Source: Actinomycetales bacterium (GTDB lineage Bacteria > Actinomycetota > Actinomycetes > Actinomycetales > CAVURS01). From it: a stretch of 64,000 nt of DNA. This document shows, piece after piece, positions 1 to 64,000 of the stretch. The stretch lies in assembly GCA_045807245.1 (NCBI GenBank), contig JBJMHS010000016.1, forward strand, positions 41,952 through 105,951. The letters are read 5' to 3'. The position numbers and the translations under genes were made by a program. Under the pieces are notes generated by a model that worked only from the letters and a program-made list of their open reading frames with translations, had not been told where the DNA came from and made no database searches. Each line of letters begins with the position of its first letter. Position 1 is the stretch's first letter.

Positions 1-354
1 CGCGTGCCGAACGTGCGGGGCGACGACCTGCTCGCGACGGCGCGACCCTTGCTGGCGGACATCGCGTCGCCGACCCACTCGAACGCCGCGGACGGGATGC
101 TCGAGATCGGAGCCCTGGGTGTCAGCAAGGCCGCGCCGCTGGCCCGGCTGGCTGAGCACCTCGGAGTCGGGGTGGCGGACGTCGTGGCCTTCGGTGACAT
201 GCCGAACGACGTCGAGATGCTGCGCTGGGCCGGGCAGTCGTACGCGATGAGCGGTGGTCATCCGGAGGCCGTCGCCGCGGCCAAGGGTGTCGCGCCTCCG
301 TGCGAGGAGGACGGCGTCGCCCAGGTGCTCGAGGTCCTGCTCGCGTCCGGCTGA
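1..354 (+). CDS. HAD-superfamily hydrolase (Cof-type/HAD-IIB), C-terminal fragment; 5' end lies outside the window
   Basis: The frame is open from base 1. The translation carries HAD motif GDMPNDVEML. TGA stop at 352-354. Confidence 0.75.
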   Translation, partial: RVPNVRGDDLLATARPLLADIASPTHSNAADGMLEIGALGVSKAAPLARLAEHLGVGVADVVAFGDMPNDVEMLRWAGQSYAMSGGHPEAVAAAKGVAPPCEEDGVAQVLEVLLASG

Positions 355-360
355 CCTTCA

Positions 361-490
361 CCCCCCGGTCGTCGTACCCCTCCAGTGCCGGTCTACCCCT
401 CGAAAGCCGCCGTGCGGGGCCGGTTTCGCGGGTCTGAGCGGCTTTCGGAGGGTAAACCGGCCGTCGAGGGGTACGACGACGCGCGGGGGG
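361..490. repeat. Nested imperfect palindrome of about 130 bp, copy 1 of a dispersed intergenic element (copy 2 at 61608-61728)
   Basis: Perfect outer arms GTCGTCGTACCCCTC (368-382) and GAGGGGTACGACGAC (466-480). Inner arms CCCCTCGAAAGCCGC (396-410) and GCGGCTTTCGGAGGG (438-452). It fills the gap between the convergent HAD and bpa stops. Confidence 0.75.
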
Positions 491-1081
491 TCAGAGGTAT
501 TGGCCGGTCGGGCGGCCGGGCTCCTCGCCGTCGCCGTCGCGTGGGTCCCGCTGGCCGGGCCCGCCCGCACCGGGCATCGAGTAGCCGGGGCCGACCGGGC
601 CGGGCCCGACCGACACCCCGGGCGGGAGCTGGTGACGCATGCCCTCGAGCTGCATCCGGGCCGCCATCTGCTGGGCGACCAGGGCGGTCTGGATGCCGTG
701 GAACAGGCCCTCGAGCCAGCCGACCAGCTGGGCCTGCGCGATCCGCAGCTCGGCGTCGGTCGGCGTCTCGGTGCCGAACGGCAGGGTGATCCGCTCCAGC
801 TCCTCGACCAGCTCGGGCGCGAGCCCCTGCTCGAGCTCGCTGATCGAACGCCGGTGGATCTCCGTCAGCCGGGCGCGACCCGCCTCGTCGAGAGGCGCAC
901 CGCGGACCTCCTCCAGCAGCTGCTTGATCATGCTGCCGATCCGCATGACCTTGGCCGGCTGCTCGACGAGCTCGATCGGACTGGCCTCGTGCGACTCGTC
1001 CTGGCCGCCCCCGGGGCCTGGGGCGCTTCCGATCCCGCTCGGAGTGACCACGACGACGCGATCGTCCGGCTGCTCGCTCAT
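491..1081 (-). CDS. bpa: Bacterial proteasome activator Bpa/PafE
   Basis: Internal ATG at 1081 of ORF 491..1489 (MSEQPDD...). Helical core ...LVGWLEGLFHGIQTALVAQQ... followed by a Gly/Pro-rich tail ending in the proteasome-docking motif GQYL. The upstream part of the ORF is Arg/Pro-rich and looks non-coding. Confidence 0.85.
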   Translation of the reverse strand: MSEQPDDRVVVVTPSGIGSAPGPGGGQDESHEASPIELVEQPAKVMRIGSMIKQLLEEVRGAPLDEAGRARLTEIHRRSISELEQGLAPELVEELERITLPFGTETPTDAELRIAQAQLVGWLEGLFHGIQTALVAQQMAARMQLEGMRHQLPPGVSVGPGPVGPGYSMPGAGGPGQRDPRDGDGEEPGRPTGQYL

Positions 1082-1167
1082 TCGTCCATCCTGCCCGACC
1101 CGGGACGTTCGCTCCTGCCAGGGGATATCCGGTTGCCGCGGCCAGGCCCGCCCGCCACGCTGTCCGG

Positions 1168-2184
1168 GTGCCGCCAACCCCCGTGCTCCTGCCGCTCCCG
1201 GACGGCTGGCCGGACGGCTGGCCGGACACCTGGAGCGTGCGCTCGCCGCGGCCGGCCGACGCCCCGGCGGTCTTCGAGCTGGTCTCGGCGTGCGACGAGG
1301 CGGTCCTCGGCTATCCGGACGTCTCGCTCGCCGATGTCGAGTCCGACCTGGGCCAGGACCCTCATCGCCAGCTGCTCGTCCTGGACGGGCCGGCGGCGGT
1401 GGCGTGGGTGTGGGTCGACGACAAGGCAGCCGGCCGGACCCCCTCGGACGTGTACGTCGACCCGCAGCTGACTGCGCGTGACCCGGCACTGGCGGACGAC
1501 CTGGCCCGCTGGTGCTGGGACCACGCGTTCGTCCAGGCCGCCTCGATCGCCGCCGAGCGCGGGCTGTCCGAGACGGGCGTCGAGACGGGAACCCTGGACG
1601 GGGACACCATCGGGCAGATCCGGGCCTCGGCCGCCGGCTTCACCCGGGTGCGGACCTTCTGGCGCATGCAGCGACCGCTCACAGCCGACGACCGCGAGCC
1701 GGTCCCGGCGGCCGGCGTCGCGATCCGTTTGCTGGCTCCGGACGAGACGCGATCGGCGTACGAGATCGTCGAGGGCGCGTTCGCCGACCACTGGAACTAC
1801 CACCCGCGCACCTACGACGAGTGGTGGGACCAGTACGGCAACCGCTCCGGCTTCGATCCGGCGCTCTGGTGGGTGGCCGAGGTCGACGGGCAGCCGGCTG
1901 GCGTGCTGATCGCGAACCGACAGATGGCGGACGAGAACGCGATGTACATCGCGATGTTGGCGACCCGCCGGGAGGCGCGCGGTCGCGGTGCGGCGAAAGC
2001 GTTGCTGCGCAAGGCTTTTGCGGCTGGGCTGGCCGAGGGATGGGGTGCCGCGAAGCTCAACGTCGACAGCGAGAGCAGCACGTCCGCGCCGGCCCTCTAT
2101 GCAAGCGTCGGCATGTCGGTCGAGTTCGCGCTGCACGCCTGGCAGCAACAGGTCGTGGCCGGTTACCGAAGCAGCGCACGCTAG
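1168..2184 (+). CDS. Two-domain GNAT family N-acetyltransferase
   Basis: ORF 1168..2184. The C-terminal half has the acetyl-CoA motif RREARGRGAAKALLRKA. TAG stop at 2182-2184 overlaps the stop of the convergent gene (CTAG). Confidence 0.75.
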   Translation: MPPTPVLLPLPDGWPDGWPDTWSVRSPRPADAPAVFELVSACDEAVLGYPDVSLADVESDLGQDPHRQLLVLDGPAAVAWVWVDDKAAGRTPSDVYVDPQLTARDPALADDLARWCWDHAFVQAASIAAERGLSETGVETGTLDGDTIGQIRASAAGFTRVRTFWRMQRPLTADDREPVPAAGVAIRLLAPDETRSAYEIVEGAFADHWNYHPRTYDEWWDQYGNRSGFDPALWWVAEVDGQPAGVLIANRQMADENAMYIAMLATRREARGRGAAKALLRKAFAAGLAEGWGAAKLNVDSESSTSAPALYASVGMSVEFALHAWQQQVVAGYRSSAR

Positions 2185-2795
2185 TCGGCGCCGCCCCCTG
2201 TTGGGCGTGACTCTGCGCGCGGACCGAACACCGCATAGGTGACCAGCCCGCCGACCGCGAGCGCAGCCGCGACGGCTTCGGTCGCCGAGGGATAGGCGGT
2301 AGACAGCACGGTCCACCAACGCAGCGGTGCTCCGGTGCGTCGGGCCAGATGAGGCAGCAGCACCACCAGCGGCACCGTCGAGGCGGGACCGAGTCCGAGC
2401 GTGCAGAGGGCCACCGTCGACAACCCGGCCAGGAGGCCGATGTCGATGCGCAGCTGGGTCGCTCCGATCAGACCCTGGACGGGCTGGAGTGCGACGAAGA
2501 CGACGACGACCGCGAACAACCACCAGGCCGCTCGCAGCCGGCCGAGGGGCCGAGCAGCCAAGGCGACGGCGGGGTCGACCTGGTCGTTCAGCACCACCGG
2601 CAGCAGCGAGATCGCCAGAACCGGAAGGATCAGCGTGACGCTGAGCGAGGCGTAGGAGTCACCCAGCGGGTTGGTCAGCCGGTCCTCGATGACACCTTGG
2701 GTGACAGCCCAGGTCAGGAGCATCAGGCCGACCAGGCCGAAGCCGGCGCCGGCCGTCGCGTGGTTGCTGAGCCAGACCCGGCGTACCGCACTCAC
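2181..2795 (-). CDS. Polytopic membrane protein, last gene of the ABC operon (possible ABC-2-like permease)
   Basis: Hydrophobic segments run through the C-terminal 200 aa of ORF 2181..2996. GTG at 2795 is the chosen start and is uncertain. Confidence 0.5.
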   Translation of the reverse strand: MSAVRRVWLSNHATAGAGFGLVGLMLLTWAVTQGVIEDRLTNPLGDSYASLSVTLILPVLAISLLPVVLNDQVDPAVALAARPLGRLRAAWWLFAVVVVFVALQPVQGLIGATQLRIDIGLLAGLSTVALCTLGLGPASTVPLVVLLPHLARRTGAPLRWWTVLSTAYPSATEAVAAALAVGGLVTYAVFGPRAESRPTGGGAD

Positions 2796-2925
2796 AGCGG
2801 CGTCCCCGTCGAGGGCAGGTCGGCAAAGCGGCAGGTGGCCAGGTCGGTCGCAAGCTCGGCCACCCGGGCTCGCTGTTGCTCTGGTGACCGCCGCAGGAAC
2901 CCGCTGACGTCGGCGCCGGCGTGGG

Positions 2926-4083
2926 TCACCCCCTTTCGCCCGACAGGCCAGGGTCCTGCCCGACCAGCCAGGTGAGCACGATCTGCTCCGCGGCACCTAC
3001 GTCGTCGAGATCGACGCCCGTCCTCCATTGTGGGCAGCCGCTGGGGGCGACGACTTCACCCATGATGACCAGGGACTCCGCCGGCTGGTAGGCGGTCTCC
3101 GGATCGAAGATCGTCAGCGTGTTCTCGGCCGGTGGTACGGACGGGAACCAGCCGACGAACGTGTCGGGCAACCCGCTGGCTCCCGTCGATCTGAGCAACA
3201 CTGCCGTTCGGTCGGCGATGTGGGCTGCGCGTTCCGCCAACCCGGCGTAGTCGGGCAGCACGCACACCTGGGGCCGCTCACCGGTGCAGTGATCGGCCAC
3301 CGGGATAGGAGCTCGGGGCGTCCAGACCAGGGGATGCGTCTGCACGACCCGGACTCCGAACAGCAACAGTCCGGCACAGGCGGACAGCTGGATCCACCGG
3401 CTTCGGCCGGCGGCGAAAGTGCTGCACGCTGCCAGCAGGGCGAGACCACTGACGGCCACGCAGAACGTCAGCCGACCAAGAACCGCAAGGTCGTCCGGGT
3501 GGCGGCTGATGAAGCTGCCCGACCCGCCGTCGCTGATGAATCCCAGCGGCCACCGGGGGCTGCCGTAGTCGGTGTAGGCCGCGAGCAACGCGACGGCCGC
3601 CGCCACCAGCAGGCCGACGAGGTGGTCGACGAACCAGCCGATGAGGTAGCCCAGAGCGGTGAACGCCGGAAACGCGGCGAACTGGACCAACAACGGACCG
3701 ATCGGCCACCCACCGACATGTGCCGTCGTCAGGCTGACGGCACCGAGGACCATCAGCACGAGCAGGTGAAGCACCGCCGGCACGCCCGCAGCGACGCTCA
3801 CCCGTACGGCGAGGTGCCGGCGTCCCTCGGCGCAGGAGCGGAGGAGTCCGCTGACGTCGAGCGCTCGGTCCTGCCGGGCCGACCACGCTCCGAGTCCGGC
3901 CAGGAACGGGGAGAACAGCATGACCACCGGCGCGATGGCCTCGACGAGCGAGCTGAGCTCGCCGCGCCATCCCGCCCCTCGGCTGAGGGCAACCATGACG
4001 TCCAGGCCGAGGAAGACCGGCAGGACGAGCCAGACCGCCGGAGAATGCAGGGCGACGGTGGCGATCCGACGCCTACCGCTCAC
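2926..4083 (-). CDS. Membrane protein with multiple TM helices and a Cys-containing C-terminal extracytoplasmic domain
   Basis: ORF 2926..4479. The first ~130 codons are an out-of-frame overlap with the ABC ATPase. GTG at 4083 precedes the first TM segment (ATVALHSPAVWLVLPVFLGL). Confidence 0.55.
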   Translation of the reverse strand: MSGRRRIATVALHSPAVWLVLPVFLGLDVMVALSRGAGWRGELSSLVEAIAPVVMLFSPFLAGLGAWSARQDRALDVSGLLRSCAEGRRHLAVRVSVAAGVPAVLHLLVLMVLGAVSLTTAHVGGWPIGPLLVQFAAFPAFTALGYLIGWFVDHLVGLLVAAAVALLAAYTDYGSPRWPLGFISDGGSGSFISRHPDDLAVLGRLTFCVAVSGLALLAACSTFAAGRSRWIQLSACAGLLLFGVRVVQTHPLVWTPRAPIPVADHCTGERPQVCVLPDYAGLAERAAHIADRTAVLLRSTGASGLPDTFVGWFPSVPPAENTLTIFDPETAYQPAESLVIMGEVVAPSGCPQWRTGVDLDDVGAAEQIVLTWLVGQDPGLSGERG

Positions 4084-4825
4084 GGCGCACCACGGCCAGG
4101 AAGGCCAGCTCGCCGTCCTGCTCGGCGACGCCGCGGCGGGCGGCCTCCGCCCAGAACTCCTCGACCGACCCGTGAAACGCGACGCGCCCTTCGTCGAGGA
4201 CCAGGATCGAGTCCGACCAGCGCACCACGTCCTCGAGCAGATGGCTGCTGATGACCGCCGTCCGACCGGCCGCCGCTGCGGAGACGACCTCGCGGACCTG
4301 ATGTCGTTGCTCGGGGTCGAGGCCAGCGGTCGGCTCGTCCAGGAGCAGCACTCCGGGGTCGTGCACCATGGCCTGAGCAATGGCGACCCGCCGCAGCATC
4401 CCGCCGGACAGCTGGGAGACGCGCGCCCGGCGCTTGCCGGCCAACCCGAGCTGGTCGAGCACGACACCCGCGCGCTCACCGGCTCGAGCCGGCGTCAGCC
4501 CGTGCAGCCAGCCGAGATAGGTCACGAGGTCCTCGACGGCCACGTTGCCCGGCGCCCGAAACTGCTGTGGTGCCAACCCGATCCGCCGTCGTACGTCCCG
4601 CAACGTCCGCCGCGCCACGGGTTGGCCGGCAACGAAGACCGTGCCTTTGCGTGGTCGAACCAGCCCGACCAGCGCGCTCATCAGCGAGGTCTTGCCGGCG
4701 CCGTTCACCCCGACCAGGCCCGTGACTCCGGGACCGATGGACAGGTGGTCGACGTCGAGCGCGACGACATCGCCGTACGAGATGCGTACCTCGTCCAAAC
4801 GCAGAGGAGACACCCCGGAGGTCAC
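4073..4825 (-). CDS. ABC transporter ATP-binding protein
   Basis: Walker A GVNGAGKTS, signature LSGGMLRR and Walker B VLLLDEPT. GTG starts are possible at 4825 or 4813. Confidence 0.85.
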   Translation of the reverse strand: MTSGVSPLRLDEVRISYGDVVALDVDHLSIGPGVTGLVGVNGAGKTSLMSALVGLVRPRKGTVFVAGQPVARRTLRDVRRRIGLAPQQFRAPGNVAVEDLVTYLGWLHGLTPARAGERAGVVLDQLGLAGKRRARVSQLSGGMLRRVAIAQAMVHDPGVLLLDEPTAGLDPEQRHQVREVVSAAAAGRTAVISSHLLEDVVRWSDSILVLDEGRVAFHGSVEEFWAEAARRGVAEQDGELAFLAVVRRER

Positions 4826-4836
4826 CGGGAGCCCGG

Positions 4837-5349
4837 TCAGTACGAGGTGGTGAGGACGGAGGTCGCGCTGCAGGGATCGCTGGCCAGGTAGTGGTCCTCG
4901 CAGATCTTGTAGTACCCCCGCGCGCGATCCGCGTTGTCTATCAGTGAGGTCGAACCGTACTGGGAGCCCCAGATCTGCTTGCGCCAGTTGGGAAACCGGT
5001 CGCCGTCCTTGACCTACCAGCACGATCCACCCTGGCTGCCACAGGTGGTGCTCGTCGGACCTGGTCCGTAGAAGTAGTAAGTCGCGGATACGTAGACCCC
5101 ACGGCCGTTGTCGCGGTAGGCGAAGTACGACTGGGTCCCGCCGACCGCAGTCGCGTCCGCGCGCTCGCCGAACACGCCCTTGCCCACGCCCTCGTTCCAT
5201 CCGTCACTGGTGACCCAGTTCGGGCCCCAGGACTGGTACGACCCCGGTGTCCCCGGCCGATGGGGTGCGGCCTGCGCCACCCCGGCGCCGAGTGCGATGC
5301 CGGCCGCGATGACAGTGGCGACGGTCATGATGCTGCGAACTCTGCTCAT
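4837..5349 (-). pseudogene. Secreted Cys-containing protein gene interrupted by an in-frame TAG (5014-5016)
   Basis: Sec signal MSRVRSIMTVATVIAAGIALGAGVAQA, with SD GGGGAGA upstream. After the TAG the same frame stays open for 58 GC3-rich codons (VKDGDRFPNWRKQIWGSQYG...SVLTTSY) to TGA 4837-4839, and that stretch has no internal start codon. Confidence 0.6.
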
Positions 5350-5360
5350 CGAGGTCTCCC

Positions 5361-5396
5361 CCTGAACGATGGTCCGGCCCGATCCGGACGTTCAGG
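5361..5396 (-). terminator. Bulged GC-rich hairpin between the amidotransferase stop and the SD of the secreted-protein gene
   Basis: Arms CCTGAAC/GTTCAGG and GTCCGG/CCGGAC. There is no U-tract. Confidence 0.3.
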
Positions 5397-5466
5397 CGAT
5401 GCTACTCATACGTGTGCAGGGCCGGGCAAGACGCGCGAAGCATCTGTGGACAGATGGTGACCGCTC

Positions 5467-6177
5467 TCAGACCCGAGCGCGGACCAGGCCCATCGCGTCG
5501 AGCGCGACGTCGACCAGCGCATGCGTGGCGGCTCGCGCGTGCTCGGCCCGCTCCCGCGTCTCGCCCATCAGGGCCGCCACGTCGACCTCCTGCCGCGCCA
5601 GCGGCTCGGCATCAGCCGAGAGCCAGCGCTCGAGGATGGCGGGCGACACCTCGGGATGGAACTGCCAGGCCACGAGCCGCAGCCGTCCGTCCGGTGCCTC
5701 GACCGCGAAGCCCTGCGGCCCCGCGTCGGATACGCCGGTCAGCCGGGCGCCGTCGGGCACGGTGAACCAGTCGTCGTGGTACTGCACCCACGGACCGGGC
5801 GGGCAGAGCGCCGGGTCGTGCGACTCGACGTAGTACCAGCCGAGCTCGTGAGCGCCGCCCTTGGTCACCGTGCCGCCGAGCGCCGCCGCGGCCAGCTGGG
5901 CGCCGTAGCAGATCGCCATGACCGGCACGTCGCGGTCAAGGCAGTCCAGCACGAGGGCCGACTCGACCGCGACCACGTCGTCGCGGCCCGCGTCGGCGAC
6001 CCCGTCGGCCGAACCGAGCAGTACGACGAGGTCGGCCCGGCCCGCGTCGGGCAACGGTCCGTCGACCTTCAGCTCCCCGCGCAGCGCCAAGGTCAGCTCG
6101 GCGCCGAGCTCCTCGAGCCGCTCACCGACATAGCCGGGGTCACTGTCGCCCCGGTCTCCCACCACGAGCACGCGCAC
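5467..6177 (-). CDS. Class I glutamine amidotransferase (GuaA-like GATase1 domain protein)
   Basis: Nucleophile elbow MAICYGAQL and the FHPE His-Glu pair. Confidence 0.8.
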   Translation of the reverse strand: MRVLVVGDRGDSDPGYVGERLEELGAELTLALRGELKVDGPLPDAGRADLVVLLGSADGVADAGRDDVVAVESALVLDCLDRDVPVMAICYGAQLAAAALGGTVTKGGAHELGWYYVESHDPALCPPGPWVQYHDDWFTVPDGARLTGVSDAGPQGFAVEAPDGRLRLVAWQFHPEVSPAILERWLSADAEPLARQEVDVAALMGETRERAEHARAATHALVDVALDAMGLVRARV

Positions 6178-6199
6178 GGTCGAAGGATGCCACGGTTCC

Positions 6200-8932
6200 T
6201 CACCGGGCCAGCCGCCGGACCATCGGCAGCCGGGACCGGGTGAACACGCCCGTCACCAGCCCGGCGAGCAGCGGTACGCCGACGACGACCGCGAGCAGCG
6301 GCAGCCACGGGATCGCGATGACCGGGCCGGAGGAGTCCCGCGGCGGCGTGAAGCTGGTGTACGAGTTCGCCGTCAGCGGCCAGGTCACGGCCAGCCCGGG
6401 CACGAACCCGAGGACCACGCCGAGCGCCGTGCCGACCAGCCCGATGACCACGGACTGCGCCGCCGCGAACCAGCGACGGGTCCGCGGCGGAGCACCGACC
6501 GCCGCCAGCGTCGCGAGGTCCGGCCGCGCCTCGCTCATCGCCAGCGCGGTCGCCGTGATGGTGGCGACCAGGACGACGAGCGAGCCGACCAGCAGGAGCA
6601 GGAACAGCACGAACCGGTACGGCAGCTCGTAGCCGCGCTCGACGTACAGGGTCGAGTCGAGCAACGTGACCTTGCGGTTCAGCTGGTCCTGCTGACCCTT
6701 GGACAGGGTCGGACCGCCGATGACCACCTGGCTGGGCAGGGTCGGCATGCCGAGCGAGCGGGCGGTCTCCGGGGTCATGACGAGGGAGGCCACTCGTTGG
6801 GTGCGCGGCGTGGGCGGCAGCAACACGGCAGCCGGGAGGGTACGGCGGACCGTCACCGTGGCCTGGCTGCCGTCGGCCGACACGCTCACGACGCCCACCG
6901 ACGCGTGCCCGGCGGTGATCGCGTCGGGCGCGGCTACGAGCACCCCGCCGTTACGCAGCGTCTGCTCCGCCGCGGCGTCGAGCGGCACGCCGAACGCGCG
7001 CAGGGTCGGAATGTCATCGGCCACAACGGATTCCGAGGTGTTGAATCGCTGCCAGCGGGACGGGCAGTCGCTGGCCTCCTCGTTGAGCCCAGCCGCCTGC
7101 CGGAGCGAACATCCGGGCATCGCGACGACGACGTTGCGGGTCGGGGCGGCGCCGGGCCGACCGCCGGATCCGGGTGCGAGCGGGGCGAGGTCCTCCACGC
7201 GGTTGCCGACGAACACGGCTCGACCGGGCATCACCTCGTGGATGGCGGCCAGGACAGGCGGCTCCGCATCGGCCCGCGGCAGGCTGACCGTCGCCAGGCC
7301 GGGTGCCGTGCGCGGCTCGTAGTCGCGCCGCCCTTGGGCGCTGTCGCTCGCCAGCCCGATGGCCAGCGCCGTGATCCCCGTCACCGAGGCCATGATCGCG
7401 GCCACGGCCGGTGCACTCCGAGAACGCTGGCGGGCGGCGTCGCGCGTGGCCAGGCGCAGGGGCAGCGGTAGGTGGCGGGCGAGCCGGCCCACCTGACCGA
7501 CCAGCCAGGGCGTCAACGCGACCGCGCCGAGGACGATCACGACCGTGCCGGCGGCGACGTACAGCTCGCCTCCGGGGCGCGTGCCCCGGGTCAGGTCTGC
7601 CGTGGCTCCCCCCGCGAGCAGGACCAGACCGATCACCGGCCAGCCGGGGTGGCTGCGCACCTGTCCGCGACGCCCGGCCAGCTCGGTGGCGACGTCGGCG
7701 CGAGCCGCCTGCAGTGCGGGTGCCAGGGCGGCAATCACTGCGGCCGCCGCGCCCACCGCCAGAGCCGCGGCCAGCTCCCGCCAGCGCCAGTCGAACGGGC
7801 CGAGCCCGACGCCGTAGTGCTCCACGACCGGCATCACCGCGCGGCTGAGCGGCAGGGCCAGCAGGGCACCGGCGCTGGCCGAGCCGAGCCCGATCAGGAG
7901 CGCATGGGCCAGCACCGTCCGGCGTACGTCGCGCGGCGTACTGCCCGTCGCGGCAAGCAGCGCCAGGTCGCGCCGACGTCGCCGGACGCCGACCGCGAAC
8001 GCCGGTCCGGCGAGCAGCACGACCTCGATGACGATCGAGACGACGACGAGGGCCAGCACGGCCTTGGTGGCCGGGGCGACGGAGGCGAGCTGGGACTCGC
8101 GGCGGTCCAGCGTGGCCCCGGCCGGCGGGTGCTCGACGACCGCGCGGGACAGCACGAACAGTCCGGCCGCGTTGAGCTGCTGCACCTCGGCCCAGCTGAT
8201 CGGCTGCTGCCGGACCACGAGGTACGACGCGTCGGACGGGTCGTCGGTGCCCGCGCCGTGCAGCGCGCCGACCAGGCCGAGGACGCGCCGGTCGCGGTTG
8301 GAGAGCCCGATGGTCGTGTACGACCCGACCACCGTGAAGGAGGCGCCCGAGTCGAGGTCGCGCACCGTCGATCCCACGCGCCAGCCGGCGCCGTCCACCA
8401 GACCGGGCGTGAGCAGGATCTCGCTGGCCTTGGCCGGGAGGCGCCCGGAGAGCAGGTGCACCATGCCGCGGGTCTGCGGGTCGGCCAACGGCAGCTCGGT
8501 CGCATTCACCGACAGGGCGGCGGCTCCCTGCGCGAGGCGCGAGCTGCCCTCCCAGAGCGGCAGCAGCCGCCCGCCCGTGAGCCGCTGCAGCTCAGCCGTC
8601 GTCCACGGTCGGGCGGGACCCGGCTGGGCGTCGCGAGTGGCCCAACCATCGCCGTCGGGCGCCTGGTCGACGGGCACGCGGGTGTCTCCGGTGGTCCGCA
8701 CCAGTCCGGCGGTCTGACCCAGCTGCGAGGTGAGCGACTCGCGGGGGCTGACCTCGTTGGTGTGGTACAGCGTCGCCAGGCTGACGACGAGCAACACGGG
8801 AACGCCCACCATGATGGCGACGAGCGCGGCCCGGCCCTTGCCGCGCACGATCTCGCGACGGGCCAGCCGCAGGGCCACCCGCCAGGATCCGCGCCAGCTG
8901 GCCGAACCGATCCGGCCGGGCGCCCCGCTCAC
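6200..8932 (-). CDS. FtsX/MacB-like ABC transporter permease with duplicated FtsX domains (910 aa)
   Basis: Two hydrophobic FtsX-like modules are separated by large extracytoplasmic regions. The start overlaps the stop of the upstream ATPase. Confidence 0.85.
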   Translation of the reverse strand: MSGAPGRIGSASWRGSWRVALRLARREIVRGKGRAALVAIMVGVPVLLVVSLATLYHTNEVSPRESLTSQLGQTAGLVRTTGDTRVPVDQAPDGDGWATRDAQPGPARPWTTAELQRLTGGRLLPLWEGSSRLAQGAAALSVNATELPLADPQTRGMVHLLSGRLPAKASEILLTPGLVDGAGWRVGSTVRDLDSGASFTVVGSYTTIGLSNRDRRVLGLVGALHGAGTDDPSDASYLVVRQQPISWAEVQQLNAAGLFVLSRAVVEHPPAGATLDRRESQLASVAPATKAVLALVVVSIVIEVVLLAGPAFAVGVRRRRRDLALLAATGSTPRDVRRTVLAHALLIGLGSASAGALLALPLSRAVMPVVEHYGVGLGPFDWRWRELAAALAVGAAAAVIAALAPALQAARADVATELAGRRGQVRSHPGWPVIGLVLLAGGATADLTRGTRPGGELYVAAGTVVIVLGAVALTPWLVGQVGRLARHLPLPLRLATRDAARQRSRSAPAVAAIMASVTGITALAIGLASDSAQGRRDYEPRTAPGLATVSLPRADAEPPVLAAIHEVMPGRAVFVGNRVEDLAPLAPGSGGRPGAAPTRNVVVAMPGCSLRQAAGLNEEASDCPSRWQRFNTSESVVADDIPTLRAFGVPLDAAAEQTLRNGGVLVAAPDAITAGHASVGVVSVSADGSQATVTVRRTLPAAVLLPPTPRTQRVASLVMTPETARSLGMPTLPSQVVIGGPTLSKGQQDQLNRKVTLLDSTLYVERGYELPYRFVLFLLLLVGSLVVLVATITATALAMSEARPDLATLAAVGAPPRTRRWFAAAQSVVIGLVGTALGVVLGFVPGLAVTWPLTANSYTSFTPPRDSSGPVIAIPWLPLLAVVVGVPLLAGLVTGVFTRSRLPMVRRLAR

Positions 8933-9705
8933 CGTGCGCCCCGCGGGCCTGTCTCGTCGAGCAGCTGCTCGACCCGACGCGGCGCACCGGTCGTGTCGAC
9001 CACGACGCCGTCGCGCAGGAAGACCACGCGGTCGGCCCAGGCCGCATGCCGCGCCTCGTGGGTCACCAGCAGACCGGCCGCTCCGGCGTCCACCCGGGCG
9101 CGCAACACCCGAAGCACGGCCTCGCCCGTCTCGGAGTCCAGCGCGCCGGTGGGCTCGTCGGCGAGGACGAGGCGGCGCGGCCCGACCAGGGCCCGGGCAA
9201 TGGCCACGCGTTGCTGCTGGCCCCCCGACATCTCGTCCGGGAACCGGTCGGCCAGCTCGGACAGGTCGACCTCCGCGAGCGACTCGATCGCGTGTCGGCG
9301 GGCGGCCCCTTGACGCTCGCCGTCCAGCTCGAGTGGCAGCATCACGTTCTCGACGGCCGTGAGAGCAGGGACGAGGTTCAGGTCCTGGAAGACGTAGCCC
9401 AGGCTCCGGCGGCGCAGCTGCGACAGCTGGGCCGGCGACAGGCCGGACAGCGCCGTGCCGTCGACGTACACCTCGCCCGAGGTCGGCGTGTCCAGGCCGC
9501 CGGCCAGCGTCAGCAGCGTGGACTTGCCCGAGCCGGACGGGCCCATGACGGCGACCAGCTCACCGGGGTACACCTGCAGGCTCACGCCGTTGAGCGCGCG
9601 CACCTCGGTGGCGCCGTGACCGTGGACGCGCGAGGCGACGACGAGCTCCAGGATCGCGCCGGTCCGGTTCGGCGCGTTGACCTCGGCGGTCTCGAGAGCG
9701 GTCAT
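8929..9705 (-). CDS. ABC transporter ATP-binding protein (MacB/LolD-like)
   Basis: Walker A GPSGSGKST, signature MSGGQQQRVAIARAL and Walker B LVLADEPTGALD. ATGA overlap with the padR stop. Confidence 0.9.
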   Translation of the reverse strand: MTALETAEVNAPNRTGAILELVVASRVHGHGATEVRALNGVSLQVYPGELVAVMGPSGSGKSTLLTLAGGLDTPTSGEVYVDGTALSGLSPAQLSQLRRRSLGYVFQDLNLVPALTAVENVMLPLELDGERQGAARRHAIESLAEVDLSELADRFPDEMSGGQQQRVAIARALVGPRRLVLADEPTGALDSETGEAVLRVLRARVDAGAAGLLVTHEARHAAWADRVVFLRDGVVVDTTGAPRRVEQLLDETGPRGAR

Positions 9706-10310
9706 CGGCCGGCCTCACGCAGTGCGTCGCCCGCCGCGTCGAGCGCCGGCTCACCGGTCTCGAACGGTTCGGGGCTGACCTGCGCGACCAGGCCCCGGTC
9801 GCGCACCAGGCGCGCTTCGACGTGGTCGAGCCAGCGCACCTCGGCCTCGGCCGCGAAGACCAGGTTGTCGAGCACGAGCAGCCAGGCCAGGTCCTTACGG
9901 TCGTCCGCCTGCTGCTTGAGCCGGGTCAGGTCCTGCAGCTGCCGCAGGGTCTGCGTGCGCTGGGCCTGCACGACCCCCGCGACGTCGATCCCCGGCACCG
10001 TCACGGCGAGCGCGAGCTTGATCACCAGCTCGTCGCGGGGCGCCTCGGCCCGGTCGACCGGTGTCGTCCACCAGCGTGCGGACTCGGCGCGGCCCTGGTC
10101 GGTGAGGCGGTAGGCGATCCGTCCCTCCTCGTCCGGAGCGCCCACCGCCTCCACCAGGCCGTCGCGCTCCAGCCGCGTCAGGGTCTGGTAGACCTGCCCG
10201 ACGTTGAGCGGCCAGGTCCCTCCGGTCCGCCGCTCGAACTGGCTGCGCAGCTGCGCGCCGTACATCGGCCGTTCGTCCAACAGCGCGAGAAGCGCCTGCC
10301 TCACCGACAT
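9702..10310 (-). CDS. PadR family transcriptional regulator
   Basis: N-terminal winged helix ALLALLDERPMYGAQLRSQFERRTGGTWPLNVGQVYQTLTRLERDGLV. It is the first gene of the ABC operon. Confidence 0.9.
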   Translation of the reverse strand: MSVRQALLALLDERPMYGAQLRSQFERRTGGTWPLNVGQVYQTLTRLERDGLVEAVGAPDEEGRIAYRLTDQGRAESARWWTTPVDRAEAPRDELVIKLALAVTVPGIDVAGVVQAQRTQTLRQLQDLTRLKQQADDRKDLAWLLVLDNLVFAAEAEVRWLDHVEARLVRDRGLVAQVSPEPFETGEPALDAAGDALREAGR

Positions 10311-10324
10311 TCCCTCGGCCCCCT

Positions 10325-10369
10325 AGATACTCGGTATTGAGCCTGGCAAGAGATGTATACCGAGTATCT
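10325..10369. promoter_or_regulatory. AT-rich 13-bp perfect inverted repeat upstream of padR (candidate PadR operator; alternatively the terminator of the upstream gene)
   Basis: AGATACTCGGTAT (10325-10337) and ATACCGAGTATCT (10357-10369), 15 nt upstream of the padR ATG. Confidence 0.5.
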
Positions 10370-10417
10370 CCCCAGGCCGTCAAGACGTGTGGTCCGTCGG
10401 CCGCAGGTTACTGCCGC

Positions 10418-11395
10418 TCAGGTCACCAGGAGCAGCTTTCCGACGTGGGTGCTCGCCTCCATCACCCGGTGCGCGTCGGCAGCATCGACCATCGGGTACG
10501 TCGCGTGGATCACCGGGTGGACGGCGCCCGATTCGAGCAGGGGCCAGACATGCTCGATCGTGCTGCGCACGATCACCGCCTTCTCCTGCGGCGGTCGGGA
10601 GCGCAACAGGGCCGCGATGACGGCCACCCGCTTGCGAGCCATGGCCCAGAGGTCGATCTCCGCCTTGGTGCCGCCCTGGAAGCCGATGACGACCAGTCGC
10701 CCGTTGCGGGCCAGCACGGCGACATTACGGGCGAGGTACTCGGCCCCCATGTTGTCCAGGACCACGTCGGCGCCGGCCCCGTCGGTCTCCGCCTGGACGG
10801 CCTCGACGAAGTCCTGCTCCTTGTAGTTGACCAGGATGTCCGCCCCCAGGGCCCGGCAGGCCTCGAGCTTGGCGGTCGACCCGGCGGTCACCGCGACCCG
10901 GGCGCCGAGCTCGCGGGCGAGCTGGACAGCCATTGTCCCGACCCCGCTGGAGCCGCCGTGGACCAGCAGCACCTCACCGCGCTGCAGTCCGGCGGCCATG
11001 AACACGTTCGCCCAAACGGTGCATGTCACCTCCGGCAGGGCGGCCGCCTCCACCAGTCCGATGCCCGGGGGGACCGGCATGAGCTGGCCGGTCGGCACGG
11101 CGACCCGCTCGGCGTACGCGCCACCGGTGACGAGCGCGCACACCTCGTCGCCGACCGACCACGTCTCGACGTCCCGGCCCAGCGCCGAGATGCGGCCGGA
11201 GCACTCCATGCCCGGGTACGGCGAGGTGCCAGGGGGCGGGTCGTAGCGACCCTCGCGCTGGGCGGTGTCGGCCTTGTTGACGCCGGCGGCCACCACGTCG
11301 ACGACGACCTCGTCCGGCGCCGGCTCCGGGTCCGGCACCTCGGCCAGGACCAGGGCATCGGGACCACCGGGGACGGGAATCGTGACGGCGCGCAT
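10418..11395 (-). CDS. qor: NAD(P)H:quinone oxidoreductase (zeta-crystallin/MDR family)
   Basis: MDR fold with the cofactor motif VLLVHGGSSGVGTMAVQLAR. Confidence 0.85.
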   Translation of the reverse strand: MRAVTIPVPGGPDALVLAEVPDPEPAPDEVVVDVVAAGVNKADTAQREGRYDPPPGTSPYPGMECSGRISALGRDVETWSVGDEVCALVTGGAYAERVAVPTGQLMPVPPGIGLVEAAALPEVTCTVWANVFMAAGLQRGEVLLVHGGSSGVGTMAVQLARELGARVAVTAGSTAKLEACRALGADILVNYKEQDFVEAVQAETDGAGADVVLDNMGAEYLARNVAVLARNGRLVVIGFQGGTKAEIDLWAMARKRVAVIAALLRSRPPQEKAVIVRSTIEHVWPLLESGAVHPVIHATYPMVDAADAHRVMEASTHVGKLLLVT

Positions 11396-11404
11396 GCTGC
11401 GACC

Positions 11405-12019
11405 CTAGGCGTCGTCAGTGGGCCTAGCGCCCAGCGCCGCCCGCGCTCGCGCCAGTGACGCTGGGTCGTCGACGTCCAGGGTGACGCTGTCGGGCAGGGC
11501 GAGCCGGTGCACCCGCATCCGGTCGAGCAGCCAGGCCATGGCGTGGCCGGCGACGGCCCGAGCGAGCGGCTCGAGCGCGGCCCGGACCGCGCCCGACCGA
11601 TAGGCCGCCAGCAGCGGCTGGTCGCGGCCGCCACGGTCGACGCCGAGGACGGCATCCGTGTCAGCGGCAGCGACGGCGGCCGCGAGCAGGAGGGGCACAC
11701 CGTCCGCCGCGAACGGCTGGTCACCGGCCAGCAGGACGAGCCAGTCCGGCGCCGGACCCGGGAGGGCGGCGAGGCCGGCTGCGAGGGCCGCCAGCGGACC
11801 GCCGCCGGGCGGCTGCTCGCGAGCCCATGTCACCGAACGCTCAAGTGGACGCTCCGGACCGACGACGACAACAGGGACGACCGGGTCCAGACCGCTCACG
11901 AGGTGGTCGAGCACCGATCGTCCGGCGCCGAGGTCCAGCGCTGTCTTGTCGCCGCCACCCATGCGGCGTGACGTGCCGCCGGCGAGAACGACGACGGCGT
12001 ACGACGCGGGCTCGGACAC
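11405..12019 (-). CDS. MobA-like NTP transferase (molybdenum cofactor guanylyltransferase-like)
   Basis: N-terminal VVVLAGGTSRRMGGGDK. GTG at 12019 is preferred, with ATG at 12124 as the alternative. Confidence 0.65.
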   Translation of the reverse strand: MSEPASYAVVVLAGGTSRRMGGGDKTALDLGAGRSVLDHLVSGLDPVVPVVVVGPERPLERSVTWAREQPPGGGPLAALAAGLAALPGPAPDWLVLLAGDQPFAADGVPLLLAAAVAAADTDAVLGVDRGGRDQPLLAAYRSGAVRAALEPLARAVAGHAMAWLLDRMRVHRLALPDSVTLDVDDPASLARARAALGARPTDDA

Positions 12020-12195
12020 CCCGTGAGTATCACCCGCGACGGCCCCAGCCAGTGCCTCTCGGAGCAAGCTCCGAGTGCGCAGGCCAGCCGCCGCGCCGCT
12101 GTTGCGCCACAAGAGTGACAGCACCCCCCGGAAGGGTTAATCAGTCGACCGGCGAGGCCGAAGCAGAGGTCGTCGCTGGACATGAGGGGACAAAA

Positions 12196-15100
12196 ATGCT
12201 GCGCAACCTCGGCATCAGGTCGAAGCTGTTGGCTGTCCTTGCTGTGCCCATGCTGGTGCTGGTCATCGGTGCCGCCGTGGTCTCGCTGCAAGCACTCAAC
12301 GCCGCCAAGGATGCCCGTCAGGTGCGTGACATCTCGGACGGTGCGCGTAGCTTCTCCGCCCTGGTGTCGGCCCTGCAGGCCGAGCGCCGCGTGTCCCAGG
12401 CGAGGCTGTCCGGTGACTACACCCTGGGCGGCGAGCTCAAGACGATCCGCAAGCAGACGGACAACGCCGCCAAGAGCACGGACGAGCTGACCGCGCGGAT
12501 CGGGCTGGCCAAGCTCTCCAACGAGGCCGCCAAGGCCCTCGCGAGCAACATGCAGGCACGCGCCAAGCTGGCCGCCGTACGCCGCCAGGTCGACAAGGGC
12601 ACCATCAGTCCCGCGGGTGTCGCGGCCGTCTACAACGCCGCCATCGCCGAGGAGATCCAGATCCCGGCCCGCATCTCCGCCTCGCTGTCCGACCGCACGC
12701 TGGCCGGCCAGCTGCGTTCCTACTCTGAGCTCGAGCTCGCCGCCGAGCTCGCGACGCAGGAGCGCGACCTCGGTCGCCAGGTGCTCAACGACTCCGGCGC
12801 CGTCGCGCAGTACACGGCAGCCGTCGCCCGGGAGAACGACGCCGTCCAGGCCTACTGGTACGACGCGTCGATCGGCCAGCGGGCACAGATGACCAGGGCC
12901 ATGGACACCGGCGCCGTCAGCAAGCAGTTCGCCGCCGCGCGGGCCAGCCTGCTCAGCGTCGCCAACGGCAAGCAGCCCACGATCGAGGACCAGAGCTGGG
13001 TCTACCTCGCGAACCACCACCTGAGCTCGCTGCAGACGCTCGCCTCGGACGTGGCCGCCACGGCCGCCGTGTCGGCGCAGAGCAGTGCGACCGCTGCGAC
13101 CAACCGCTCCTGGCAGATCCTGGGCCTGGCCCTGCTCGTGCTGCTGCTACCGATCCTGCTCGCCCTGGTCGTGGCCCGGGCCATCACCCGGCCGCTGCGC
13201 AGCCTGACCGACGCCGCCGGCCAGGTCCGGGACGAGCTGCCCCGGCTGGCCGAGACCATGGCGACCCCCGGCGAGACGCCGGACGGCGACCTGGTCCGCA
13301 TCCCGGTGACCTCACAGGATGAGGTCGGCAAGCTGGCCGCCGCGTTCAACGACGTGAACCAGACCACGATGAAGATCGCCCGCGAGCAGGCCGCCCTGCG
13401 CGGCTCGATCGCGGAGATGTTCGTCAACGTCGCACGGCGCAACCACGTCCTGCTCAGCCGTCAGCTGTCGTTCATCGACCAGCTGGAGCGGACCGAGGAG
13501 GACCCGGACACCCTCGACAACCTGTTCAAGCTCGACCACCTCGCGACCCGCATGCGGCGGAACGCCGAGTCCCTGATCGTCCTGGCCGGCATCGACTCCG
13601 GCCGTCGCGTGCGTCAGCCGATGCCGCTCTCGGACGTCATCCGGACCGCGATCTCCGAGATCGAGAAGTACGAGCGGGTCGACATGGCACTGCGCGCAGA
13701 CCCGCCGGTCGTGGGCCACGTCGCCCTGACGACCGCGCACCTCATGGCCGAGCTCCTGGAGAACGCCACCCAGTTCTCCAACCCGGACACGCGCGTGTTC
13801 GTCGTCACCTCGTACAGCCGGCGTGGCGTGCGGGTGAAGATCACCGACGCCGGCCTGGGCATGACGTACGACGAGATCACCGACGCCAACCAGCGGATCG
13901 CGAACCCGCCGGCCACCGACGTGGTCGGCGCCTCGCGCCTCGGGTTCTTCGTGGTCGGTCGCCTGGCCCGCCGTCTGGACGCACGCGTCACCCTGCGGGC
14001 CGCACGGGACCGCGGCACGGTCGTCGTGATCGACCTGCCCGCCGCTCTGTTCGTGCCGGGCACGGTCGCCGAGGTCACCGGGATCGACGACGAGGACGAG
14101 GTCCTGAACGAGAACGACCCCCAGGCGAGCGCCGACGGTGGCGCGGCGGCGAACCGGTCGCTTCCCTCGCGGGCCACCGCCAACCCGCACGCTCCACGGG
14201 TACCTGCGTCGTCCGAGCCCTTGACCCCGGCCCAGCCCGCGCTCGCCACGCCGTTCCCCTACGACTTCGGCGCTCCGGCCGACGGCGGCCCAGGGCTGCC
14301 GGCGGTCGCCCCGGTCGGTGGCCTGCCGCAGCGCGCTCGCGGTGGCCTGCCCCAGCGCGGCCCGGACGGCGGTCTCGGCGGCGGCAGCGCGGCTGCCCCC
14401 CAACGAGGTACGGCGACGTCCCTCCCGCGGCGCGCACGCAGCGAGGCGTCGGCACGCGCGACCACCAGCGCTGCGGTCCAGTCCGAGCCAGTGGCCATGC
14501 CCGCCGCCCTGCAGGCGCCTGCCGCGGCCGTCGCCGAGACGGCCGAGACGGCTCCTCCCGTCAAGAAGGCCGGCTTGTTCTCCGGCTTCCGCTCGCGCTC
14601 CTCGTCCCCTGAGCCGACGCCGGTGTCCGAGCCGGCTCCCGGGCCGGAGGTGCCCGAGGTCACCGACGTTCTTGAGGTCGTTGAGGTCGTTGAGGTCGTT
14701 GAGGTCGTTGAGGTCGTTGAGGCCGTCGAGGCCGTCGAGGCCGTCGAGGCCGAAAGCGATCTCGCTGGCCCGCCGGCCGCGCCAGTCGCTGCTCCCGCCG
14801 AGACGGAGGCTGCGGTCGACGCCGTGCCCGACGCCGTGCCCGACGCCGTCGCCGACGCCGAGGCTGCGGTGGAGGCCGACGTCGACGCCGACGCCGAGAT
14901 CGAGGCTGCTGCAGAGGCAGAGGTCCAGCCGGTCGCGGTGCCGCTCCTGGCTGCATCGCTGGCCGTGTCCCTTGCCCTCACGGCGGCCGAGGAGGCTGAC
15001 GAACAGGCTGCGCAGGACGAGGCCGGCGAGCCGGTCGCGGTCGAGGTTGCCCCGCCGGATCTTGCCGAGCCCGAGGCCGTCGAGATGCCGGAGGCGATGG

Positions 15101-16800
15101 GCTCCGACAGCACGTTCGGACCGGTCATGGAGCCGGTCGGGGACGAGGTCCACGAGGAGGTTAACGAGGAGGTCCACGAGCAGGTTGTGCAGCCTCTTGT
15201 TGTCGGGAAGCTGTTCAACCCGGCCAGCCTGCTCGATGGCGACGACGACGCACTGCTGACCCTCATCGACGGTGTCCAGACGGCGAATGACGTTGCGCCG
15301 CTGGACGTTTCAACACCGGTCGCTGACGCCGACGACTCTGACGCAGCCGACGCAGCTGACGCAGCTGACGCAGCCAACGCAACCGATGTGGACCCCGCGG
15401 CGGAGCCGACCGCACAGCGCCGCTTCTTCCCGCTGCAGCGCCGCCAGCCGCAGCGCGAGGACGTGGCCGAGCCGGTTGTTGAGGATGTGGCGGAGCCGGT
15501 TGTTGAGGACCTGGCGGAGCCGGTTGTTGAGGACGTGGCTGAGCCGGTCGTTGAGGACGTGGCTGAGCCGGTTGTTGAGGAAGTGGCCGAGCCGGTCGCC
15601 GACGGTAGCTCGGAGGCACCTGCCGAGGAGTCGCGCCGGCATCTGGCGCAGCGCGCGAGCCTGTTCCAGCACTTCCCGACCCGCCGCAGCAAGGGCCGGC
15701 ACTACCGGGGCAAGGACGAGCCCGTCGCAGAGCCGGTCGCCGAAGCGCCCGTCGCCGCGCCCGAGCCGGCCCTGGACGCTGAGCCGGTTGCCGTCGTACC
15801 CGAGCCGGTCGCCGAAGCGCCCGAGCCGGCCCTGGACGCTGAGTCGGTTGCCGTCGTACCCGACCCGGTCGCCGAAGCGCCCGAGCCGGCCCTCGACGCT
15901 GAGTCGGTTGCCGTCGTACCCGAGCCGGTCGCCGAAGCGCCCGTCGCCGAGCCGGAGCCGGAGCCGGTCTCGGTCGAGCCCGAGCCCCAGCCCCAGCCCG
16001 AGCCCGAGCCGGTCGTCGAGGCGGCGCCCGTCTTCACGGTCACGCTCGAGCCCGTGCCAGAGCAGCTGCCCCCGCCCACGCCGGCTCCGACCTCGGGAGT
16101 CCTGGACATCCTGCCCGGCGGGGTGACGCCCAAGAACCGTCGGCTGCCCCGCCCGTGGTCGCGCGCCATGAAGCCGGTGGCGCCGCCAGCACCGCGCAGC
16201 AGCACACCGCCGGCCTACGCGCAGGCTCCCGTGCCACCCCCGGTGGTGCCGACCCCGGTGACACCGCCGACGTCGCCGCACGTCGCGCCGGTTCCGGTGG
16301 CTCGCGAGGCGGCCCCGGTCTCGGACGCCCCCCTCTTCGGTGCGATCCCGACGCCGGTCGTCTCGGCCGGGCCGGCCGCGGGACACATGCCCGACTCCTC
16401 GCACTTCGGCGCGCGTCCCGCGGAAGCCGATGCGGCGTTCGCCCGGACGAGCAGCCTGTTCGGTACGCCGCCCCCGCGCACGGAGTCGGCCGCCCCCGCC
16501 GAGTCGGCCGAGGACTACGAGCAGCGAATGCTGCGCGAGCGGTCGGCGATCGCGAGCGAGGCCCTGTCCGAGCTGAGCCGCCTGTCCGGCTACCAGCCCA
16601 AGGCCATGGAGAACCGTGGTCAGGACTCACTCGTCCGCCGTACTCCACAGGCTTCCCCGGGCACGGAGCCCACTCCGGTCAGCGCCGCCGAGGTCCCCCA
16701 CCGCGAACGCAACGCCACCGATGTCCGCTCGATGCTGAGCGGGTTCCGGGCCGGCGTCGAGCGCGGCCGGGCGGACCAGGGCCACGGCTCGGAGGGCTGA
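12196..16800 (+). CDS. cvnA: Conservon component CvnA: membrane sensor-kinase-like protein with NIT-like sensor, HAMP, HATPase_c and a low-complexity tail of about 850-900 aa
   Basis: ATG at 12196 with SD GAGGGGA 6 nt upstream. TM helix, then LVSALQAERRVSQARL (NIT-like), HAMP (ITRPLRSLTDAAGQVRDE) and ATPase motifs (ELLENATQFS, ITDAGLGM). Followed by cvnB, cvnC and cvnD. Confidence 0.85.
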   Translation: MLRNLGIRSKLLAVLAVPMLVLVIGAAVVSLQALNAAKDARQVRDISDGARSFSALVSALQAERRVSQARLSGDYTLGGELKTIRKQTDNAAKSTDELTARIGLAKLSNEAAKALASNMQARAKLAAVRRQVDKGTISPAGVAAVYNAAIAEEIQIPARISASLSDRTLAGQLRSYSELELAAELATQERDLGRQVLNDSGAVAQYTAAVARENDAVQAYWYDASIGQRAQMTRAMDTGAVSKQFAAARASLLSVANGKQPTIEDQSWVYLANHHLSSLQTLASDVAATAAVSAQSSATAATNRSWQILGLALLVLLLPILLALVVARAITRPLRSLTDAAGQVRDELPRLAETMATPGETPDGDLVRIPVTSQDEVGKLAAAFNDVNQTTMKIAREQAALRGSIAEMFVNVARRNHVLLSRQLSFIDQLERTEEDPDTLDNLFKLDHLATRMRRNAESLIVLAGIDSGRRVRQPMPLSDVIRTAISEIEKYERVDMALRADPPVVGHVALTTAHLMAELLENATQFSNPDTRVFVVTSYSRRGVRVKITDAGLGMTYDEITDANQRIANPPATDVVGASRLGFFVVGRLARRLDARVTLRAARDRGTVVVIDLPAALFVPGTVAEVTGIDDEDEVLNENDPQASADGGAAANRSLPSRATANPHAPRVPASSEPLTPAQPALATPFPYDFGAPADGGPGLPAVAPVGGLPQRARGGLPQRGPDGGLGGGSAAAPQRGTATSLPRRARSEASARATTSAAVQSEPVAMPAALQAPAAAVAETAETAPPVKKAGLFSGFRSRSSSPEPTPVSEPAPGPEVPEVTDVLEVVEVVEVVEVVEVVEAVEAVEAVEAESDLAGPPAAPVAAPAETEAAVDAVPDAVPDAVADAEAAVEADVDADAEIEAAAEAEVQPVAVPLLAASLAVSLALTAAEEADEQAAQDEAGEPVAVEVAPPDLAEPEAVEMPEAMGSDSTFGPVMEPVGDEVHEEVNEEVHEQVVQPLVVGKLFNPASLLDGDDDALLTLIDGVQTANDVAPLDVSTPVADADDSDAADAADAADAANATDVDPAAEPTAQRRFFPLQRRQPQREDVAEPVVEDVAEPVVEDLAEPVVEDVAEPVVEDVAEPVVEEVAEPVADGSSEAPAEESRRHLAQRASLFQHFPTRRSKGRHYRGKDEPVAEPVAEAPVAAPEPALDAEPVAVVPEPVAEAPEPALDAESVAVVPDPVAEAPEPALDAESVAVVPEPVAEAPVAEPEPEPVSVEPEPQPQPEPEPVVEAAPVFTVTLEPVPEQLPPPTPAPTSGVLDILPGGVTPKNRRLPRPWSRAMKPVAPPAPRSSTPPAYAQAPVPPPVVPTPVTPPTSPHVAPVPVAREAAPVSDAPLFGAIPTPVVSAGPAAGHMPDSSHFGARPAEADAAFARTSSLFGTPPPRTESAAPAESAEDYEQRMLRERSAIASEALSELSRLSGYQPKAMENRGQDSLVRRTPQASPGTEPTPVSAAEVPHRERNATDVRSMLSGFRAGVERGRADQGHGSEG
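14674..14751 (+). repeat. 9-bp tandem repeat (GAGGTCGTT then GAGGCCGTC), about 9 units, coding EVV/EAV
   Basis: Read directly in the sequence, inside the cvnA tail. Confidence 0.85.
15457..15600 (+). repeat. 24-bp tandem repeat x6 coding EDVAEPVV
   Basis: Read directly in the sequence. Units differ only at a few mostly synonymous positions. Confidence 0.85.
15730..15945 (+). repeat. 60-bp tandem repeat, about 3.6 units, coding EPVAEAPEPALDAE(S/P)VAVVP
   Basis: The period matches the 60-nt line length, and units at 15781, 15841 and 15901 are nearly identical. Confidence 0.85.
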
Positions 16801-16809
16801 GACGTGGTC

Positions 16810-16839
16810 GGCGGGCCTCATCCCCCGAGGGGGCCCGCC
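16810..16839 (+). terminator. GC hairpin 10 nt after the cvnA stop (no U-tract)
   Basis: GGCGGGCC ... GGCCCGCC with an inner CCC/GGG pairing. It sits in the 197-nt cvnA-cvnB spacer. Confidence 0.3.
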
Positions 16840-16997
16840 GGCCATCACCCAGCCACTGGACGCCGACGGACCATCCCTGAACCCCTGATCCCCCGCACGG
16901 CCTAGCCCGCAAGCACCAGAAACACCCGCCGGCACTCAAGCCGGACGCCCGAGCCACCGACATAACGAGAAGCCCGACCACCCGGAGGAAGACCACC

Positions 16998-17456
16998 GTG
17001 AACACGACCACGATGAGCACAGAGGCAGCGAACTTCAGCTGGCTGCTCGACAACTTCGTGAAGAGCGTGCCCGGAGTGCAGCACACCCTCGTGGTGTCTG
17101 CCGACGGTCTGCTGATGGCGATGTCCGACGATCTCGACCGCACTGGCGGCGACCAGATGGCGGCGATCGTCTCCGGCATGTCCAGCCTGACCCGCGGCGC
17201 GGCTCGTCAGCTGCGCGCCGGCGAGGTCCGGCAGGCCATCGTCGAGATGGACACCATCTTCCTGTTCTCCATGTCGGTCAACGACGGCTCGGTCCTCGCG
17301 GTCGTCGCCGACTCGCAGTGCGACGTGGGCCTCATCGGCTACGAGATGGCCCTGCTGGTCAGCCGCACCGAAGCGACGTTGACGCCGCAGCTGATCAGCG
17401 AGATGCGCGCCCGGCTCCCCATCGGGGGCCCGGTGCGTGCTTGGCAGGTCGGCTGA
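16998..17456 (+). CDS. cvnB: Conservon component CvnB, roadblock/LC7 (MglB-like) domain protein
   Basis: GTG at 16998 with SD GGAGGA 8 nt upstream. Roadblock-like core LVVSADGLLMA...AIVSGMSSL. Confidence 0.9.
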   Translation: MNTTTMSTEAANFSWLLDNFVKSVPGVQHTLVVSADGLLMAMSDDLDRTGGDQMAAIVSGMSSLTRGAARQLRAGEVRQAIVEMDTIFLFSMSVNDGSVLAVVADSQCDVGLIGYEMALLVSRTEATLTPQLISEMRARLPIGGPVRAWQVG

Positions 17457-17461
17457 GTCCG

Positions 17462-17860
17462 ATGGCGGACAAGCCGATCGTCCGCAGTGGGGGAGCGGAC
17501 CCCGACGAGACCGAGGTCGAGGAGACCTATGCGGTACGGCCGTACGCCGTCACCGGCGGGCGCACGCGACCGAGCTCGTCCGACCTGCCGATCGAGGCGC
17601 TCGTGCAGTCCCTGCGCGCGCCCGCGCCCGGCATGACGGCAGAGACCGCCAAGATCCTCGACCTGACCGGCACCGAGTTCCTGTCCATCGCCGAGCTTTC
17701 GGCGCACGTCAAACTCCCCGTCGGGGTCGTTCGCGTCATCGTGAGCGACCTGGCCGACGAGGGAAAGGTCCGTATCCACGGCATCGCCAACGGTCAGAAC
17801 GGCCTGGCGACCAGCCTCAGCGTTCTGGAGAGTGTGCTCAATGGCATTTCCTCGCTCTGA
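17462..17860 (+). CDS. cvnC: Conservon component CvnC (DUF742)
   Basis: ATG 5 nt after the cvnB stop. VRPYAVTGGRTRP motif and a C-terminal winged-helix-like LSIAELSAHVKLPVGVVRVIVSDLADEG. Confidence 0.9.
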   Translation: MADKPIVRSGGADPDETEVEETYAVRPYAVTGGRTRPSSSDLPIEALVQSLRAPAPGMTAETAKILDLTGTEFLSIAELSAHVKLPVGVVRVIVSDLADEGKVRIHGIANGQNGLATSLSVLESVLNGISSL

Positions 17861-18506
17861 CGTGGCCCCGGGCGCTGCCCCCACGGCCACGGACGTGGCC
17901 GACGGACGCACCCCCCAGGGTTCCGACGTCGCACCCACCGTCGTCAAGATCGTGGTGGCCGGCGGATTCGCGGTCGGCAAGACCACGTTCATCGGATCTA
18001 TCTCCGACATCGAGCCGCTCTCGACCGAGGCCGCGATGACCGAGCACTCGGTCGGCATCGACGACGCTGGTGGCAACACGCATCGCAAGACGACGACCAC
18101 CGTGGCCATGGACTTCGGCCGGATCGCGCTGCCGGGCAACCTGTGGCTGTACCTGTTCGGTACGCCGGGTCAGGACCGCTTCCTGTTCATGTGGGACGAC
18201 CTGGTGCGCGGCGCGATCGGCGCCGTCGTCCTGGTCGACACCGAGCGGCTCGACCAGTGCTTCCCGGCCATCGACTACTTCGAGGCCCGCGGTATCCCGT
18301 TCGTCGTGGCGATCAACTGCTTCGACGGCGTCGCCCGGCACGGCATCGACGAGGTCCGCGCGGCGCTGCAGGTGCCGGCCAACGTCCCGATGATCTACAC
18401 CGACGCACGCGCCCGGGCCGCGACCAAGCAGGCGCTGATCTCCGTCGTCCAGCTGGCCATGCAGCGGCTGACCGCCAACGCGCAGGCTCCCGCCCCGCAG
18501 GTCTGA
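17841..18506 (+). CDS. cvnD: Conservon component CvnD, small Ras/MglA-like GTPase
   Basis: P-loop GGFAVGKTT, G3 motif FGTPGQDRF and G4-like INCFD. It overlaps the cvnC 3' end. The start is ATG 17841 (SD GGAGAG) or GTG 17832. Confidence 0.9.
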   Translation: MAFPRSDVAPGAAPTATDVADGRTPQGSDVAPTVVKIVVAGGFAVGKTTFIGSISDIEPLSTEAAMTEHSVGIDDAGGNTHRKTTTTVAMDFGRIALPGNLWLYLFGTPGQDRFLFMWDDLVRGAIGAVVLVDTERLDQCFPAIDYFEARGIPFVVAINCFDGVARHGIDEVRAALQVPANVPMIYTDARARAATKQALISVVQLAMQRLTANAQAPAPQV

Positions 18507-18539
18507 GGCCATGGGCTCCAGCTCTGAGGCGCGGGGAGA

Positions 18540-18563
18540 TAGTTAGTTGCGCTAAACTAACTA
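18540..18563. promoter_or_regulatory. AT-rich 9-bp perfect inverted repeat abutting the MFS start codon (candidate MarR operator)
   Basis: TAGTTAGTT-GCGCTA-AACTAACTA ends 1 nt before GTG 18565, and no SD is visible. A MarR gene is translationally coupled downstream. Confidence 0.55.
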
Positions 18564-18564
18564 A

Positions 18565-20349
18565 GTGAGCTTCGCGTCGCTGACCGCCCCGTCCGCCCGC
18601 TGGGACAAGGACCACCCGTCGTACAAGTGGATCGCGCTGTCGAACACGACGATGGGCATGCTGGTCGCCACCATCAACGGCTCCATCGTCCTGATCAGCC
18701 TCCCGGCGATCTTCCGCGGCATCCATCTGAACCCGCTGGCGCCGCAGAACGTGAGCTACCTGCTCTGGATGATCATGGGCTTCCTGCTCGTGAGCGCCGT
18801 GCTGGTCGTCACGCTCGGCCGGCTGGGCGACATGTACGGGCGGGTCAAGGTCTACAACCTGGGCTTCCTCGTCTTCCTGGTCAGCTCGGTGCTCCTCGCG
18901 CTCGAACCGCTGGACGGCTCCGGTGGCGCGCTCTGGATCATCGGGTGGCGGCTGGTGCAAGGCATCGGCGGCGCCATGCTGTTCGCCAACTCGACGGCGA
19001 TCCTCACCGACGCGTTCGCGGCGAACCAGCGCGGTACGGCGCTCGGCGTCAACATGGTCGCGGCCATCGCCGGCTCGTTCATCGGCCTGATCCTGGGCGG
19101 CGTGCTCTCCGAGTGGCACTGGCGCGCGGTGTTCTGGGTGAGCGTGCCGTTCGGGCTGATCGGAACCGTCTGGTCCTACCGCTCGCTGCACGAGCTCGGC
19201 GGTACGACGGGCAAGGCCAGGATCGACTGGTGGGGCAACATCACGTTCGCGGTGGGTCTGTCCGCGATGCTCGCCGCCATCACCTATGGCATCCAGCCGT
19301 ACGGCGGCCACTCGCAGGGCTGGACCAACCCGTGGGTGCTGGCCGGCCTGATCGGTGGAAGCGTCCTGCTCGTCGTGTTCGGTGTCGTCGAGACCAAGGT
19401 CTCCGACCCGATGTTCCACATGAACCTGTTCCGGATCCGGCCGTTCTGGGCGGGCAACCTGGCCGGCCTGCTCGCGTCGATCGGCCGTGGCGGCATGCAG
19501 TTCATGCTGATCATCTGGCTGCAGGGCATCTGGCTCCCGTTGCACGGGTACAGCTTCGAGTCCACGCCGCTGTGGGCGGGGATCTACCTGCTCCCGCTCA
19601 GCGTCGGCTTCCTGGTCGCCGGCCCCGCATCCGGCTGGCTGGCCGACCGGATCGGCGGGCGGGCGCTCGCGACCGGAGGACTGCTGGTCACCGGGGCGTC
19701 GTTCGTCGCGTTGATCTTCCTGCCCACCGACTTCACCTACTGGCAGTTCGCGGCGCTGATCGCCATCAACGGCATCGGATCGGGGCTGTTCGCGGCCCCC
19801 AACACGATGTCGATCATGAACTCCGTACCGGCCCATCAGCGCGGCGCGGCCAGCGGCATGCGCGGCACGTTCTTCAACTCGGGATCCTCACTGTCGATCG
19901 GCATCTTCTTCTCGCTGATGATCGCCGGGCTCGCCTCGACCCTGCCGACGACGCTGACCAACGGCCTGACGGCGCAAGGGGTCTCGCCCGGCGTCGCGCA
20001 GCAGATCGGTGGTCTGCCTCCGGTCGGGTCGCTGTTCGCCGCCTTCCTCGGGTACAACCCGATGCAGAGCCTGCTGGGGCCGTCCGGCACCCTGCACCAG
20101 ATCCCCCCGGCCAGTGCGGCCACGCTGACCGGCAAGGAGTTCTTCCCGCACCTGATCGCACAACCGTTCCACCACGGCCTGGCCGTCGTCTTCACGGCCG
20201 CCGCCCTGATGATGCTGGTCGGCGCGCTCGCCTCGATGTTCCGCGGCGGGAAGTACGTCCACGACGACGGCGCGTTGTCGGACGCTTCCGACGGCGAGCG
20301 GATGGGCCAGGATGACCCGGTGGAGCCGCTGCAGTCGGTACGTCCGTGA
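18565..20349 (+). CDS. MFS transporter, DHA2 (EmrB/QacA-like, 14-TMS) drug:H+ antiporter family
   Basis: 594 aa with about 14 hydrophobic segments and the motif [13 protein letters not shown]. Confidence 0.9.
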
Positions 20350-20789
20350 CGCGGCGTACGGCCGCTGTGGCGGTCGACTCGCCCGTCGACACGACCCGGT
20401 TGTACGTAGCGCTGGGCCGGCTGACCCGCTCGTTGCGCCGGGAGGCGGCGGCGCCGGTGAGCCACGGCGTACTCAGCGCGCTCGTCACTGTCGTCAAGGA
20501 AGGGCCGATCCGGTCCGGGGAGCTGGCCGCCCGCGAGGGTGTGGCCCCGCCGTCGATGACCAAGGTCGTGACCAGCCTGGAGCAGGCCGGGTACGTCGAG
20601 CGCGTGCCGGATCCCGGGGATGGCCGGGCCGCGCTCATCTCGGCCACCGTTGCCGGCCGAGCCCTGGTCGAGAGCACCCTTGAGCTGCGGCTGCACGGGC
20701 TGACCCGGCGGATCGAGGCGTTGGGGCCGGACGAGGCGGCCGCCCTGGTGGCCGCCATGCCCGCGCTCGAGGCCCTCGCCGAGGACTGA
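20346..20789 (+). CDS. MarR family transcriptional regulator
   Basis: GTGA overlap with the MFS stop. Winged helix [51 protein letters not shown]. Confidence 0.9.
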
Positions 20790-20790
20790 G

Positions 20791-20835
20791 CTGTCAGCAC
20801 CAGGGAGTCGATATGGGCGTTCTCATGCTGACAGG
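20791..20835 (+). terminator. Stem-loop after marR, upstream of cysK
   Basis: CTGTCAGCA (20791-20799) and TGCTGACAG (20827-20835). The loop is long (27 nt) and there is no U-tract. Confidence 0.3.
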
Positions 20836-20890
20836 TTCGGGGAAGTGCAGCGCTAGGTTTACTACTCAACTAGCGAGGTAGGCTGGCGCG

Positions 20891-21820
20891 GTGCGCATCT
20901 ACGAGGACGTCACCCAGCTCATCGGCAACACGCCTCTCGTGCGGCTGAACCGGGTCAGTGAAGGCTCCGGGGCCGAGATCGTCGCGAAGCTCGAGTTCTA
21001 CAACCCCGCCAGCAGCGTCAAGGACCGCATCGGCGTCTCCATGATCGACGCGGCCGAGGCGGCGGGCGTCCTCAAGCCGGGTGGCACCGTCGTCGAGGCG
21101 ACGAGTGGCAACACCGGCATCGCGTTGGCGATGGTCGGCGCCGCCCGGGGCTACCGCGTCGTGCTGACGATGCCGGAGACCATGAGCAAGGAGCGGCGGG
21201 CCCTGTTGCGGGCGTTCGGCGCTGAGCTGGTCCTCACCCCGGGCAGCGACGGCATGAAGGGTGCGGTCAACCGGGCGGAGGAGCTGGGCGCCGAGGAGGG
21301 CTCGGTCCTCGTCCGCCAGTTCGAGAACGAGGCCAACCCCGAGATCCACCGGAAGACGACGGCCGAGGAGATCTGGAACGACACCGACGGCCAGGTCGAC
21401 ATCGTGGTCGCCGGCATCGGCACCGGCGGCACCATCACCGGCGTCGGTCAGGTGCTGAAGGCGCGAAAGCCCGACGTGAAGATGGTCGCGGTCGAGCCCG
21501 AGGAGTCGCCCATCCTCAACGGGGGCGAGCCCGGCCCGCACAAGATCCAGGGCATCGGCGCGAACTTCGTGCCGGCCATCCTCGACCGCTCGAGCTACGA
21601 CGAGGTCATCGACGTCAACGCCGACACCGCCGTGCAGTGGGCCCGTCGCACCGCCGCTGAAGAGGGCCTGCTCGTCGGCCTGTCCTCAGGCGCCGCGATC
21701 GCCGCGGCGGTGCAGGTAGGCAAGCGGCCGGAGAACGACGGCAAGCTGATCGTCGTGATCATCCCCAGCTTCGGCGAGCGCTATCTGTCGACGATCCTGT
21801 ACGCCGACCTGCTCGACTGA
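20891..21820 (+). CDS. cysK: Cysteine synthase A (O-acetylserine sulfhydrylase)
   Basis: [14 protein letters not shown]-lysine motif NPASSVKDR and GTGGTITG. Confidence 0.95.
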
Positions 21821-21835
21821 GGCGCGGCATCCGTC

Positions 21836-22441
21836 ATGGCGGAGCTGCTGCCGGACTCCGGGCCGGCTCGCTGGCGGGCCCGGCTGCGCGAGGACGTGGC
21901 GACGGCGGCGCGCCGAGACCCGGCCGCGCGCGGGCGGCTGGAGATCGTGCTGTGCTACCCGGGCCTGCACGCGATCTGGGTCCACCGGCTGGCGCATCAG
22001 CTGTGGGAACAACACGGCTTGAGGTTGCTCGCTCGCCTTGTCTCGCAAGCGAACCGGTGGTTCACCGGAGTTGAGATCCACCCCGGCGCGACGATCGGCC
22101 GCCGGTTCTTCATCGACCACGCGATGGGTGTCGTCATCGGTGAGACGGCCGAGGTCGGCGACGACGTGATGCTGTACCACGGCGTGACGCTGGGCGGACG
22201 GTCGATGGAGCGGGTCAAGCGTCACCCCACCGTCGAGGACAACGTCACCGTCGGGGCGGGCGCGCGCATCCTCGGACCGGTCAGGATCGGGGCCGGTGCG
22301 CAGATCGGCGCCAATGCCGTGGTGGTCAAGGATGTCCCAGCGGGTGCGGTCGTCGTCGGCGTACCCGGCCGGGTCGTCGCGCCCGACCCGGGCACGACAC
22401 CGGAGGAACGCGAGTGGGTCGACCCCGCGATCTTCATCTGA
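21836..22441 (+). CDS. cysE: Serine O-acetyltransferase
   Basis: Left-handed beta-helix hexapeptide repeats ([34 protein letters not shown]...). Located immediately downstream of cysK. Confidence 0.9.
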
Positions 22442-22475
22442 GATCCCATCCCGGCAGCACTGCGAGGGAGGCGCG

Positions 22476-22823
22476 ATGACGCGCGACATGGAGGCGTTCG
22501 AGCTGGTGATCCTGCGGCGCCCGGCACATGCGCCCCAGTACGACGAGGAGACCCTCGACCGGCTGCAGCTCGAGCATCTGGCCTATCGGGACCGGCTGCG
22601 CGAGCAGGGAGTGCTGGCCGTCAACGGACCGGTACGTGACCAGCCGGACGAGAGCCTGCGGGGGATGTCACTCTTCCGGACCGGGTCGTTGGAGGAGACC
22701 CGGCGGCTGAACGAGCAGGACCCGATGTACCTGGCCGGCCGGTTCGAGTTCGAGATCATGACGTACTGGTGTCCCGCCGGGTCGGTCACCATGCCGGGAC
22801 GGCCGTTCAGCCTCGACAGCTGA
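22476..22823 (+). CDS. YciI family protein
   Basis: ATG at 22476 with SD GAGGGAGG. YCII-like pattern ...HLAYRDRLREQGVLAVNGP...DPMYLAGRF. Confidence 0.7.
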   Translation: MTRDMEAFELVILRRPAHAPQYDEETLDRLQLEHLAYRDRLREQGVLAVNGPVRDQPDESLRGMSLFRTGSLEETRRLNEQDPMYLAGRFEFEIMTYWCPAGSVTMPGRPFSLDS

Positions 22824-22912
22824 CCGCCCATACGGCCGTCCGGGTGACCGGAAACCCAACGGCAACACGGACCTGGCACGCTGATGGCAATCACCTGTCG
22901 GGAGGTGCCGCC

Positions 22913-23569
22913 ATGCTCGCACTCGTCCGGATCTCCGTCCCTGACCGCCCTGGCGCGCTGGGCGAGGTCGCCACCCGGGTCGGAGCGGCCGGCGCCGACA
23001 TCGTCCAGGTGCAGGTGCTCGAGAGCGAGTCCGGCCGCGCGCTGGACGACCTGCATCTCCGGGTGCGCGACGCGACCCATCTCCAACGGGTCGAGCACCA
23101 GCTCGCGGCCGTCCCAGGTGTCCAGGTGATGGGCGTACGCGACGAACCCGCGCCGACTACCGGCCACGGCGAGCTGGAGCTGGCCCGACGCATGGTCGCG
23201 GCGCCCGCCCGGGCCCTGTCCACCCTGGTCGACGGAGTCGCGGCATCGACCGGGTCGGACTGGGCGGCGGCGGTGCACTACGACGAGTACGAGCGGGTCG
23301 ACCGGGTCGTCGCCACCAGTCCGGCCTGCCCAGGACCCGAGCACGTGACCGTCGAGGTGCCGCTCCGACTCACGGTGATCGGCGGCTCCCACGCGGGCAT
23401 GGCCCTCGTCCCGCTCACCGGAACCCGGCTCGGTCTCGTGGTCGTGCGCGAGTCGGGACCGCCGTACCACTACGCAGAGCTGTGGCGACTTGAACAGCTC
23501 GGCGCGCTCGCCGGTCACGTGCTCACCCAGTCCGAGCGGCCGGCCACCGAGGTGAGCGTCACGACCTGA
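22913..23569 (+). CDS. ACT-domain protein with an uncharacterised (GAF-like?) C-terminal domain
   Basis: ATG at 22913 with SD GGGAGG. ACT signature VRISVPDRPGALGEVATRVGAAGADI. Confidence 0.6.
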   Translation: MLALVRISVPDRPGALGEVATRVGAAGADIVQVQVLESESGRALDDLHLRVRDATHLQRVEHQLAAVPGVQVMGVRDEPAPTTGHGELELARRMVAAPARALSTLVDGVAASTGSDWAAAVHYDEYERVDRVVATSPACPGPEHVTVEVPLRLTVIGGSHAGMALVPLTGTRLGLVVVRESGPPYHYAELWRLEQLGALAGHVLTQSERPATEVSVTT

Positions 23570-23597
23570 GGGCACCGGGGTAGGGCAGGATGCCGTC

Positions 23598-23924
23598 GTG
23601 ACCGCGAAGACCCGGATCTACTCGCTCGCCGCGGCTGCATGGGCGGGTTTCTATGTGGTCCTGTACGTCCTCACCGTGCGCCGGCAGGGCAACGACCCCG
23701 CCTGGTGGTACGTCACGCTGGTGTGCGCGCCGCTGGCCCTGAGTGTGGCCGCGGGGGTCGAGGGTGCGACCCCCCGGGCCGGCAAGGCGTTGCTCGTAGC
23801 GCTCGTGCTGTTCGTGTTCAGCGCCCTGCTCGGTGTGGCCAGCATCGGCCTGCTGCTCGTGCCGTCGGTCGTCGCGGCTGCGGTCGCCGCCGGCGCGATC
23901 GGCCGCGAACCCGCCGCCCGCTGA
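23598..23924 (+). CDS. Small integral membrane protein (3 predicted TM segments)
   Basis: ORF 23598..23924 has hydrophobic segments and GC3-rich codons. I recognise no family. Confidence 0.45.
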   Translation: MTAKTRIYSLAAAAWAGFYVVLYVLTVRRQGNDPAWWYVTLVCAPLALSVAAGVEGATPRAGKALLVALVLFVFSALLGVASIGLLLVPSVVAAAVAAGAIGREPAAR

Positions 23925-23966
23925 GACGGACGACGGGTTCCGGACCGGCTTCGGCCGTCAGGTCCG

Positions 23967-25631
23967 TCAGGCCAGCGTGGCGTGCTCGTAGTCCAGCTGC
24001 GCCCGGTCCTTCTCGACGGCCACCGCGACCTGCTCGGGCGTGAGCACGAGCTGAACGGCCCAGTAGAAGATCACCAGGCTGAACACCGCGACCACCAGCA
24101 GGTCGATCCACTCGGGCAGCCAGCTCTTGGACCCGTCGCCGTACCGGCCGGCCAGACCGATGAGGACAGACCCGATGATCCACGGGCCGATCCAGATCGC
24201 GTTGCGCAGCTTGCTGGCCGCATCGGTGTGGTTCACGTTGATGCCGATGCCGAAGATGATCAGGCCGACCACGATGGCCAGGGCGATCTTCCAGGTGTAG
24301 TTGTAGCCGCCCCAGTACAGGATCAGGTTGGCCGAGACGAACGCGGAGGGGAACAGCAGGCCGGGCATCGGCGCTCGGTACTGCCGGGGCCGGTCGCCGT
24401 CCACCTTCTGCAGAGCCGCCAACGAGACGGGTGCGAACGCGTACATCACCGCGGTGGCTCCGGTGACGACGCCGACCAGCTTGTTCCAGCTGGGGAACGG
24501 TCCGAAGCAGAGCTCTCCGACGATCGCCGTCACCAGGATGGAGAAGACCGGCACGCCGCGGCTGTTGACACTGGCCAGCCTGCTCGGCAGCTCGCTCTCC
24601 TCACCGAGCGCGTAGGAGATGCGGGAGGTCGTGCCGACGTAGACGATGCCGGTGCCCGCAGGGGAGATGACGGCGTCGATGATCAGGATCGTGGCGAGCC
24701 AGCCGGCTCCGACGGCGAGCGCGAGGGTGTACCAGGCGCCGTAGTCGGACGGGTCGGTGCCCAACGGGTTGTTCCAGTTCTTGGTCACGTGCGAGGGCGC
24801 GACGCCGGCAATGAACACCAGCTGCAGCAGCGCGTAGAGGACGGCGCCGATCGCCATCGCCGTGATGATCGCCCGGGAGATGTCCTTCTTCGGGTTGCGC
24901 GCCTCACCCGCTAGCTGGACCGCCTGTTCGAAGCCTTGCAACGCGAACACGACCCCGGCCGGGAAGGCGGCAAAGATGCCGTGGATGCCGTCGGGCGCGA
25001 ACCCGCCGCCGGCGGTGAAGTTGCCGCCGTGGAACTCGGATCCGGCCACGATGATGATCGCGAGCAGGGGTACGGCCGTCTTCCAGATGACCACGATGGA
25101 GTTGCTCTCCGACATGAACTTCGCGCCGGCCAGGTTCATCGCGGTGAACAGGATCATGCCGAAGGTGGCGACGAGGAGACCCTTGCCGTTCAGCAGGCCG
25201 GCCTTGTCCCCCGAGGCGTAGAGCATCGCGAAGTTCTCGTGGACGGCCTTGACGCTGTTGACGTACGTGATGCAGGCGAGCACCTCGATCGGCGCGATCG
25301 CCACGGCCTGCAGCCAGGATGTCCAGCCGGCCACGAAGCCCGCGACGGGCCCGTGCGAGAAGTACGGGAAGCGTCCCGTGCCTCCCGCCACGGGGTAGGT
25401 GGCCCCGAGCTCGGCGTACACCAGAGCCAAGGACGTGAGCATGGCGGCCGCGAGAATCCACGAGATGATCGAGGCCGGACCGGCGACCTCCGCTGCATTG
25501 AGGGCGCCGAGTAGCCAGCCGGACCCGATGATCGAGCCGAGGGACACGAACATCAGTCCGTAGAACCCGACCGATCGCTGCAGGTGACCGGCCCGCTCGG
25601 GGCCTTGCTCCACCGTCGCGCTTGTCGCCAT
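23967..25631 (-). CDS. APC superfamily amino acid/polyamine permease
   Basis: ATG at 25631 (MATSATVEQG...). About 12-14 TM segments and an N-terminal motif GLMFVSLGSIIGSGW. Confidence 0.85.
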   Translation of the reverse strand: MATSATVEQGPERAGHLQRSVGFYGLMFVSLGSIIGSGWLLGALNAAEVAGPASIISWILAAAMLTSLALVYAELGATYPVAGGTGRFPYFSHGPVAGFVAGWTSWLQAVAIAPIEVLACITYVNSVKAVHENFAMLYASGDKAGLLNGKGLLVATFGMILFTAMNLAGAKFMSESNSIVVIWKTAVPLLAIIIVAGSEFHGGNFTAGGGFAPDGIHGIFAAFPAGVVFALQGFEQAVQLAGEARNPKKDISRAIITAMAIGAVLYALLQLVFIAGVAPSHVTKNWNNPLGTDPSDYGAWYTLALAVGAGWLATILIIDAVISPAGTGIVYVGTTSRISYALGEESELPSRLASVNSRGVPVFSILVTAIVGELCFGPFPSWNKLVGVVTGATAVMYAFAPVSLAALQKVDGDRPRQYRAPMPGLLFPSAFVSANLILYWGGYNYTWKIALAIVVGLIIFGIGINVNHTDAASKLRNAIWIGPWIIGSVLIGLAGRYGDGSKSWLPEWIDLLVVAVFSLVIFYWAVQLVLTPEQVAVAVEKDRAQLDYEHATLA

Positions 25632-25772
25632 TGTCAAGCCCCTGTTCTCCTGGCGGTCACTCGCCCGACATGCGCCGGACGGGCATCGGGCGCAGCCAAT
25701 CACGCGGAGAATTGCGGCGGCTAGAGGGCTTTACTATCCATTGACCAAAGTCGCACTTAGACATGACCGTGT

Positions 25773-25805
25773 GCCGCTGGGGGCCCGACCAAATCCCCCA
25801 GCGGC
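25773..25805 (-). terminator. Perfect 11-bp GC hairpin downstream of the GT39 reading frame
   Basis: GCCGCTGGGGG, an 11-nt loop, then CCCCCAGCGGC. It lies 37 nt beyond TGA 25842-25844 and has no U-tract. Confidence 0.35.
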
Positions 25806-25841
25806 GCGACGATCGAGCCAGACCGGTCGTGCGGCCGACGC

Positions 25842-27838
25842 TCAGGACGAGGAGGCGCCGGACGTCAGGTCGTAGACCGTGACCCCGTCCACCGTCTGGG
25901 CGGTGAAGTTGGCACTGACCCAGCTCGCGATCGCCGACGCGGCGTTGCTCCCGCTGCCGCCTTGGAACCCACCGCCGACCGACCCGGAGCCGATGAACTA
26001 GTGGATCTCGCCCGCAGCCACCCACGCCTTGAACTGGGCCAGGGTCGGCGATGGATCGCTCCCGTTGAACCCACCGATCGGCATGACCGACTCGCCGCTG
26101 GCCAGCTGGTAGCCCGCTCCGTTCTGGGCGCCGACCGTCGCGGCGACCCAGCGGTATGACGAGGCGTCGGCCCTGAGCAGGGCGGTCATCGCGGCACTCG
26201 AGGTGCTGCCGTTGAGCAGTCCGCCCATGCCGCCACCGGTCCCGCCGCCAGCCGGGCCGCCAGCCAGGCCGCCAGGCATCCCGCCAGGCGGCGTCCCGCC
26301 CCGAGCCAGCCCGCCAGCAGGCATCCCACCGCCGGGACGCCCCGTACCGCCGGCCACCGACGGGCCGGCCGTCACGATCGAGCCGCTGTGACCGACCGAC
26401 GCCGTCTGCATCGAGTACGCCGCGGGACCGGCCAGGCTGGTGACCAGGGCGGCCCCCGCGGCGGCTGCCGCCAGGCGGGGGGTCAGCAGGTTGACCCCGG
26501 CGACGGCGAACGCCGCAGCCAGACCACCGACCAGTACGGCGTACCGCAACCACGGGTGCCAGTCACTGCTGCGCTCGAGCAGGACGAACGACCAGATCGC
26601 TGTCAGGGCAACGGTTCCGGCCAGTGTGAGCGCCGCTGACAGATGCTGCCGGCCCCGCCACAGCGATGCCGCACCGACTCCGACGACGGCCGCGATCGCC
26701 GGCGCCAGAGCCACCGTGTAGTACTGGTGGAAGATGCCCTTCATCAGGCTGAAGGTCAGTCCGGTGACGACCAGCCAGCCGCCCCAGACGATCAGCAGGG
26801 CACGGGTCCGGTCGGTGCGGGGCGCGCGCCGGGTGAACCAGAGGCCGGCACCAGCAGGACCAGGGCCGCGGGCAGCAACCAGGCGATCTGACCGCCGATG
26901 TCCCCGTCGAACAGCCGGGTCAGACCGGTCGAGCCCCACATGCCGGCGCCGTTGGTGCCGCCGCCACCGACGCTGCCGGTCTCTTCTCCGGTGAGCCGGC
27001 CCAGACCGTTGTAGCCCCAGATCAGCTCCCACACGCTGTTGGTCTGCGACCCGCCGATGTACGGGCGGGACGAGGCCGGGACCAACGTCACGACGACGAC
27101 CCACCAGAGGCCGCTGACCAGCATGGCCACCCCCGCGACCACGAGCTGGAACAGCCTGCGGCGCAACGAGGTCGGCGCGACGATGAGATAGACGAGTGCG
27201 AGCCCTGGCACGACGAGCAGGGCCTGCAGGCTCTTGGTGAGGAAGGCCAGGCCGACCAGGGCACCGGCCAGCGCGAGCCATCGGGTGCCGGACCGGCGTA
27301 CCGCGGCGTCGATCGCCCGGGTGGTCGCGTAGACCGCTGCGACCATGAGCAGCACGAGCATCGCGTCCGGGTTGTTGAACCGGAACATCAACGTCGCGAC
27401 CGGTGTCGCGGCGAGGGCCAGCCCGGCCAGCAGACCGGCGCCCGAGCCGGCCCAGCGACGTACGGTCAGGTAGAGGAGGTAGACGGAGGCGACGCCCATG
27501 AGGGCTTCGGGGACGAGGATGCTCCAGCTGCTGACGCCGAAGATCCGGGCACTGACCTCCATGACCCACAACGACGCCGGCGGCTTGTCCACGGTGATCG
27601 AGCCGCCCGCGTCGGACGAGCCGAAGAAGAACGCGGCCCAGCTCTTGGTGCCGGCTTGCATGGCAGCGGAGTAGAAGGCGTTCGCCCACCCGTTGGCACT
27701 CAGGCCCCAGAGGTAGAGGACCGACGTCAGGCTCAACAGGCCGGCCAGCGCGGGACGGTGCCAGCCGGGATCGCCCGGCGCGGTGCTGGTGGGGGCCGGT
27801 GCGACCGGCGCAGGTGGCTGCGTGAGTGTCGTCGTCAT
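25842..27838 (-). pseudogene. GT39 (PMT_2/ArnT-like, GT-C fold) glycosyltransferase disrupted by one frameshift and one in-frame TAG
   Basis: The N-terminal part lies in ORF 26792..28123 (start ATG 27838, MTTTLTQ...) and continues in a different frame in ORF 25998..27689. The junction is at about 26848-26851, where LVLLV|AGLWFTRRAPRTDRTR needs one extra G. TAG at 25998-26000 is followed by 51 more in-frame coding-like codons (FIGSGS...VDGVTVYDLTSG...) to TGA 25842. Confidence 0.75.
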
Positions 27839-27860
27839 GAGACCAGCGTCGGCCGCACCG

Positions 27861-29438
27861 CTATGCGTCCGCTGTGACGGTCCTGGCCGGCTGCTGCGGA
27901 GGCAGCCACACCGTGAAGCGGGTGTCGCCGGGCCGGCTGGTGAGGCCCACGCGCCCATGGTGGGCCGCGACCACGGAGGAGACGATGGCCAGACCGAGAC
28001 CGCTGCTCCCGGCCGCCCTGGACCGTGAGGAGTCGCCACGGGCGAATCGCTCAAAAACATTGGGTCGCAACGAGTCTGGGATGCCGGGACCGTTGTCGCA
28101 GACGGCCATCTCGACGCCGCCACCGTTGCTGTCGACCGGCCGCAGGGTGACCGAGACCGTGGTGCCGGGCGCGGTGTGGGTGCGTGCGTTGGCCAGCAGG
28201 TTGGCGACGACCTGGTGCAGCTGCAGACGGTCGCCGTCGACCTGGACGGGCTCGTCCGGGAGGTCGAGCTGCCAGGTGTGGTCTGGCGCGGCAGCGTGCG
28301 CGTCGCTGAGGGCGTCGACGACCAGCTCGGACAGGTCGACCGGCTCGGTCTCGATCGGGCGCCCGGTGTCGAGGCGGGCCAGCAGCAGCAGGTCCTCGAC
28401 CAGGGTGCTCATCCGTTCGGCCGCCGACTCGACCCGCTCCATCGCGTGGGCCATCTGCGGGGGAGCCGTGTCGCGCTGCGGGCGGGTCAGCTCGGCGTAC
28501 CCGCGGATCGCCGCCAGCGGCGTGCGCAGCTCATGACTGGCGTCCGCGACGAAGTGGCGCACCTTCATCTCGCTGGCCTGTCGGGCGGCCAGGGCGTTCT
28601 CGACGTGGCCGATCATGTGGTTCAGCGCCGACCCGACCTGACCGACCTCGGTGTGCGGGTCGGTGTCGCGCGCGGGAACGCGCACGGGCAGCTCCACCTC
28701 GCCCGTGTCGAGCGGCAGCCCCGCGACGCTGCGTGCGGCCGACGCGACCCGGCGCAACGGCCGCAGGCTGAGCCGTACGACGAGCAGCACCAGGAACGCC
28801 GCGACCACCAGCCCGCCGACCGCGACCAGCGTGATCGTGACGGCGAGGCGGTACACCGTCGAGGTGACCGGCGACATCGGCAGGCCGGTGATCAGGGCAC
28901 TCCCGTCGCCGTCGGGGTCCTTCGACACGACCACCCGGTAGGTGCCGAGGCCGGGCAGGTCGACCGTGCGGGTGCGGTCGTCGGCCGGGATGCGCAGAAG
29001 CGCCTTCGTGACCGAGGTATCCGTGACCGGGATCCGGTTGCCCGAGTCGTCGAGGACGCCGGCCGCCTGGATCGTCCCGCCCGAGACCTGGGCCGCGAAC
29101 GTGCCTGCGCCCTGGCCCGGGGCGAGCAGTCCGGGGGGCAGCCCGTCATGCGGATGGGACTGCTGACCGCTGGGCTGTCCGGTCGCCGGCCCACCGCCGT
29201 ACCCGTCGGTGCCGTCGTCCGCCGACGAGCCGTCCGGGCTGTCCTGGTAGCTCACGGCACGATGAGAGGCCGCCGTGAGCCGGTCGTCCAGCTGCCCGAC
29301 CAGGAAGCTGCGCAACGCGACGACCGTCACGCTCCCGACGACGCCGCAGACGACGAGCAGCACCCCCACCAGGGCGGCGACGAGCCGGGCCCGGAGGGTC
29401 CAGCCGCCGAACCGTCGCGGTCGCAGACGCGAGGTCAA
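27861..29438 (-). CDS. Sensor histidine kinase (two TM segments, HAMP, HisKA, HATPase_c)
   Basis: H-box ASHELRTPLAAIRGYAEL and ATPase motifs (NLLANARTH, DNGPGI, GSSGLGLAIV). A probable TTG start at 29438 overlaps the regulator's TGA. Confidence 0.85.
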   Translation of the reverse strand: MTSRLRPRRFGGWTLRARLVAALVGVLLVVCGVVGSVTVVALRSFLVGQLDDRLTAASHRAVSYQDSPDGSSADDGTDGYGGGPATGQPSGQQSHPHDGLPPGLLAPGQGAGTFAAQVSGGTIQAAGVLDDSGNRIPVTDTSVTKALLRIPADDRTRTVDLPGLGTYRVVVSKDPDGDGSALITGLPMSPVTSTVYRLAVTITLVAVGGLVVAAFLVLLVVRLSLRPLRRVASAARSVAGLPLDTGEVELPVRVPARDTDPHTEVGQVGSALNHMIGHVENALAARQASEMKVRHFVADASHELRTPLAAIRGYAELTRPQRDTAPPQMAHAMERVESAAERMSTLVEDLLLLARLDTGRPIETEPVDLSELVVDALSDAHAAAPDHTWQLDLPDEPVQVDGDRLQLHQVVANLLANARTHTAPGTTVSVTLRPVDSNGGGVEMAVCDNGPGIPDSLRPNVFERFARGDSSRSRAAGSSGLGLAIVSSVVAAHHGRVGLTSRPGDTRFTVWLPPQQPARTVTADA

Positions 29439-30181
29439 GATGCCGGCTTGAGGATGTACCCGGCCCCGCGCAACGTGTGGATCATCGGCTCGCGGCCGGC
29501 GTCGATCTTCTTGCGCAGGTAGGAGATGTAGAGCTCGACCACGTTGGCCTGGCCGCCGAAGTCGTAGTTCCAGACGCGGTCCAGGATCTGGGCCTTGGAC
29601 AGCACCCGCCGGGGGTTGCGCATCAGGAAGCGCAACAGCTCGAACTCGGTGGCCGTCAGGTGGATCTGGTCGCCGGCGCGCCGTACCTCGTGGCTGTCCT
29701 CGTCCATCGTGAGGTCGCCGACCGTCAGGAGTGCCTCGTCGCGCGACTGCAGCAGGCCGCTGCGGCGCACCAGGCCGCGCAGCCGGGCGACGACCTCCTC
29801 GAGACTGAACGGCTTGGTGACGTAGTCGTCGCCACCTGCCGTGAGGCCTGCGATGCGGTCCTCGACACCGTCCTTGGCGGTCAGGAACAGGACCGGCACG
29901 TCGGTGCCGTCCGCGCGCAGCCGGCGCAGCACCTCGAGACCGTCGAGATCGGGCAGCATCACGTCGAGGACCACGGCGTCGGGACGGTAGCTGCGGGCGG
30001 TACGGACGGCAGCCAGGCCGTCGCCGCTGGTCTGCACGTCCCAGCCCTCGTAGCGCAGGGCCATCGACAGCAGCTCGGTCAGCGCCGGCTCGTCGTCGAC
30101 GACGAGGACGCGCACGGGCGTGCCGTCGAGGCGGGTCAGGACGGGGCGCGGCTGAGGCGTGGGGGACGTCGTCATGGTCAT
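29435..30181 (-). CDS. OmpR/PhoB-family response regulator
   Basis: Receiver VLVVDDEP...VVLDVMLPDLDG...LTAKD plus a winged-helix output domain (LTATEFELLRFLMRNPRRVLSKAQILDRVW). The start is ATG 30181 or 30175. Confidence 0.9.
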   Translation of the reverse strand: MTMTTSPTPQPRPVLTRLDGTPVRVLVVDDEPALTELLSMALRYEGWDVQTSGDGLAAVRTARSYRPDAVVLDVMLPDLDGLEVLRRLRADGTDVPVLFLTAKDGVEDRIAGLTAGGDDYVTKPFSLEEVVARLRGLVRRSGLLQSRDEALLTVGDLTMDEDSHEVRRAGDQIHLTATEFELLRFLMRNPRRVLSKAQILDRVWNYDFGGQANVVELYISYLRKKIDAGREPMIHTLRGAGYILKPAS

Positions 30182-30320
30182 GACTGTCGGGTCTGTGGCT
30201 GGGCGGGCGCCCGGCCCGGCCTGTGCGCTTCCTGTGAGCCTCCTGTCCTGAGCGTGCTGTTCGCCGCGGTCCACAGGAAGGGCACAGGGTCAGCCGGATG
30301 CGCTCACAGGTGCGCTGCTG

Positions 30321-30701
30321 ATGGTTACCGGCATGAACGCACACGACGACGCCCTCGACCCCATGCTCCCCTCCGGCACCGGTCCGGCGGGACCGGCCGG
30401 CCGCGACCAGGGCCGCCGCAAGCTCGCGGTGGCCACGGGCACCCTGCTCGCGCTCAGTGTGGGCGGCACGATCGGAGTCGCAGCCGTGGCCCACGCGGCG
30501 AGTTCGAACGGTACGGCGAGCTCCGCCAGCACGTCGTCGACGACCGGCACGGGCTCGGACTCGTCGGCCTCGAGCTCGGACTCGTCGGCCTCGAGCTCGG
30601 ACTCGTCGGCCTCGAGCTCGGACTCGTCCAGCTCGTCCGGCTCGGTCAGCCTCGGCAGCGGCAGCAGCGACTCCGGTGCCGCCACCTCCGGCGGGTCGTG
30701 A
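30321..30701 (+). CDS. Membrane-anchored Ser-rich low-complexity protein (126 aa)
   Basis: An ATG start, one TM/signal-anchor (LAVATGTLLALSVGGTIGVAAVAHA), then a Ser-rich tail ending SDSGAATSGGS. Its stop shares a base with the apbE ATG. Confidence 0.5.
   Translation: MVTGMNAHDDALDPMLPSGTGPAGPAGRDQGRRKLAVATGTLLALSVGGTIGVAAVAHAASSNGTASSASTSSTTGTGSDSSASSSDSSASSSDSSASSSDSSSSSGSVSLGSGSSDSGAATSGGS
30555..30617 (+). repeat. 21-bp perfect tandem repeat x3 (plus a partial fourth) coding SDSSASS
   Basis: TCGGACTCGTCGGCCTCGAGC x3, read directly in the sequence. Confidence 0.85.
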
Positions 30702-31642
30702 TGGCCCTCCTGGAGCGGCTGCCGGTCGGCCCGGACACGGCGCAGTGGCCGCTGTGGAGCACCACGGCGCGCGTCGTCGTGACCGACCCCTCGGCGCTGG
30801 CCGAGGCCCGCCGCATCACCGAGCAGGTCTGCGCCGAGGTGGACGCCGCCTGCAGCCGGTTCCGGCCCGACGCCGAGATCCACTGGGTCGCGCGCAATGC
30901 GGGCGAGTGGGTCACGGTCTCGCCCCTGCTGGCCGAGCTGGTCCGCACGGCCCTCGACGCCGCCCGGCGTACCGACGGTGACGTGGACCCGACCGTCGGC
31001 GACGCCATGAACCGGGCCGGGTACGACGGGGACATCCGCGTGATCACGACGCGCGGGCCCAAGGCTGTCGGGACGCGCGTCAGCGCGCGCCCGGTGGCCG
31101 GTTGGCAGTCGGTGCGGTTCGACGGTCACCACGTGCAGGTGCCCGAGGGCGTCAGTCTCGATCTCGGCGCCACCGCGAAGGCCTGGGCCGCGGATCGAGC
31201 CGCTGCTCTCGCCGCTGCTGCTCTCGGCGTCGGGGTGCTGGTCTCGCTCGGGGGAGACCTGGCTACGAACGGCCTTGCACCGCAATGGCCTTGGGCGATT
31301 CTGGTCTCGGACGGTCCGGGCCAGCCGGAGGCGCATGTGACGCTACCGGCCGGCGCGGCGCTCGCGACGTCGAGCACGATCAGCCGCACCTGGCGCCGCG
31401 GGGGGCAGAGCGTGCACCACGTCCTGGACCCGCGCACCTCGCTGCCGGCGCCCACCCTGTGGCGAACGGTCTCCGTGGCTGCGCCGACCTGCGTCGAGGC
31501 CAACGCGCTCTCGACGGCCAGCATCGTGCGCGGCCACCGAGCGGTGCCGTGGCTCTCCGCACAAGGTGTCACGGCGCGGCTGGTGACGTCCGCGGGCGAC
31601 GTGATCCGGCTCGGCGAGTGGCCGAAAGAGGCGGCGTCATGA
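30701..31642 (+). CDS. apbE: FAD:protein FMN transferase (ApbE family)
   Basis: ApbE-like motifs DPTVGDAMNRAGYD, LDLGATAKAWAAD, VSLGGDL and HHVLDPRT. Confidence 0.85.
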   Translation: MALLERLPVGPDTAQWPLWSTTARVVVTDPSALAEARRITEQVCAEVDAACSRFRPDAEIHWVARNAGEWVTVSPLLAELVRTALDAARRTDGDVDPTVGDAMNRAGYDGDIRVITTRGPKAVGTRVSARPVAGWQSVRFDGHHVQVPEGVSLDLGATAKAWAADRAAALAAAALGVGVLVSLGGDLATNGLAPQWPWAILVSDGPGQPEAHVTLPAGAALATSSTISRTWRRGGQSVHHVLDPRTSLPAPTLWRTVSVAAPTCVEANALSTASIVRGHRAVPWLSAQGVTARLVTSAGDVIRLGEWPKEAAS

Positions 31643-32220
31643 GTTCATCCACCGAGGCAGCGCTGTGGTACGTCGGTCGCGGCTCTGGCGTGGTCAGCCT
31701 GCTCCTGCTGACGCTCGTGATGGTGCTCGGGGTCGGATCCCGTTCCGGGCGGCCGGTCTTCGGCCTTCCCCGCTTTGCCGTGGTTGCCCTGCACCGCTCG
31801 GCCAGCATGATGGCGGTCGCCTTCCTGGCGATCCACGTCGTGACCCTGTTGCTGGATCCGCAGGCGGAGCTCCGCCTCGTCGACCTGGTGCTCCCGTTCG
31901 AGGTGTCCTACCGGCCGCTCTGGATGGGGCTGGGCACGGTCGGCCTCGATGTCATGGCGGCCGTGTTCGTAACCAGTCTGCTTCGGCACCGGCTCGGCGT
32001 CCGGGCCTGGCGAGCGGTCCACTGGCTGGCGTACCTCTCGTGGCCGGTGGCCGTGCTGCACACCGTCGGGACGGGCACGGACCGTTCGACGTGGTGGTTG
32101 CTCGCACTGACCGGACTGTCGATCGGGGCGGTCGGCACGGCCACGTTGTGGCGGCTCAGGGAGGGCTTCGGCCGGCCCCTTTCGCGCCTGGTCGCCGCAC
32201 CCGTGCAGGTGTCCCGGTGA
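31639..32220 (+). CDS. Ferric-reductase-like (MsrQ/YedZ-type) transmembrane haem-b protein
   Basis: ATGA overlap with apbE. Six TM segments carry four membrane-embedded His (ALHRS, AIHVV, AVHWL, VLHTV). Confidence 0.8.
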   Translation: MSSSTEAALWYVGRGSGVVSLLLLTLVMVLGVGSRSGRPVFGLPRFAVVALHRSASMMAVAFLAIHVVTLLLDPQAELRLVDLVLPFEVSYRPLWMGLGTVGLDVMAAVFVTSLLRHRLGVRAWRAVHWLAYLSWPVAVLHTVGTGTDRSTWWLLALTGLSIGAVGTATLWRLREGFGRPLSRLVAAPVQVSR

Positions 32221-33392
32221 CCGCCGTGTTCGAGCGTCCGGTCGGCGTACCGGCAGATCTCGGGAGCACACAGCGACTGACTGCCGCGATGGCGCCCGAC
32301 CTGCCGGCTCATCTGGGGCAGGTCGGCTCCTTGCCATCGCTGGACCGCGCGCACCTGCTCGCAGAGGTGCGGGCCGCCGGTCTGACCGGCCATGGTGGTG
32401 CAGCCTTCCCGACCTGGCGAAAATTGGAAACCGTTGCGGGTGGGCGCAATCCGGTCGTCATCGCGAACGGTGCCGAAGGCGAGCCCGCGAGCAGCAAGGA
32501 CCGTGCGCTCATGACCAGCGCGCCGCACCTTGTGCTCGACGGGCTCCAGGTGGCGGCAGCGATCACCGGCGCGCGGACGGCGTACGCCTACGTGCGCGCC
32601 TCTGCGGAGCCTTCGTTGCGGCGGGCGCTCGCCGAGCGCACGGATGCCGTGGCGGCGCAGCTCGTGACAGCGGCTGAGTCGTTCGTGTCCGGGCAGGAGA
32701 CCGCGGTCGTGTCGGCGATCGAGGGTGGTCGGCCGGTGCCCCGCGACGTACCGGATCTGGTGGTACGCCGGGGAGTTCGTGGCCGGCCGACCCTCGTGCA
32801 GAACGTCGAGACGCTCGCTCACCTGGCCCTGATCGCGCGCCGCGGTGGGTCGTGGTTCCGTTCGGTCGGCACCGAGCGGCAGCCGGGGACCTTCCTGGCC
32901 ACCGTGACCGGCGCGGTCCGCCGGCCCGGCGTCTGCGAGGCGGCGTACGGCGTGCCGCTCGGCGAGCTGGTCGGGCAGGCCGGTGGTGCGGTGGAGCCGT
33001 TGCAGGCGCTGCTGGTCGGTGGGTACCACGGAGTATGGCTACCTGCGTCGGCGCTGTCGGCACCGATGTCGGTCGAGGGCCTTCGGCAGTGGGGTGCGAC
33101 TCCCGGCGCGGGTGTCGTTGTCGCGGTCGGCTCCTCGGAGTCGGGCCTCGCCGTGACGGCTCGGATCGCGGCGTACCTGGCCAACGAGAACGCCCGCCAG
33201 TGCGGCCCGTGCCTGAACGGACTGCCCGCCATGGCAACGGTTTTGGGGCGCATGGCGAGCGGCTCGCCCGACCGGGCCCTGCCCCGGCAGGTGGAGTGGC
33301 TGACCCGGGTTGTCGAAGGCCGAGGGGCCTGTCATCACCCGGACGGGACGGCCCGGATGGTGCGGAGCGCGTTGGAGGTGTTCCCGCGATGA
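32217..33392 (+). CDS. NuoF-like NAD(P)H-binding FMN/4Fe-4S protein (complex I 51-kDa-subunit family)
   Basis: GTGA overlap. GLTGHGGAAFPTWRKL, ANGAEGEPASSKDRAL, SFVSGQETAVVSAIEG, NVETLAHL and the Cys cluster QCGPCLNG...GACHHPDG. Confidence 0.8.
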   Translation: MTAVFERPVGVPADLGSTQRLTAAMAPDLPAHLGQVGSLPSLDRAHLLAEVRAAGLTGHGGAAFPTWRKLETVAGGRNPVVIANGAEGEPASSKDRALMTSAPHLVLDGLQVAAAITGARTAYAYVRASAEPSLRRALAERTDAVAAQLVTAAESFVSGQETAVVSAIEGGRPVPRDVPDLVVRRGVRGRPTLVQNVETLAHLALIARRGGSWFRSVGTERQPGTFLATVTGAVRRPGVCEAAYGVPLGELVGQAGGAVEPLQALLVGGYHGVWLPASALSAPMSVEGLRQWGATPGAGVVVAVGSSESGLAVTARIAAYLANENARQCGPCLNGLPAMATVLGRMASGSPDRALPRQVEWLTRVVEGRGACHHPDGTARMVRSALEVFPR

Positions 33393-33607
33393 GCGAGACG
33401 AAGCTGCATGTCGACCGGGTCGCCTGCGACGGCCGCGGACTGTGCATCGAGCTGCTGCCCGAGCTGCTCGCGGCGGACCCCTGGGGCTACCCCGCGGGGC
33501 GGGACGGTGGCCGGGACACGTCAGTGCCCGACTCCCTGCGACTGCTCGCAGGACAGGCGGTTCGCGACTGCCCCCGCCTGGCGTTGAGCCTGCGACGCAG
33601 CGGATAG
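33389..33607 (+). CDS. Small ferredoxin (3-Cys, [3Fe-4S]-type pattern)
   Basis: ATGA overlap. Cys pattern ACDGRGLC ... DCP within 72 aa. Confidence 0.65.
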   Translation: MSETKLHVDRVACDGRGLCIELLPELLAADPWGYPAGRDGGRDTSVPDSLRLLAGQAVRDCPRLALSLRRSG

Positions 33608-33696
33608 GCCCGATTCCTCGTCCGTGCCGCGGTCCCATCCGTGGCGCCTTGTGGACAAACAACGCGTTGTCGGACCATCCGGCTATATTCGTACAC

Positions 33697-36153
33697 ATGA
33701 ACGAAACCACCGGCGACGAGCAGCTCGATCGGCTGCTCGACGGGATCGAGGACCACGTCGACGCCGTGGCCGGTCGCGACCTGATGCCCTTGATGCGCCT
33801 CGACGGTCCGTCCCTCGCGTTGCACGCAGCGGGTCGCCGCATCGAGCGCATCCGGCGCAAGCTGCAGGGCTTCGACACCGGCTATGTCAAGGCGCTGGAC
33901 GCGGGTGACGAGGCTCAGCGCAGCGGGTTCGCCTCGACGGCGGCCTTCCTGGCGGCGCAGCTGCAGATCTCGCCGGGAGAAGCGCGAGCCCGGGTCAAGG
34001 CTGCGGCAGCCGGCGTGAGGCTCGAGCTCAGCGGCGGGTGCCTTCCACCGCAGCGGCCGGTGCTCGCCGCTGCCCGAGCCACCGGATCGGTGTCGGCGGA
34101 GCACACGGCGGTGATCATCGACGCGCTGGACCGGCTGCCATTCGGCACTGCGGCCGAGGACGTAATGGCGGCCGAGGAACGCCTGGTGTGCGAGGCCGAG
34201 CGGTTCGATCCGTCAGGGGTGGCGCGACTCGGGCGCCGGATCCTCGATCACATCGACCCCGACGGGACCTTGCGCGACCACAGCTGGAAGCAGCGGATCC
34301 GGACCGCATCGCTCACTCGGCACCACGACGGCACCGGCAGCCTGCGGGCCGTCCTCACGCCCGAGGCGCTGGAGACGTGGCAGACAGTGCTCGATCCACT
34401 GGCTCGCCCGCAGCCCACCGGACCGGAGGGGCCCGACCCGCGAACACCCGGCCAGCGGATGCACGACGCGCTGCACGACGCCGGAACGCGACTACTCGAT
34501 GTCGGCGACCTCCCGGCCTCAGGTGGGACACCGGCATCTGTCGTGATCCACATGACGAAGGAGCAGTACGACGCGCATCGGTGCGGGGCCGCCGAGGCGC
34601 TCGGCGACGACGAGCCGGCGGAGAGGTCGTCAGGTCTGGTCGAGACGGAGCACGGCAACCTGCTCCCCGTCCCGGCGGCCTTCGCCATGGCCGACCAGGC
34701 TGCCGTGTGCACTGTCATGACCGGCTCCAAGGACGTCCCGCTGCGGCTGGGTCGCGCCAGCCGGATCGCGACCCCCGGTCAGACCATCGCTTTGGCGGCG
34801 CGGGACCGGGGTTGCACCTTCCCAGGATGTGACCGCCCGGCGGCGTGGACCGAGCGTCACCATGTAGTCCCTTGGCATCGTGGCGGGCTCACCGACCTGG
34901 ACAACTTGGCGCTGGTCTGTGGCTACCACCACCGCAGCTTCGAGCCGCGAGGTTGGGCCTGTGTGATGAAGGACGGGCTTCCGCACTGGATCCCGCCGGC
35001 CTGGATCGACCCCGAGCGTCTTCCCATGCGCAACCACCGGCATGACGGGTCACTCAGCCGCCGGACGCGTTGCGGGTGGCGGTCAGTCGGCCGGCCGAAG
35101 CGCGGTGACCTCGGCTTTCGCCGGCGTACCGAAGAGCTCGTCGTACAGCGGGGTGGCGAGGATCACGGCCGCGTGCAGGTCACCGTCGCGGGTGGCGCGC
35201 TCGACCTGGCTCAATGCTGCCGACGGGTCGGCGATCTGCTGGCATCCCGGCCGCACGATGACCTGGAAGTCGAACAGGCGGTCGATCATCGGACCGCTGC
35301 CGCACAGCGTTGCCGGGCACCAGAGGTCGAGGTGTCCGGTGCCGTCGCTGATCTCGATCCGCTGGCCGGAGGCGCACCCGGCGAGTGCGACGACGCGAGC
35401 GCGGATCGCCCCGGTCGGCGACTCGCCTGCTCGAGCCCGGGCCAGCAGGTGGTCCACCGTCGTGAACGCCGACGGGAACGGCCCGTCCAGCTTGGCCCGG
35501 CTGGACGCCAGACGGACGGCCTGCGCGTCCGGCCACCGGCGGCCCGGGTCGAACTCGATGACGCCGAGCTCGCTGTGGTGGACGAACTCGCGCAGCTCGA
35601 GCATCGTCGCGAACAGGTCGACGTACGCCGCCACCGACGCGAAGGCCTGGACGACCGGCACGCTGCCGCCGGCCCAGCTGAAGCAGCCGCCGCGCCTCTG
35701 GCCCGGCTCGTCGAGCTCGACCAGGAGGTAGTCGTGACTTTCGTAGCACCAGGGGAAGTAGGACTCCATGCCCCAGTCCGGCGACAGCTGGTTGCGCCAC
35801 AGGCGGAGCGCGAGCCCCGGTCCGGCCGGCCGAGGACACGGCGACGCGGACAGGGTCTCCGGGTCCACGCTGCGCCAGAAGGCCATCAGGTCGGCGGGCA
35901 GCCGCCATGGCGCAATGGCCGCGGCGATCTCGGCCAGCACTGCTTCGATCTGTGGCCCCGGCTCCGACAGGTGGCCAAGCCCGGCGTCGGCGTGCGCGCG
36001 GCGCAGCCGGTCGACGGCCTCGATGACGTCCATGGTTTCCCCTCCACCAGCAGCGTCGTCGGGCACGGCGAGCCGCTTGAGGGCAGTGCGTCCGGATGGG
36101 GGCCAATTCCGGCCGGTTTTCAGTCCGTTGGAGGATCGACGTCGTGCCGGTGA
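33697..36153 (+). CDS. DUF222/HNH endonuclease (REP13E12-type family); the homologous part ends near 35060 but the frame has no stop until 36151-36153
   Basis: ATG at 33697, preceded by TATATT 7 nt upstream. HNH core CTFPGCDRPAAWTERHHVVPWHRGGLTDLDNLALVCGYHH. Beyond about 35080 the frame is the codon-register antisense of the convergent gene and translates to Arg-rich sequence. Confidence 0.7.
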   Translation: MNETTGDEQLDRLLDGIEDHVDAVAGRDLMPLMRLDGPSLALHAAGRRIERIRRKLQGFDTGYVKALDAGDEAQRSGFASTAAFLAAQLQISPGEARARVKAAAAGVRLELSGGCLPPQRPVLAAARATGSVSAEHTAVIIDALDRLPFGTAAEDVMAAEERLVCEAERFDPSGVARLGRRILDHIDPDGTLRDHSWKQRIRTASLTRHHDGTGSLRAVLTPEALETWQTVLDPLARPQPTGPEGPDPRTPGQRMHDALHDAGTRLLDVGDLPASGGTPASVVIHMTKEQYDAHRCGAAEALGDDEPAERSSGLVETEHGNLLPVPAAFAMADQAAVCTVMTGSKDVPLRLGRASRIATPGQTIALAARDRGCTFPGCDRPAAWTERHHVVPWHRGGLTDLDNLALVCGYHHRSFEPRGWACVMKDGLPHWIPPAWIDPERLPMRNHRHDGSLSRRTRCGWRSVGRPKRGDLGFRRRTEELVVQRGGEDHGRVQVTVAGGALDLAQCCRRVGDLLASRPHDDLEVEQAVDHRTAAAQRCRAPEVEVSGAVADLDPLAGGAPGECDDASADRPGRRLACSSPGQQVVHRRERRRERPVQLGPAGRQTDGLRVRPPAARVELDDAELAVVDELAQLEHRREQVDVRRHRREGLDDRHAAAGPAEAAAAPLARLVELDQEVVVTFVAPGEVGLHAPVRRQLVAPQAEREPRSGRPRTRRRGQGLRVHAAPEGHQVGGQPPWRNGRGDLGQHCFDLWPRLRQVAKPGVGVRAAQPVDGLDDVHGFPSTSSVVGHGEPLEGSASGWGPIPAGFQSVGGSTSCR
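35083..36066 (-). CDS. SMI1/KNR4 (SUKH-1)-like protein
   Basis: Balanced amino-acid composition. SUKH-like N-terminal pattern IEAVLAEIAAAIAPWRLPADLMAFWRSV and ...SHDYLLVELDEPG. The start is ATG 36066 or 36033. Confidence 0.55.
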   Translation of the reverse strand: MPDDAAGGGETMDVIEAVDRLRRAHADAGLGHLSEPGPQIEAVLAEIAAAIAPWRLPADLMAFWRSVDPETLSASPCPRPAGPGLALRLWRNQLSPDWGMESYFPWCYESHDYLLVELDEPGQRRGGCFSWAGGSVPVVQAFASVAAYVDLFATMLELREFVHHSELGVIEFDPGRRWPDAQAVRLASSRAKLDGPFPSAFTTVDHLLARARAGESPTGAIRARVVALAGCASGQRIEISDGTGHLDLWCPATLCGSGPMIDRLFDFQVIVRPGCQQIADPSAALSQVERATRDGDLHAAVILATPLYDELFGTPAKAEVTALRPAD

Positions 36154-37949
36154 ACTTGGTCAACCTCGAACGGGTGAGCGTGTCGTACGGCGCGGACCCG
36201 TTGCTCGACCGGGTGAGCCTGGGCGTCGCGGCGGGCGACCGGGTCGGCGTCGTCGGCCGCAACGGCAGCGGCAAGACGACATTGCTGCGCGTGCTCACCG
36301 GTGCAGCGGCGCCGGACCGCGGCCGGGTGACCCTGTCCAGCCGGCCCCGCATCGGCTACCTGCGGCAGGACGACGACCTTGACCCGCAGTCCACGGTCCG
36401 GGCGAACGTGCTCGGCGGCCGGGCGGACCACGAGTGGGCCGCCGTCGCAGCGATGCGTGAGGTCGTGCAGGTGCTGCTCGCCGGCGTCGACCTGGATCGA
36501 CGGGTCACCGAGCTGTCCGGTGGGGAGCGGCGCCGTACGTCGTTGGCGCAGTTGCTGCTGACTGCACCCGATCTGCTCGTCCTCGACGAGCCGACCAACC
36601 ACCTCGATGTCGAAGCGGTGGACTGGCTCGCCCGACGGCTGGCTGCGATGGTCCCGGCCTCGTCCTCCTCGGCGGCGTTGGTGGTGGTGACGCACGACCG
36701 CTGGTTCCTCGACGCCGTGACGACGACCACCTGGGAGCTGCACGACGGGACGGTCGACGCGTACGACGGCGGCTACGCGGCGTACGTGCTGGCCCGGGCG
36801 GAGCGGGACCGGCAGGCCGGTGCGGAAGAGGCCCGTCGCCGCAACCTGGCTCGCAAGGAGCTGGCCTGGCTGCGTCGTGGCGCACCGGCCCGGACCGCCA
36901 AGCCGAAGTTCCGGATCGAGGCGGCGAACGCGATCATCGAGGGCGAGCCCCCGCCGCGCGACCGGCTCCAGCTGGAACGGTTCGCCACCGCACGGCTCGG
37001 CAAGGACGTCGTCGACGTCGAGGACGTGACGCTCACGCGCGGCGACAAGACGGTCCTGCGCGACGTCACCTGGCGGCTCGGCCCGGGCGAGCGCGTCGGG
37101 CTGGTCGGGATCAACGGCGTCGGCAAGACGTCCCTGCTCCGGCTGCTGGCCGGTTCACTCGCGCCCGACCGTGGCCGCTTGCGGCTCGGTCGGACCGTGC
37201 GGCTAGGTCAGCTGAGCCAGGACCTGGCGGATCTCGACCCGGCGCAACGGGTGCTCGACTCCGTGGAGGAGATCGCCCGGGTGACCCGTACGACGCAGGG
37301 CGAGGTCAGCGCGTCGAGCCTGCTCGAACGGTTCGGCTTCGTCGGCGACCGGCTGGTCGCGCGGATCGGCGACCTATCCGGCGGCGAGCGGCGCCGCCTG
37401 CAGGTTCTGCGCCTGCTCCTGGAGCAGCCGAACGTCCTGCTGCTCGACGAGCCGACCAACGATCTGGACATCGACACGCTCGTGGTGATCGAGGACTACC
37501 TGGACACCTGGCCGGGCACGCTGGTGGTCGTCTCCCACGACCGGTACTTCCTCGAGCGGGTCTGCGACACGACCTACGGGATGCTCGGCGACGGTTCCGT
37601 ACGGATGCTCACCCGCGGCATCGACGACTTCCTGGCCGCCGTCGCGGCCCGTGAGCAGACCGTCGTACCCGAGCTCGCCCCCAGCGCGTCACCCAGCGCG
37701 TCACCCAGCGCATCCTCCCTCGCCCAGGCGAGCGAGGCCGATCGTCGCGAGGCGCGCAAGGACGTGGCCCGGCTGGAGCGCCAGATCGGCAAGCTGGCCG
37801 ACCGCGAGCGCCGCCTGCGCGAGCAGATGGCCGACCATGTGTCGGACTTCGTCCGCCTCGGCGAGCTGCAGGCGGCCCTCAACGAGCTGGCCGCCGAGCG
37901 GGAGGCGGCAGAAACCAGTTGGCTGGAGGCCGCCGCCATGCTGGAGTGA
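36144..37949 (+). CDS. ABC-F family ATPase (two ABC domains, no TM domain)
   Basis: GTG at 36144 with SD GGAGGA 8 nt upstream. Two Walker A motifs (GRNGSGKTT, GINGVGKTS), two signatures (LSGGERRR twice) and a coiled-coil C-terminus. Confidence 0.9.
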   Translation: MPVNLVNLERVSVSYGADPLLDRVSLGVAAGDRVGVVGRNGSGKTTLLRVLTGAAAPDRGRVTLSSRPRIGYLRQDDDLDPQSTVRANVLGGRADHEWAAVAAMREVVQVLLAGVDLDRRVTELSGGERRRTSLAQLLLTAPDLLVLDEPTNHLDVEAVDWLARRLAAMVPASSSSAALVVVTHDRWFLDAVTTTTWELHDGTVDAYDGGYAAYVLARAERDRQAGAEEARRRNLARKELAWLRRGAPARTAKPKFRIEAANAIIEGEPPPRDRLQLERFATARLGKDVVDVEDVTLTRGDKTVLRDVTWRLGPGERVGLVGINGVGKTSLLRLLAGSLAPDRGRLRLGRTVRLGQLSQDLADLDPAQRVLDSVEEIARVTRTTQGEVSASSLLERFGFVGDRLVARIGDLSGGERRRLQVLRLLLEQPNVLLLDEPTNDLDIDTLVVIEDYLDTWPGTLVVVSHDRYFLERVCDTTYGMLGDGSVRMLTRGIDDFLAAVAAREQTVVPELAPSASPSASPSASSLAQASEADRREARKDVARLERQIGKLADRERRLREQMADHVSDFVRLGELQAALNELAAEREAAETSWLEAAAMLE

Positions 37950-37954
37950 CGCCG

Positions 37955-39178
37955 GTGAGCCGGATCCTCGATGTGGTGGCGCCGCGGCGTCTCGGCTCGG
38001 GCTTTCGGTGGCTGCTCGGGTCGTACTGGCTCACCAACCTCGGGGACGGGTTCACCGTCGCGCCCGGCCCGTTGCTCGTCGCCTCGCAGACCCACAGCCC
38101 AGCCCTGGTTGCGGCCGCCGCGTTCCTGCAGCGGCTGCCGTGGCTGCTCTTCGGCCTGTACGCCGGTGTCGTCGCCGACCGCGTCAACCGCCGCAGCATC
38201 ATCATCGTGACCAACCTGGTGCGGGCAGCCGTCCTGCTCGTTCTGGCCGGGTGCATCGTCACCGACGAGGTCTCGATCGCGGTGGTTCTCGCGGCGCTGT
38301 TCCTGCTCGGGCTCAACGAGGTCTTCGCCGTGACCACGAGCGGGACCCTGATGCCGATGCTCGTCGCCAAGGAGGACCTCGGCGCCGCCAACGCCCGACT
38401 GATGTTCGGCCTGATCGCGACCGAAGAGATCGTCGGGCCGCCTTTGGGGGCAATGCTTTTCGCCGTCGGCATGGCCTTGCCGTTCGTGGGTGAGCTGGTC
38501 CTGGTGCTCGCCGGGGCCGCGCTCGTCGCCAGGGTCCGGCTGCCGGCCCACAATGAGTCGCGTTCCGAGGAGCGGGTGACCGACGAGATCCGCGAGGGCT
38601 GGCACTGGCTCTGGGCACATCCGGCGGTCCGAACGCTCGCGCTGACGATCCTGACCTTCAACGTGACGTACGGCGCCGCCTGGTCCGTCCTGGTCCTGTA
38701 CACGCGCGAGCGGTTGCACATGGGGGAGATCGGCTTCGGGCTGGTCACGACGGCCATGGCCCTCGGCGGGCTGGCCGGCACGGCCTCGTTCGGGCGGCTC
38801 GAACGCCGGTTCACGTACGGCGTGATCATGCGGATGGCCCTGGTCACCGAGACAGCCGTGATGCTGTCGCTGGCGTGGCTGACGTCGGCGCCGGCGGCTC
38901 TCGTCGTGTTCGCCTTCTTCGGTGCCGAGGCGTTCGTGTGGGGCACCACCTCGACGACGGTGCGCCAGCGGGCCGTGCCGGCCGACATCCAAGGCCGGGT
39001 GAACGCCGTCTACCTCATGGCGGTGTTCGGCGGCATGGTGATCGGCGCGGCCATCGGCGGCGTGCTGGCCGAGCTGTGGGGCGTGACGGCGCCGTTCTGG
39101 TTCGCGTTCGTCGGCTCGGCGGTGATCCTCGCCCTGATCTGGCGCACCCTCACCCAGATCGGCCACGCGGAGTCATAG
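37955..39178 (+). CDS. MFS transporter (12-TMS type)
   Basis: GTG 5 nt after the ABC-F stop. About 12 hydrophobic segments and the motif GVVADRVNRR. Confidence 0.85.
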   Translation: MSRILDVVAPRRLGSGFRWLLGSYWLTNLGDGFTVAPGPLLVASQTHSPALVAAAAFLQRLPWLLFGLYAGVVADRVNRRSIIIVTNLVRAAVLLVLAGCIVTDEVSIAVVLAALFLLGLNEVFAVTTSGTLMPMLVAKEDLGAANARLMFGLIATEEIVGPPLGAMLFAVGMALPFVGELVLVLAGAALVARVRLPAHNESRSEERVTDEIREGWHWLWAHPAVRTLALTILTFNVTYGAAWSVLVLYTRERLHMGEIGFGLVTTAMALGGLAGTASFGRLERRFTYGVIMRMALVTETAVMLSLAWLTSAPAALVVFAFFGAEAFVWGTTSTTVRQRAVPADIQGRVNAVYLMAVFGGMVIGAAIGGVLAELWGVTAPFWFAFVGSAVILALIWRTLTQIGHAES

Positions 39179-39233
39179 CCCCGGCACAGGCGGACCAAAC
39201 GCCTTGACTAGCCGGCCACTCGACGCTCTGGTC

Positions 39234-40493
39234 ATGACGATCACGGCGCCCGTCCCGGCCCAGCGCTCCCGACCCGCCCCGGGCCCCGTCGCGGGCCGTG
39301 CCCAGGCCCGGCCGCAGACCGGCGTCGTGGTCGATCTCGTCGTGCCGGTCTACAACGAGCAGGCCTCGCTCGACCGCTCGGTACGTCGCCTGCACCAGTA
39401 CGTCGCGAGCACCTTCCCTTACCGCACGCGAATCACGATCGCCGACAACGCGAGCACGGACTCGACGTCCGCCATCGCCCACGACCTCGCCGACGAGCTC
39501 GACGACGTGCACGTCCTGCACCTGGAACAGAAGGGCCGGGGCCGCGCGCTCCGCGCCGCCTGGACGCGCTCCGAGGCGCCGGTCCTGGCCTACCTGGACG
39601 TCGACCTCTCGACCGATCTGGCGGCGCTCCTGCCGCTGGTCGCCCCTGTGGTGAGCGGGCACTCCGACCTGGCCATCGGGACTCGGCTGGCTCGCGGCTC
39701 GCGGACCGTGCGCGGACCGAAGCGCGAGATCATCTCCCGTTCCTACAACGTCATCCTTCGCGGCTCGCTGCGGGCACGGTTCTCTGACGCGCAGTGCGGG
39801 TTCAAGGCGATCAGGAAAGATGTCGCGCAGCAACTGTTGCCGCTCGTTGAGGATGAGGGCTGGTTCTTCGACACCGAGCTGCTGGTGCTGGCGGAGCGGG
39901 CTGGACTCCGCATCCACGAGGTACCGGTCGACTGGGTCGACGACCCGGACAGCCGGGTCGACATCGTCTCGACGGCCGTCGAGGACCTGCGTGGCGTCGC
40001 GCGCGTGGGGGCGGCGCTCGTGCGAGGGCGCCTGCCGCTGGCCGAGATCAGGGCTGAGCTCGGCCGGCCGCCCGTATCGGCCGGCCTCATCGGCCAGGCC
40101 TTCCGGTTCGCCGGCATCGGCCTCGTCAGCACCGCGGCGTACCTGCTGCTCTTTGTCGCTCTGCGCGGCTTGCTCGGCGCTCAGGCCGCCAACCTGCTCG
40201 CCCTGCTGCTCACCGCCATCGGCAACACGGCCGCGAACCGGCGGCTGACCTTCGGCGTCCGCGGAGGCGACGATGCCGCGAAGCACCAAGGCCAGGGCCT
40301 GGTGGTCTTCGGCATCGGTCTCGGGCTCACCAGCGTGGCGCTCGCCCTGCTCAATGGCGTGTCCAAGCCACCCGTGTGGCTCGAGCTCGGCGTCCTGGTG
40401 GTCGCCAACCTGGTCGCCACGGCGGTGCGGTTCGTGCTGCTCCGGCGCTGGGTGTTCCGCGCTCAGGGCGCCTGGATCTCGAGTCGCTCGTGA
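39234..40493 (+). CDS. GT2 glycosyltransferase (polyprenyl-phosphate sugar synthase-like) fused to a GtrA-like membrane domain
   Basis: VVPVYNEQ, DNASTDST, YLDVDLSTD and AQCGFKA, followed by 4 TM segments with a GtrA-like ending ...RFVLLRRWVF. ATG at 39234 is preferred over TTG at 39204. Confidence 0.85.
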   Translation: MTITAPVPAQRSRPAPGPVAGRAQARPQTGVVVDLVVPVYNEQASLDRSVRRLHQYVASTFPYRTRITIADNASTDSTSAIAHDLADELDDVHVLHLEQKGRGRALRAAWTRSEAPVLAYLDVDLSTDLAALLPLVAPVVSGHSDLAIGTRLARGSRTVRGPKREIISRSYNVILRGSLRARFSDAQCGFKAIRKDVAQQLLPLVEDEGWFFDTELLVLAERAGLRIHEVPVDWVDDPDSRVDIVSTAVEDLRGVARVGAALVRGRLPLAEIRAELGRPPVSAGLIGQAFRFAGIGLVSTAAYLLLFVALRGLLGAQAANLLALLLTAIGNTAANRRLTFGVRGGDDAAKHQGQGLVVFGIGLGLTSVALALLNGVSKPPVWLELGVLVVANLVATAVRFVLLRRWVFRAQGAWISSRS

Positions 40494-40900
40494 CAGAGCT
40501 CGACCGACTCGATCGCGACCTCGTTGCCCTTGGCGTTCAGGGCCGGTCCGCTGTACTTGCACGGCCACGCGTTATGCAGGACGAACCGCAGCACCGGTGT
40601 GCGGTCCCGGTCCAGCATGGTGATCGTGACGGTACGGCGGTCGGGTGGCTCTGCGGCGATCCACTGCCACAGCCGCAGGTCGCTGGTCACACCGCGCTTC
40701 AGAGTGACGTTTCCGTAGTGGCGCAGGCCCGGGAGCTTGCGCGTGTGCATCTCCGGGTCGTTGCCGTTGCGGTACTCCACCGGGTCGATGGTCGTGCCGA
40801 GACCACGGACCTTGCGGAAGCCGCCCGCCGGCACGTCGCCGGAGCCGTCGCCGAGGTCGACCACAAAGTTGAAGCGGGTGTGAGGGTCGCCGTGTGCCAT
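40463..40900 (-). CDS. Phage tail tube-like protein (T4 gp19 / 'conserved phage tail region protein' family), stand-alone
   Basis: FNFVVDLGDG...GGFRKVRGLGTTIDPVEYRNGND...RKLPGLRHYGNVTLKRGV...LWQWI matches the family pattern as I remember it. Its 3' end overlaps the GT2-GtrA 3' end by 31 nt. Confidence 0.75.
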   Translation of the reverse strand: MAHGDPHTRFNFVVDLGDGSGDVPAGGFRKVRGLGTTIDPVEYRNGNDPEMHTRKLPGLRHYGNVTLKRGVTSDLRLWQWIAAEPPDRRTVTITMLDRDRTPVLRFVLHNAWPCKYSGPALNAKGNEVAIESVELCHERLEIQAP

Positions 40901-40973
40901 GGTGCGGAGCCTAGGCCCGCCACACGGGCGAGGGCACCGGCCGGAAGGCGTCCGACCGGTGCCCTCGTTGCCC

Positions 40974-43340
40974 TCAGTGCGTTGACGCAGCAGCCAGCCG
41001 GTCGGCGGCGCGGGTCAGCGCCTCCGCGAGCAACCGGCTCGTTGTCACATCAACGGCGCGCGGCGCCTGCCCGGCTGCAGCGTCCGCGAGGAGCTGCTTG
41101 ACGTGCGTGGCCAGGAGATCGCGTTGGCCGGCCAGCAGGCCCAGTGCGCGCTGCACCCGCCTGAACGTCCGGTCGTCCGCGCCCGACCCACTCGCCAGCG
41201 CTGCGCTGTCCGCGATGAGGGTCGCCGTCGCGAACTCGCCGACGCTGGAGTTCAGCTGCTGGTAGGCCGAGGCCAGGCCCTCCGTGCCCTGCAAGGCCTG
41301 CGGCACCTGGGTGAGCGCCTGGGTGATCACCCGCCCGTCGGTCTGGTAGTCGTCCCTGAGGCCGACCAGCGACAACAGCGTCGGCCGGAGGTCGGTCTCC
41401 TCGACCCAGGTGCCGACCGTGCTCGCCTCCGGGACAGTGCGTAGCGAGTTCGGGTCCGACGGCTGGTTGCCCTGCGCCGGCGAGGGCCCGTCGACACCGC
41501 GCGCCGCCACACCCGGCCCGACCAGGGCCGACCACGTGACGTCGATGTTCGGGCTGTAGTAGCCGTGGTCCCAGGCGAACGCCGAGTTGATGCTGACGTT
41601 CGGACCGGACGTCCCGAAGAAGTAGTCCGGCTTCGGGAACAGCGTGTACGTCGGTGTCCGCAGCGGATCCGCGGTCTGCAGGTGCAGGATGCGCTGTTCC
41701 GTCGCACCAGCCTGATAGTTGGTGATCTTCTCGCCGTTGACACCCGAGTACGGGTTGTCCCCTGTCATCGCCGCGGTGTCGCGTTCCAGCTGACGCACGG
41801 TGGGGTCATCGGCCACCGGTTGGCCGTGGACGTAGATCGCGGCACCCTGCGGCTCGATGTCGAACGCCGTACCGCTGCTGGCCGTGGTCGACAGCAGGCC
41901 CTTGATGTTGGCAGCCAGCTCGCCGATCTGGCCGTTCGCGTAGTTGCAGGCCACGGTGACGCCGTCGCAGCCGGCCGGTGTCGGCTCGGTCGCCCGGCCC
42001 ACGTTGGCCCCGGCGAACTGATCGTTCTCCTCCGCACTGATCACGAACTCGGTGTTCGCCGGCGTGATCCCGTCCTTGGTGAGGCGGTCGAAGAACTTCG
42101 CGAATGCGGAGTCGTATCGCGCGGCGTTGCCCACGTAGCAGCTGTCACCGGGCCCGATCGGCCGGCCGGTCGCGGTCGCCGATGCGGTCGTGCACCCGCT
42201 CGTGCCCGCCTTCCGCTCGTGCAGGTCGGAGATGTACCCGTAGGTCACCGGGACGCCGCTCTCCTGCATGTCGGCGAGGTACCCGAGGGTCTGGGACGCC
42301 GTCGGGCTGAACCCTGGGAAGCCGGGCTGCGTCGTGAAGGCGCCGATCAGCGGTTGGCCGTCGATGTCGGTCAGGTTGCCGTTGGCGTCGGTGACCGGAT
42401 ACCCGTTGTGCGTGAGGTTCGGCGTGCCCTGGCCCAGCTGCGGCGCGAGGTAGCGATCGCCGAACAGCGCCTGGTAGCCGTGGTAGCCGCCGGGCTCGGT
42501 CGGCAGCAGGTCCGGAGCCGCCGTAGGGGTCGCCGTCGTCTGGCCGAACTTCACTCCGGTGGCGCCGGCACAGAGGCTGTCGTGCTTCGCGCAGTGCAGC
42601 GCGATGCCGATGTAGTCGGCCTGCTCCGCGTCCTTGAAGCTGTCCGGGTCGGCGTTGAGCTGCGCGACCTCCGGCGAGCTCGGACCGAAGACGCTCGACA
42701 GGTCGAGCTTGGTGTTCTCGAGCACCATGTTGGCCGTGGAGAAGTCACCGACCGAGCAGCCGGCCCGGGTGAACGGCACCCAGGGTGCGGGCGTCTGGCG
42801 GTCGGTCGAGTGCGTCGTACTCGTCGGCACCTTCGGCGAGTAGGCCATGGAGGGCGAGGTGTCGTGACCGGTGGTCGGCGTCGAGGCCGTGTCGTAGACC
42901 GGCGAGGTCCAGTAGGCGAACGAGCCCGCGGGGTCCGTCGTCCCGTCCGGGTTGTAGGTCTTGTAGGAGTTGCTGACCGCCTGACCGTGCCGGTCGCCGT
43001 ACAGGCCGGTGTAGATGGTGAGGCTGTCGTCGGCGGTGTGCGCGATCAACGGCGTGTGGGTGTTGGAGAACACGGTCCCGTACTGCTTGAGGAAGTCGAG
43101 GAGGTGCGGCATCTGCTCCAAGTCCGACGGCACGTTGGGGTTGTCCCTCGAGAAGTGGACGTTGTCGAACACGAGACTGACGACGTGCTTGACGCCGTTG
43201 CCAAGATGACATGTCGGGTCACCCGAGCCGGCCTGTGCCGGAACGCTCATCGCCGGTACGCCGAGTGCCATCGCACTCGTCACGACAGCCGCCGCGCCGA
43301 TGCCCGTCGCTCTCCGACCGCTCCCGCCGATAATCTTCAT
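40974..43340 (-). CDS. Large secreted protein, probable alkaline-phosphatase-superfamily (phosphodiesterase-like) N-terminal domain
   Basis: ATG at 43340 (MKIIGGSGRRATGIGAAAVVTSAMALGVPAMSVPAQA signal). HVVSLVFDNVHF...MPHLLDFLKQYGTVFSNTHTPLIAHTADDSLTIYTGLYGDRHG resembles the metal/nucleophile region. The family call is tentative. Confidence 0.55.
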   Translation of the reverse strand: MKIIGGSGRRATGIGAAAVVTSAMALGVPAMSVPAQAGSGDPTCHLGNGVKHVVSLVFDNVHFSRDNPNVPSDLEQMPHLLDFLKQYGTVFSNTHTPLIAHTADDSLTIYTGLYGDRHGQAVSNSYKTYNPDGTTDPAGSFAYWTSPVYDTASTPTTGHDTSPSMAYSPKVPTSTTHSTDRQTPAPWVPFTRAGCSVGDFSTANMVLENTKLDLSSVFGPSSPEVAQLNADPDSFKDAEQADYIGIALHCAKHDSLCAGATGVKFGQTTATPTAAPDLLPTEPGGYHGYQALFGDRYLAPQLGQGTPNLTHNGYPVTDANGNLTDIDGQPLIGAFTTQPGFPGFSPTASQTLGYLADMQESGVPVTYGYISDLHERKAGTSGCTTASATATGRPIGPGDSCYVGNAARYDSAFAKFFDRLTKDGITPANTEFVISAEENDQFAGANVGRATEPTPAGCDGVTVACNYANGQIGELAANIKGLLSTTASSGTAFDIEPQGAAIYVHGQPVADDPTVRQLERDTAAMTGDNPYSGVNGEKITNYQAGATEQRILHLQTADPLRTPTYTLFPKPDYFFGTSGPNVSINSAFAWDHGYYSPNIDVTWSALVGPGVAARGVDGPSPAQGNQPSDPNSLRTVPEASTVGTWVEETDLRPTLLSLVGLRDDYQTDGRVITQALTQVPQALQGTEGLASAYQQLNSSVGEFATATLIADSAALASGSGADDRTFRRVQRALGLLAGQRDLLATHVKQLLADAAAGQAPRAVDVTTSRLLAEALTRAADRLAAASTH

Positions 43341-43533
43341 CGCCACCTGCTTCCCTTGCCGGTTGCTGACCGCTGGGACGCTAGCCACCCGACCGGTCCA
43401 GCAGGTGTGGGTAAGGTGAACTGGAGCCGTCGGGCGTTGCGAACCGCGGGACGACGCCAGGCCGTCGGAGTCGATACAACTCTCGAAGCGCTGGGGCGAC
43501 AACCCGAAACCGGGCTCCGGTAACTTCGTCCTC

Positions 43534-43626
43534 GGAGGGCTGACCGAGTGGCCGATGGTGGCGGTCTTGAAAACCGCTAGGCAGGACACCACGCCTGTCT
43601 CGTGGGTTCGAATCCCACGCCCTCCG
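43534..43626 (+). tRNA. tRNA-Ser (anticodon UGA), type II with long variable arm; CCA not encoded
   Basis: Acceptor GGAGGGC/GCCCTCC, anticodon stem GCGGT/ACCGC with loop CTTGAAA, T-arm GTGGG-TTCGAAT-CCCAC and a 24-nt variable region. Confidence 0.9.
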
Positions 43627-43672
43627 CAGTCGGTCGAGGGCCAGCTCCGCGGCGAGCGCAGCCGGTTGAGGA

Positions 43673-44326
43673 TCAGTCCTCGCGGGACAGGTAGCGGACC
43701 ACGGCGAGGACCCGGCGGTGGTCGTCGGTGTCCTCGTGCAGGTGGAGCTCGTCGTAGATGCGTGACACGTGCCCGACGACGGCCTTCTCGGTGATGTGCA
43801 GCTGGCGCGCGATCGCGGCGTTGGATCGGCCTTGGGCCATCAGGCCGAGCACCTCTCCCTGTCGGGCGGTGAGGCCGTCCAGCGCACCGGTGCGCCGGCG
43901 CGCGCGGGTCACCATCAGGGCCACGACCTCGGGGTCGAGGACGGTGCCGCCCTCCGCCACGCGCTTCAGGTCGGCCAGGAAGGTGTCCACGTCCGCGACG
44001 CGCTGCTTCAACAGGTACCCGACGCCGGCCGGCCGTTCGGCGAGCAGGTCAAGGGCGTACTGCCGTTGGACGTGCTGGCTCAGGACGACGATGGCGACGT
44101 CCGGCCATCGCCGGCTGATCTGTACGGCGGCGACGAGCCCTTCCGTCGTATGCGTCGGCGGCATCCGGATATCGGTGATCACCAGCTCGGGCCGGTGCTC
44201 GGCGACGTCACGCAGGAGGTGCTCGGCGTCGGCCGCGGCGGCCACGACCTCGTGCCCCCCGCCCTCGAGGACGCGCACCATCCCGGCGCGCAACAGCGCC
44301 TCGTCCTCCGCGACGATCACTCTCAC
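43673..44326 (-). CDS. NarL/FixJ (LuxR-HTH) family response regulator with no adjacent kinase
   Basis: GTG at 44326 with GGAG 8 nt upstream. Receiver VIVAEDE...VITDIRMPP... plus LuxR HTH LTARQGEVLGLMAQGRSNAAIARQLHITEKAVVGHVSRIY. Confidence 0.85.
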   Translation of the reverse strand: MRVIVAEDEALLRAGMVRVLEGGGHEVVAAAADAEHLLRDVAEHRPELVITDIRMPPTHTTEGLVAAVQISRRWPDVAIVVLSQHVQRQYALDLLAERPAGVGYLLKQRVADVDTFLADLKRVAEGGTVLDPEVVALMVTRARRRTGALDGLTARQGEVLGLMAQGRSNAAIARQLHITEKAVVGHVSRIYDELHLHEDTDDHRRVLAVVRYLSRED

Positions 44327-44610
44327 GGCTGCTCCGCAACCACTGCGGACTGGCCCGGGCGGACCGGCCCTGACAGGTTCGTGGCCGCAAGAGGCGACCT
44401 GGCTCCGACCAAAGTGGCGACCTAGGTCTCTACTGCGCGCACCACACGCCACCGACTATTGATCAAGGCCGTGCCGTCCGGGGCATGGGCCGCCGCCAGG
44501 GAGAAGATCGACCGGCTGGGCATCAGGGAGCCCATCAGGGAAGTCGGTCGGGTCCCCTTCTCCTTGGCGGCGGCCGCAGGCCAGACGGGCATCGCTAGTC
44601 ACGCCGCTAG

Positions 44611-45597
44611 TCACGCCGAGAGGACGGCGCTCTGCACCTGCGGCAGGATCTGGGTCAGGTCGACCAGCTTCACGTGGGCCGCGGCGACCTTGGTGAACGC
44701 GGCGATCGGCAGGCTCGTGTCGCCGAACCTCTCGACGAACAGCTCACGAGTCTGGGTCGGGCCGAAGTTCAGTGCCCACGAGACCGGGCTGCGCGACTCG
44801 CGCAGGAAGGTCAGCGGCGCCTCGCCCGCGACGTACAGCTCGGCCCGCCGCCCGGAGTGATGGGCCGCGAGGTGCACCAGGTCCTGGAACACCATGCGCT
44901 TGCGGATCGCGTCCTTGCCCGTCCACACGCCGATCTGGAAGTCGGCCACCCGACGGTCGGTCTCCAGGTCGAACCGGTTGGACCGCTCACCGGTCGTCTC
45001 CAGGGCCGGCCGGCTGACGACGGCCTCCCCGGGCTCGAGGATGCGCGGCAAGGCCAGCGTGATGGCCGTCGCGTGGATCAGGTCGTTGAGCTGCCCCAGG
45101 TGGCGTCGCACCGTGATCGCCTCGGTCAGCAGCTCGGTCGTCACGCCGGCCAGCTCGGCAGCCGCCACGGCCGTGTCGGCGTCCGCGCCGTCGAGATCCT
45201 CCTCCAGACCGCCGACCAGCCCGGTGACCCAGCCGCCACTGAGCAGCGCCGCCAGGTGCTCCATCCGGTGAGTGACCGGTGCCTCGCCTCCGGAGCCATT
45301 GGCGCCGTTCAGGGGGAGCTCGTCCCGGGCATCGTGGTCATCCGCACCGTTCACACGTTCGAAGGTAACCGACCGGTCGCGTAGGTCAACTGATCTGACC
45401 ACCCAACCGCTGCGGGTCCACGCCTTCGCCCGGACATGAGTCTCGTTCGGCGACCCGGCCCACCAGCCGGTACGACGGTAGGCCGTGGACGGCAGCCCCC
45501 CGGGGATCCACCGGGCCACCTCGTCGAAGCTCATGTCCAGCCGAGGGCCGGAGTCCACCGCGCTCAGGTGGCGCTCCAGCTGCTCGTACTTTCCCAT
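44611..45597 (-). CDS. Uncharacterised 328-aa protein: N-terminal small module of about 80 aa, acidic/Gly linker, C-terminal alpha/beta domain (possible nuclease-like fold)
   Basis: ATG at 45597 (MGKYEQLERHL...). The N-terminal pattern LDMSFDEVARWIPGGLPSTAYRRTGWWAGSP..THVRAKAWTRSGWVVRSVDLRDRSVTFER resembles a short module I have seen fused to diverse nuclease or defence proteins, but I cannot name the family. The C-terminal FDLETDRRVADFQ is only weakly PD-(D/E)xK-like. Confidence 0.6.
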   Translation of the reverse strand: MGKYEQLERHLSAVDSGPRLDMSFDEVARWIPGGLPSTAYRRTGWWAGSPNETHVRAKAWTRSGWVVRSVDLRDRSVTFERVNGADDHDARDELPLNGANGSGGEAPVTHRMEHLAALLSGGWVTGLVGGLEEDLDGADADTAVAAAELAGVTTELLTEAITVRRHLGQLNDLIHATAITLALPRILEPGEAVVSRPALETTGERSNRFDLETDRRVADFQIGVWTGKDAIRKRMVFQDLVHLAAHHSGRRAELYVAGEAPLTFLRESRSPVSWALNFGPTQTRELFVERFGDTSLPIAAFTKVAAAHVKLVDLTQILPQVQSAVLSA

Positions 45598-45722
45598 GCG
45601 CGCAGTCTGTCGTAACTGGGCGTGTTTGCATGGGACCTTTTCGGAGTCACATTGGCTACCTGCAGCCACAGTTTCTGGCGAACGGTGCACTTCGGGGCAC
45701 TATGGGCCCTGGTCGTCCGACC

Positions 45723-46604
45723 TCATGCCCTCGTCGCCGTCAGCACCAGGTACTCCCAGCCGAGCCTGGTCGCACCGGTGCCCGTGTCGAAGCGCCGGGC
45801 CAGCTCGACCAGGTCCGAGTCGAGCGCGGCCACCTGGCCCGGGTCGTCCTTGATCGCGCCGTAGACCGCGATCGTCGGCCCGTACGCCGTCTTGAAGAAG
45901 TCGCGGAACTCCTCCGGCGTCGCGAACCGGTCGACCGTCAGGGTCTCGGTACTGGTCACGACATCGGTGACCCGGTCTCCGAAGAGGGTCCTCACGTGGT
46001 CCTCCGACCCCCACAGAGGAGCCGGCGAGGCGCCGGGCGGGGGCGGCGGCGCGTACGGCTTCATCGTGACGAACAGCTGCCCGATGAACCCTTCCGGCGT
46101 CCAGCTCAGGACGCCGAGGGTGCCGCCGGGCCGGCAGACCCGCAGCATCTCGTCCGCGGCGGTCTGATGATGCGGCGCGAACATCACGCCGATGGACGAG
46201 AGCACCGTGTCGAACTCGGCCGTGGCGAACGGCAGCGCCTCGGCGTCGCCCTGGCGCCACGCGAGGTCGACGCCGGCGTTCTGGGCGATGCGCCGGCCCT
46301 CCGCCAGCAGCTCCGGCGTCAGGTCCGACGCCGTGACGCGCGCGCCGGCCTTGGCGGCCGCGATCGCGGCGTTGCCCGTGCCGGCGCCGACGTCGAGCAC
46401 GTGCTGCTGCGGCCGGACCGAGCACGCCTCCACGAGGATCGGTCCGAGCGGAGCGACCACCTCACGGGCGACGGCCGGGTAGTCCCCCGACGCCCAGATC
46501 GCGCGGTGCTTGGCCTTCAGCGCGCGGTCCGCATCGGATGCCGGGTCAACGGTGACCCTGGTGGTTGCGGCAGCTCCCGCCGTACCGGATGTCGTCTGCG
46601 TCAT
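45723..46604 (-). CDS. Class I SAM-dependent methyltransferase (Methyltransf_11-like, small-molecule type)
   Basis: Motif I VLDVGAGTGNAAIAAA, then ...DAEALPFATAEFDTVLSSIGVMF and RVCRPGGTLGV. Confidence 0.85.
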   Translation of the reverse strand: MTQTTSGTAGAAATTRVTVDPASDADRALKAKHRAIWASGDYPAVAREVVAPLGPILVEACSVRPQQHVLDVGAGTGNAAIAAAKAGARVTASDLTPELLAEGRRIAQNAGVDLAWRQGDAEALPFATAEFDTVLSSIGVMFAPHHQTAADEMLRVCRPGGTLGVLSWTPEGFIGQLFVTMKPYAPPPPPGASPAPLWGSEDHVRTLFGDRVTDVVTSTETLTVDRFATPEEFRDFFKTAYGPTIAVYGAIKDDPGQVAALDSDLVELARRFDTGTGATRLGWEYLVLTATRA

Positions 46605-46751
46605 GTTCGTTCCTTCTCTGTCGTCGGTTGCACGAATGCCCCCTGCGGACCAGCCTCACGGCGGGCACCCGCGACGGTCATCCGTGCAGCACACGGAAGT
46701 TCAGGAACGCGGGCAGCCGCGTCGGTGTTGCGTCCGTCATCCGTCAGTAGG

Positions 46752-49145
46752 GTGCGGGAGGTGGCGCCCACGTGGCAGGAGCTGACGCCCCGCGAGGGCG
46801 CGGTCCTGGCGGCCGTCGAGCGGCGGCGGACCAATGCCGAGATCGCCGACGAGTTCCACCTGTCGATCCGGACCGTCGAGAGTCACATCGCGGCTCTGCG
46901 CCGCAAGCTGGGCGCCGACAGCCGGTCGGCGCTGATCGACGCCGCCCGCTCCCGGAGGGGCACCGGCGTGGTGCTGCCGGACAACTCCTTCGTCGGCCGT
47001 GATCGGGACCTGGACGCCGTACGGCGGCTGCTCGATCGCGAGCGCTGGGTCACCGCAGTCGGTGCCGCTGGCTGCGGAAAGACCCGGCTCGCGCTGGAAG
47101 TGGCGGCGGCAGGCCCTCGGGTGCCACTGGTGGTCGAGCTCGAACACGCCAGCGACCGCGACGTCGTCGCGGTGGTCGCGGCGGCGGTCGGCGTCGGGGC
47201 CGCGGTCGGTGCCGGGGCGGCGGTCGGTGTCGGGCCGGCGGTCGGTGTCGGGCCGGGGAGCGGTCCGGAACGGATCGCGGCCCTGGGCCTGGCCCTGGAC
47301 GCGCAGCCCTCGCTGCTGGTGCTGGACAACGCCGACCGGGTCGGGCCCACCGTCGCCGACCTGGTGGCCCGACTGCTGGCGACCGCGCGCTCGCTGCGGG
47401 TCCTGGTCACCTCGCGGTCCCCGCTGGGCAGCCCGGCCGAGGCCGTGCACCAGCTGAGCCCGTTGCCGGTGGAGCAGGCCGCGGTCGAGCTGTTCTGCGA
47501 CCGGGCGCGCACAGCCGTCGGCGGCCGACTGCCGTTCGATGCCGACGACCCGCTGGTCCGGACGGTCTGTGACCGGCTGGACGGGTTGCCGCTGGCCATC
47601 GAGCTGGCCGCGGCGCGACTGCGGCACCTGTCGCTGGCGGAGGTGGCGGTCCAGCTGGTCGACGGGTTCGACGCGCTGGAGCGGACCGGGCCGGCCGGGC
47701 GGCACCGCACCCTGGACGCGGCCCTCGACTGGTCCTGGGACCTCTTGGACGACGACGAGCGGTCGGTGCTTCTGCGGCTGGCGGCGCTGCCCGGCGGCTT
47801 CGACCTCGACCTGGCCGTGGCCGTCGCGGGCCGCGGCGCGGACACGGTGGTGCTACGCCTGCTGGACCGGTCGTTCGTCGCGACCGCCCGCACGCGGAGC
47901 CCGCAGGCGCCCTTCCGCCTGCTGGACGCCGTCCGGTACTTCGTCCTGGCCCGCACGCCGTCCGACGTGGTCGACGCGAGCCGAGCCGCCCACGCGGCGT
48001 ACGTCCTCGACCGCGCGCGGCACCTGGACCGCCGGCGGCATCCGGTCGAGCCGTCCGAGGGGGAGGCGGCGTCGCGCCGGCTGACCCCCGAGCTGGTGGC
48101 CGCCGTGGACTGGGCCGTCGATCGCGACCTGCAGCTGACGCTGGCGCTGGCCCACTGCCTGTCGATGTTCGCCGAGGAGTACTCGCCGGACCTGTCGGCG
48201 CAGGACGCGATGACCCGGCTGGCTCAGGATCCGCGCGTCCTCGAGGTGGCGGATGTCGACGCGCTCGCGGCGCTGGCCGAACTGCTGTTCTACGGAGACC
48301 TGTCCGTCGCCGAGGAGCTGGCCCGGCTGGCGCTCGAGCGAGCGCGGGATGCCCGCGAGCAGATGGTGGCCCACCGCCTGGCCGGGTATCTCGAGGCCTA
48401 TCTCTACCGGCCCGAGACCGCCGTCGAGCACCTGGGCATTGCCGAGCAGCTGGCCGTCGGGCTGAGCGACGGCCGGTTCCTGGGCATGGCCCGGATGGGT
48501 GTCGGCATCGCGTTGCGCCGGCCGATCTCCGAGGATCCGGGCCCGGCTCTCGCGGCCTTCGCGGCAGCGATGGCCGCCTTCGCGGACGTCGGTGACGCGA
48601 ACATGGTCGACAACGTGCGCTACATGATGGCCGCGACGGCTGCCGACTTCCGGCTGCCGACCGACCAGGCCCTGAAGTGGTGTGAGGAGTGCGTCGACTT
48701 CGCCCGCCGCAACGGCAACCGGCACGGGCTGGCCCACGCGCTGCTCACCCGGGCCCGGCTCCGGCCGTACGACCACGACGTCGACCTGGAGGAGACGGCG
48801 GCGACCTTCCGCGCCATCGGCGACCTGCGTTGCCTGACCCGCAGCTATCTCGAGCTCGCGGAGCACGGGCCTGCGGACCGCCAGGTGGCCTACCTGGAGC
48901 TGGCTCTCGAGGTGGCCGACCGGGCGCACGACCCCGGCCATCAGGCGCGGGCGCTCGCCGGGCTGGTCGACCGGCACTGGTCGGCGGGCGCCGAACGGGC
49001 CGCTGCGCTCGCCTTCGGGCGGCTGGTCGCCCTGGTCGGGCAGGACGAGGCGGCGGCAGCGATCCCGGCGGCGATGGCCGGGCGGCTGCACGAGCTCGGT
49101 ACGGCGATCGCCGAGGGCCAGGCGCAGGGATCCGCCGTCCGCTGA
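46752..49145 (+). CDS. STAND-type regulator: N-terminal LuxR HTH, NB-ARC-like ATPase, TPR-like helical repeats
   Basis: GTG at 46752 or 46761. HTH LTPREGAVLAAVERRRTNAEIADEFHLSIRTVESHIAALRRKLG, Walker A GAAGCGKTRLA, Walker B LLVLDNAD and GLPLAIELAA. The upstream ~370 codons of ORF 45630..49145 are the antisense shadow of the methyltransferase. Confidence 0.75.
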   Translation: MREVAPTWQELTPREGAVLAAVERRRTNAEIADEFHLSIRTVESHIAALRRKLGADSRSALIDAARSRRGTGVVLPDNSFVGRDRDLDAVRRLLDRERWVTAVGAAGCGKTRLALEVAAAGPRVPLVVELEHASDRDVVAVVAAAVGVGAAVGAGAAVGVGPAVGVGPGSGPERIAALGLALDAQPSLLVLDNADRVGPTVADLVARLLATARSLRVLVTSRSPLGSPAEAVHQLSPLPVEQAAVELFCDRARTAVGGRLPFDADDPLVRTVCDRLDGLPLAIELAAARLRHLSLAEVAVQLVDGFDALERTGPAGRHRTLDAALDWSWDLLDDDERSVLLRLAALPGGFDLDLAVAVAGRGADTVVLRLLDRSFVATARTRSPQAPFRLLDAVRYFVLARTPSDVVDASRAAHAAYVLDRARHLDRRRHPVEPSEGEAASRRLTPELVAAVDWAVDRDLQLTLALAHCLSMFAEEYSPDLSAQDAMTRLAQDPRVLEVADVDALAALAELLFYGDLSVAEELARLALERARDAREQMVAHRLAGYLEAYLYRPETAVEHLGIAEQLAVGLSDGRFLGMARMGVGIALRRPISEDPGPALAAFAAAMAAFADVGDANMVDNVRYMMAATAADFRLPTDQALKWCEECVDFARRNGNRHGLAHALLTRARLRPYDHDVDLEETAATFRAIGDLRCLTRSYLELAEHGPADRQVAYLELALEVADRAHDPGHQARALAGLVDRHWSAGAERAAALAFGRLVALVGQDEAAAAIPAAMAGRLHELGTAIAEGQAQGSAVR
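47184..47255 (+). repeat. 18-bp tandem repeat x4 coding AVGVGP-like units, between Walker A and Walker B of the STAND protein
   Basis: GCGGTCGG(C/T)G(T/C)CGGG(G/C)C(C/G) units, read directly; the last two are identical. Confidence 0.8.
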
Positions 49146-49201
49146 GCGCGAACGGCCGCGGGCGCGCGGCATCGGGCGGCGTGGTGCGTCGTTGCAGAGG
49201 C

Positions 49202-50134
49202 ATGACTGAGCCCGACCCGGCTGACCCCCTGGACGCCTACTCGCGCACCATCGTGCGGGTCGCCGAGACCGTGCTGCCGAGCGTGGCCAGCCTGCGGGTG
49301 CGGCACGCCCGGGGCCAAGGCGCCGGCAGCGCGAGCGTGCTCACCGCCGACGGCTTCCTGCTGACGAGCGCCCATGTCGTCGCGGGGGCCGACTCCGCCG
49401 ACGCGACCTTCGCCGACGGGACCGAGCTGACGGCCGACGTCGTCGGGCGCGACGTGCTGTCCGACCTGGCGGTGCTGCACGCCCGCGCGGCGACCCCGCC
49501 GCCGGTCGAGCTGGGCGATGCGGCTCAGCTGCGGGTCGGGCAGCTCGTGGTTGCTCTGGGCAACCCGCTCGGGCTGGCCGGCAGCGTCACGGCGGGCATC
49601 GTCTCCGCACTCGGCCGCTCCCTGCCGACCCAAGCCGGCCGGATCATCGACGAGGTCATCCAGACCGATGCCGCGCTCAACCCGGGCAACAGTGGTGGCG
49701 TCCTCGCCGACAGCCACGGGCGGATGATCGGTGTGAACACTGCTGTGGCCGGGATCGGCGTGGGTCTGGCCGTGCCGATCAACGACACCACCCGCCAGCT
49801 GGTCACCACCCTGATGACCCACGGGCGGGTCCGCCGCGCCTGGCTCGGCATCGCCGGCACGCAGGTGCCCCTCGCGCCACCGATCGCGGCGAAGGTCGGC
49901 TCGCGGACCGGCCTTCAGGTGGCCCAGGTCGTGGACGGCAGTCCGGCTGCCGCCGCGGGGCTCAGACGAGGCGATGTCGTCATCGAGGTCGACGGCACCA
50001 AGGTCGTCACCACGACGACCGTGCAGAAGCTCATGGTCGAGCGGGCGATCGACCGGCGGATCGAGATCACGGTCTGGCGCAACGGCGCGCTGGTCGACGT
50101 CATCGCCTACCCCCGCGAGCTCCTGGACGCCTGA
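49202..50134 (+). CDS. S1C (HtrA/DegP-like) serine protease with C-terminal PDZ; no signal peptide or TM segment
   Basis: Catalytic triad contexts TSAHVV, SDLAVL and GNSGG. PDZ region GLQVAQVVDGSPAAAAGLRRGDVVIEVDG. The N-terminus MTEPDPADPLDAYS is hydrophilic. Confidence 0.85.
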   Translation: MTEPDPADPLDAYSRTIVRVAETVLPSVASLRVRHARGQGAGSASVLTADGFLLTSAHVVAGADSADATFADGTELTADVVGRDVLSDLAVLHARAATPPPVELGDAAQLRVGQLVVALGNPLGLAGSVTAGIVSALGRSLPTQAGRIIDEVIQTDAALNPGNSGGVLADSHGRMIGVNTAVAGIGVGLAVPINDTTRQLVTTLMTHGRVRRAWLGIAGTQVPLAPPIAAKVGSRTGLQVAQVVDGSPAAAAGLRRGDVVIEVDGTKVVTTTTVQKLMVERAIDRRIEITVWRNGALVDVIAYPRELLDA

Positions 50135-50217
50135 GCGGTCCGGGCCTGGTTGTCGATTCCGGCGATCCCGTTCGACGGGTTGGTGGAAGGATCCGAACCC
50201 GACGAAGGAGGACCAGC

Positions 50218-50532
50218 ATGTCGACTTACGTCCTGGCGTACACCGGTGGTGCCCCGGCCGACACCCCCGAGGCCCAGGAGGCCTCGATGAAAGCCTGGAC
50301 CGAGTGGTTCCAGGGTCTCGGCGACTCCGTGGTCGACGCCGGCAACCCGTTCGCGGCGTCGGCCACCGTGGCGAGCGACGGCAGCACGAGCGAGGGCGGC
50401 CGCGCCGGTCTGACCGGCTACTCGATCATCTCGGCGGACGACCTGTCCGCGGCGTCGGCCCAGGTCAAGGGCTGCCCGATCCTCACCGACGGCGGTGCGG
50501 TCGAGGTGTACGAGGTCTTCCCGGTCATGTGA
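50218..50532 (+). CDS. Small YciI-like (dimeric alpha+beta barrel) protein
   Basis: Strong SD GAAGGAGGA. The pattern ...MKAWTEWFQGLGDSVVDAGNPF...LTGYSIISADDLSAASAQVKGCPIL..GGAVEVYEV is typical of this fold. The family name is tentative. Confidence 0.5.
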   Translation: MSTYVLAYTGGAPADTPEAQEASMKAWTEWFQGLGDSVVDAGNPFAASATVASDGSTSEGGRAGLTGYSIISADDLSAASAQVKGCPILTDGGAVEVYEVFPVM

Positions 50533-50566
50533 CCGCCGGAGCCGGCGGGCTGCCACACTGTGAGCC

Positions 50567-51334
50567 GTGGCTCACGACGGGCGGTCCGCCGGCTCGGGGC
50601 CGGTCGCCGAGGTCGTGGCCGAGATGCAGCAGCGGCTCGAGGCGCTGCCGCCGGAGCTCGCCCATCGCAAGGCCTTCCTCGGCACGTACCTGCGCACCAC
50701 CCTTGCCGTCGGCCAGGCCATCGACACCGGCCTTTTCGAGGACCCGGCCTGGGTCGAGCGCTGGGACGTCGTGTTCGCCGAGCTCTTCATCCAGGCCCAC
50801 GACGCGGACCGTGACGGCCGGGCCGCCGACGTACCCAGGCCCTGGCGGCTGGCCTTCGACACTCCGGCCAGCCAGCCGGCGCTGCGTCACGTGCTGACCG
50901 GCATCAACGCGCACGTGAACTACGACCTGCCGCAGGCCTTGCTGGCCGTCATCAGCGACGAAGACTTCACCCGGCCCGGTGTCCTGGACCGCCGCCGGCG
51001 TGACCACGAGAACATCGACACGGTCCTGTCCTCGCGCGTCGGCGCCGAGGACGAGGTCCTGTCCAGTGGTGGTCGCGCGCTCCTCGACCGCGTCCTCGCG
51101 CCGCTGAACCGCCTGGGCTCCAAGCGGTTCCTGCGCGAGGCCCGGCAGAAGGTCTGGCACAACGCGATCGAGCTGCAGCAGGCGCGCCTGACCGGGCCAG
51201 CGGCGTACGACGCCCGGCTCGCCGAGCTCGAAGTCTTGAGCGCAGCGCGCATCGCCGACCTGCTCGCCCCGGGTCAGGTCATCTTGAAGCTGTCCATCGC
51301 CGGCTTTGGCGTCACCTTGCCGCCGCCTCGTTAG
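50567..51334 (+). CDS. Conserved hypothetical protein (DUF5995-like)
   Basis: ORF 50567..51334 with a GTG start. FLGTYLRTTLAV...GINAHVNYDLPQAL matches the family pattern as I remember it. Confidence 0.55.
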   Translation: MAHDGRSAGSGPVAEVVAEMQQRLEALPPELAHRKAFLGTYLRTTLAVGQAIDTGLFEDPAWVERWDVVFAELFIQAHDADRDGRAADVPRPWRLAFDTPASQPALRHVLTGINAHVNYDLPQALLAVISDEDFTRPGVLDRRRRDHENIDTVLSSRVGAEDEVLSSGGRALLDRVLAPLNRLGSKRFLREARQKVWHNAIELQQARLTGPAAYDARLAELEVLSAARIADLLAPGQVILKLSIAGFGVTLPPPR

Positions 51335-52215
51335 CCCTCGGTGCCCGACGCACCCGATGCCGGTTGCTCGGCTCGCACATCCAGGTCGATCCGGTCCGGT
51401 GCCGAGGCGTTCGAGTCCGAAAGCCCTTGTGCCACAAGCCAGTTCATCGCGATGTCGGCGACCTGCCGCCAGCCGCTGTCCACGGTCAGCGAATGACCCC
51501 GGTCGATCTGCCGCAGCTCGGTCGTGGCGGTGGAGTGCCGGTACAGCTTGTACGTCGCGCGCGTCAGGACATCGGGCACCGTGTGGTCCTGCGTGCCCGA
51601 GATCAGCAGGAGAGGGCCGCGGGTGTTGTTGTGCGTGTCGACCTTGGCCGGCGAGTGCGGGTTGAAGTTCGCCATCGCCGCCTCGAACAACGGCCGGGCC
51701 GGGGAGGGGATGGTCCACTCGTCGTACAGCTGCTTGCTCTCCTCCTCCGACACCGCGTTGGCGAAGCCGTACCGGAACTGTCCCTCGGAGAGCGACACGG
51801 CCTTGCGGCGGTTGAGCGGGTTGCCGAGGATCGCACCGGCCGAGCGCAGCTGGGCCAGGGGCAGCGGCAGGACGCCGCGGATCTGGGCCGGGTCGATGGC
51901 TACGCCGGCGGCGCCCAGGCTCTCGCCCATGAGGCTCTGCACGATCAGCCCGCCGAACGAGTGCCCGATGAGGATCGGTGCGGCGTCCAGGCTACGGACG
52001 AACTCCGCGTGGCTGCGGATGATCTCGGCCAGACCCTTGCCGGCCTGGCGGTCCGGGTCGGCCCGGGTCCCCTCGATGGTGTCGGCCGCACCCGGCCACT
52101 CGGGCGTGTGGGTCTGGTGGCCGGCGACGGCGAACATCTCCGCCCACGGCGCCCAGCTCGCGGAGTGCAGCCAGAGGCCGTGGATGAAGACGACGGGGGG
52201 CTTGGTAGGGCTCAT
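51331..52215 (-). CDS. Alpha/beta hydrolase
   Basis: VVFIHGLW and nucleophile elbow GHSFGG. Confidence 0.85.
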   Translation of the reverse strand: MSPTKPPVVFIHGLWLHSASWAPWAEMFAVAGHQTHTPEWPGAADTIEGTRADPDRQAGKGLAEIIRSHAEFVRSLDAAPILIGHSFGGLIVQSLMGESLGAAGVAIDPAQIRGVLPLPLAQLRSAGAILGNPLNRRKAVSLSEGQFRYGFANAVSEEESKQLYDEWTIPSPARPLFEAAMANFNPHSPAKVDTHNNTRGPLLLISGTQDHTVPDVLTRATYKLYRHSTATTELRQIDRGHSLTVDSGWRQVADIAMNWLVAQGLSDSNASAPDRIDLDVRAEQPASGASGTEG

Positions 52216-52269
52216 GGAGGCAACGCTCCCAGGCGCCGAGATCGCTGGGAATGGGCAGGCGCCGCCGTA

Positions 52270-53085
52270 TCAGATGCTGGCCGCGGCATCCGGCACGTAC
52301 CGGTACTGCTCGCGCGGCGGCCGCTGGTAGTCCCCGACGTCCGGCCGGGCGGGGATCGCGACGCTCGTGGGCTCCAACCGCTCGTAGGGGATCGTGGACA
52401 GCAGGTGGCTGATGACGTTGATCCGCGAGCGCTTCTTGTCCTCGCTTTCGACCACGTACCACGGGCATTCAGGCAGGTCCGTGTGTTCGAACATCTCGTC
52501 CTTGGCCCGGCTGTAGTCGACCCAGCGGGTGATCGAGAGCACGTCCATGTCGGACAGCTTCCAGCGCCGCATCGGGTCGTCGTGGCGCGAGCGGAACCGC
52601 TTCTCCTGCTCGACGTCGGACACCGAGAACCAGTACTTGCGGAGCAGGATCCCGTCCTCGACGAGCAGGTGCTCGACCGCCGGAGCCTGGCGCAGGAACC
52701 GCTCGTACTGCTCGTCCGTGCAGAAGCCCATCACCCGCTCGACGCCGGCCCGGTTGTACCGGGAGCGGTCGAACAGGACGATCTCGCCCGCGGTGGGGAG
52801 CTGCTCGACGTACCGCTGGAAGTACCACTGACCCCGCTCGCGTTCGGTCGGCGCGGGCAGCGCGGAGATGTGGCACAGGCGTGGGTTGAGGTACTCGGTG
52901 ATCCGTTTGATGGCCGAGCCCTTGCCGGCTGCGTCACGGCCCTCGAAGATCACGACGACTCGGGCGCCGGTCTCCTTGACCCACTGCTGCATCGAGACCA
53001 GCTCGGCCTGCAGCCGGCGCAGCTCACGCTCGTGCCGCTTGGTGGAGAGCTTCTTCGGCTTGGCCGGGTCCGGCGCGTCAGTCAT
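52270..53085 (-). CDS. ppk2: Polyphosphate kinase 2
   Basis: VVIFEGRDAAGKGSAIKRI (Walker A), QWYFQRY, LFDRSRYNR and PWYVVESEDKK. Confidence 0.9.
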   Translation of the reverse strand: MTDAPDPAKPKKLSTKRHERELRRLQAELVSMQQWVKETGARVVVIFEGRDAAGKGSAIKRITEYLNPRLCHISALPAPTERERGQWYFQRYVEQLPTAGEIVLFDRSRYNRAGVERVMGFCTDEQYERFLRQAPAVEHLLVEDGILLRKYWFSVSDVEQEKRFRSRHDDPMRRWKLSDMDVLSITRWVDYSRAKDEMFEHTDLPECPWYVVESEDKKRSRINVISHLLSTIPYERLEPTSVAIPARPDVGDYQRPPREQYRYVPDAAASI

Positions 53086-53106
53086 GGCGCACCGTAACGC
53101 CGGCGC

Positions 53107-53895
53107 TCAGGCGAGGTCGAGGATGACCGGTGCGTGGTCGCTCGGCCCCTTGCCCTTGCGCTCCTCGCGGTCGATGAGGGCGCCGGTGACCCGCGCGGCC
53201 AGAGCCGGGGAGCAGAGCGCGAAGTCGATCCGCATGCCGCGTTTCTTGGGGAAGCTCAGCTGCGTGTAGTCCCAGTAGGTGTAGACGCCCGGGCCGGGTG
53301 CGAGCGGCCGCACCGGGTCGGCGAAGCCGGCCTCCACGACCGCCATGAACGCCGCACGCTCCGCGGCCGACACGTGGGTCCTGCCCTCGTAGAACGCCAT
53401 CGACCAGACGTCGTCGTCCTGCGGTGCGATGTTCCAGTCGCCCATCAGTGCGATCTGCGCGCTGCCGTCCGCGGCCAGCCAGCCCGCGCCGGCCGTGCGC
53501 AGCTTGTCCAGCCAGTCGAGCTTGTAGTCCAGGTGCGGGTCGCCCAGCTCGCGGCCGTTCGGGATGTACAGGCTCCACACCCGGATGCCGCCGCACGTCG
53601 CGCCGATCGCCCGGGCCTCGGCAGCCGCCGGGTCACCCCAGGTCGGCATGCCCGGGAAGCCGACCTCGACGTCCTCGATGCCGACGCGGGACAGGATCGC
53701 GACGCCGTTCCACTGGGAGTACCCCACGTGGGCGGTCCGGTAGCCGATCTGCTCGAACCGGTCGGCGGGGAACTGCTCGTCCGTGCACTTGGTCTCCTGC
53801 AGGGCGACCACGTCGAGGTCGCTGCGCTCCACCCAGGAGGCGACCCGGTCGATCCGGGCCCGGATGGAGTTGACGTTCCAGGTAGCGATCCGCAC
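53107..53895 (-). CDS. xthA: Exodeoxyribonuclease III
   Basis: MRIATWNVNSIRAR, ALQETK, GDWNIAP and SDHAPV. Confidence 0.9.
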   Translation of the reverse strand: MRIATWNVNSIRARIDRVASWVERSDLDVVALQETKCTDEQFPADRFEQIGYRTAHVGYSQWNGVAILSRVGIEDVEVGFPGMPTWGDPAAAEARAIGATCGGIRVWSLYIPNGRELGDPHLDYKLDWLDKLRTAGAGWLAADGSAQIALMGDWNIAPQDDDVWSMAFYEGRTHVSAAERAAFMAVVEAGFADPVRPLAPGPGVYTYWDYTQLSFPKKRGMRIDFALCSPALAARVTGALIDREERKGKGPSDHAPVILDLA

Positions 53896-53931
53896 CCGGC
53901 GAACCTATCTCCGAGATGCGACGATCCTTCG

Positions 53932-54807
53932 ATGAGGCAGTCGCGGGCCGAGGTGGAGGGGCTGTTCGGCCCCGAGTCGGTGACCTGGCGGGTCCATTCG
54001 GACCCGGCCATGGTGGTCGCCGGGTTCCGCGCGCTCCTGCTCCAGGCGACGCATCCCCTGGTCATGGCCGGCTTCGCGGCGAACTCGGACTACCGCGCCG
54101 ACCCCTGGGGCCGGCTGCAGCGCACCGGAGAGTGGGTCGCGACCGTGACGTTCGGGCCGCGTCGCGAGGCCGAGGCGGCCGGGGCCCGGCTGCGCGCGTT
54201 GCACGCCCGGCTGCGCGCCGGCGTGGAGCCCGAGACCGGTCTGCCGTACCGCGTCGACGACCCCGAGCTGCTGCTGTGGGTGCACTGCGCGGAGGTCGAC
54301 TCGTTCCTGACGACGTATCTGCGGTCCGGCGGCCGGCTCGCCGCCGGTCAGGCGGACCAGTACGTCGCGGAGATGCGCGAGTCGGCGCGCCTGGTCGGTC
54401 TCGACCCGGCGCAGGTGCCGGGGTCGGTGGCCGAGCTGGAGGCGTACGTCGAGGGCATGCGGCCCCGGCTGCACGTCACCGCGGAGGCGGCCGAGGGTGC
54501 GATCTGGGGCTTCGTCCCGCCGATGCCCTTGTGGGTGCGGGTGCTGACCCCGGCCCGACCGGCCTGGGCCGGACTGGTCGGCGTCGCCGCCGGTCTGCTC
54601 CCGCGGTGGGCCCGCCGGCTCTATGGCCTGCCCGGCCTGCCGACGACCGACCTCGCCGCGACGGCGGCCGCCCGAGGCGTCCGCCGGACCTTCCTCGCCG
54701 TGCCGGGTCGTCTCGGCCGCAACCCGGCCCAGGCCGAGGCGCTGGCCCGGCTTTCGGCGTACGACGCCGAGCGGCGGTCATCGGGTCGCTCAGTCGCTCT
54801 GCTCTGA
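53932..54807 (+). CDS. DUF2236 / MpaB-like oxygenase family protein
   Basis: ATG at 53932. ...SVTWRVHSDPAMVVAGFRALLLQATHPLVMAG...RLQRTGEWV.... Confidence 0.7.
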   Translation: MRQSRAEVEGLFGPESVTWRVHSDPAMVVAGFRALLLQATHPLVMAGFAANSDYRADPWGRLQRTGEWVATVTFGPRREAEAAGARLRALHARLRAGVEPETGLPYRVDDPELLLWVHCAEVDSFLTTYLRSGGRLAAGQADQYVAEMRESARLVGLDPAQVPGSVAELEAYVEGMRPRLHVTAEAAEGAIWGFVPPMPLWVRVLTPARPAWAGLVGVAAGLLPRWARRLYGLPGLPTTDLAATAAARGVRRTFLAVPGRLGRNPAQAEALARLSAYDAERRSSGRSVALL

Positions 54808-54944
54808 TCCCCCCGCGACTCACAGCAGAGCATCGTCGGCCTGAGTCGGCGCGTTCTGCTCTGATCCCCACGCGACTCACAGCAGAGCATCGTCGGCCTG
54901 AGTCGGCGCTCGGCTCTGATCCCCACGCGACTCACAGCAGAGCC
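54796..54944 (+). repeat. Tandem repeat of about 55-57 bp, 3 units, each containing an 8-bp-stem hairpin
   Basis: Unit CTCTGATCCCC(A/C)CGCGACTCACAGCAGAGC at 54802, 54859 and 54914. Stem GCTCTGCT/AGCAGAGC. Unit 1 overlaps the last codons and stop of the DUF2236 gene. Confidence 0.8.
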
Positions 54945-54961
54945 GTTCGTAGGCTGGCCGG

Positions 54962-55747
54962 ATGCCGACCGCACTCGTGACCGGAGCGACCGCCGGGCTG
55001 GGCGCGGAGTTCGCCCGCCAGCTCGCCGCGTCGGGCCAGGACCTGGTGCTGGTCGCCCGCGACACCGCCCGCCTGGACGCCTCGGCCAAGGAGCTGCGCG
55101 AGTCGTACGGCGTCGCGGTCGAGGTGCTCGGCGCCGACCTGGCTGACCGCGACCAGCTGGGCCGGGTCGCAGCCCGTCTGGCCGACCGCGACCGCCCCGT
55201 GGATCTGCTGGTCAACAACGCCGGGTTCGCGCGCCGGACCGGCTTCCTGGCCGACGACCTGGCCGAGGAGGAACGCGCCGTCGACGTCATGCTGCGCGCC
55301 GTACTCGTCCTGTCGCATGCGGCGGCCCGGGCGATGCGCGAGCGCCGCCGTGGGCAGGTCGTCAACGTGGCGTCTGTGGCCGCGTTCGTCGCGATGGGGA
55401 CCTACTCGGCGACCAAGTCCTGGGTCGTGGTCTTCACCGAGGCGCTCGCACGGGAGCTGGCCGGCAGCGGCGTCACCGCGACCGTGGTCTGTCCCGGCTT
55501 CGTGCAGACCGAGTTCCACCAGCGGGCGAACCTCAACATGAGCCGCCTGCCGGACTGGGGCTGGGTCGACGCGGAGCAGGTCGTCCGCGAGACGCTGGCG
55601 GGCGCCGCCAAGGGGAAGGTCGTCGTCGTGCCCAGCCGCCGGTACGCCGTGCTGGTCGCGGTGCTCCGGTACCTGCCCCGCACCCTGGTCCGCCGGGTGT
55701 CCGCCGCCCTGGCGGCCCGGCGGCGCCGCGAGAGCGGCTCGGCCTAG
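54962..55747 (+). CDS. SDR family oxidoreductase
   Basis: TGATAGLG cofactor motif, NNAG and YSATK catalytic motif. Confidence 0.9.
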   Translation: MPTALVTGATAGLGAEFARQLAASGQDLVLVARDTARLDASAKELRESYGVAVEVLGADLADRDQLGRVAARLADRDRPVDLLVNNAGFARRTGFLADDLAEEERAVDVMLRAVLVLSHAAARAMRERRRGQVVNVASVAAFVAMGTYSATKSWVVVFTEALARELAGSGVTATVVCPGFVQTEFHQRANLNMSRLPDWGWVDAEQVVRETLAGAAKGKVVVVPSRRYAVLVAVLRYLPRTLVRRVSAALAARRRRESGSA

Positions 55748-58440
55748 CCGACAGAGACGGCAAGCACCCCGAGCAGCAGGTTGTCGCCGGTCGTGCGGAC
55801 GTCGATCGCCCCTTGAGCGGCCGGCCCGGACGGGGAGACGAACGACCTCACGTCGACCCCGAAGGTCAGCTTGCGTGGCGTGCCGTCGGCCGAAAGAGCG
55901 CCGATCGAGTACGACGCGAACGCGTCGCTGTTGGGGGATAGTCCGTCGCCAGGCGTCAGCGCATCGGCGTACGTCGAAAGGGTGTCGCCGTCGTTGCCCG
56001 CGTCCCCCTCCCAGGCCACCGCCGTCACCGACGCGGGGCCGCCCCGCAACCCCAGAGCGCTGCCGGACCAGGCCGACCGGCCCATCAGCTGCGGGCCGGC
56101 CAGCACGGTGACGTCGCGGGCGGGGTCCGTGGTCGCCGAGGTGAGAACCACGAGGGCCCACCCGCCGTACAGCTGGTTCTCGACCGTGCTCGACAGCGAG
56201 ATGTTGCCGGCCGTCCAGACCCCGGCCCCGCCCGTCGTGACCTCGTCCGTCACGTCCGCGACGGCGACGTAGCCGTCGCGTCCGCTGACCGACACGGGCG
56301 TGACCTGGCCGGCCGTGACCGTTACCGGTTTGCCGCCGGGTGCCTGCAGGTCCGCCGTCTGCTTGGCGGACGCGTCGAGGCCGCTCGCCGACCAGGTGAG
56401 CCAAGCGCGAACGACGCCCCCGTTGCCCGGCAGGGCGAGCGATGCGGACGCGGAGCTCGTCCACCCCGGGCCCCCGTCGTTGCGCGGGTAGATCCGCTTC
56501 CAGTCCCCGTTGGTCAGCTTGGCGCCGGACCGGTCGGTCTCGGCGGCGGCGCAGACGGGGTCCGGCTTGCCGGCCGGGTCCTGGCACGACATCAGCGAGT
56601 TGCCGGCCGCGGTCGTGACGTACGGACCGTGTGCGGCGAACAGCGCATTCATGCCGCCCGAGGTGGCCACGGTGACGGGCTGCGCCGGGATGACCGTCGA
56701 CTGCTCGACGCCGTCCGCGCTCGCGACGAGCGTGCCGGACAGCATGCCGCCCGTCGCTCTCGGGTCCACCGACACGGGTACGACGGCATCGGTGGTCCCG
56801 CCCGGGCCGAGCCGGCCGAGCTCGCAGCTGACGGCTGTCCCGGCGCCGCTGCAAGGCCCGCCGGTGGTGATCGCGGTGGTAGTGGCGCGGGACCCGGACC
56901 AGAGCGCAGCATGCTGGGCCGCCCGGGCGAAGGCCGGTGGTCCGACCTGTCCGGACGCGTTGAACGTCACACCCGGGGGCAGGTCGAGGTCGAGCCGCTG
57001 GGCCACCGTCGTGTGCCCGGGGTTCGTCGTACGCACGGTCACGTAGCCCGTGCGCCCGGCCACCAGGTCACCGACCGCGGTGACGCCGCCGTCCGTGCCC
57101 GGCGCGGCCACCTCGGCCGGTGGAGCCGTGCTGCTGGAGCTCGAGCTGCTGGTCGCGCTGGGCGAGGTCGGGCTGGGTGGGGCGGTCACCACCGGCGGCG
57201 CCGGCGTCGTGCTCGAGCTGCTCGGCGAGGTCGACGGGCTGCTCGGGCTCGGGGACGGCGTGGCCGTGGTGGACGGCTGGGTCGACGGGGTGCTCGAGGT
57301 CGAGCTGGGGGGGCGGTTGGCCGCCGTGCGGGTGCCGTTGCCGCCCAGCGACAGCACCACGGTGACGACTGCTCCCACCGCTACGGCACCGGCCAGGCCG
57401 GCCGCGCTCAGGATCTGCCAGGTAAGGCGCCCGGCGTTGGTCGCCGCACCCACGGCGGTACCGGCGGCGGTACTGCCGCCGCTCGCTGCGCCGCCTGCCG
57501 CGCCGCTCGCTGCGCCGCTCGCCGCGCCGCTCGCCGCGCCGCTCGCCGTACCGGCGCTGTGCAGCAGGGCCGCGCCGCCCGACTGCAGCCAGGCGAAGGC
57601 GGGGACCGCCTGCGGCCCGAGCGCGATGATCCCCTCCCGGTAGCCGAGGACGGCCGCGCCCAGGATGAGCGGGCCGATGACCGCGCGCATGCTCGATGCG
57701 GTGTCGGAGAGCTCCAGGACGGCCGCGCTGCAGCGCGCGCAGCCGCTCAGGTGGTCCTCGACGGCGGCCCGCTCGCGCCGCGACAGCGTCCCGCGGACAT
57801 AGCCGCCGAGGGATGGCCCGGCCTGCCGGCAGCCGGGGTCCGCGGTCTCGGCGACGTGCGCGGACAGGTACGCGTCGCGCAGCCCGGCCCGGGCCCGTAC
57901 GGCGAGGGCGGCAGTCGCGTTGGCACTGATCCCGAGCAACGGCGCGACCTGGGCCGGGGCCAGACCCTCGACCTCGGTGTGCCACAGGACGAGGCGCCAG
58001 CGTTCCGGCAGGGACGTGAAGGCGGACGAGACGATCGAGCGCTCGAGCTCGTCGGCCGGCAGGTCGACGAACGGCTGCCCGGGGTCGTGGGGGCTGAGGT
58101 CCCCGCTCGGCTCGGTCCGCCGTTCGGCCTTGATCCGGTCCAGGTGCAGCCGGCGCATGGTGCTCAGCAGGTAGGGGCGGAAGGCCGCCTCGGGCCCGGC
58201 CCCCCGCTGCAGCACACCCAGCACGCGGGTGAACGACTCGGCGACCAGCTCGTCGGCCTCGATCGGGTCGCGGGCCAGCTGGCGGGCCAGCACCCGGGCG
58301 GCCGCCACGTGCCGCAGGTAGAGCGCGCCGTAGGCCTCGGTCCCGCCTTCGCGGGTGTGCAGCAGGAGGACGGCGTCGGACGTCTCGTCCGCCGCCGGTG
58401 TACCGACCGTCTCGGCCTGCACGCGCTCTCCCCATCGCAT
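55744..58440 (-). CDS. Single-chain fusion of ECF sigma factor, zf-HC2 anti-sigma domain, TM segments, Ser/Thr/Pro linker and a large extracytoplasmic domain (898 aa)
   Basis: Sigma region 2 (ELVAESFTRVLGVL...RPYLLSTMRRLHLDR), region 4 (LPERWRLVLWHTEVEGLAPAQVAPLLGISANATAALAVRARAGLR), HLSGCARCS, hydrophobic segments (VIGPLILGAAVLGY; ILSAAGLAGAVAVGAVVTVVLSL), then an STP-rich stretch and about 480 aa of beta-rich sequence. Confidence 0.8.
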   Translation of the reverse strand: MRWGERVQAETVGTPAADETSDAVLLLHTREGGTEAYGALYLRHVAAARVLARQLARDPIEADELVAESFTRVLGVLQRGAGPEAAFRPYLLSTMRRLHLDRIKAERRTEPSGDLSPHDPGQPFVDLPADELERSIVSSAFTSLPERWRLVLWHTEVEGLAPAQVAPLLGISANATAALAVRARAGLRDAYLSAHVAETADPGCRQAGPSLGGYVRGTLSRRERAAVEDHLSGCARCSAAVLELSDTASSMRAVIGPLILGAAVLGYREGIIALGPQAVPAFAWLQSGGAALLHSAGTASGAASGAASGAASGAAGGAASGGSTAAGTAVGAATNAGRLTWQILSAAGLAGAVAVGAVVTVVLSLGGNGTRTAANRPPSSTSSTPSTQPSTTATPSPSPSSPSTSPSSSSTTPAPPVVTAPPSPTSPSATSSSSSSSTAPPAEVAAPGTDGGVTAVGDLVAGRTGYVTVRTTNPGHTTVAQRLDLDLPPGVTFNASGQVGPPAFARAAQHAALWSGSRATTTAITTGGPCSGAGTAVSCELGRLGPGGTTDAVVPVSVDPRATGGMLSGTLVASADGVEQSTVIPAQPVTVATSGGMNALFAAHGPYVTTAAGNSLMSCQDPAGKPDPVCAAAETDRSGAKLTNGDWKRIYPRNDGGPGWTSSASASLALPGNGGVVRAWLTWSASGLDASAKQTADLQAPGGKPVTVTAGQVTPVSVSGRDGYVAVADVTDEVTTGGAGVWTAGNISLSSTVENQLYGGWALVVLTSATTDPARDVTVLAGPQLMGRSAWSGSALGLRGGPASVTAVAWEGDAGNDGDTLSTYADALTPGDGLSPNSDAFASYSIGALSADGTPRKLTFGVDVRSFVSPSGPAAQGAIDVRTTGDNLLLGVLAVSVG
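57478..57550 (-). repeat. 15-bp tandem repeat, about 4.5 units, coding (GAASG)n inside the sigma/anti-sigma fusion
   Basis: Repeated CGCCGCTCGC(C/T)G(C/T)G units, translating as SGAASGAASGAASGAAGGAASGG. Confidence 0.75.
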
Positions 58441-58639
58441 TGCTGCTCAGCGCTCACGTTCCGCCCCGGGCGAAGCCCCCTCGTGCACGCCCGGCCAGTG
58501 TGCCTTATGTGGCGGGAGGGGCGCTCCGCACCGGCCAGAAAAAAGTTTGGCGGTTCCGCGTCACGACCGGCGACCTCGGCTGTCTCAACTGCGGGGGCAA
58601 GGGACCCCGGCAGGAGTCGAAGCACGAGGAGGCGTGACC

Positions 58640-59455
58640 GTGGAACGAGCACTGGACCTGGTCCAGGGGGGGCTCGGGTCGGTCATGCCTGCGACGCCTG
58701 CCGGGGTTGCCGGTTGGCCGGCGCTGGCGCCGGCGACCGCCTGGCTGCGGGTGGACTGGTGGCGACGGAGCAGTGCCGGGGGTTGGCCTGAGCCGAGCGA
58801 CTGGTACCACCCCGCAGTGGACGCGGTGTGCGAGCAGCTGATGGAGGGGAGTGACCCGGCGGCGGCGCTGGCACGGCTTGGCGCCGTGCGAGCGGCGTAC
58901 GGCGCCACGGTCACCGAGTGCCTGCTCGACGTCACCGCGCTCTGGGAGGCTCACGCCTCCGAGCCTCCGACCACGGAGGTGCTCGCCGCGGCTCTGGGGG
59001 GCTGGGGCGAGCAGAACGCCGTACCGCTGGCGGCCGATGTGTGGCAGGACCCGATGACCGGGCTGGCCACCACCGGGTACCTGCGGGGGCGGCTGGACGA
59101 GCTCTGCCGCGCGGGGACCTCGTGGCGGTACGTGTTCGTCGTGGTCGAGGCTCCACGTCAGGTCGCCCCTCTGGTCCGGGCTCGCCGCGCCGCCTCGCTG
59201 GCCGCGTGTCTGCGCGAGGCCTTCGACCAGGGGGAGACCCTGACGACGCTGGGCAAGACCCGGGTCGCCGCCTTGGTCCGCAGGGATGCGGTGAACCACG
59301 GCGTGGCCCGGCTGCGCGAGGCGATGGAGCTGCGGGAACGCATCCTGCCGCCCGAGGAGACGCAGGTCTGGCTGGCCGAGGTCCCGCCTGCCAGCGACGC
59401 CATCGCGCTCGCCGTCCTCGACCTCGCGGCAGCGACGGGTCCGCGGCTCGATTAG
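58640..59455 (+). CDS. Hypothetical protein with a degenerate GGDEF-like C-terminal domain
   Basis: SD AGGAGG at 58627-58632. GTG at 58640 has 7-nt spacing; GTG at 58634 is too close. DPMTGLATTGYLRGRLDEL resembles a GGDEF domain start, but no GG(D/E)EF motif follows (LGKTRVAAL instead). Confidence 0.45.
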   Translation: MERALDLVQGGLGSVMPATPAGVAGWPALAPATAWLRVDWWRRSSAGGWPEPSDWYHPAVDAVCEQLMEGSDPAAALARLGAVRAAYGATVTECLLDVTALWEAHASEPPTTEVLAAALGGWGEQNAVPLAADVWQDPMTGLATTGYLRGRLDELCRAGTSWRYVFVVVEAPRQVAPLVRARRAASLAACLREAFDQGETLTTLGKTRVAALVRRDAVNHGVARLREAMELRERILPPEETQVWLAEVPPASDAIALAVLDLAAATGPRLD

Positions 59456-59464
59456 CCTCGCCGC

Positions 59465-60010
59465 GTGACCGACGCCCGAGCTGCGCTGCTGCACCACATC
59501 ATCACCAAGGCTGTCGTCCGGGAGCGGGTCACCCTCTCCAGTGGACGCGAGGCCGACTACTACGTCGACCTGCGCCGGATCACGCTCGACGGCCGCGCGG
59601 CGCCGCTGGTCGGCCAGGTGATGCTCCAGGTCGTCAGCGGGCTGGACTTCTCCGCCGTCGGAGGCCTGACGCTGGGCGCGGACCCGGTGGCTGCCGCCAT
59701 GCTGCACGCAGCCTCGGCCGAGGCCCGGGTGCTGGACGCGTTCGTGGTCCGCAAGGAGGGCAAGGCGCACGGTCTGCAACGGCGGATCGAAGGCCCGGAC
59801 GTCGCGGGCCGGCGGGTGCTGGCGGTCGAGGACACGTCCACGACCGGTGGGTCGGTGCTGACGGCGGTGTGGGCGTTACGCGAAGCGGGCGCAGAGGTGG
59901 TGGCGGTGGCGGTGATCGTCGACCGCGCCACGGGGGCGCGCGAGGCGGTCGAGGCGGAGGGCCTGGCGTACTACTCGGCGTACGGCGTCTCCGAGCTCGG
60001 CCTGGGCTGA
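59465..60010 (+). CDS. pyrE: Orotate phosphoribosyltransferase
   Basis: FVVRKEGKAHG and PRPP-binding VLAVEDTSTTGGS. Confidence 0.9.
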   Translation: MTDARAALLHHIITKAVVRERVTLSSGREADYYVDLRRITLDGRAAPLVGQVMLQVVSGLDFSAVGGLTLGADPVAAAMLHAASAEARVLDAFVVRKEGKAHGLQRRIEGPDVAGRRVLAVEDTSTTGGSVLTAVWALREAGAEVVAVAVIVDRATGAREAVEAEGLAYYSAYGVSELGLG

Positions 60011-60060
60011 GCGCTGGCCGCTACGATCCCTTAACTGTCCGCCTAGGTCGGGAGCCTCCG

Positions 60061-60780
60061 GTGCTTTGGGTCGTCATCCTCCTCGTGCTCGTCGTACTGC
60101 TGCTGCTGTACGGCGTGCTCCAGTACAACGGGCTGATCCGCCTGCGCAACGTCGTGCAGGAGTCGTGGCGCCAGATCGACGTCGAGCTCAAGCGGCGGCA
60201 CGACCTGATCCCGAACCTGGTCGAGACCGTCAAGGGCTACGCAGCGCACGAGCGCGAGACGCTGGAGGCGGTCGTGCAGGCGCGGGCCGCAGCGGTGTCG
60301 CCCGGTGCCGGGCCGGCCCAGCAGGCCCAGCAGGAGAACATCCTGACCCAGGCGCTCGGCCGGCTGTTCGCTGTTGCCGAGGCCTACCCGAACCTGAAGG
60401 CGAACGAGAACTTCCTCGCCCTGCAGAACGAGCTGACCGCCACCGAGGACCGGATCGCCGCTGGGCGGCGCTACTACAACGCGAACGTGCGCGCGTTGAA
60501 CGTCAAGGTCGAGACGGTGCCGTCGAACGTCGTCGCCGGCATGTTCCACATCACGAAGGCCGAGTACTTCGAGGTCGAGGACCAGGCGCAGCGCGAAGCA
60601 CCCACGGTCAGCTTCGACCGATCCGTGCCGACTGCCACCACGCCCGGAGGAGTGGTCCCGCCGGCGTCCCCGCCCGCTCCGACGGTGGCCCGCCCGGCCG
60701 CGCCGCCGGCCGCGCCCTCTGCTCCGGCGGCGCCGCCGGCTGCCCCGGGTGCGCCGCCGCCGCCCGCACCGCCCGCCTGA
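60061..60780 (+). CDS. lemA: LemA family protein with a Pro/Ala-rich C-terminal tail
   Basis: GTG at 60061 with GGGAG 6 nt upstream. An N-terminal TM segment, then YNGLIRLRN...SWRQIDVELKRRHDLIPNLVETVKGYAAHE...AYPNLKANENF. Confidence 0.85.
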   Translation: MLWVVILLVLVVLLLLYGVLQYNGLIRLRNVVQESWRQIDVELKRRHDLIPNLVETVKGYAAHERETLEAVVQARAAAVSPGAGPAQQAQQENILTQALGRLFAVAEAYPNLKANENFLALQNELTATEDRIAAGRRYYNANVRALNVKVETVPSNVVAGMFHITKAEYFEVEDQAQREAPTVSFDRSVPTATTPGGVVPPASPPAPTVARPAAPPAAPSAPAAPPAAPGAPPPPAPPA

Positions 60781-60803
60781 ACCCTGCCGCCAGGCCGCCC
60801 CTC

Positions 60804-61607
60804 GTGCCGGACGACGTCTACACGCACGGCCATCACGAGAGCGTGCTGCGCTCCCACCGATGGCGTACGGCGGAGAACTCGGCCGCGTACCTGCTGCCGC
60901 ACCTGAGCCCGGACCTCGACGTGCTGGACGTGGGCTGCGGGCCCGGGACCATCACCACGGACCTCGCTCGCCTGGTCGCTCCAGGCCGGGTGGTCGGGCT
61001 GGACCGGGGTGCCGACGTGGTCGCGTCTGCTTCGGCGGACGGCGAGGCTGCCGGACTGGCCAACCTGTCGTACGCCGTGGGCGACGTGTACGGGCTGGAC
61101 TTCCCCGACGCGTCCTTCGACGTCGTGCATGCCCACCAGGTGCTGCAGCATCTGACCGACCCGGTCGCCGCCCTGCGTGAGATGGCCCGGGTCACCCGAC
61201 CAGGCGGCCTGATCGCCGTACGGGACAGTGACTACGAGGCGTTCACCTGGCACCCGGCCAGTGCGGGACTGGATCGATGGTTGGCGCTGTACCGCGAGGT
61301 CGCCCGGTCCAACGGCGCCGAGCCGGACGCCGGGCGGCGGCTCAAGGCCTGGGCGTCGGCGGCCGGCCTGACCGACCTGACGGCGTCGGCGTCGACCTGG
61401 TGCTTCGCCGCGCCGGACGACGTGGCCTGGTGGTCCGGCCTCTGGGCCGACCGCGTCGTGCACTCGGCCCTCGCGGAGCAGGCGCTGGGAGGCGGGCTGG
61501 CGACGGCGGAGGAGCTGCAGAGCCTGGGCGATGCCTGGCGGGCCTGGGGTGACGCGCCCGACGCGTGGTTCGTCGTACTCCATGGCGAGCTCCTCGCCCG
61601 CCCCTGA
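60804..61607 (+). CDS. Class I SAM-dependent methyltransferase
   Basis: VLDVGCGPGTIT, DASFDVVHAHQVLQHL and RPGGLIAV. Confidence 0.85.
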   Translation: MPDDVYTHGHHESVLRSHRWRTAENSAAYLLPHLSPDLDVLDVGCGPGTITTDLARLVAPGRVVGLDRGADVVASASADGEAAGLANLSYAVGDVYGLDFPDASFDVVHAHQVLQHLTDPVAALREMARVTRPGGLIAVRDSDYEAFTWHPASAGLDRWLALYREVARSNGAEPDAGRRLKAWASAAGLTDLTASASTWCFAAPDDVAWWSGLWADRVVHSALAEQALGGGLATAEELQSLGDAWRAWGDAPDAWFVVLHGELLARP

Positions 61608-61728
61608 CCCCAGCTTGCGTGCCCTCCGAAAGCCGCTTTGCCCTCCGAAAGCCGCTGCGGGGCAGTGATTTCAGCCGTTCGGGCGGCTTTCGAGGGGCAA
61701 AGCGGCAGTGGGAGGGTACGACGGGTGG
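61608..61728. repeat. Copy 2 of the palindromic intergenic element (core inverted relative to copy 1, with an internal arm duplication)
   Basis: CCCTCCGAAAGCCGC at 61622 and 61641. GCGGCTTTCGAGGGG at 61683 is the exact reverse complement of the copy-1 left arm. GGAGGGTACGACG at 61711 can pair with CGTCGTACTCC (61571-61581) inside the upstream CDS. Confidence 0.7.
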
Positions 61729-62388
61729 TCAGGTAGCCCGGGCCCGGCGGTGCAGGAGGACCGTGCCCACGACGGACCCCGCGATGGCGACGGCCGCCAC
61801 GAGGTACGCCGCGTGCCGCAACCAGGGCGTCGCGTGCGCCCAGTACCCGAGCAGGACCAGCCCGGAGCCCCAGACCAGGGCGCCGGCCAGGTTCGCGCTG
61901 AGGAACGCGGCGTACGGCATGCGCGCCGTACCGGCCAGGATCGGGGTGAACGTGCGCAGCCACGGGACGAACCGCGCGACCACCACGGCCGACCAGCCCC
62001 AGCGGGCGTAGAAGGCCTCGGCCCGCGGCAGCGCGTCCCCGAGCCGGCCGCCCCGCCGCTTCAGCCAGGGCCGGCCCAGCCGTGCGCCGGTCCAGTAACC
62101 GACGACATCGCCGAGCACGGCGCACAGAGCGACCCCGATCGCCAGCGCCGGCACCGACAGGCGCCGCGACGGGTCGGCCGCCAGCAGACCGGCCGTGAAC
62201 AGGACCGTGTCACCAGGAAGGAAGAACCCGACGATCAGTCCCGACTCCACGAACACGAGCGTGAACACGAGGGCGTAGATCGCCCCCGCCGCCAGGCCGC
62301 TGAGGTCCGGATGAAGGACGTTGACAGCCGGCAGCACCCGGCCAGTCTGTCCGGCACTGCTGTTCCGCGGCCCCGATCTGCCCAGCAA
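61729..62388 (-). CDS. dedA: DedA family membrane protein
   Basis: FVESGLIVGFFLPGDTVLFTAG ... RFVPWLRTFTPILAG. The start is uncertain (TTG 62388 or GTG 62337). Confidence 0.85.
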   Translation of the reverse strand: MLGRSGPRNSSAGQTGRVLPAVNVLHPDLSGLAAGAIYALVFTLVFVESGLIVGFFLPGDTVLFTAGLLAADPSRRLSVPALAIGVALCAVLGDVVGYWTGARLGRPWLKRRGGRLGDALPRAEAFYARWGWSAVVVARFVPWLRTFTPILAGTARMPYAAFLSANLAGALVWGSGLVLLGYWAHATPWLRHAAYLVAAVAIAGSVVGTVLLHRRARAT

Positions 62389-62410
62389 GTGGGCGCATAG
62401 GGGCCGCAGG

Positions 62411-63427
62411 TCAGGAGGACGGGTGGCGCGGAAGCTGCAGCTCGTGCGGTGTCAGCCCGAGCCGGACCAGGCGGCCGGTGTCGACGTGCAAGGTTTCCAG
62501 CCGGCTGCCGTTGCCTGAGTTCACGACGAGCAGCAGCGTGCGTGCGTCCGTCCACTGCGCCTGGCTGATCTGGCTGATGGTCGGCGCGATGCGCTCGGTC
62601 AGGAGGTACTTGCCGTCCGACACCCGACGTACTCCCACGAAGCTGCCTCCCATAGACCACAGCACACCGAGGGAGTGGTCGGGCGAGAGGACCAGTGCCC
62701 ACTCCTGGTTGGCCCGTTCGTCGGCCCACGGACCCTTCGGCCGCATCGAGGAGGGCTCCATCACGAATGCGCCGGTCGACGGAGTCCACCGCACCTGCTT
62801 GCCGGAACCGGACCCCTCCAGAAGAACGTCGTGGCCGTCGAACGCGAACGCTTGGTTCCCGGCACCACCGACCAACGGCGGCGACAGTGTGGTCAGGCGA
62901 CCCGACGGCAGCGTCCAGATCCCGTACTGGGGTTGGCCGCTCAGTGACGGGAGGAACAGGCCCGCCACCATCGTGCCCTCGGCGTTCACGGTCTCGCCCG
63001 CGCAGGTGCCGGCCAGCTGGACCAAGGGACCGGTGGGACCGAGGAACCAGGTCGCGCAGCCGCGTCTGCCGTTTGTGTTCCGCCCGAGAGCGACGATGCC
63101 GTCACCAGCTCGATAGAGATCGTGGACGCGCCACGTGCGAGGCACCGTCGCACTCCGCCCTCCGACGTACAGGGTCCGCCCGATCGCGTACGGCAGGGCG
63201 CCGAGCGCGAGCAGTGGGGACTGAGCGGAGTGGGCGGACGAGATGAGCTTCCCGGGGATCCCGCCGGCGGGCAGCGTGAGACCGGTGGGGCTGGGCGTCG
63301 GGCCTGGGGTCGCCGTGACGGCGGAGGTCCGCGGCGTTGTCGCGTGTCGGTTCGTGCCTCCGGACGTGCATCCGGCGAGCAGGACGAGACCGATGACGAC
63401 CGCCGTACGACGCGGTGCCTGGTTCAT
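62411..63427 (-). CDS. Lipoprotein of unknown function (beta-rich, possibly propeller-like)
   Basis: ATG at 63427. Lipobox VIGLVLLAGC. Confidence 0.6.
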   Translation of the reverse strand: MNQAPRRTAVVIGLVLLAGCTSGGTNRHATTPRTSAVTATPGPTPSPTGLTLPAGGIPGKLISSAHSAQSPLLALGALPYAIGRTLYVGGRSATVPRTWRVHDLYRAGDGIVALGRNTNGRRGCATWFLGPTGPLVQLAGTCAGETVNAEGTMVAGLFLPSLSGQPQYGIWTLPSGRLTTLSPPLVGGAGNQAFAFDGHDVLLEGSGSGKQVRWTPSTGAFVMEPSSMRPKGPWADERANQEWALVLSPDHSLGVLWSMGGSFVGVRRVSDGKYLLTERIAPTISQISQAQWTDARTLLLVVNSGNGSRLETLHVDTGRLVRLGLTPHELQLPRHPSS

Positions 63428-63593
63428 GCGCCGGCGAAGACGACGTCGTTGCTGGGCAGGGTGAGCGACGGTACGCCGGGACAGCAGAATGTCGCGAACT
63501 CGGCGTCCCGATCGGCTCGCTCCACCCGGCCCTCCGACTCGTCCCACTGGCTTAGACGCGTCGGGACCCTTGTGGGTTGCCCGGCTCGGTGGT

Positions 63594-64000
63594 TCAGGAC
63601 CCCTCGGTCCCGGTGGCGCGCGGGCGGCGGGGCCGGAGCAGATGGACGGCGGCCGGGATCACCGACACGACCACGACGCCGATCAGGATGACGTCGATGT
63701 GCGGCTGGATGTGCTGCCGGACGAACTGAAACTGGCCGAGGTAGTAGCCCAGCAGCGTGACGCCGGTGGCCCACAGCGCGCCGCCGATGGCGCTGTAGGT
63801 GAGATAGAGGCGCCGGTCCATCTTGCCGACACCGGCCGTCACCGTGATGAACGTCCGGACGATCGGCACGAACCGGGCCAGGACGACCGCGGGGGCGCCG
63901 AAGCGCTCGAAGAACGCATGCGTGCGCTGCACGTTGTGCTGGCTGAACAGGCGCGAGTCCGGCTTGGTGAAGATCGCCGGGCCGGCCTTCCGCCCGATCT
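63594..64000 (-). CDS. dedA: DedA family membrane protein, 5' end outside the window
   Basis: The frame is open to the window edge (...GRKAGPAIFTKPDSRLFSQHNVQRTHAFFERFGAPAVVLARFVPIVRTFITVTAG). Confidence 0.8.
   Translation of the reverse strand, partial: IGRKAGPAIFTKPDSRLFSQHNVQRTHAFFERFGAPAVVLARFVPIVRTFITVTAGVGKMDRRLYLTYSAIGGALWATGVTLLGYYLGQFQFVRQHIQPHIDVILIGVVVVSVIPAAVHLLRPRRPRATGTEGS

Follow-up and report, generated by a model that had tools for sequence, protein, structure and literature searches.

A conserved small protein without a folded domain as a candidate flavin carrier in an actinobacterial operon with ApbE, MsrQ-like and NuoF-like proteins

The analysis of a 64-kb stretch of actinobacterial DNA (hereafter, the window) revealed a five-gene operon on the + strand, encoding a small Ser-rich protein, an ApbE homologue, a four-His MsrQ-like cytochrome, a NuoF-like protein and a 3-Cys ferredoxin (Table 1). 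The reading that we favour, with a probability of roughly 55%, is that the domain-less small protein is the flavin-carrying subunit of an NAD(P)H-driven transmembrane electron conduit. The ApbE/MsrQ-like/NuoF-like module has already been described (PMC8238504), and the new part is the small ORF. If its product carries flavin, it would represent an undescribed minimal flavin carrier.

Table 1. Coordinates of the operon, of the segments of its small ORF and of the divergent regulatory genes in the window.
Feature	Position	Strand	Details
Cognate HAMP/HisKA/HATPase sensor histidine kinase	27864..29438	-	
OmpR/PhoB-family response regulator, divergent, candidate operon regulator	29438..30181	-	Generic NCBIfam OmpR-family matches
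Small ORF, candidate domain-less flavin carrier	30321..30701	+	126 aa from ATG 30321
Twin-Arg (R32 R33 K34) and hydrophobic segment L35-A59, ending AHA/A	30414..30497	+	Read in sequence
Ser/Thr/Gly/Asp-rich low-complexity tail (linker)	30498..30680	+	TRF repeat; AF2 coil
C-terminal motif A-T-S-G-G-S-COOH	30681..30698	+	Family logo, shuffle statistics
apbE, ApbE-family FAD:protein FMN transferase homologue	30701..31642	+	313 aa; Pfam ApbE 4e-48
MsrQ-like/ferric-reductase-domain membrane protein	31639..32220	+	193 aa; Ferric_reduct 2.4e-10
NuoF-like NAD(P)H/FMN/Fe-S protein	32217..33392	+	391 aa; Complex1_51K 2.8e-33
Single-cluster 3-Cys ferredoxin	33389..33607	+	72 aa; Fer4_15 1.7e-10

The five genes are chained by overlapping stop and start codons, read directly in the sequence at the coordinates that an earlier note on this DNA had given. 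The junctions are, in order, TCGTGATGG, ATGA, GTGA and ATGA, and the TGA of the small ORF shares one base with the apbE start ATG 30701, or four nucleotides with the alternative start GTG 30698. The note had also called the four downstream products as ApbE, ferric-reductase, NuoF-like and ferredoxin proteins, and the profile search that it had proposed placed all four above the Pfam cut-offs: ApbE with 164.6 bits (cut-off 25.6), Ferric_reduct with 41 (28) and Fer4_15 with 42 (22), while the NuoF-like protein matched Complex1_51K with 115 (31), NADH_4Fe-4S with 53 (23.5; 3.4e-14) and SLBB with 27 (27; 4e-6).

Among the roughly 80 related loci that could be evaluated, from Streptomyces, Rhodococcus, Mycobacterium, Nocardia, Amycolatopsis and others, about 70 have a counterpart of the small ORF immediately upstream of apbE or msrQ, and no other neighbour accompanies the module as constantly. 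Its domain-less build recurs across these roughly 70 loci of Actinomycetes and Thermoleophilia. The small ORF precedes apbE in 61 loci and is start/stop-coupled to it in 48 of these, by an overlap of 4 nt in 41 and by a single shared base in 7. In loci without an adjacent apbE (L018, L028, L035, L040, L043, L045, L050, L062, L075 and L084), msrQ directly follows the small ORF. Codon comparisons revealed 15 synonymous versus 2 non-synonymous differences in the anchor between the window and the related locus L002, and 7 versus 0 in the last eight codons between the window and L003. The predominance of synonymous changes therefore indicates selection at the protein level, and the anchor and the C-terminus of the small ORF are under purifying selection. 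Its GC3 is 0.91, and its true start is probably ATG 30333 (MNAHDD..., 122 aa), as in its relatives.

The family has a common build, comprising an Arg-rich N-terminus, one transmembrane (TM) helix, a disordered hypervariable tail and a conserved C-terminus. The N-terminal hydrophobic segment, kept in relatives as GRRRLAVATGTLLALSLGGTIGVAAVAHA, is predicted to be a signal-anchor or a Tat/Sec-type signal with N-in/C-out orientation. The RR pair occurs in 44 of 62 members, about 30% being without it, and a lipobox (LVAC) is present in the small proteins of three Amycolatopsis loci. In a low-confidence, single-sequence AF2 model, residues 24-54 (122-aa numbering) form a single helix and the tail is coil with pLDDT <50. 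The tail of the window protein harbours the perfect 21-bp repeat that had been described before (30553-30628, SDSSASS x3.6; 3.6 copies with 100% identity by TRF). Across the family, the tail ranges from 39 to 130 aa, with compositions unrelated between members (S/T-rich, P/A-rich in Mycobacterium, A/Q-rich in L022), and the Ser repeats are a hypervariable linker rather than a functional part. As had been claimed, no FMN_bind domain is present; the small ORF matched neither FMN_bind nor any other Pfam or NCBIfam family.

The window product ends in ...SDSGAATSGGS. The earlier note had pointed to SGAAT as a near-miss of the ApbE motif, but this element is not conserved; the conserved motif consists of the last four to seven residues, with the terminal TSGGS, and the family consensus is [H/D]-A-[T/R]-S-[G/S]-[G/A]-S-stop. 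In the logo of 56 loci, S occupies position -1 in 53, G or A position -2 in 54, S or T position -4 in 54 and A position -6 in 35, with His at -7 in 16. The pattern [ST].[GA]S$ is found in 52 of the 56 loci, compared with 2.1 on average and at most 7 for shuffled tails, and it is also kept in tails that are not rich in S/T. The minimal ApbE motif has seven residues, D-x-x-[S/T]-G-A-[S/T], and is flavinylated on the last one (PMC12052999). Precisely this arrangement, D-x-x-[ST]-G-A-[ST]$, closes the protein in nine loci, with Streptomyces orthologues ending in D-x-x-S-G-A-S. The window TSGGS departs from the canonical form, having Gly where the motif calls for Ala, and Ala where it calls for Asp; in 23 of 56 loci S, A, Q or R stands in place of the canonical G, and Thr never occupies the acceptor position. 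In seven 'type B' loci the motif is internal, as VATSGGSGVT. The C-terminal motif is the sole [ST]G[AGS][ST] among the five operon proteins, and Ser126 of the small protein is predicted to be the FMN attachment site.

Each of the four His residues of the MsrQ-like protein that the earlier note had mentioned (H52, H66, H128 and H141) is kept in 77-78 of 78 sequences, and their spacing is H-x13-H and H-x12-H. The protein is predicted to bind two haems b and to have five TM helices, not six, in N-out/C-in orientation; hydropathy and charge bias agree with this topology, and AF2 gives five long helices in a low-confidence, single-sequence model. Its Ferric_reduct domain begins at aa 16, whereas that of E. 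coli MsrQ starts at aa 47; the equivalent of E. coli TM1 is therefore missing. The NuoF-like protein reaches 205 bits against the NuoF equivalog (cut-off 558) and, judging from its sequence, is not a complex I subunit. Its GxGGxxFP, NxxEGEPxxxKD and FxxGxE motifs are invariant, as are C329, C332 and C372; the window clade has three of the usual four cluster Cys, lacking the fourth, in the C-terminal extension. In the ferredoxin, the three Cys that the earlier note had counted (C13, C19 and C61, the last preceding a Pro) do not vary among 81 sequences.

These parts suggest the following mechanism. NAD(P)H would be oxidised in the cytoplasm by the NuoF-like protein. From its Fe-S cluster, electrons would reach the inner haem of the MsrQ-like protein by way of the 3-Cys ferredoxin, and they would traverse the membrane via the two bis-His haems b of this 5-TM protein. 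The small protein would lie beside the cytochrome, where its single N-in/C-out helix may replace the absent TM1, and would display the disordered hypervariable tail with its terminus ...A-T-S-G-G-S-COOH. The terminal Ser would receive FMN from FAD via the translationally coupled ApbE, and the tethered, solvent-exposed FMN would then transfer electrons from the outer haem to an extracytoplasmic acceptor. Since the ApbE has no export signal, flavinylation would most likely take place in the cytoplasm and the tail would be exported afterwards, by a Tat or Sec route, the RR pair being common. We know of no precedent for modification before export. Synteny and the TM count suggest the contact between the small protein and the cytochrome, the AF2 single-sequence models being of low confidence. 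We infer flavinylation, all of the cofactors, the topology, the direction in which electrons flow, the final acceptor, and that modification precedes export.

A different role for the small protein, as a structural subunit of the cytochrome (for instance, its detached TM1), is possible but rather unlikely. The tail and motif would then have a non-flavin function, such as docking, provision of a His or carboxylate ligand, a glycosylated wall-spanning spacer or a sorting signal, and the ApbE would serve another target. The company that the small ORF keeps with msrQ even without an adjacent apbE is consistent with such a role, as are the TM1 missing from the MsrQ-like protein, the absence of a strict SGA[ST] from most family members and the common His at -7. 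It does not account for the exact canonical 7-mer at the end of nine orthologues, nor for the start/stop coupling to apbE in most loci, and the other operon proteins offer no [ST]G[AGS][ST]. Furthermore, no FMN_bind domain was found among the 61 small proteins or, for four loci, in the genes called up to 5 kb to either side, and none of the six gene-like ORFs with [ST]GA[ST] in the window encodes an FMN_bind protein.

The ApbE homologue itself is atypical. The DPT, GGD, ATS and HH..DP motifs are invariant across the 61 orthologues, which retain the catalytic His, the Ser and the FAD-binding motifs. In contrast, all 61 carry Asn in place of the conserved catalytic or Mg-binding Asp (N268 in the window protein, aligned to D284 of T. 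pallidum Ftp in the PDB ApbE/Ftp matches). This Asp, Vc D285 or Tp D284, is among only three residues conserved in ApbEs (PMC12052999), and because of its replacement the chemistry of the variant may differ. No signal peptide was detected in the window ApbE or its 60 orthologues, in which 9-47 hydrophilic residues precede the domain; the extracytoplasmic ApbE implicit in the earlier note is not supported, and, as the motif is predicted to lie outside, this leaves a topology problem.

On these grounds, it is conceivable, although improbable, that the ApbE homologue transfers no flavin to proteins here, the likeness of the small-protein motif being convergent or vestigial. It would instead bind FAD or act as an FAD pyrophosphatase in the cytoplasm, or deliver flavin to the MsrQ-like or NuoF-like protein. 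Its predicted cytoplasmic location and the invariant Asn fit this reading, as does the annotation of E. coli MsrQ as a flavocytochrome, and T. pallidum Ftp reportedly has FAD pyrophosphatase activity as well. However, Mg2+ ligation is still possible for Asn, the residues and motifs for catalysis and FAD binding are invariant, and the adjacent motif is conserved under purifying selection.

The earlier note had left the choice between a decayed FMN-binding gene and a minimal, undescribed acceptor. The conservation, the purifying selection and the ApbE-like C-terminal motif favour the second, and the first is highly improbable. The 126-aa ORF does resemble the outline of actinobacterial FMN_bind proteins minus the domain (anchor, low-complexity linker and motif near the end), but a pseudogene remnant is contradicted by the recurrence of the domain-less build, by the selection on its two ends and by the lack of room for a lost domain before apbE. 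The comparison of synteny in related loci, also suggested by the note, showed the small ORF to be conserved and, among the loci examined, no relative with a full FMN_bind gene at its position.

Least credible of all is that the small ORF is a chance frame in 73% G+C DNA, that its conservation is that of the apbE Shine-Dalgarno sequence and start, or that a programmed frameshift leads into ApbE: long open frames exist here in every frame, a -1 shift would give an anchor-linker-ApbE fusion, and the enrichment of GGA/GGG at -3 and -2, with the apbE start within TCA/TCG-TGA overlaps, does indicate some nucleotide-level constraint, but the excess of synonymous differences, the use of all four Gly codons at -2 and the lack of a conserved slippery sequence (the window and L003 differ in 7 of the last 8 codons) contradict these options, and the motif is retained in L004, with apbE at a distance of 62 nt, in L040, with apbE on the opposite strand, and in L018, L035 and other loci that have no apbE and, being internal in the type B proteins, is not merely the apbE ribosome-binding site.

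As a flavin carrier, the small protein would extend systems that are already known. The parts list of the earlier note, from NADH through the NuoF-like protein, ferredoxin and a di-haem wire to a flavin, agrees with the actinobacterial MsrQ-like flavinylation clusters of Méheust et al. (2021, eLife), 31 of which include a NuoF-like protein (PMC8238504). These clusters, from the same phylum, share apbE beside a di-haem membrane protein of PF01794, a NuoF-like module that binds NAD(P)H in the cytoplasm and a proposed flow from cytosolic NAD(P)H through haems to an extracytosolic flavin, whereas the window operon has no FMN_bind and has a domain-less small protein instead. The signal-less ApbE family of the window would not have entered that survey via its own ApbE, and substrates are still unidentified in flavinylation systems according to the same work (PMC8238504).

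Signal-less ApbE achieves full flavinylation of engineered Flavin-tags (Tong et al. 2021), terminal ApbE tags of 7-12 residues, in the cytoplasm of E. coli (PMC9400968; reviewed in PMC12052999). The parallels are a short unstructured terminal peptide, with the acceptor Ser/Thr at its end, that suffices for ApbE, and a signal-less ApbE acting in the cytoplasm; the FMN attached to the tags is spectrally like free FMN. The tags are artificial, while the small protein occurs naturally, as a conserved gene product whose flavinylation is predicted, with its own consensus ([H/D]-A-[T/R]-S-[G/S]-[G/A]-S-COOH instead of D-x-x-[S/T]-G-A-[S/T]) and with the very last residue as candidate acceptor. ApbE-flavinylated FMN_red proteins (Huang et al. 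2024, mSystems; PMC11334425) also bear the motif in an unstructured C-terminal extension and not in an FMN_bind fold. Their tail folds back onto a flavin-binding site of a folded flavoprotein; the small protein has no folded domain, and any flavin pocket would have to come from its MsrQ-like partner.

E. coli MsrPQ/HprRS shares with the window the PF01794 cytochrome and an operon divergent from an OmpR-type two-component system. However, E. coli MsrQ, with 6 TM helices, donates electrons to MsrP, a molybdoenzyme of the periplasm, and works without an ApbE, a NuoF-like protein or a ferredoxin as partner, and no MsrP homologue is present in the window operon. In NOX, FRE and STEAP proteins, di-haem TM helices with bis-His ligation receive electrons from a flavoprotein that uses NAD(P)H in the cytoplasm. 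They share the H-x13-H and H-x12-H spacing, but have a fused FNR-type FAD/NADPH domain and no external flavin, where the window has a separate NuoF-like protein and a ferredoxin. Finally, the divergent OmpR-type system described in the earlier note was found on the - strand as a response regulator with its histidine kinase. The regulator reached no NCBIfam equivalog threshold, and about 17 of 84 loci have an orthologue with at least 70% identity beside the operon.

The five genes that the earlier note had placed on the + strand within 30321-33607 lie exactly there. The small ORF at their head ends in ...TCG TGA TGG..., its stop codon sharing one base with an ATG at 30701, or four nucleotides with a GTG at 30698, and the subsequent junctions (apbE/msrQ-like/nuoF-like/ferredoxin) read ATGA, GTGA and ATGA. 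The Pfam profile models bear out the domain calls for ApbE (PF02424, 164.6 bits, cut-off 25.6; E 4e-48), the MsrQ-like protein (Ferric_reduct, PF01794, 41 bits, cut-off 28; E 2e-10), the NuoF-like protein (Complex1_51K, 3e-33; NADH_4Fe-4S, 3e-14; SLBB, 4e-6) and the ferredoxin (Fer4_15, 41.9 bits, cut-off 22.4; E 2e-10). The G+C content of the window is ~72%, and the closest matches in the database are metagenome-assembled Actinomycetota.

Coordinates of the operon, its neighbours and selected sites in the window
Feature	Position	Strand	Remark
Small ORF	30321-30701	+	126 aa, more likely 122 aa from ATG 30333
apbE	30701-31642	+	
msrQ-like gene	31639-32220	+	
nuoF-like gene	32217-33392	+	
Ferredoxin gene	33389-33607	+	
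21-bp repeat	30553-30628		within small ORF
ApbE N268 codon	31502-31504		Asn in place of Asp
Acidic ORF	30290-31336	-	antisense of Ser-rich region
Histidine kinase	27864-29438	-	
Response regulator	29438-30181	-	OmpR/PhoB-type
GT-C glycosyltransferase	25860-27778	-	two reading frames
DUF222/HNH-endonuclease-type gene	33703-35046	+	
Next conserved gene	35104-36033	-	

The operon belongs to a class of systems that is already published, the 'MsrQ-like' flavinylation clusters defined by Méheust et al. 2021 (PMC8238504), 31 of which include a NuoF-like protein where electrons from NAD(P)H presumably enter. The parts list and the direction of electron flow that had been read from the sequence, from cytoplasmic NAD(P)H to an extracytoplasmic flavin, agree with this published model and hence are not new. 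The same study noted that genomes with an orphan apbE remain, so that part of the substrates is unidentified.

Relatives were first found through look-ups with the NuoF-like protein, which gave loci at 80%, 75%, 59% and 58% identity, each with a short ORF immediately before apbE. The earlier note had asked whether a full FMN_bind gene occupies this position in relatives: the position is taken by a conserved counterpart of the 126-aa ORF, and none of the four loci has a called FMN_bind gene within ±5 kb. An alignment scan with NuoF-like proteins over 185,579 species genomes yielded at least 584 relatives, and 80 loci were returned, from Amycolatopsis, Actinoplanes, Nocardia, Rhodococcus erythropolis, Mycobacterium, Streptomyces, Frankia, Sinomonas, Kineosporiaceae and Solirubrobacterales. 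The gene order apbE-msrQ-nuoF-fdx was found in 64 loci (tblastn match to apbE directly upstream of msrQ), and in 61 of these a small ORF of the same architecture finishes at or just before apbE. Further loci with a non-adjacent apbE carry it directly upstream of msrQ, for a total of ~70 of the ~80 evaluable loci.

Throughout the family, the small protein comprises an Arg-rich N-terminus, one hydrophobic helix, a low-complexity tail (39-130 residues, median 65) and a conserved C-terminus. Tail composition is unrelated between lineages, being S/T-rich in the window, where the tail is predicted to be coil, P/A/T-rich in Mycobacterium and A/Q-rich in one further locus (L022). The perfect 21-bp repeats reported earlier in the small ORF amount to 3.6 copies, all perfect. 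These linkers appear to evolve through tandem repeat expansion, which suggests that the length of the tail is maintained rather than its sequence. Other tails, those of the relatives' loci L046 and L048 among them, also contain repeats, for example GSTSTGSTSTGSTATGSTGTG.

The conserved element of the small protein is its extreme C-terminus, which looks like an ApbE site. The minimal ApbE motif has seven residues, D-x-x-[S/T]-G-A-[S/T], with FMN placed on the last one, and mutagenesis has shown only minor effects of D-to-A replacement, while changes at the G and A positions reduced flavinylation (PMC12052999). In a logo built on 56 loci and counted back from the C-terminus, position -1 is S in 53, -2 is G in 42 or A in 12, -3 is G in 33, S in 10 or A in 5, and -4 is S in 45 or T in 9; further back, T (27), R (8) and S (8) occupy -5, A (35) occupies -6, and H (16) and D (11) occupy -7. 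The pattern [ST].[GA]S$ is present in 52 of the 56 loci, whereas shuffled tails reach 2.1 on average and 7 at most (2000 trials) and the internal 4-mer rate is 3%. It is kept in the 12 tails that are poor in S/T. Furthermore, seven proteins (type B) carry the motif internally (…VATSGGSGVT…), followed by ~25 further residues. The window protein ends in A-A-T-S-G-G-S, which fits the canonical motif at positions 4, 5 and 7 and departs from it at Asp1 and Ala6; a D-x-x-S-G-A-S terminus that fits all canonical positions occurs in nine loci (eight Streptomyces and L048). The SGAAT stretch singled out in the earlier note as a near-miss is not conserved, being replaced by SGSAAT, SSQAV or AGHGR in relatives.

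These data partly support the reading that the operon has, in its flavin-acceptor position, a domain-less small protein that is widely conserved, carries an ApbE-like motif at its C-terminus and had not been described before, and a rough probability of 0.55-0.6 is assigned to this protein being an ApbE substrate. A comparable arrangement has been engineered: in E. coli, a truncated cytoplasmic ApbE flavinylates tags of 7-12 terminal residues completely, and the flavin on them resembles free FMN in its spectral behaviour (PMC9400968, PMC12052999).

A rival explanation traces the C-terminal conservation solely to the overlap of the small ORF with the ribosome-binding site and start of apbE. GGA/GGG codons are indeed over-represented at -3 and -2, and the start codon of apbE often takes its A or G from the last Ser codon (TCA-TGA/TCG-TGA overlaps), so the C-terminal sequence is doubly constrained. 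All four Gly codons are nevertheless in use at -2, and the motif is kept where apbE is distant, on the opposite strand or absent, as well as internally in type B. The overlap was thus rejected as the only cause, and nucleotide constraint alone cannot account for the amino-acid conservation. A second alternative, a flavinylation site in another product of the operon, was ruled out, since [ST]G[AGS][ST] occurs in none of the NuoF-like, MsrQ-like, ferredoxin and ApbE proteins. The conserved 'WGA[ST]PGAG' of the NuoF-like family, an ordinary segment of NuoF, lacks the first Ser/Thr of the motif. Elsewhere in the window, the six gene-like ORFs with the canonical motif encode an FtsX permease, an MFS transporter, an amino-acid permease, a methyltransferase, a hydrolase and an SDR protein.

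The nature of the small ORF itself was addressed by codon comparisons. Between the window and L002, a relative's locus, the anchor codons differ by 15 synonymous and 2 non-synonymous changes, and the last eight codons differ from those of another relative, L003, by 7 synonymous and no non-synonymous changes. The small ORF is almost certainly a functional conserved gene. The earlier note had observed that no FMN_bind domain is visible, as is indeed the case (for PF04205, the window protein gives no match at E<=1, nor do 61 family members at E<=0.01), and had offered a decayed FMN-binding gene as one option; wide conservation and purifying selection on the ORF rule this out. A programmed -1 frameshift that would join the anchor and linker to ApbE, and so export ApbE, was discarded, as there is no conserved slippery site and the arrangement is not universal. 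A chance ORF is ruled out by the codon counts together with the conserved architecture.

Neither Pfam nor NCBIfam gives a match for the small ORF of the window, nor a meaningful one for any of 61 family members, which are currently 'hypothetical protein' or uncalled. The exact product of the window is absent from a collection of 15 billion proteins, and exact-sequence look-ups gave no record for the window and most relatives, the R. erythropolis orthologue being the only one on record (RefSeq WP_024487686.1, a 91-aa 'hypothetical protein'). The 15 listed cluster variants of this entry retain the anchor, and H85, A86, R87, S88, G90 and S91 of its C-terminal HARSAGS are invariant. In L004, another relative, the gene caller annotated an antisense ORF (2745-3098, -) and missed the real small ORF. 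This call and the absence of the window product from the collection indicate systematic under-annotation. In the window, too, the antisense of the Ser-rich region forms a long acidic ORF (…DESELEADESELEAD…). No ApbE substrate that is disordered or lacks a domain turned up in the literature search, nor did an actinobacterial study of the operon, although an earlier description elsewhere is possible.

The ApbE of the window matches 13 ApbE/Ftp sequences of the PDB with E values from 1e-25 to 3e-11. Across 61 orthologues, DPT, DLGAxAK, GGD, ATS and HHxxDP are essentially invariant, so the enzyme keeps its catalytic His and its FAD-binding elements. Only three residues are reported to be conserved in ApbE active sites, Ser241, His257 and Asp285 in V. 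cholerae numbering (PMC12052999, a 2025 review). The Ser (in ATS) and the His (in HHxxDP) are invariant here, while the Asp, which belongs to the ADALxT segment, has given way to Asn in the window (N268) and in 61/61 orthologues; in the PDB alignments, N268 stands opposite D284 of T. pallidum Ftp and T272 opposite T288. The Asn may be a substitute Mg ligand or may reflect altered chemistry, and it is mainly because of this replacement that the enzyme is not filed as an ordinary ApbE. No signal peptide or lipobox was found: the Pfam match begins at aa 21 in the window, and the 61 orthologues have 9-47 hydrophilic residues before the domain. In this respect, the enzyme is like the cytosolic ApbEs, a rarer type to which the second ApbE of K. 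pneumoniae belongs (PMC12052999). Judging from its sequence, the ApbE paired with the small protein is a distinctive signal-less Asn-variant. The start of apbE overlaps the stop of the small ORF by 4 nt in 41 of 61 loci and shares one base with it in 7.

ApbE is thus predicted to be inside, while the tail of the small protein is predicted to be outside, as judged by its positive-inside N-terminus, by tails that are neutral or acidic, by the lipobox of three Amycolatopsis loci and by an AHA|A site in the window. In the window protein, G-R-R-K-L-A-V precedes 25 uncharged residues and AHA|A. Of the family members, 44/62 have an RR pair, frequently with a mildly hydrophobic Gly/Thr/Ala-rich h-region; it is missing in 30%, others having KK, RxR or QR instead. 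The simplest reconciliation would be that ApbE attaches the flavin in the cytoplasm and the tail is exported afterwards, a route that would spare the export of FAD. The protein is very short, so its targeting must be post-translational, and modification before export would fit with this shortness, with the translational coupling of apbE and the small ORF and with the frequent RR pair with its h-region. The export route could be Tat, which transports proteins already loaded with a cofactor and is able to take small, hydrophilic ones that lack structure.

A place for the membrane helix of the small protein is suggested by the MsrQ-like protein. Its four predicted haem ligands on two TM helices, H52, H66, H128 and H141, show no change in 77-78 of 78 sequences and are spaced H-x13-H and H-x12-H. 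Its hydropathy and distribution of charge, together with an AF2 model of low confidence (single-sequence models, pLDDT ~50, from which only helix counts were taken), predict five TM helices, N-out/C-in, with H52 and H128 towards the inside and H66 and H141 towards the outside. In contrast, E. coli MsrQ has a six-TM core, and its Pfam domain begins at residue 47, after the first TM helix, rather than at residue 16; the MsrQ-like protein of the operon thus lacks an equivalent of TM1. The helix of the small protein could be a detached TM1, with the orientation (N-in/C-out) and upstream gene position expected of one.

On the boldest reading, the last Ser of a disordered, membrane-tethered peptide would be flavinylated in the cytoplasm by the dedicated ApbE, and the exported protein would complete the 5-TM di-haem cytochrome with its TM helix. 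By way of the tail, the tethered FMN would pick up electrons at the outer haem and shuttle them across the cell wall to acceptors outside. This full picture, a natural 'flavin on a leash' in Actinomycetota that is modified before export, is tentative, with the odds somewhat against it. If true, such a domain-less redox cofactor carrier would be a new way of moving electrons outside the cytoplasm.

Should the small protein prove to be flavinylated, it would be the first natural substrate of ApbE without a folded domain, in effect a native Flavin-tag, and would explain part of the 'orphan' ApbE genes without known substrate (PMC8238504). It would define an unannotated family in Streptomyces, Rhodococcus, Nocardia, Mycobacterium, Amycolatopsis, Actinoplanes, Frankia and Thermoleophilia. 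It would also raise the questions of how cofactor attachment by a cytoplasmic enzyme is reconciled with later export, and of what a protein-free tethered flavin does outside a Gram-positive/mycolate cell, candidate roles being iron reduction, extracellular electron transfer and reactive-oxygen production or defence. The small protein and its ApbE could yield shorter or orthogonal flavin-tagging pairs for protein engineering.

As regards the remaining redox proteins, the NuoF-like protein scores 205 bits on the NuoF equivalog TIGR01959, against a cut-off of 558, and therefore is not a complex I subunit. Its FMN/NADH loop motifs are conserved. The four-Cys motif of the N3 cluster is incomplete, with only C329, C332 and C372 present and the first Cys of CxxCxxC missing. 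In the NuoF-like alignment, the clade of the window (six sequences, at least 72% identical) stops at …VFxR, without the ~15-30-residue C-terminal extension (…HLxGxC…) that gives a fourth Cys in the rest of the family; cluster ligands in this clade may be the three Cys together with the invariant His374. In the ferredoxin, C13, C19 and C61-Pro are invariant in 81 sequences.

The divergent OmpR-type two-component system of the earlier note is present, its response regulator and histidine kinase being generic OmpR/PhoB-family proteins. An orthologous system adjoins the operon in only ~17/84 loci and the GT-C glycosyltransferase in only ~8/84, so neither is a constant part of the system; for the same reason, the glycosyltransferase (PMT_2/YkcB_C) was dropped as a component that glycosylates the S/T tail. 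E. coli K-12 msrPQ (NC_000913.3, 2036794-2041118) likewise adjoins a divergent OmpR-type system, hprRS, which may be coincidental.

Several features of single loci were also observed. The GT-C glycosyltransferase gene (PMT_2/YkcB_C type, ~670 aa in relatives) is split in the window: residues 42-356 of the L004 homologue correspond to 27778-26879 in frame -1 and residues 368-667 to 26846-25860 in frame -3, indicating a frameshift near 26850-26880, either a pseudogene or a MAG assembly error. In Solirubrobacterales, the MsrQ-like proteins (L062, 3829-4944; L075, 3838-4944) have ~370 aa, made up of five TM helices and a sixth TM, an S-rich linker in which 'SHASSSG' occurs twice, and a ~110-aa C-terminal beta-rich domain without Pfam match; both loci still hold a separate small ORF ending in …SSSGGS or …VTSGGS. 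Three Amycolatopsis loci (L005, 2664-3263; L007, 2595-3302; L009, 2437-2976) encode an additional membrane-anchored protein directly upstream of the small ORF, with a Gly-rich linker and a weak, below-threshold match to DUF5666 (3.5e-5), and their small proteins have the lipobox LVAC. Finally, a DUF222/HNH-endonuclease-type gene lies between the ferredoxin gene and the next conserved gene of the window. It is 67% identical to an L003 gene with PF02720 and is missing at the same position in L002, so it looks like a mobile insertion.
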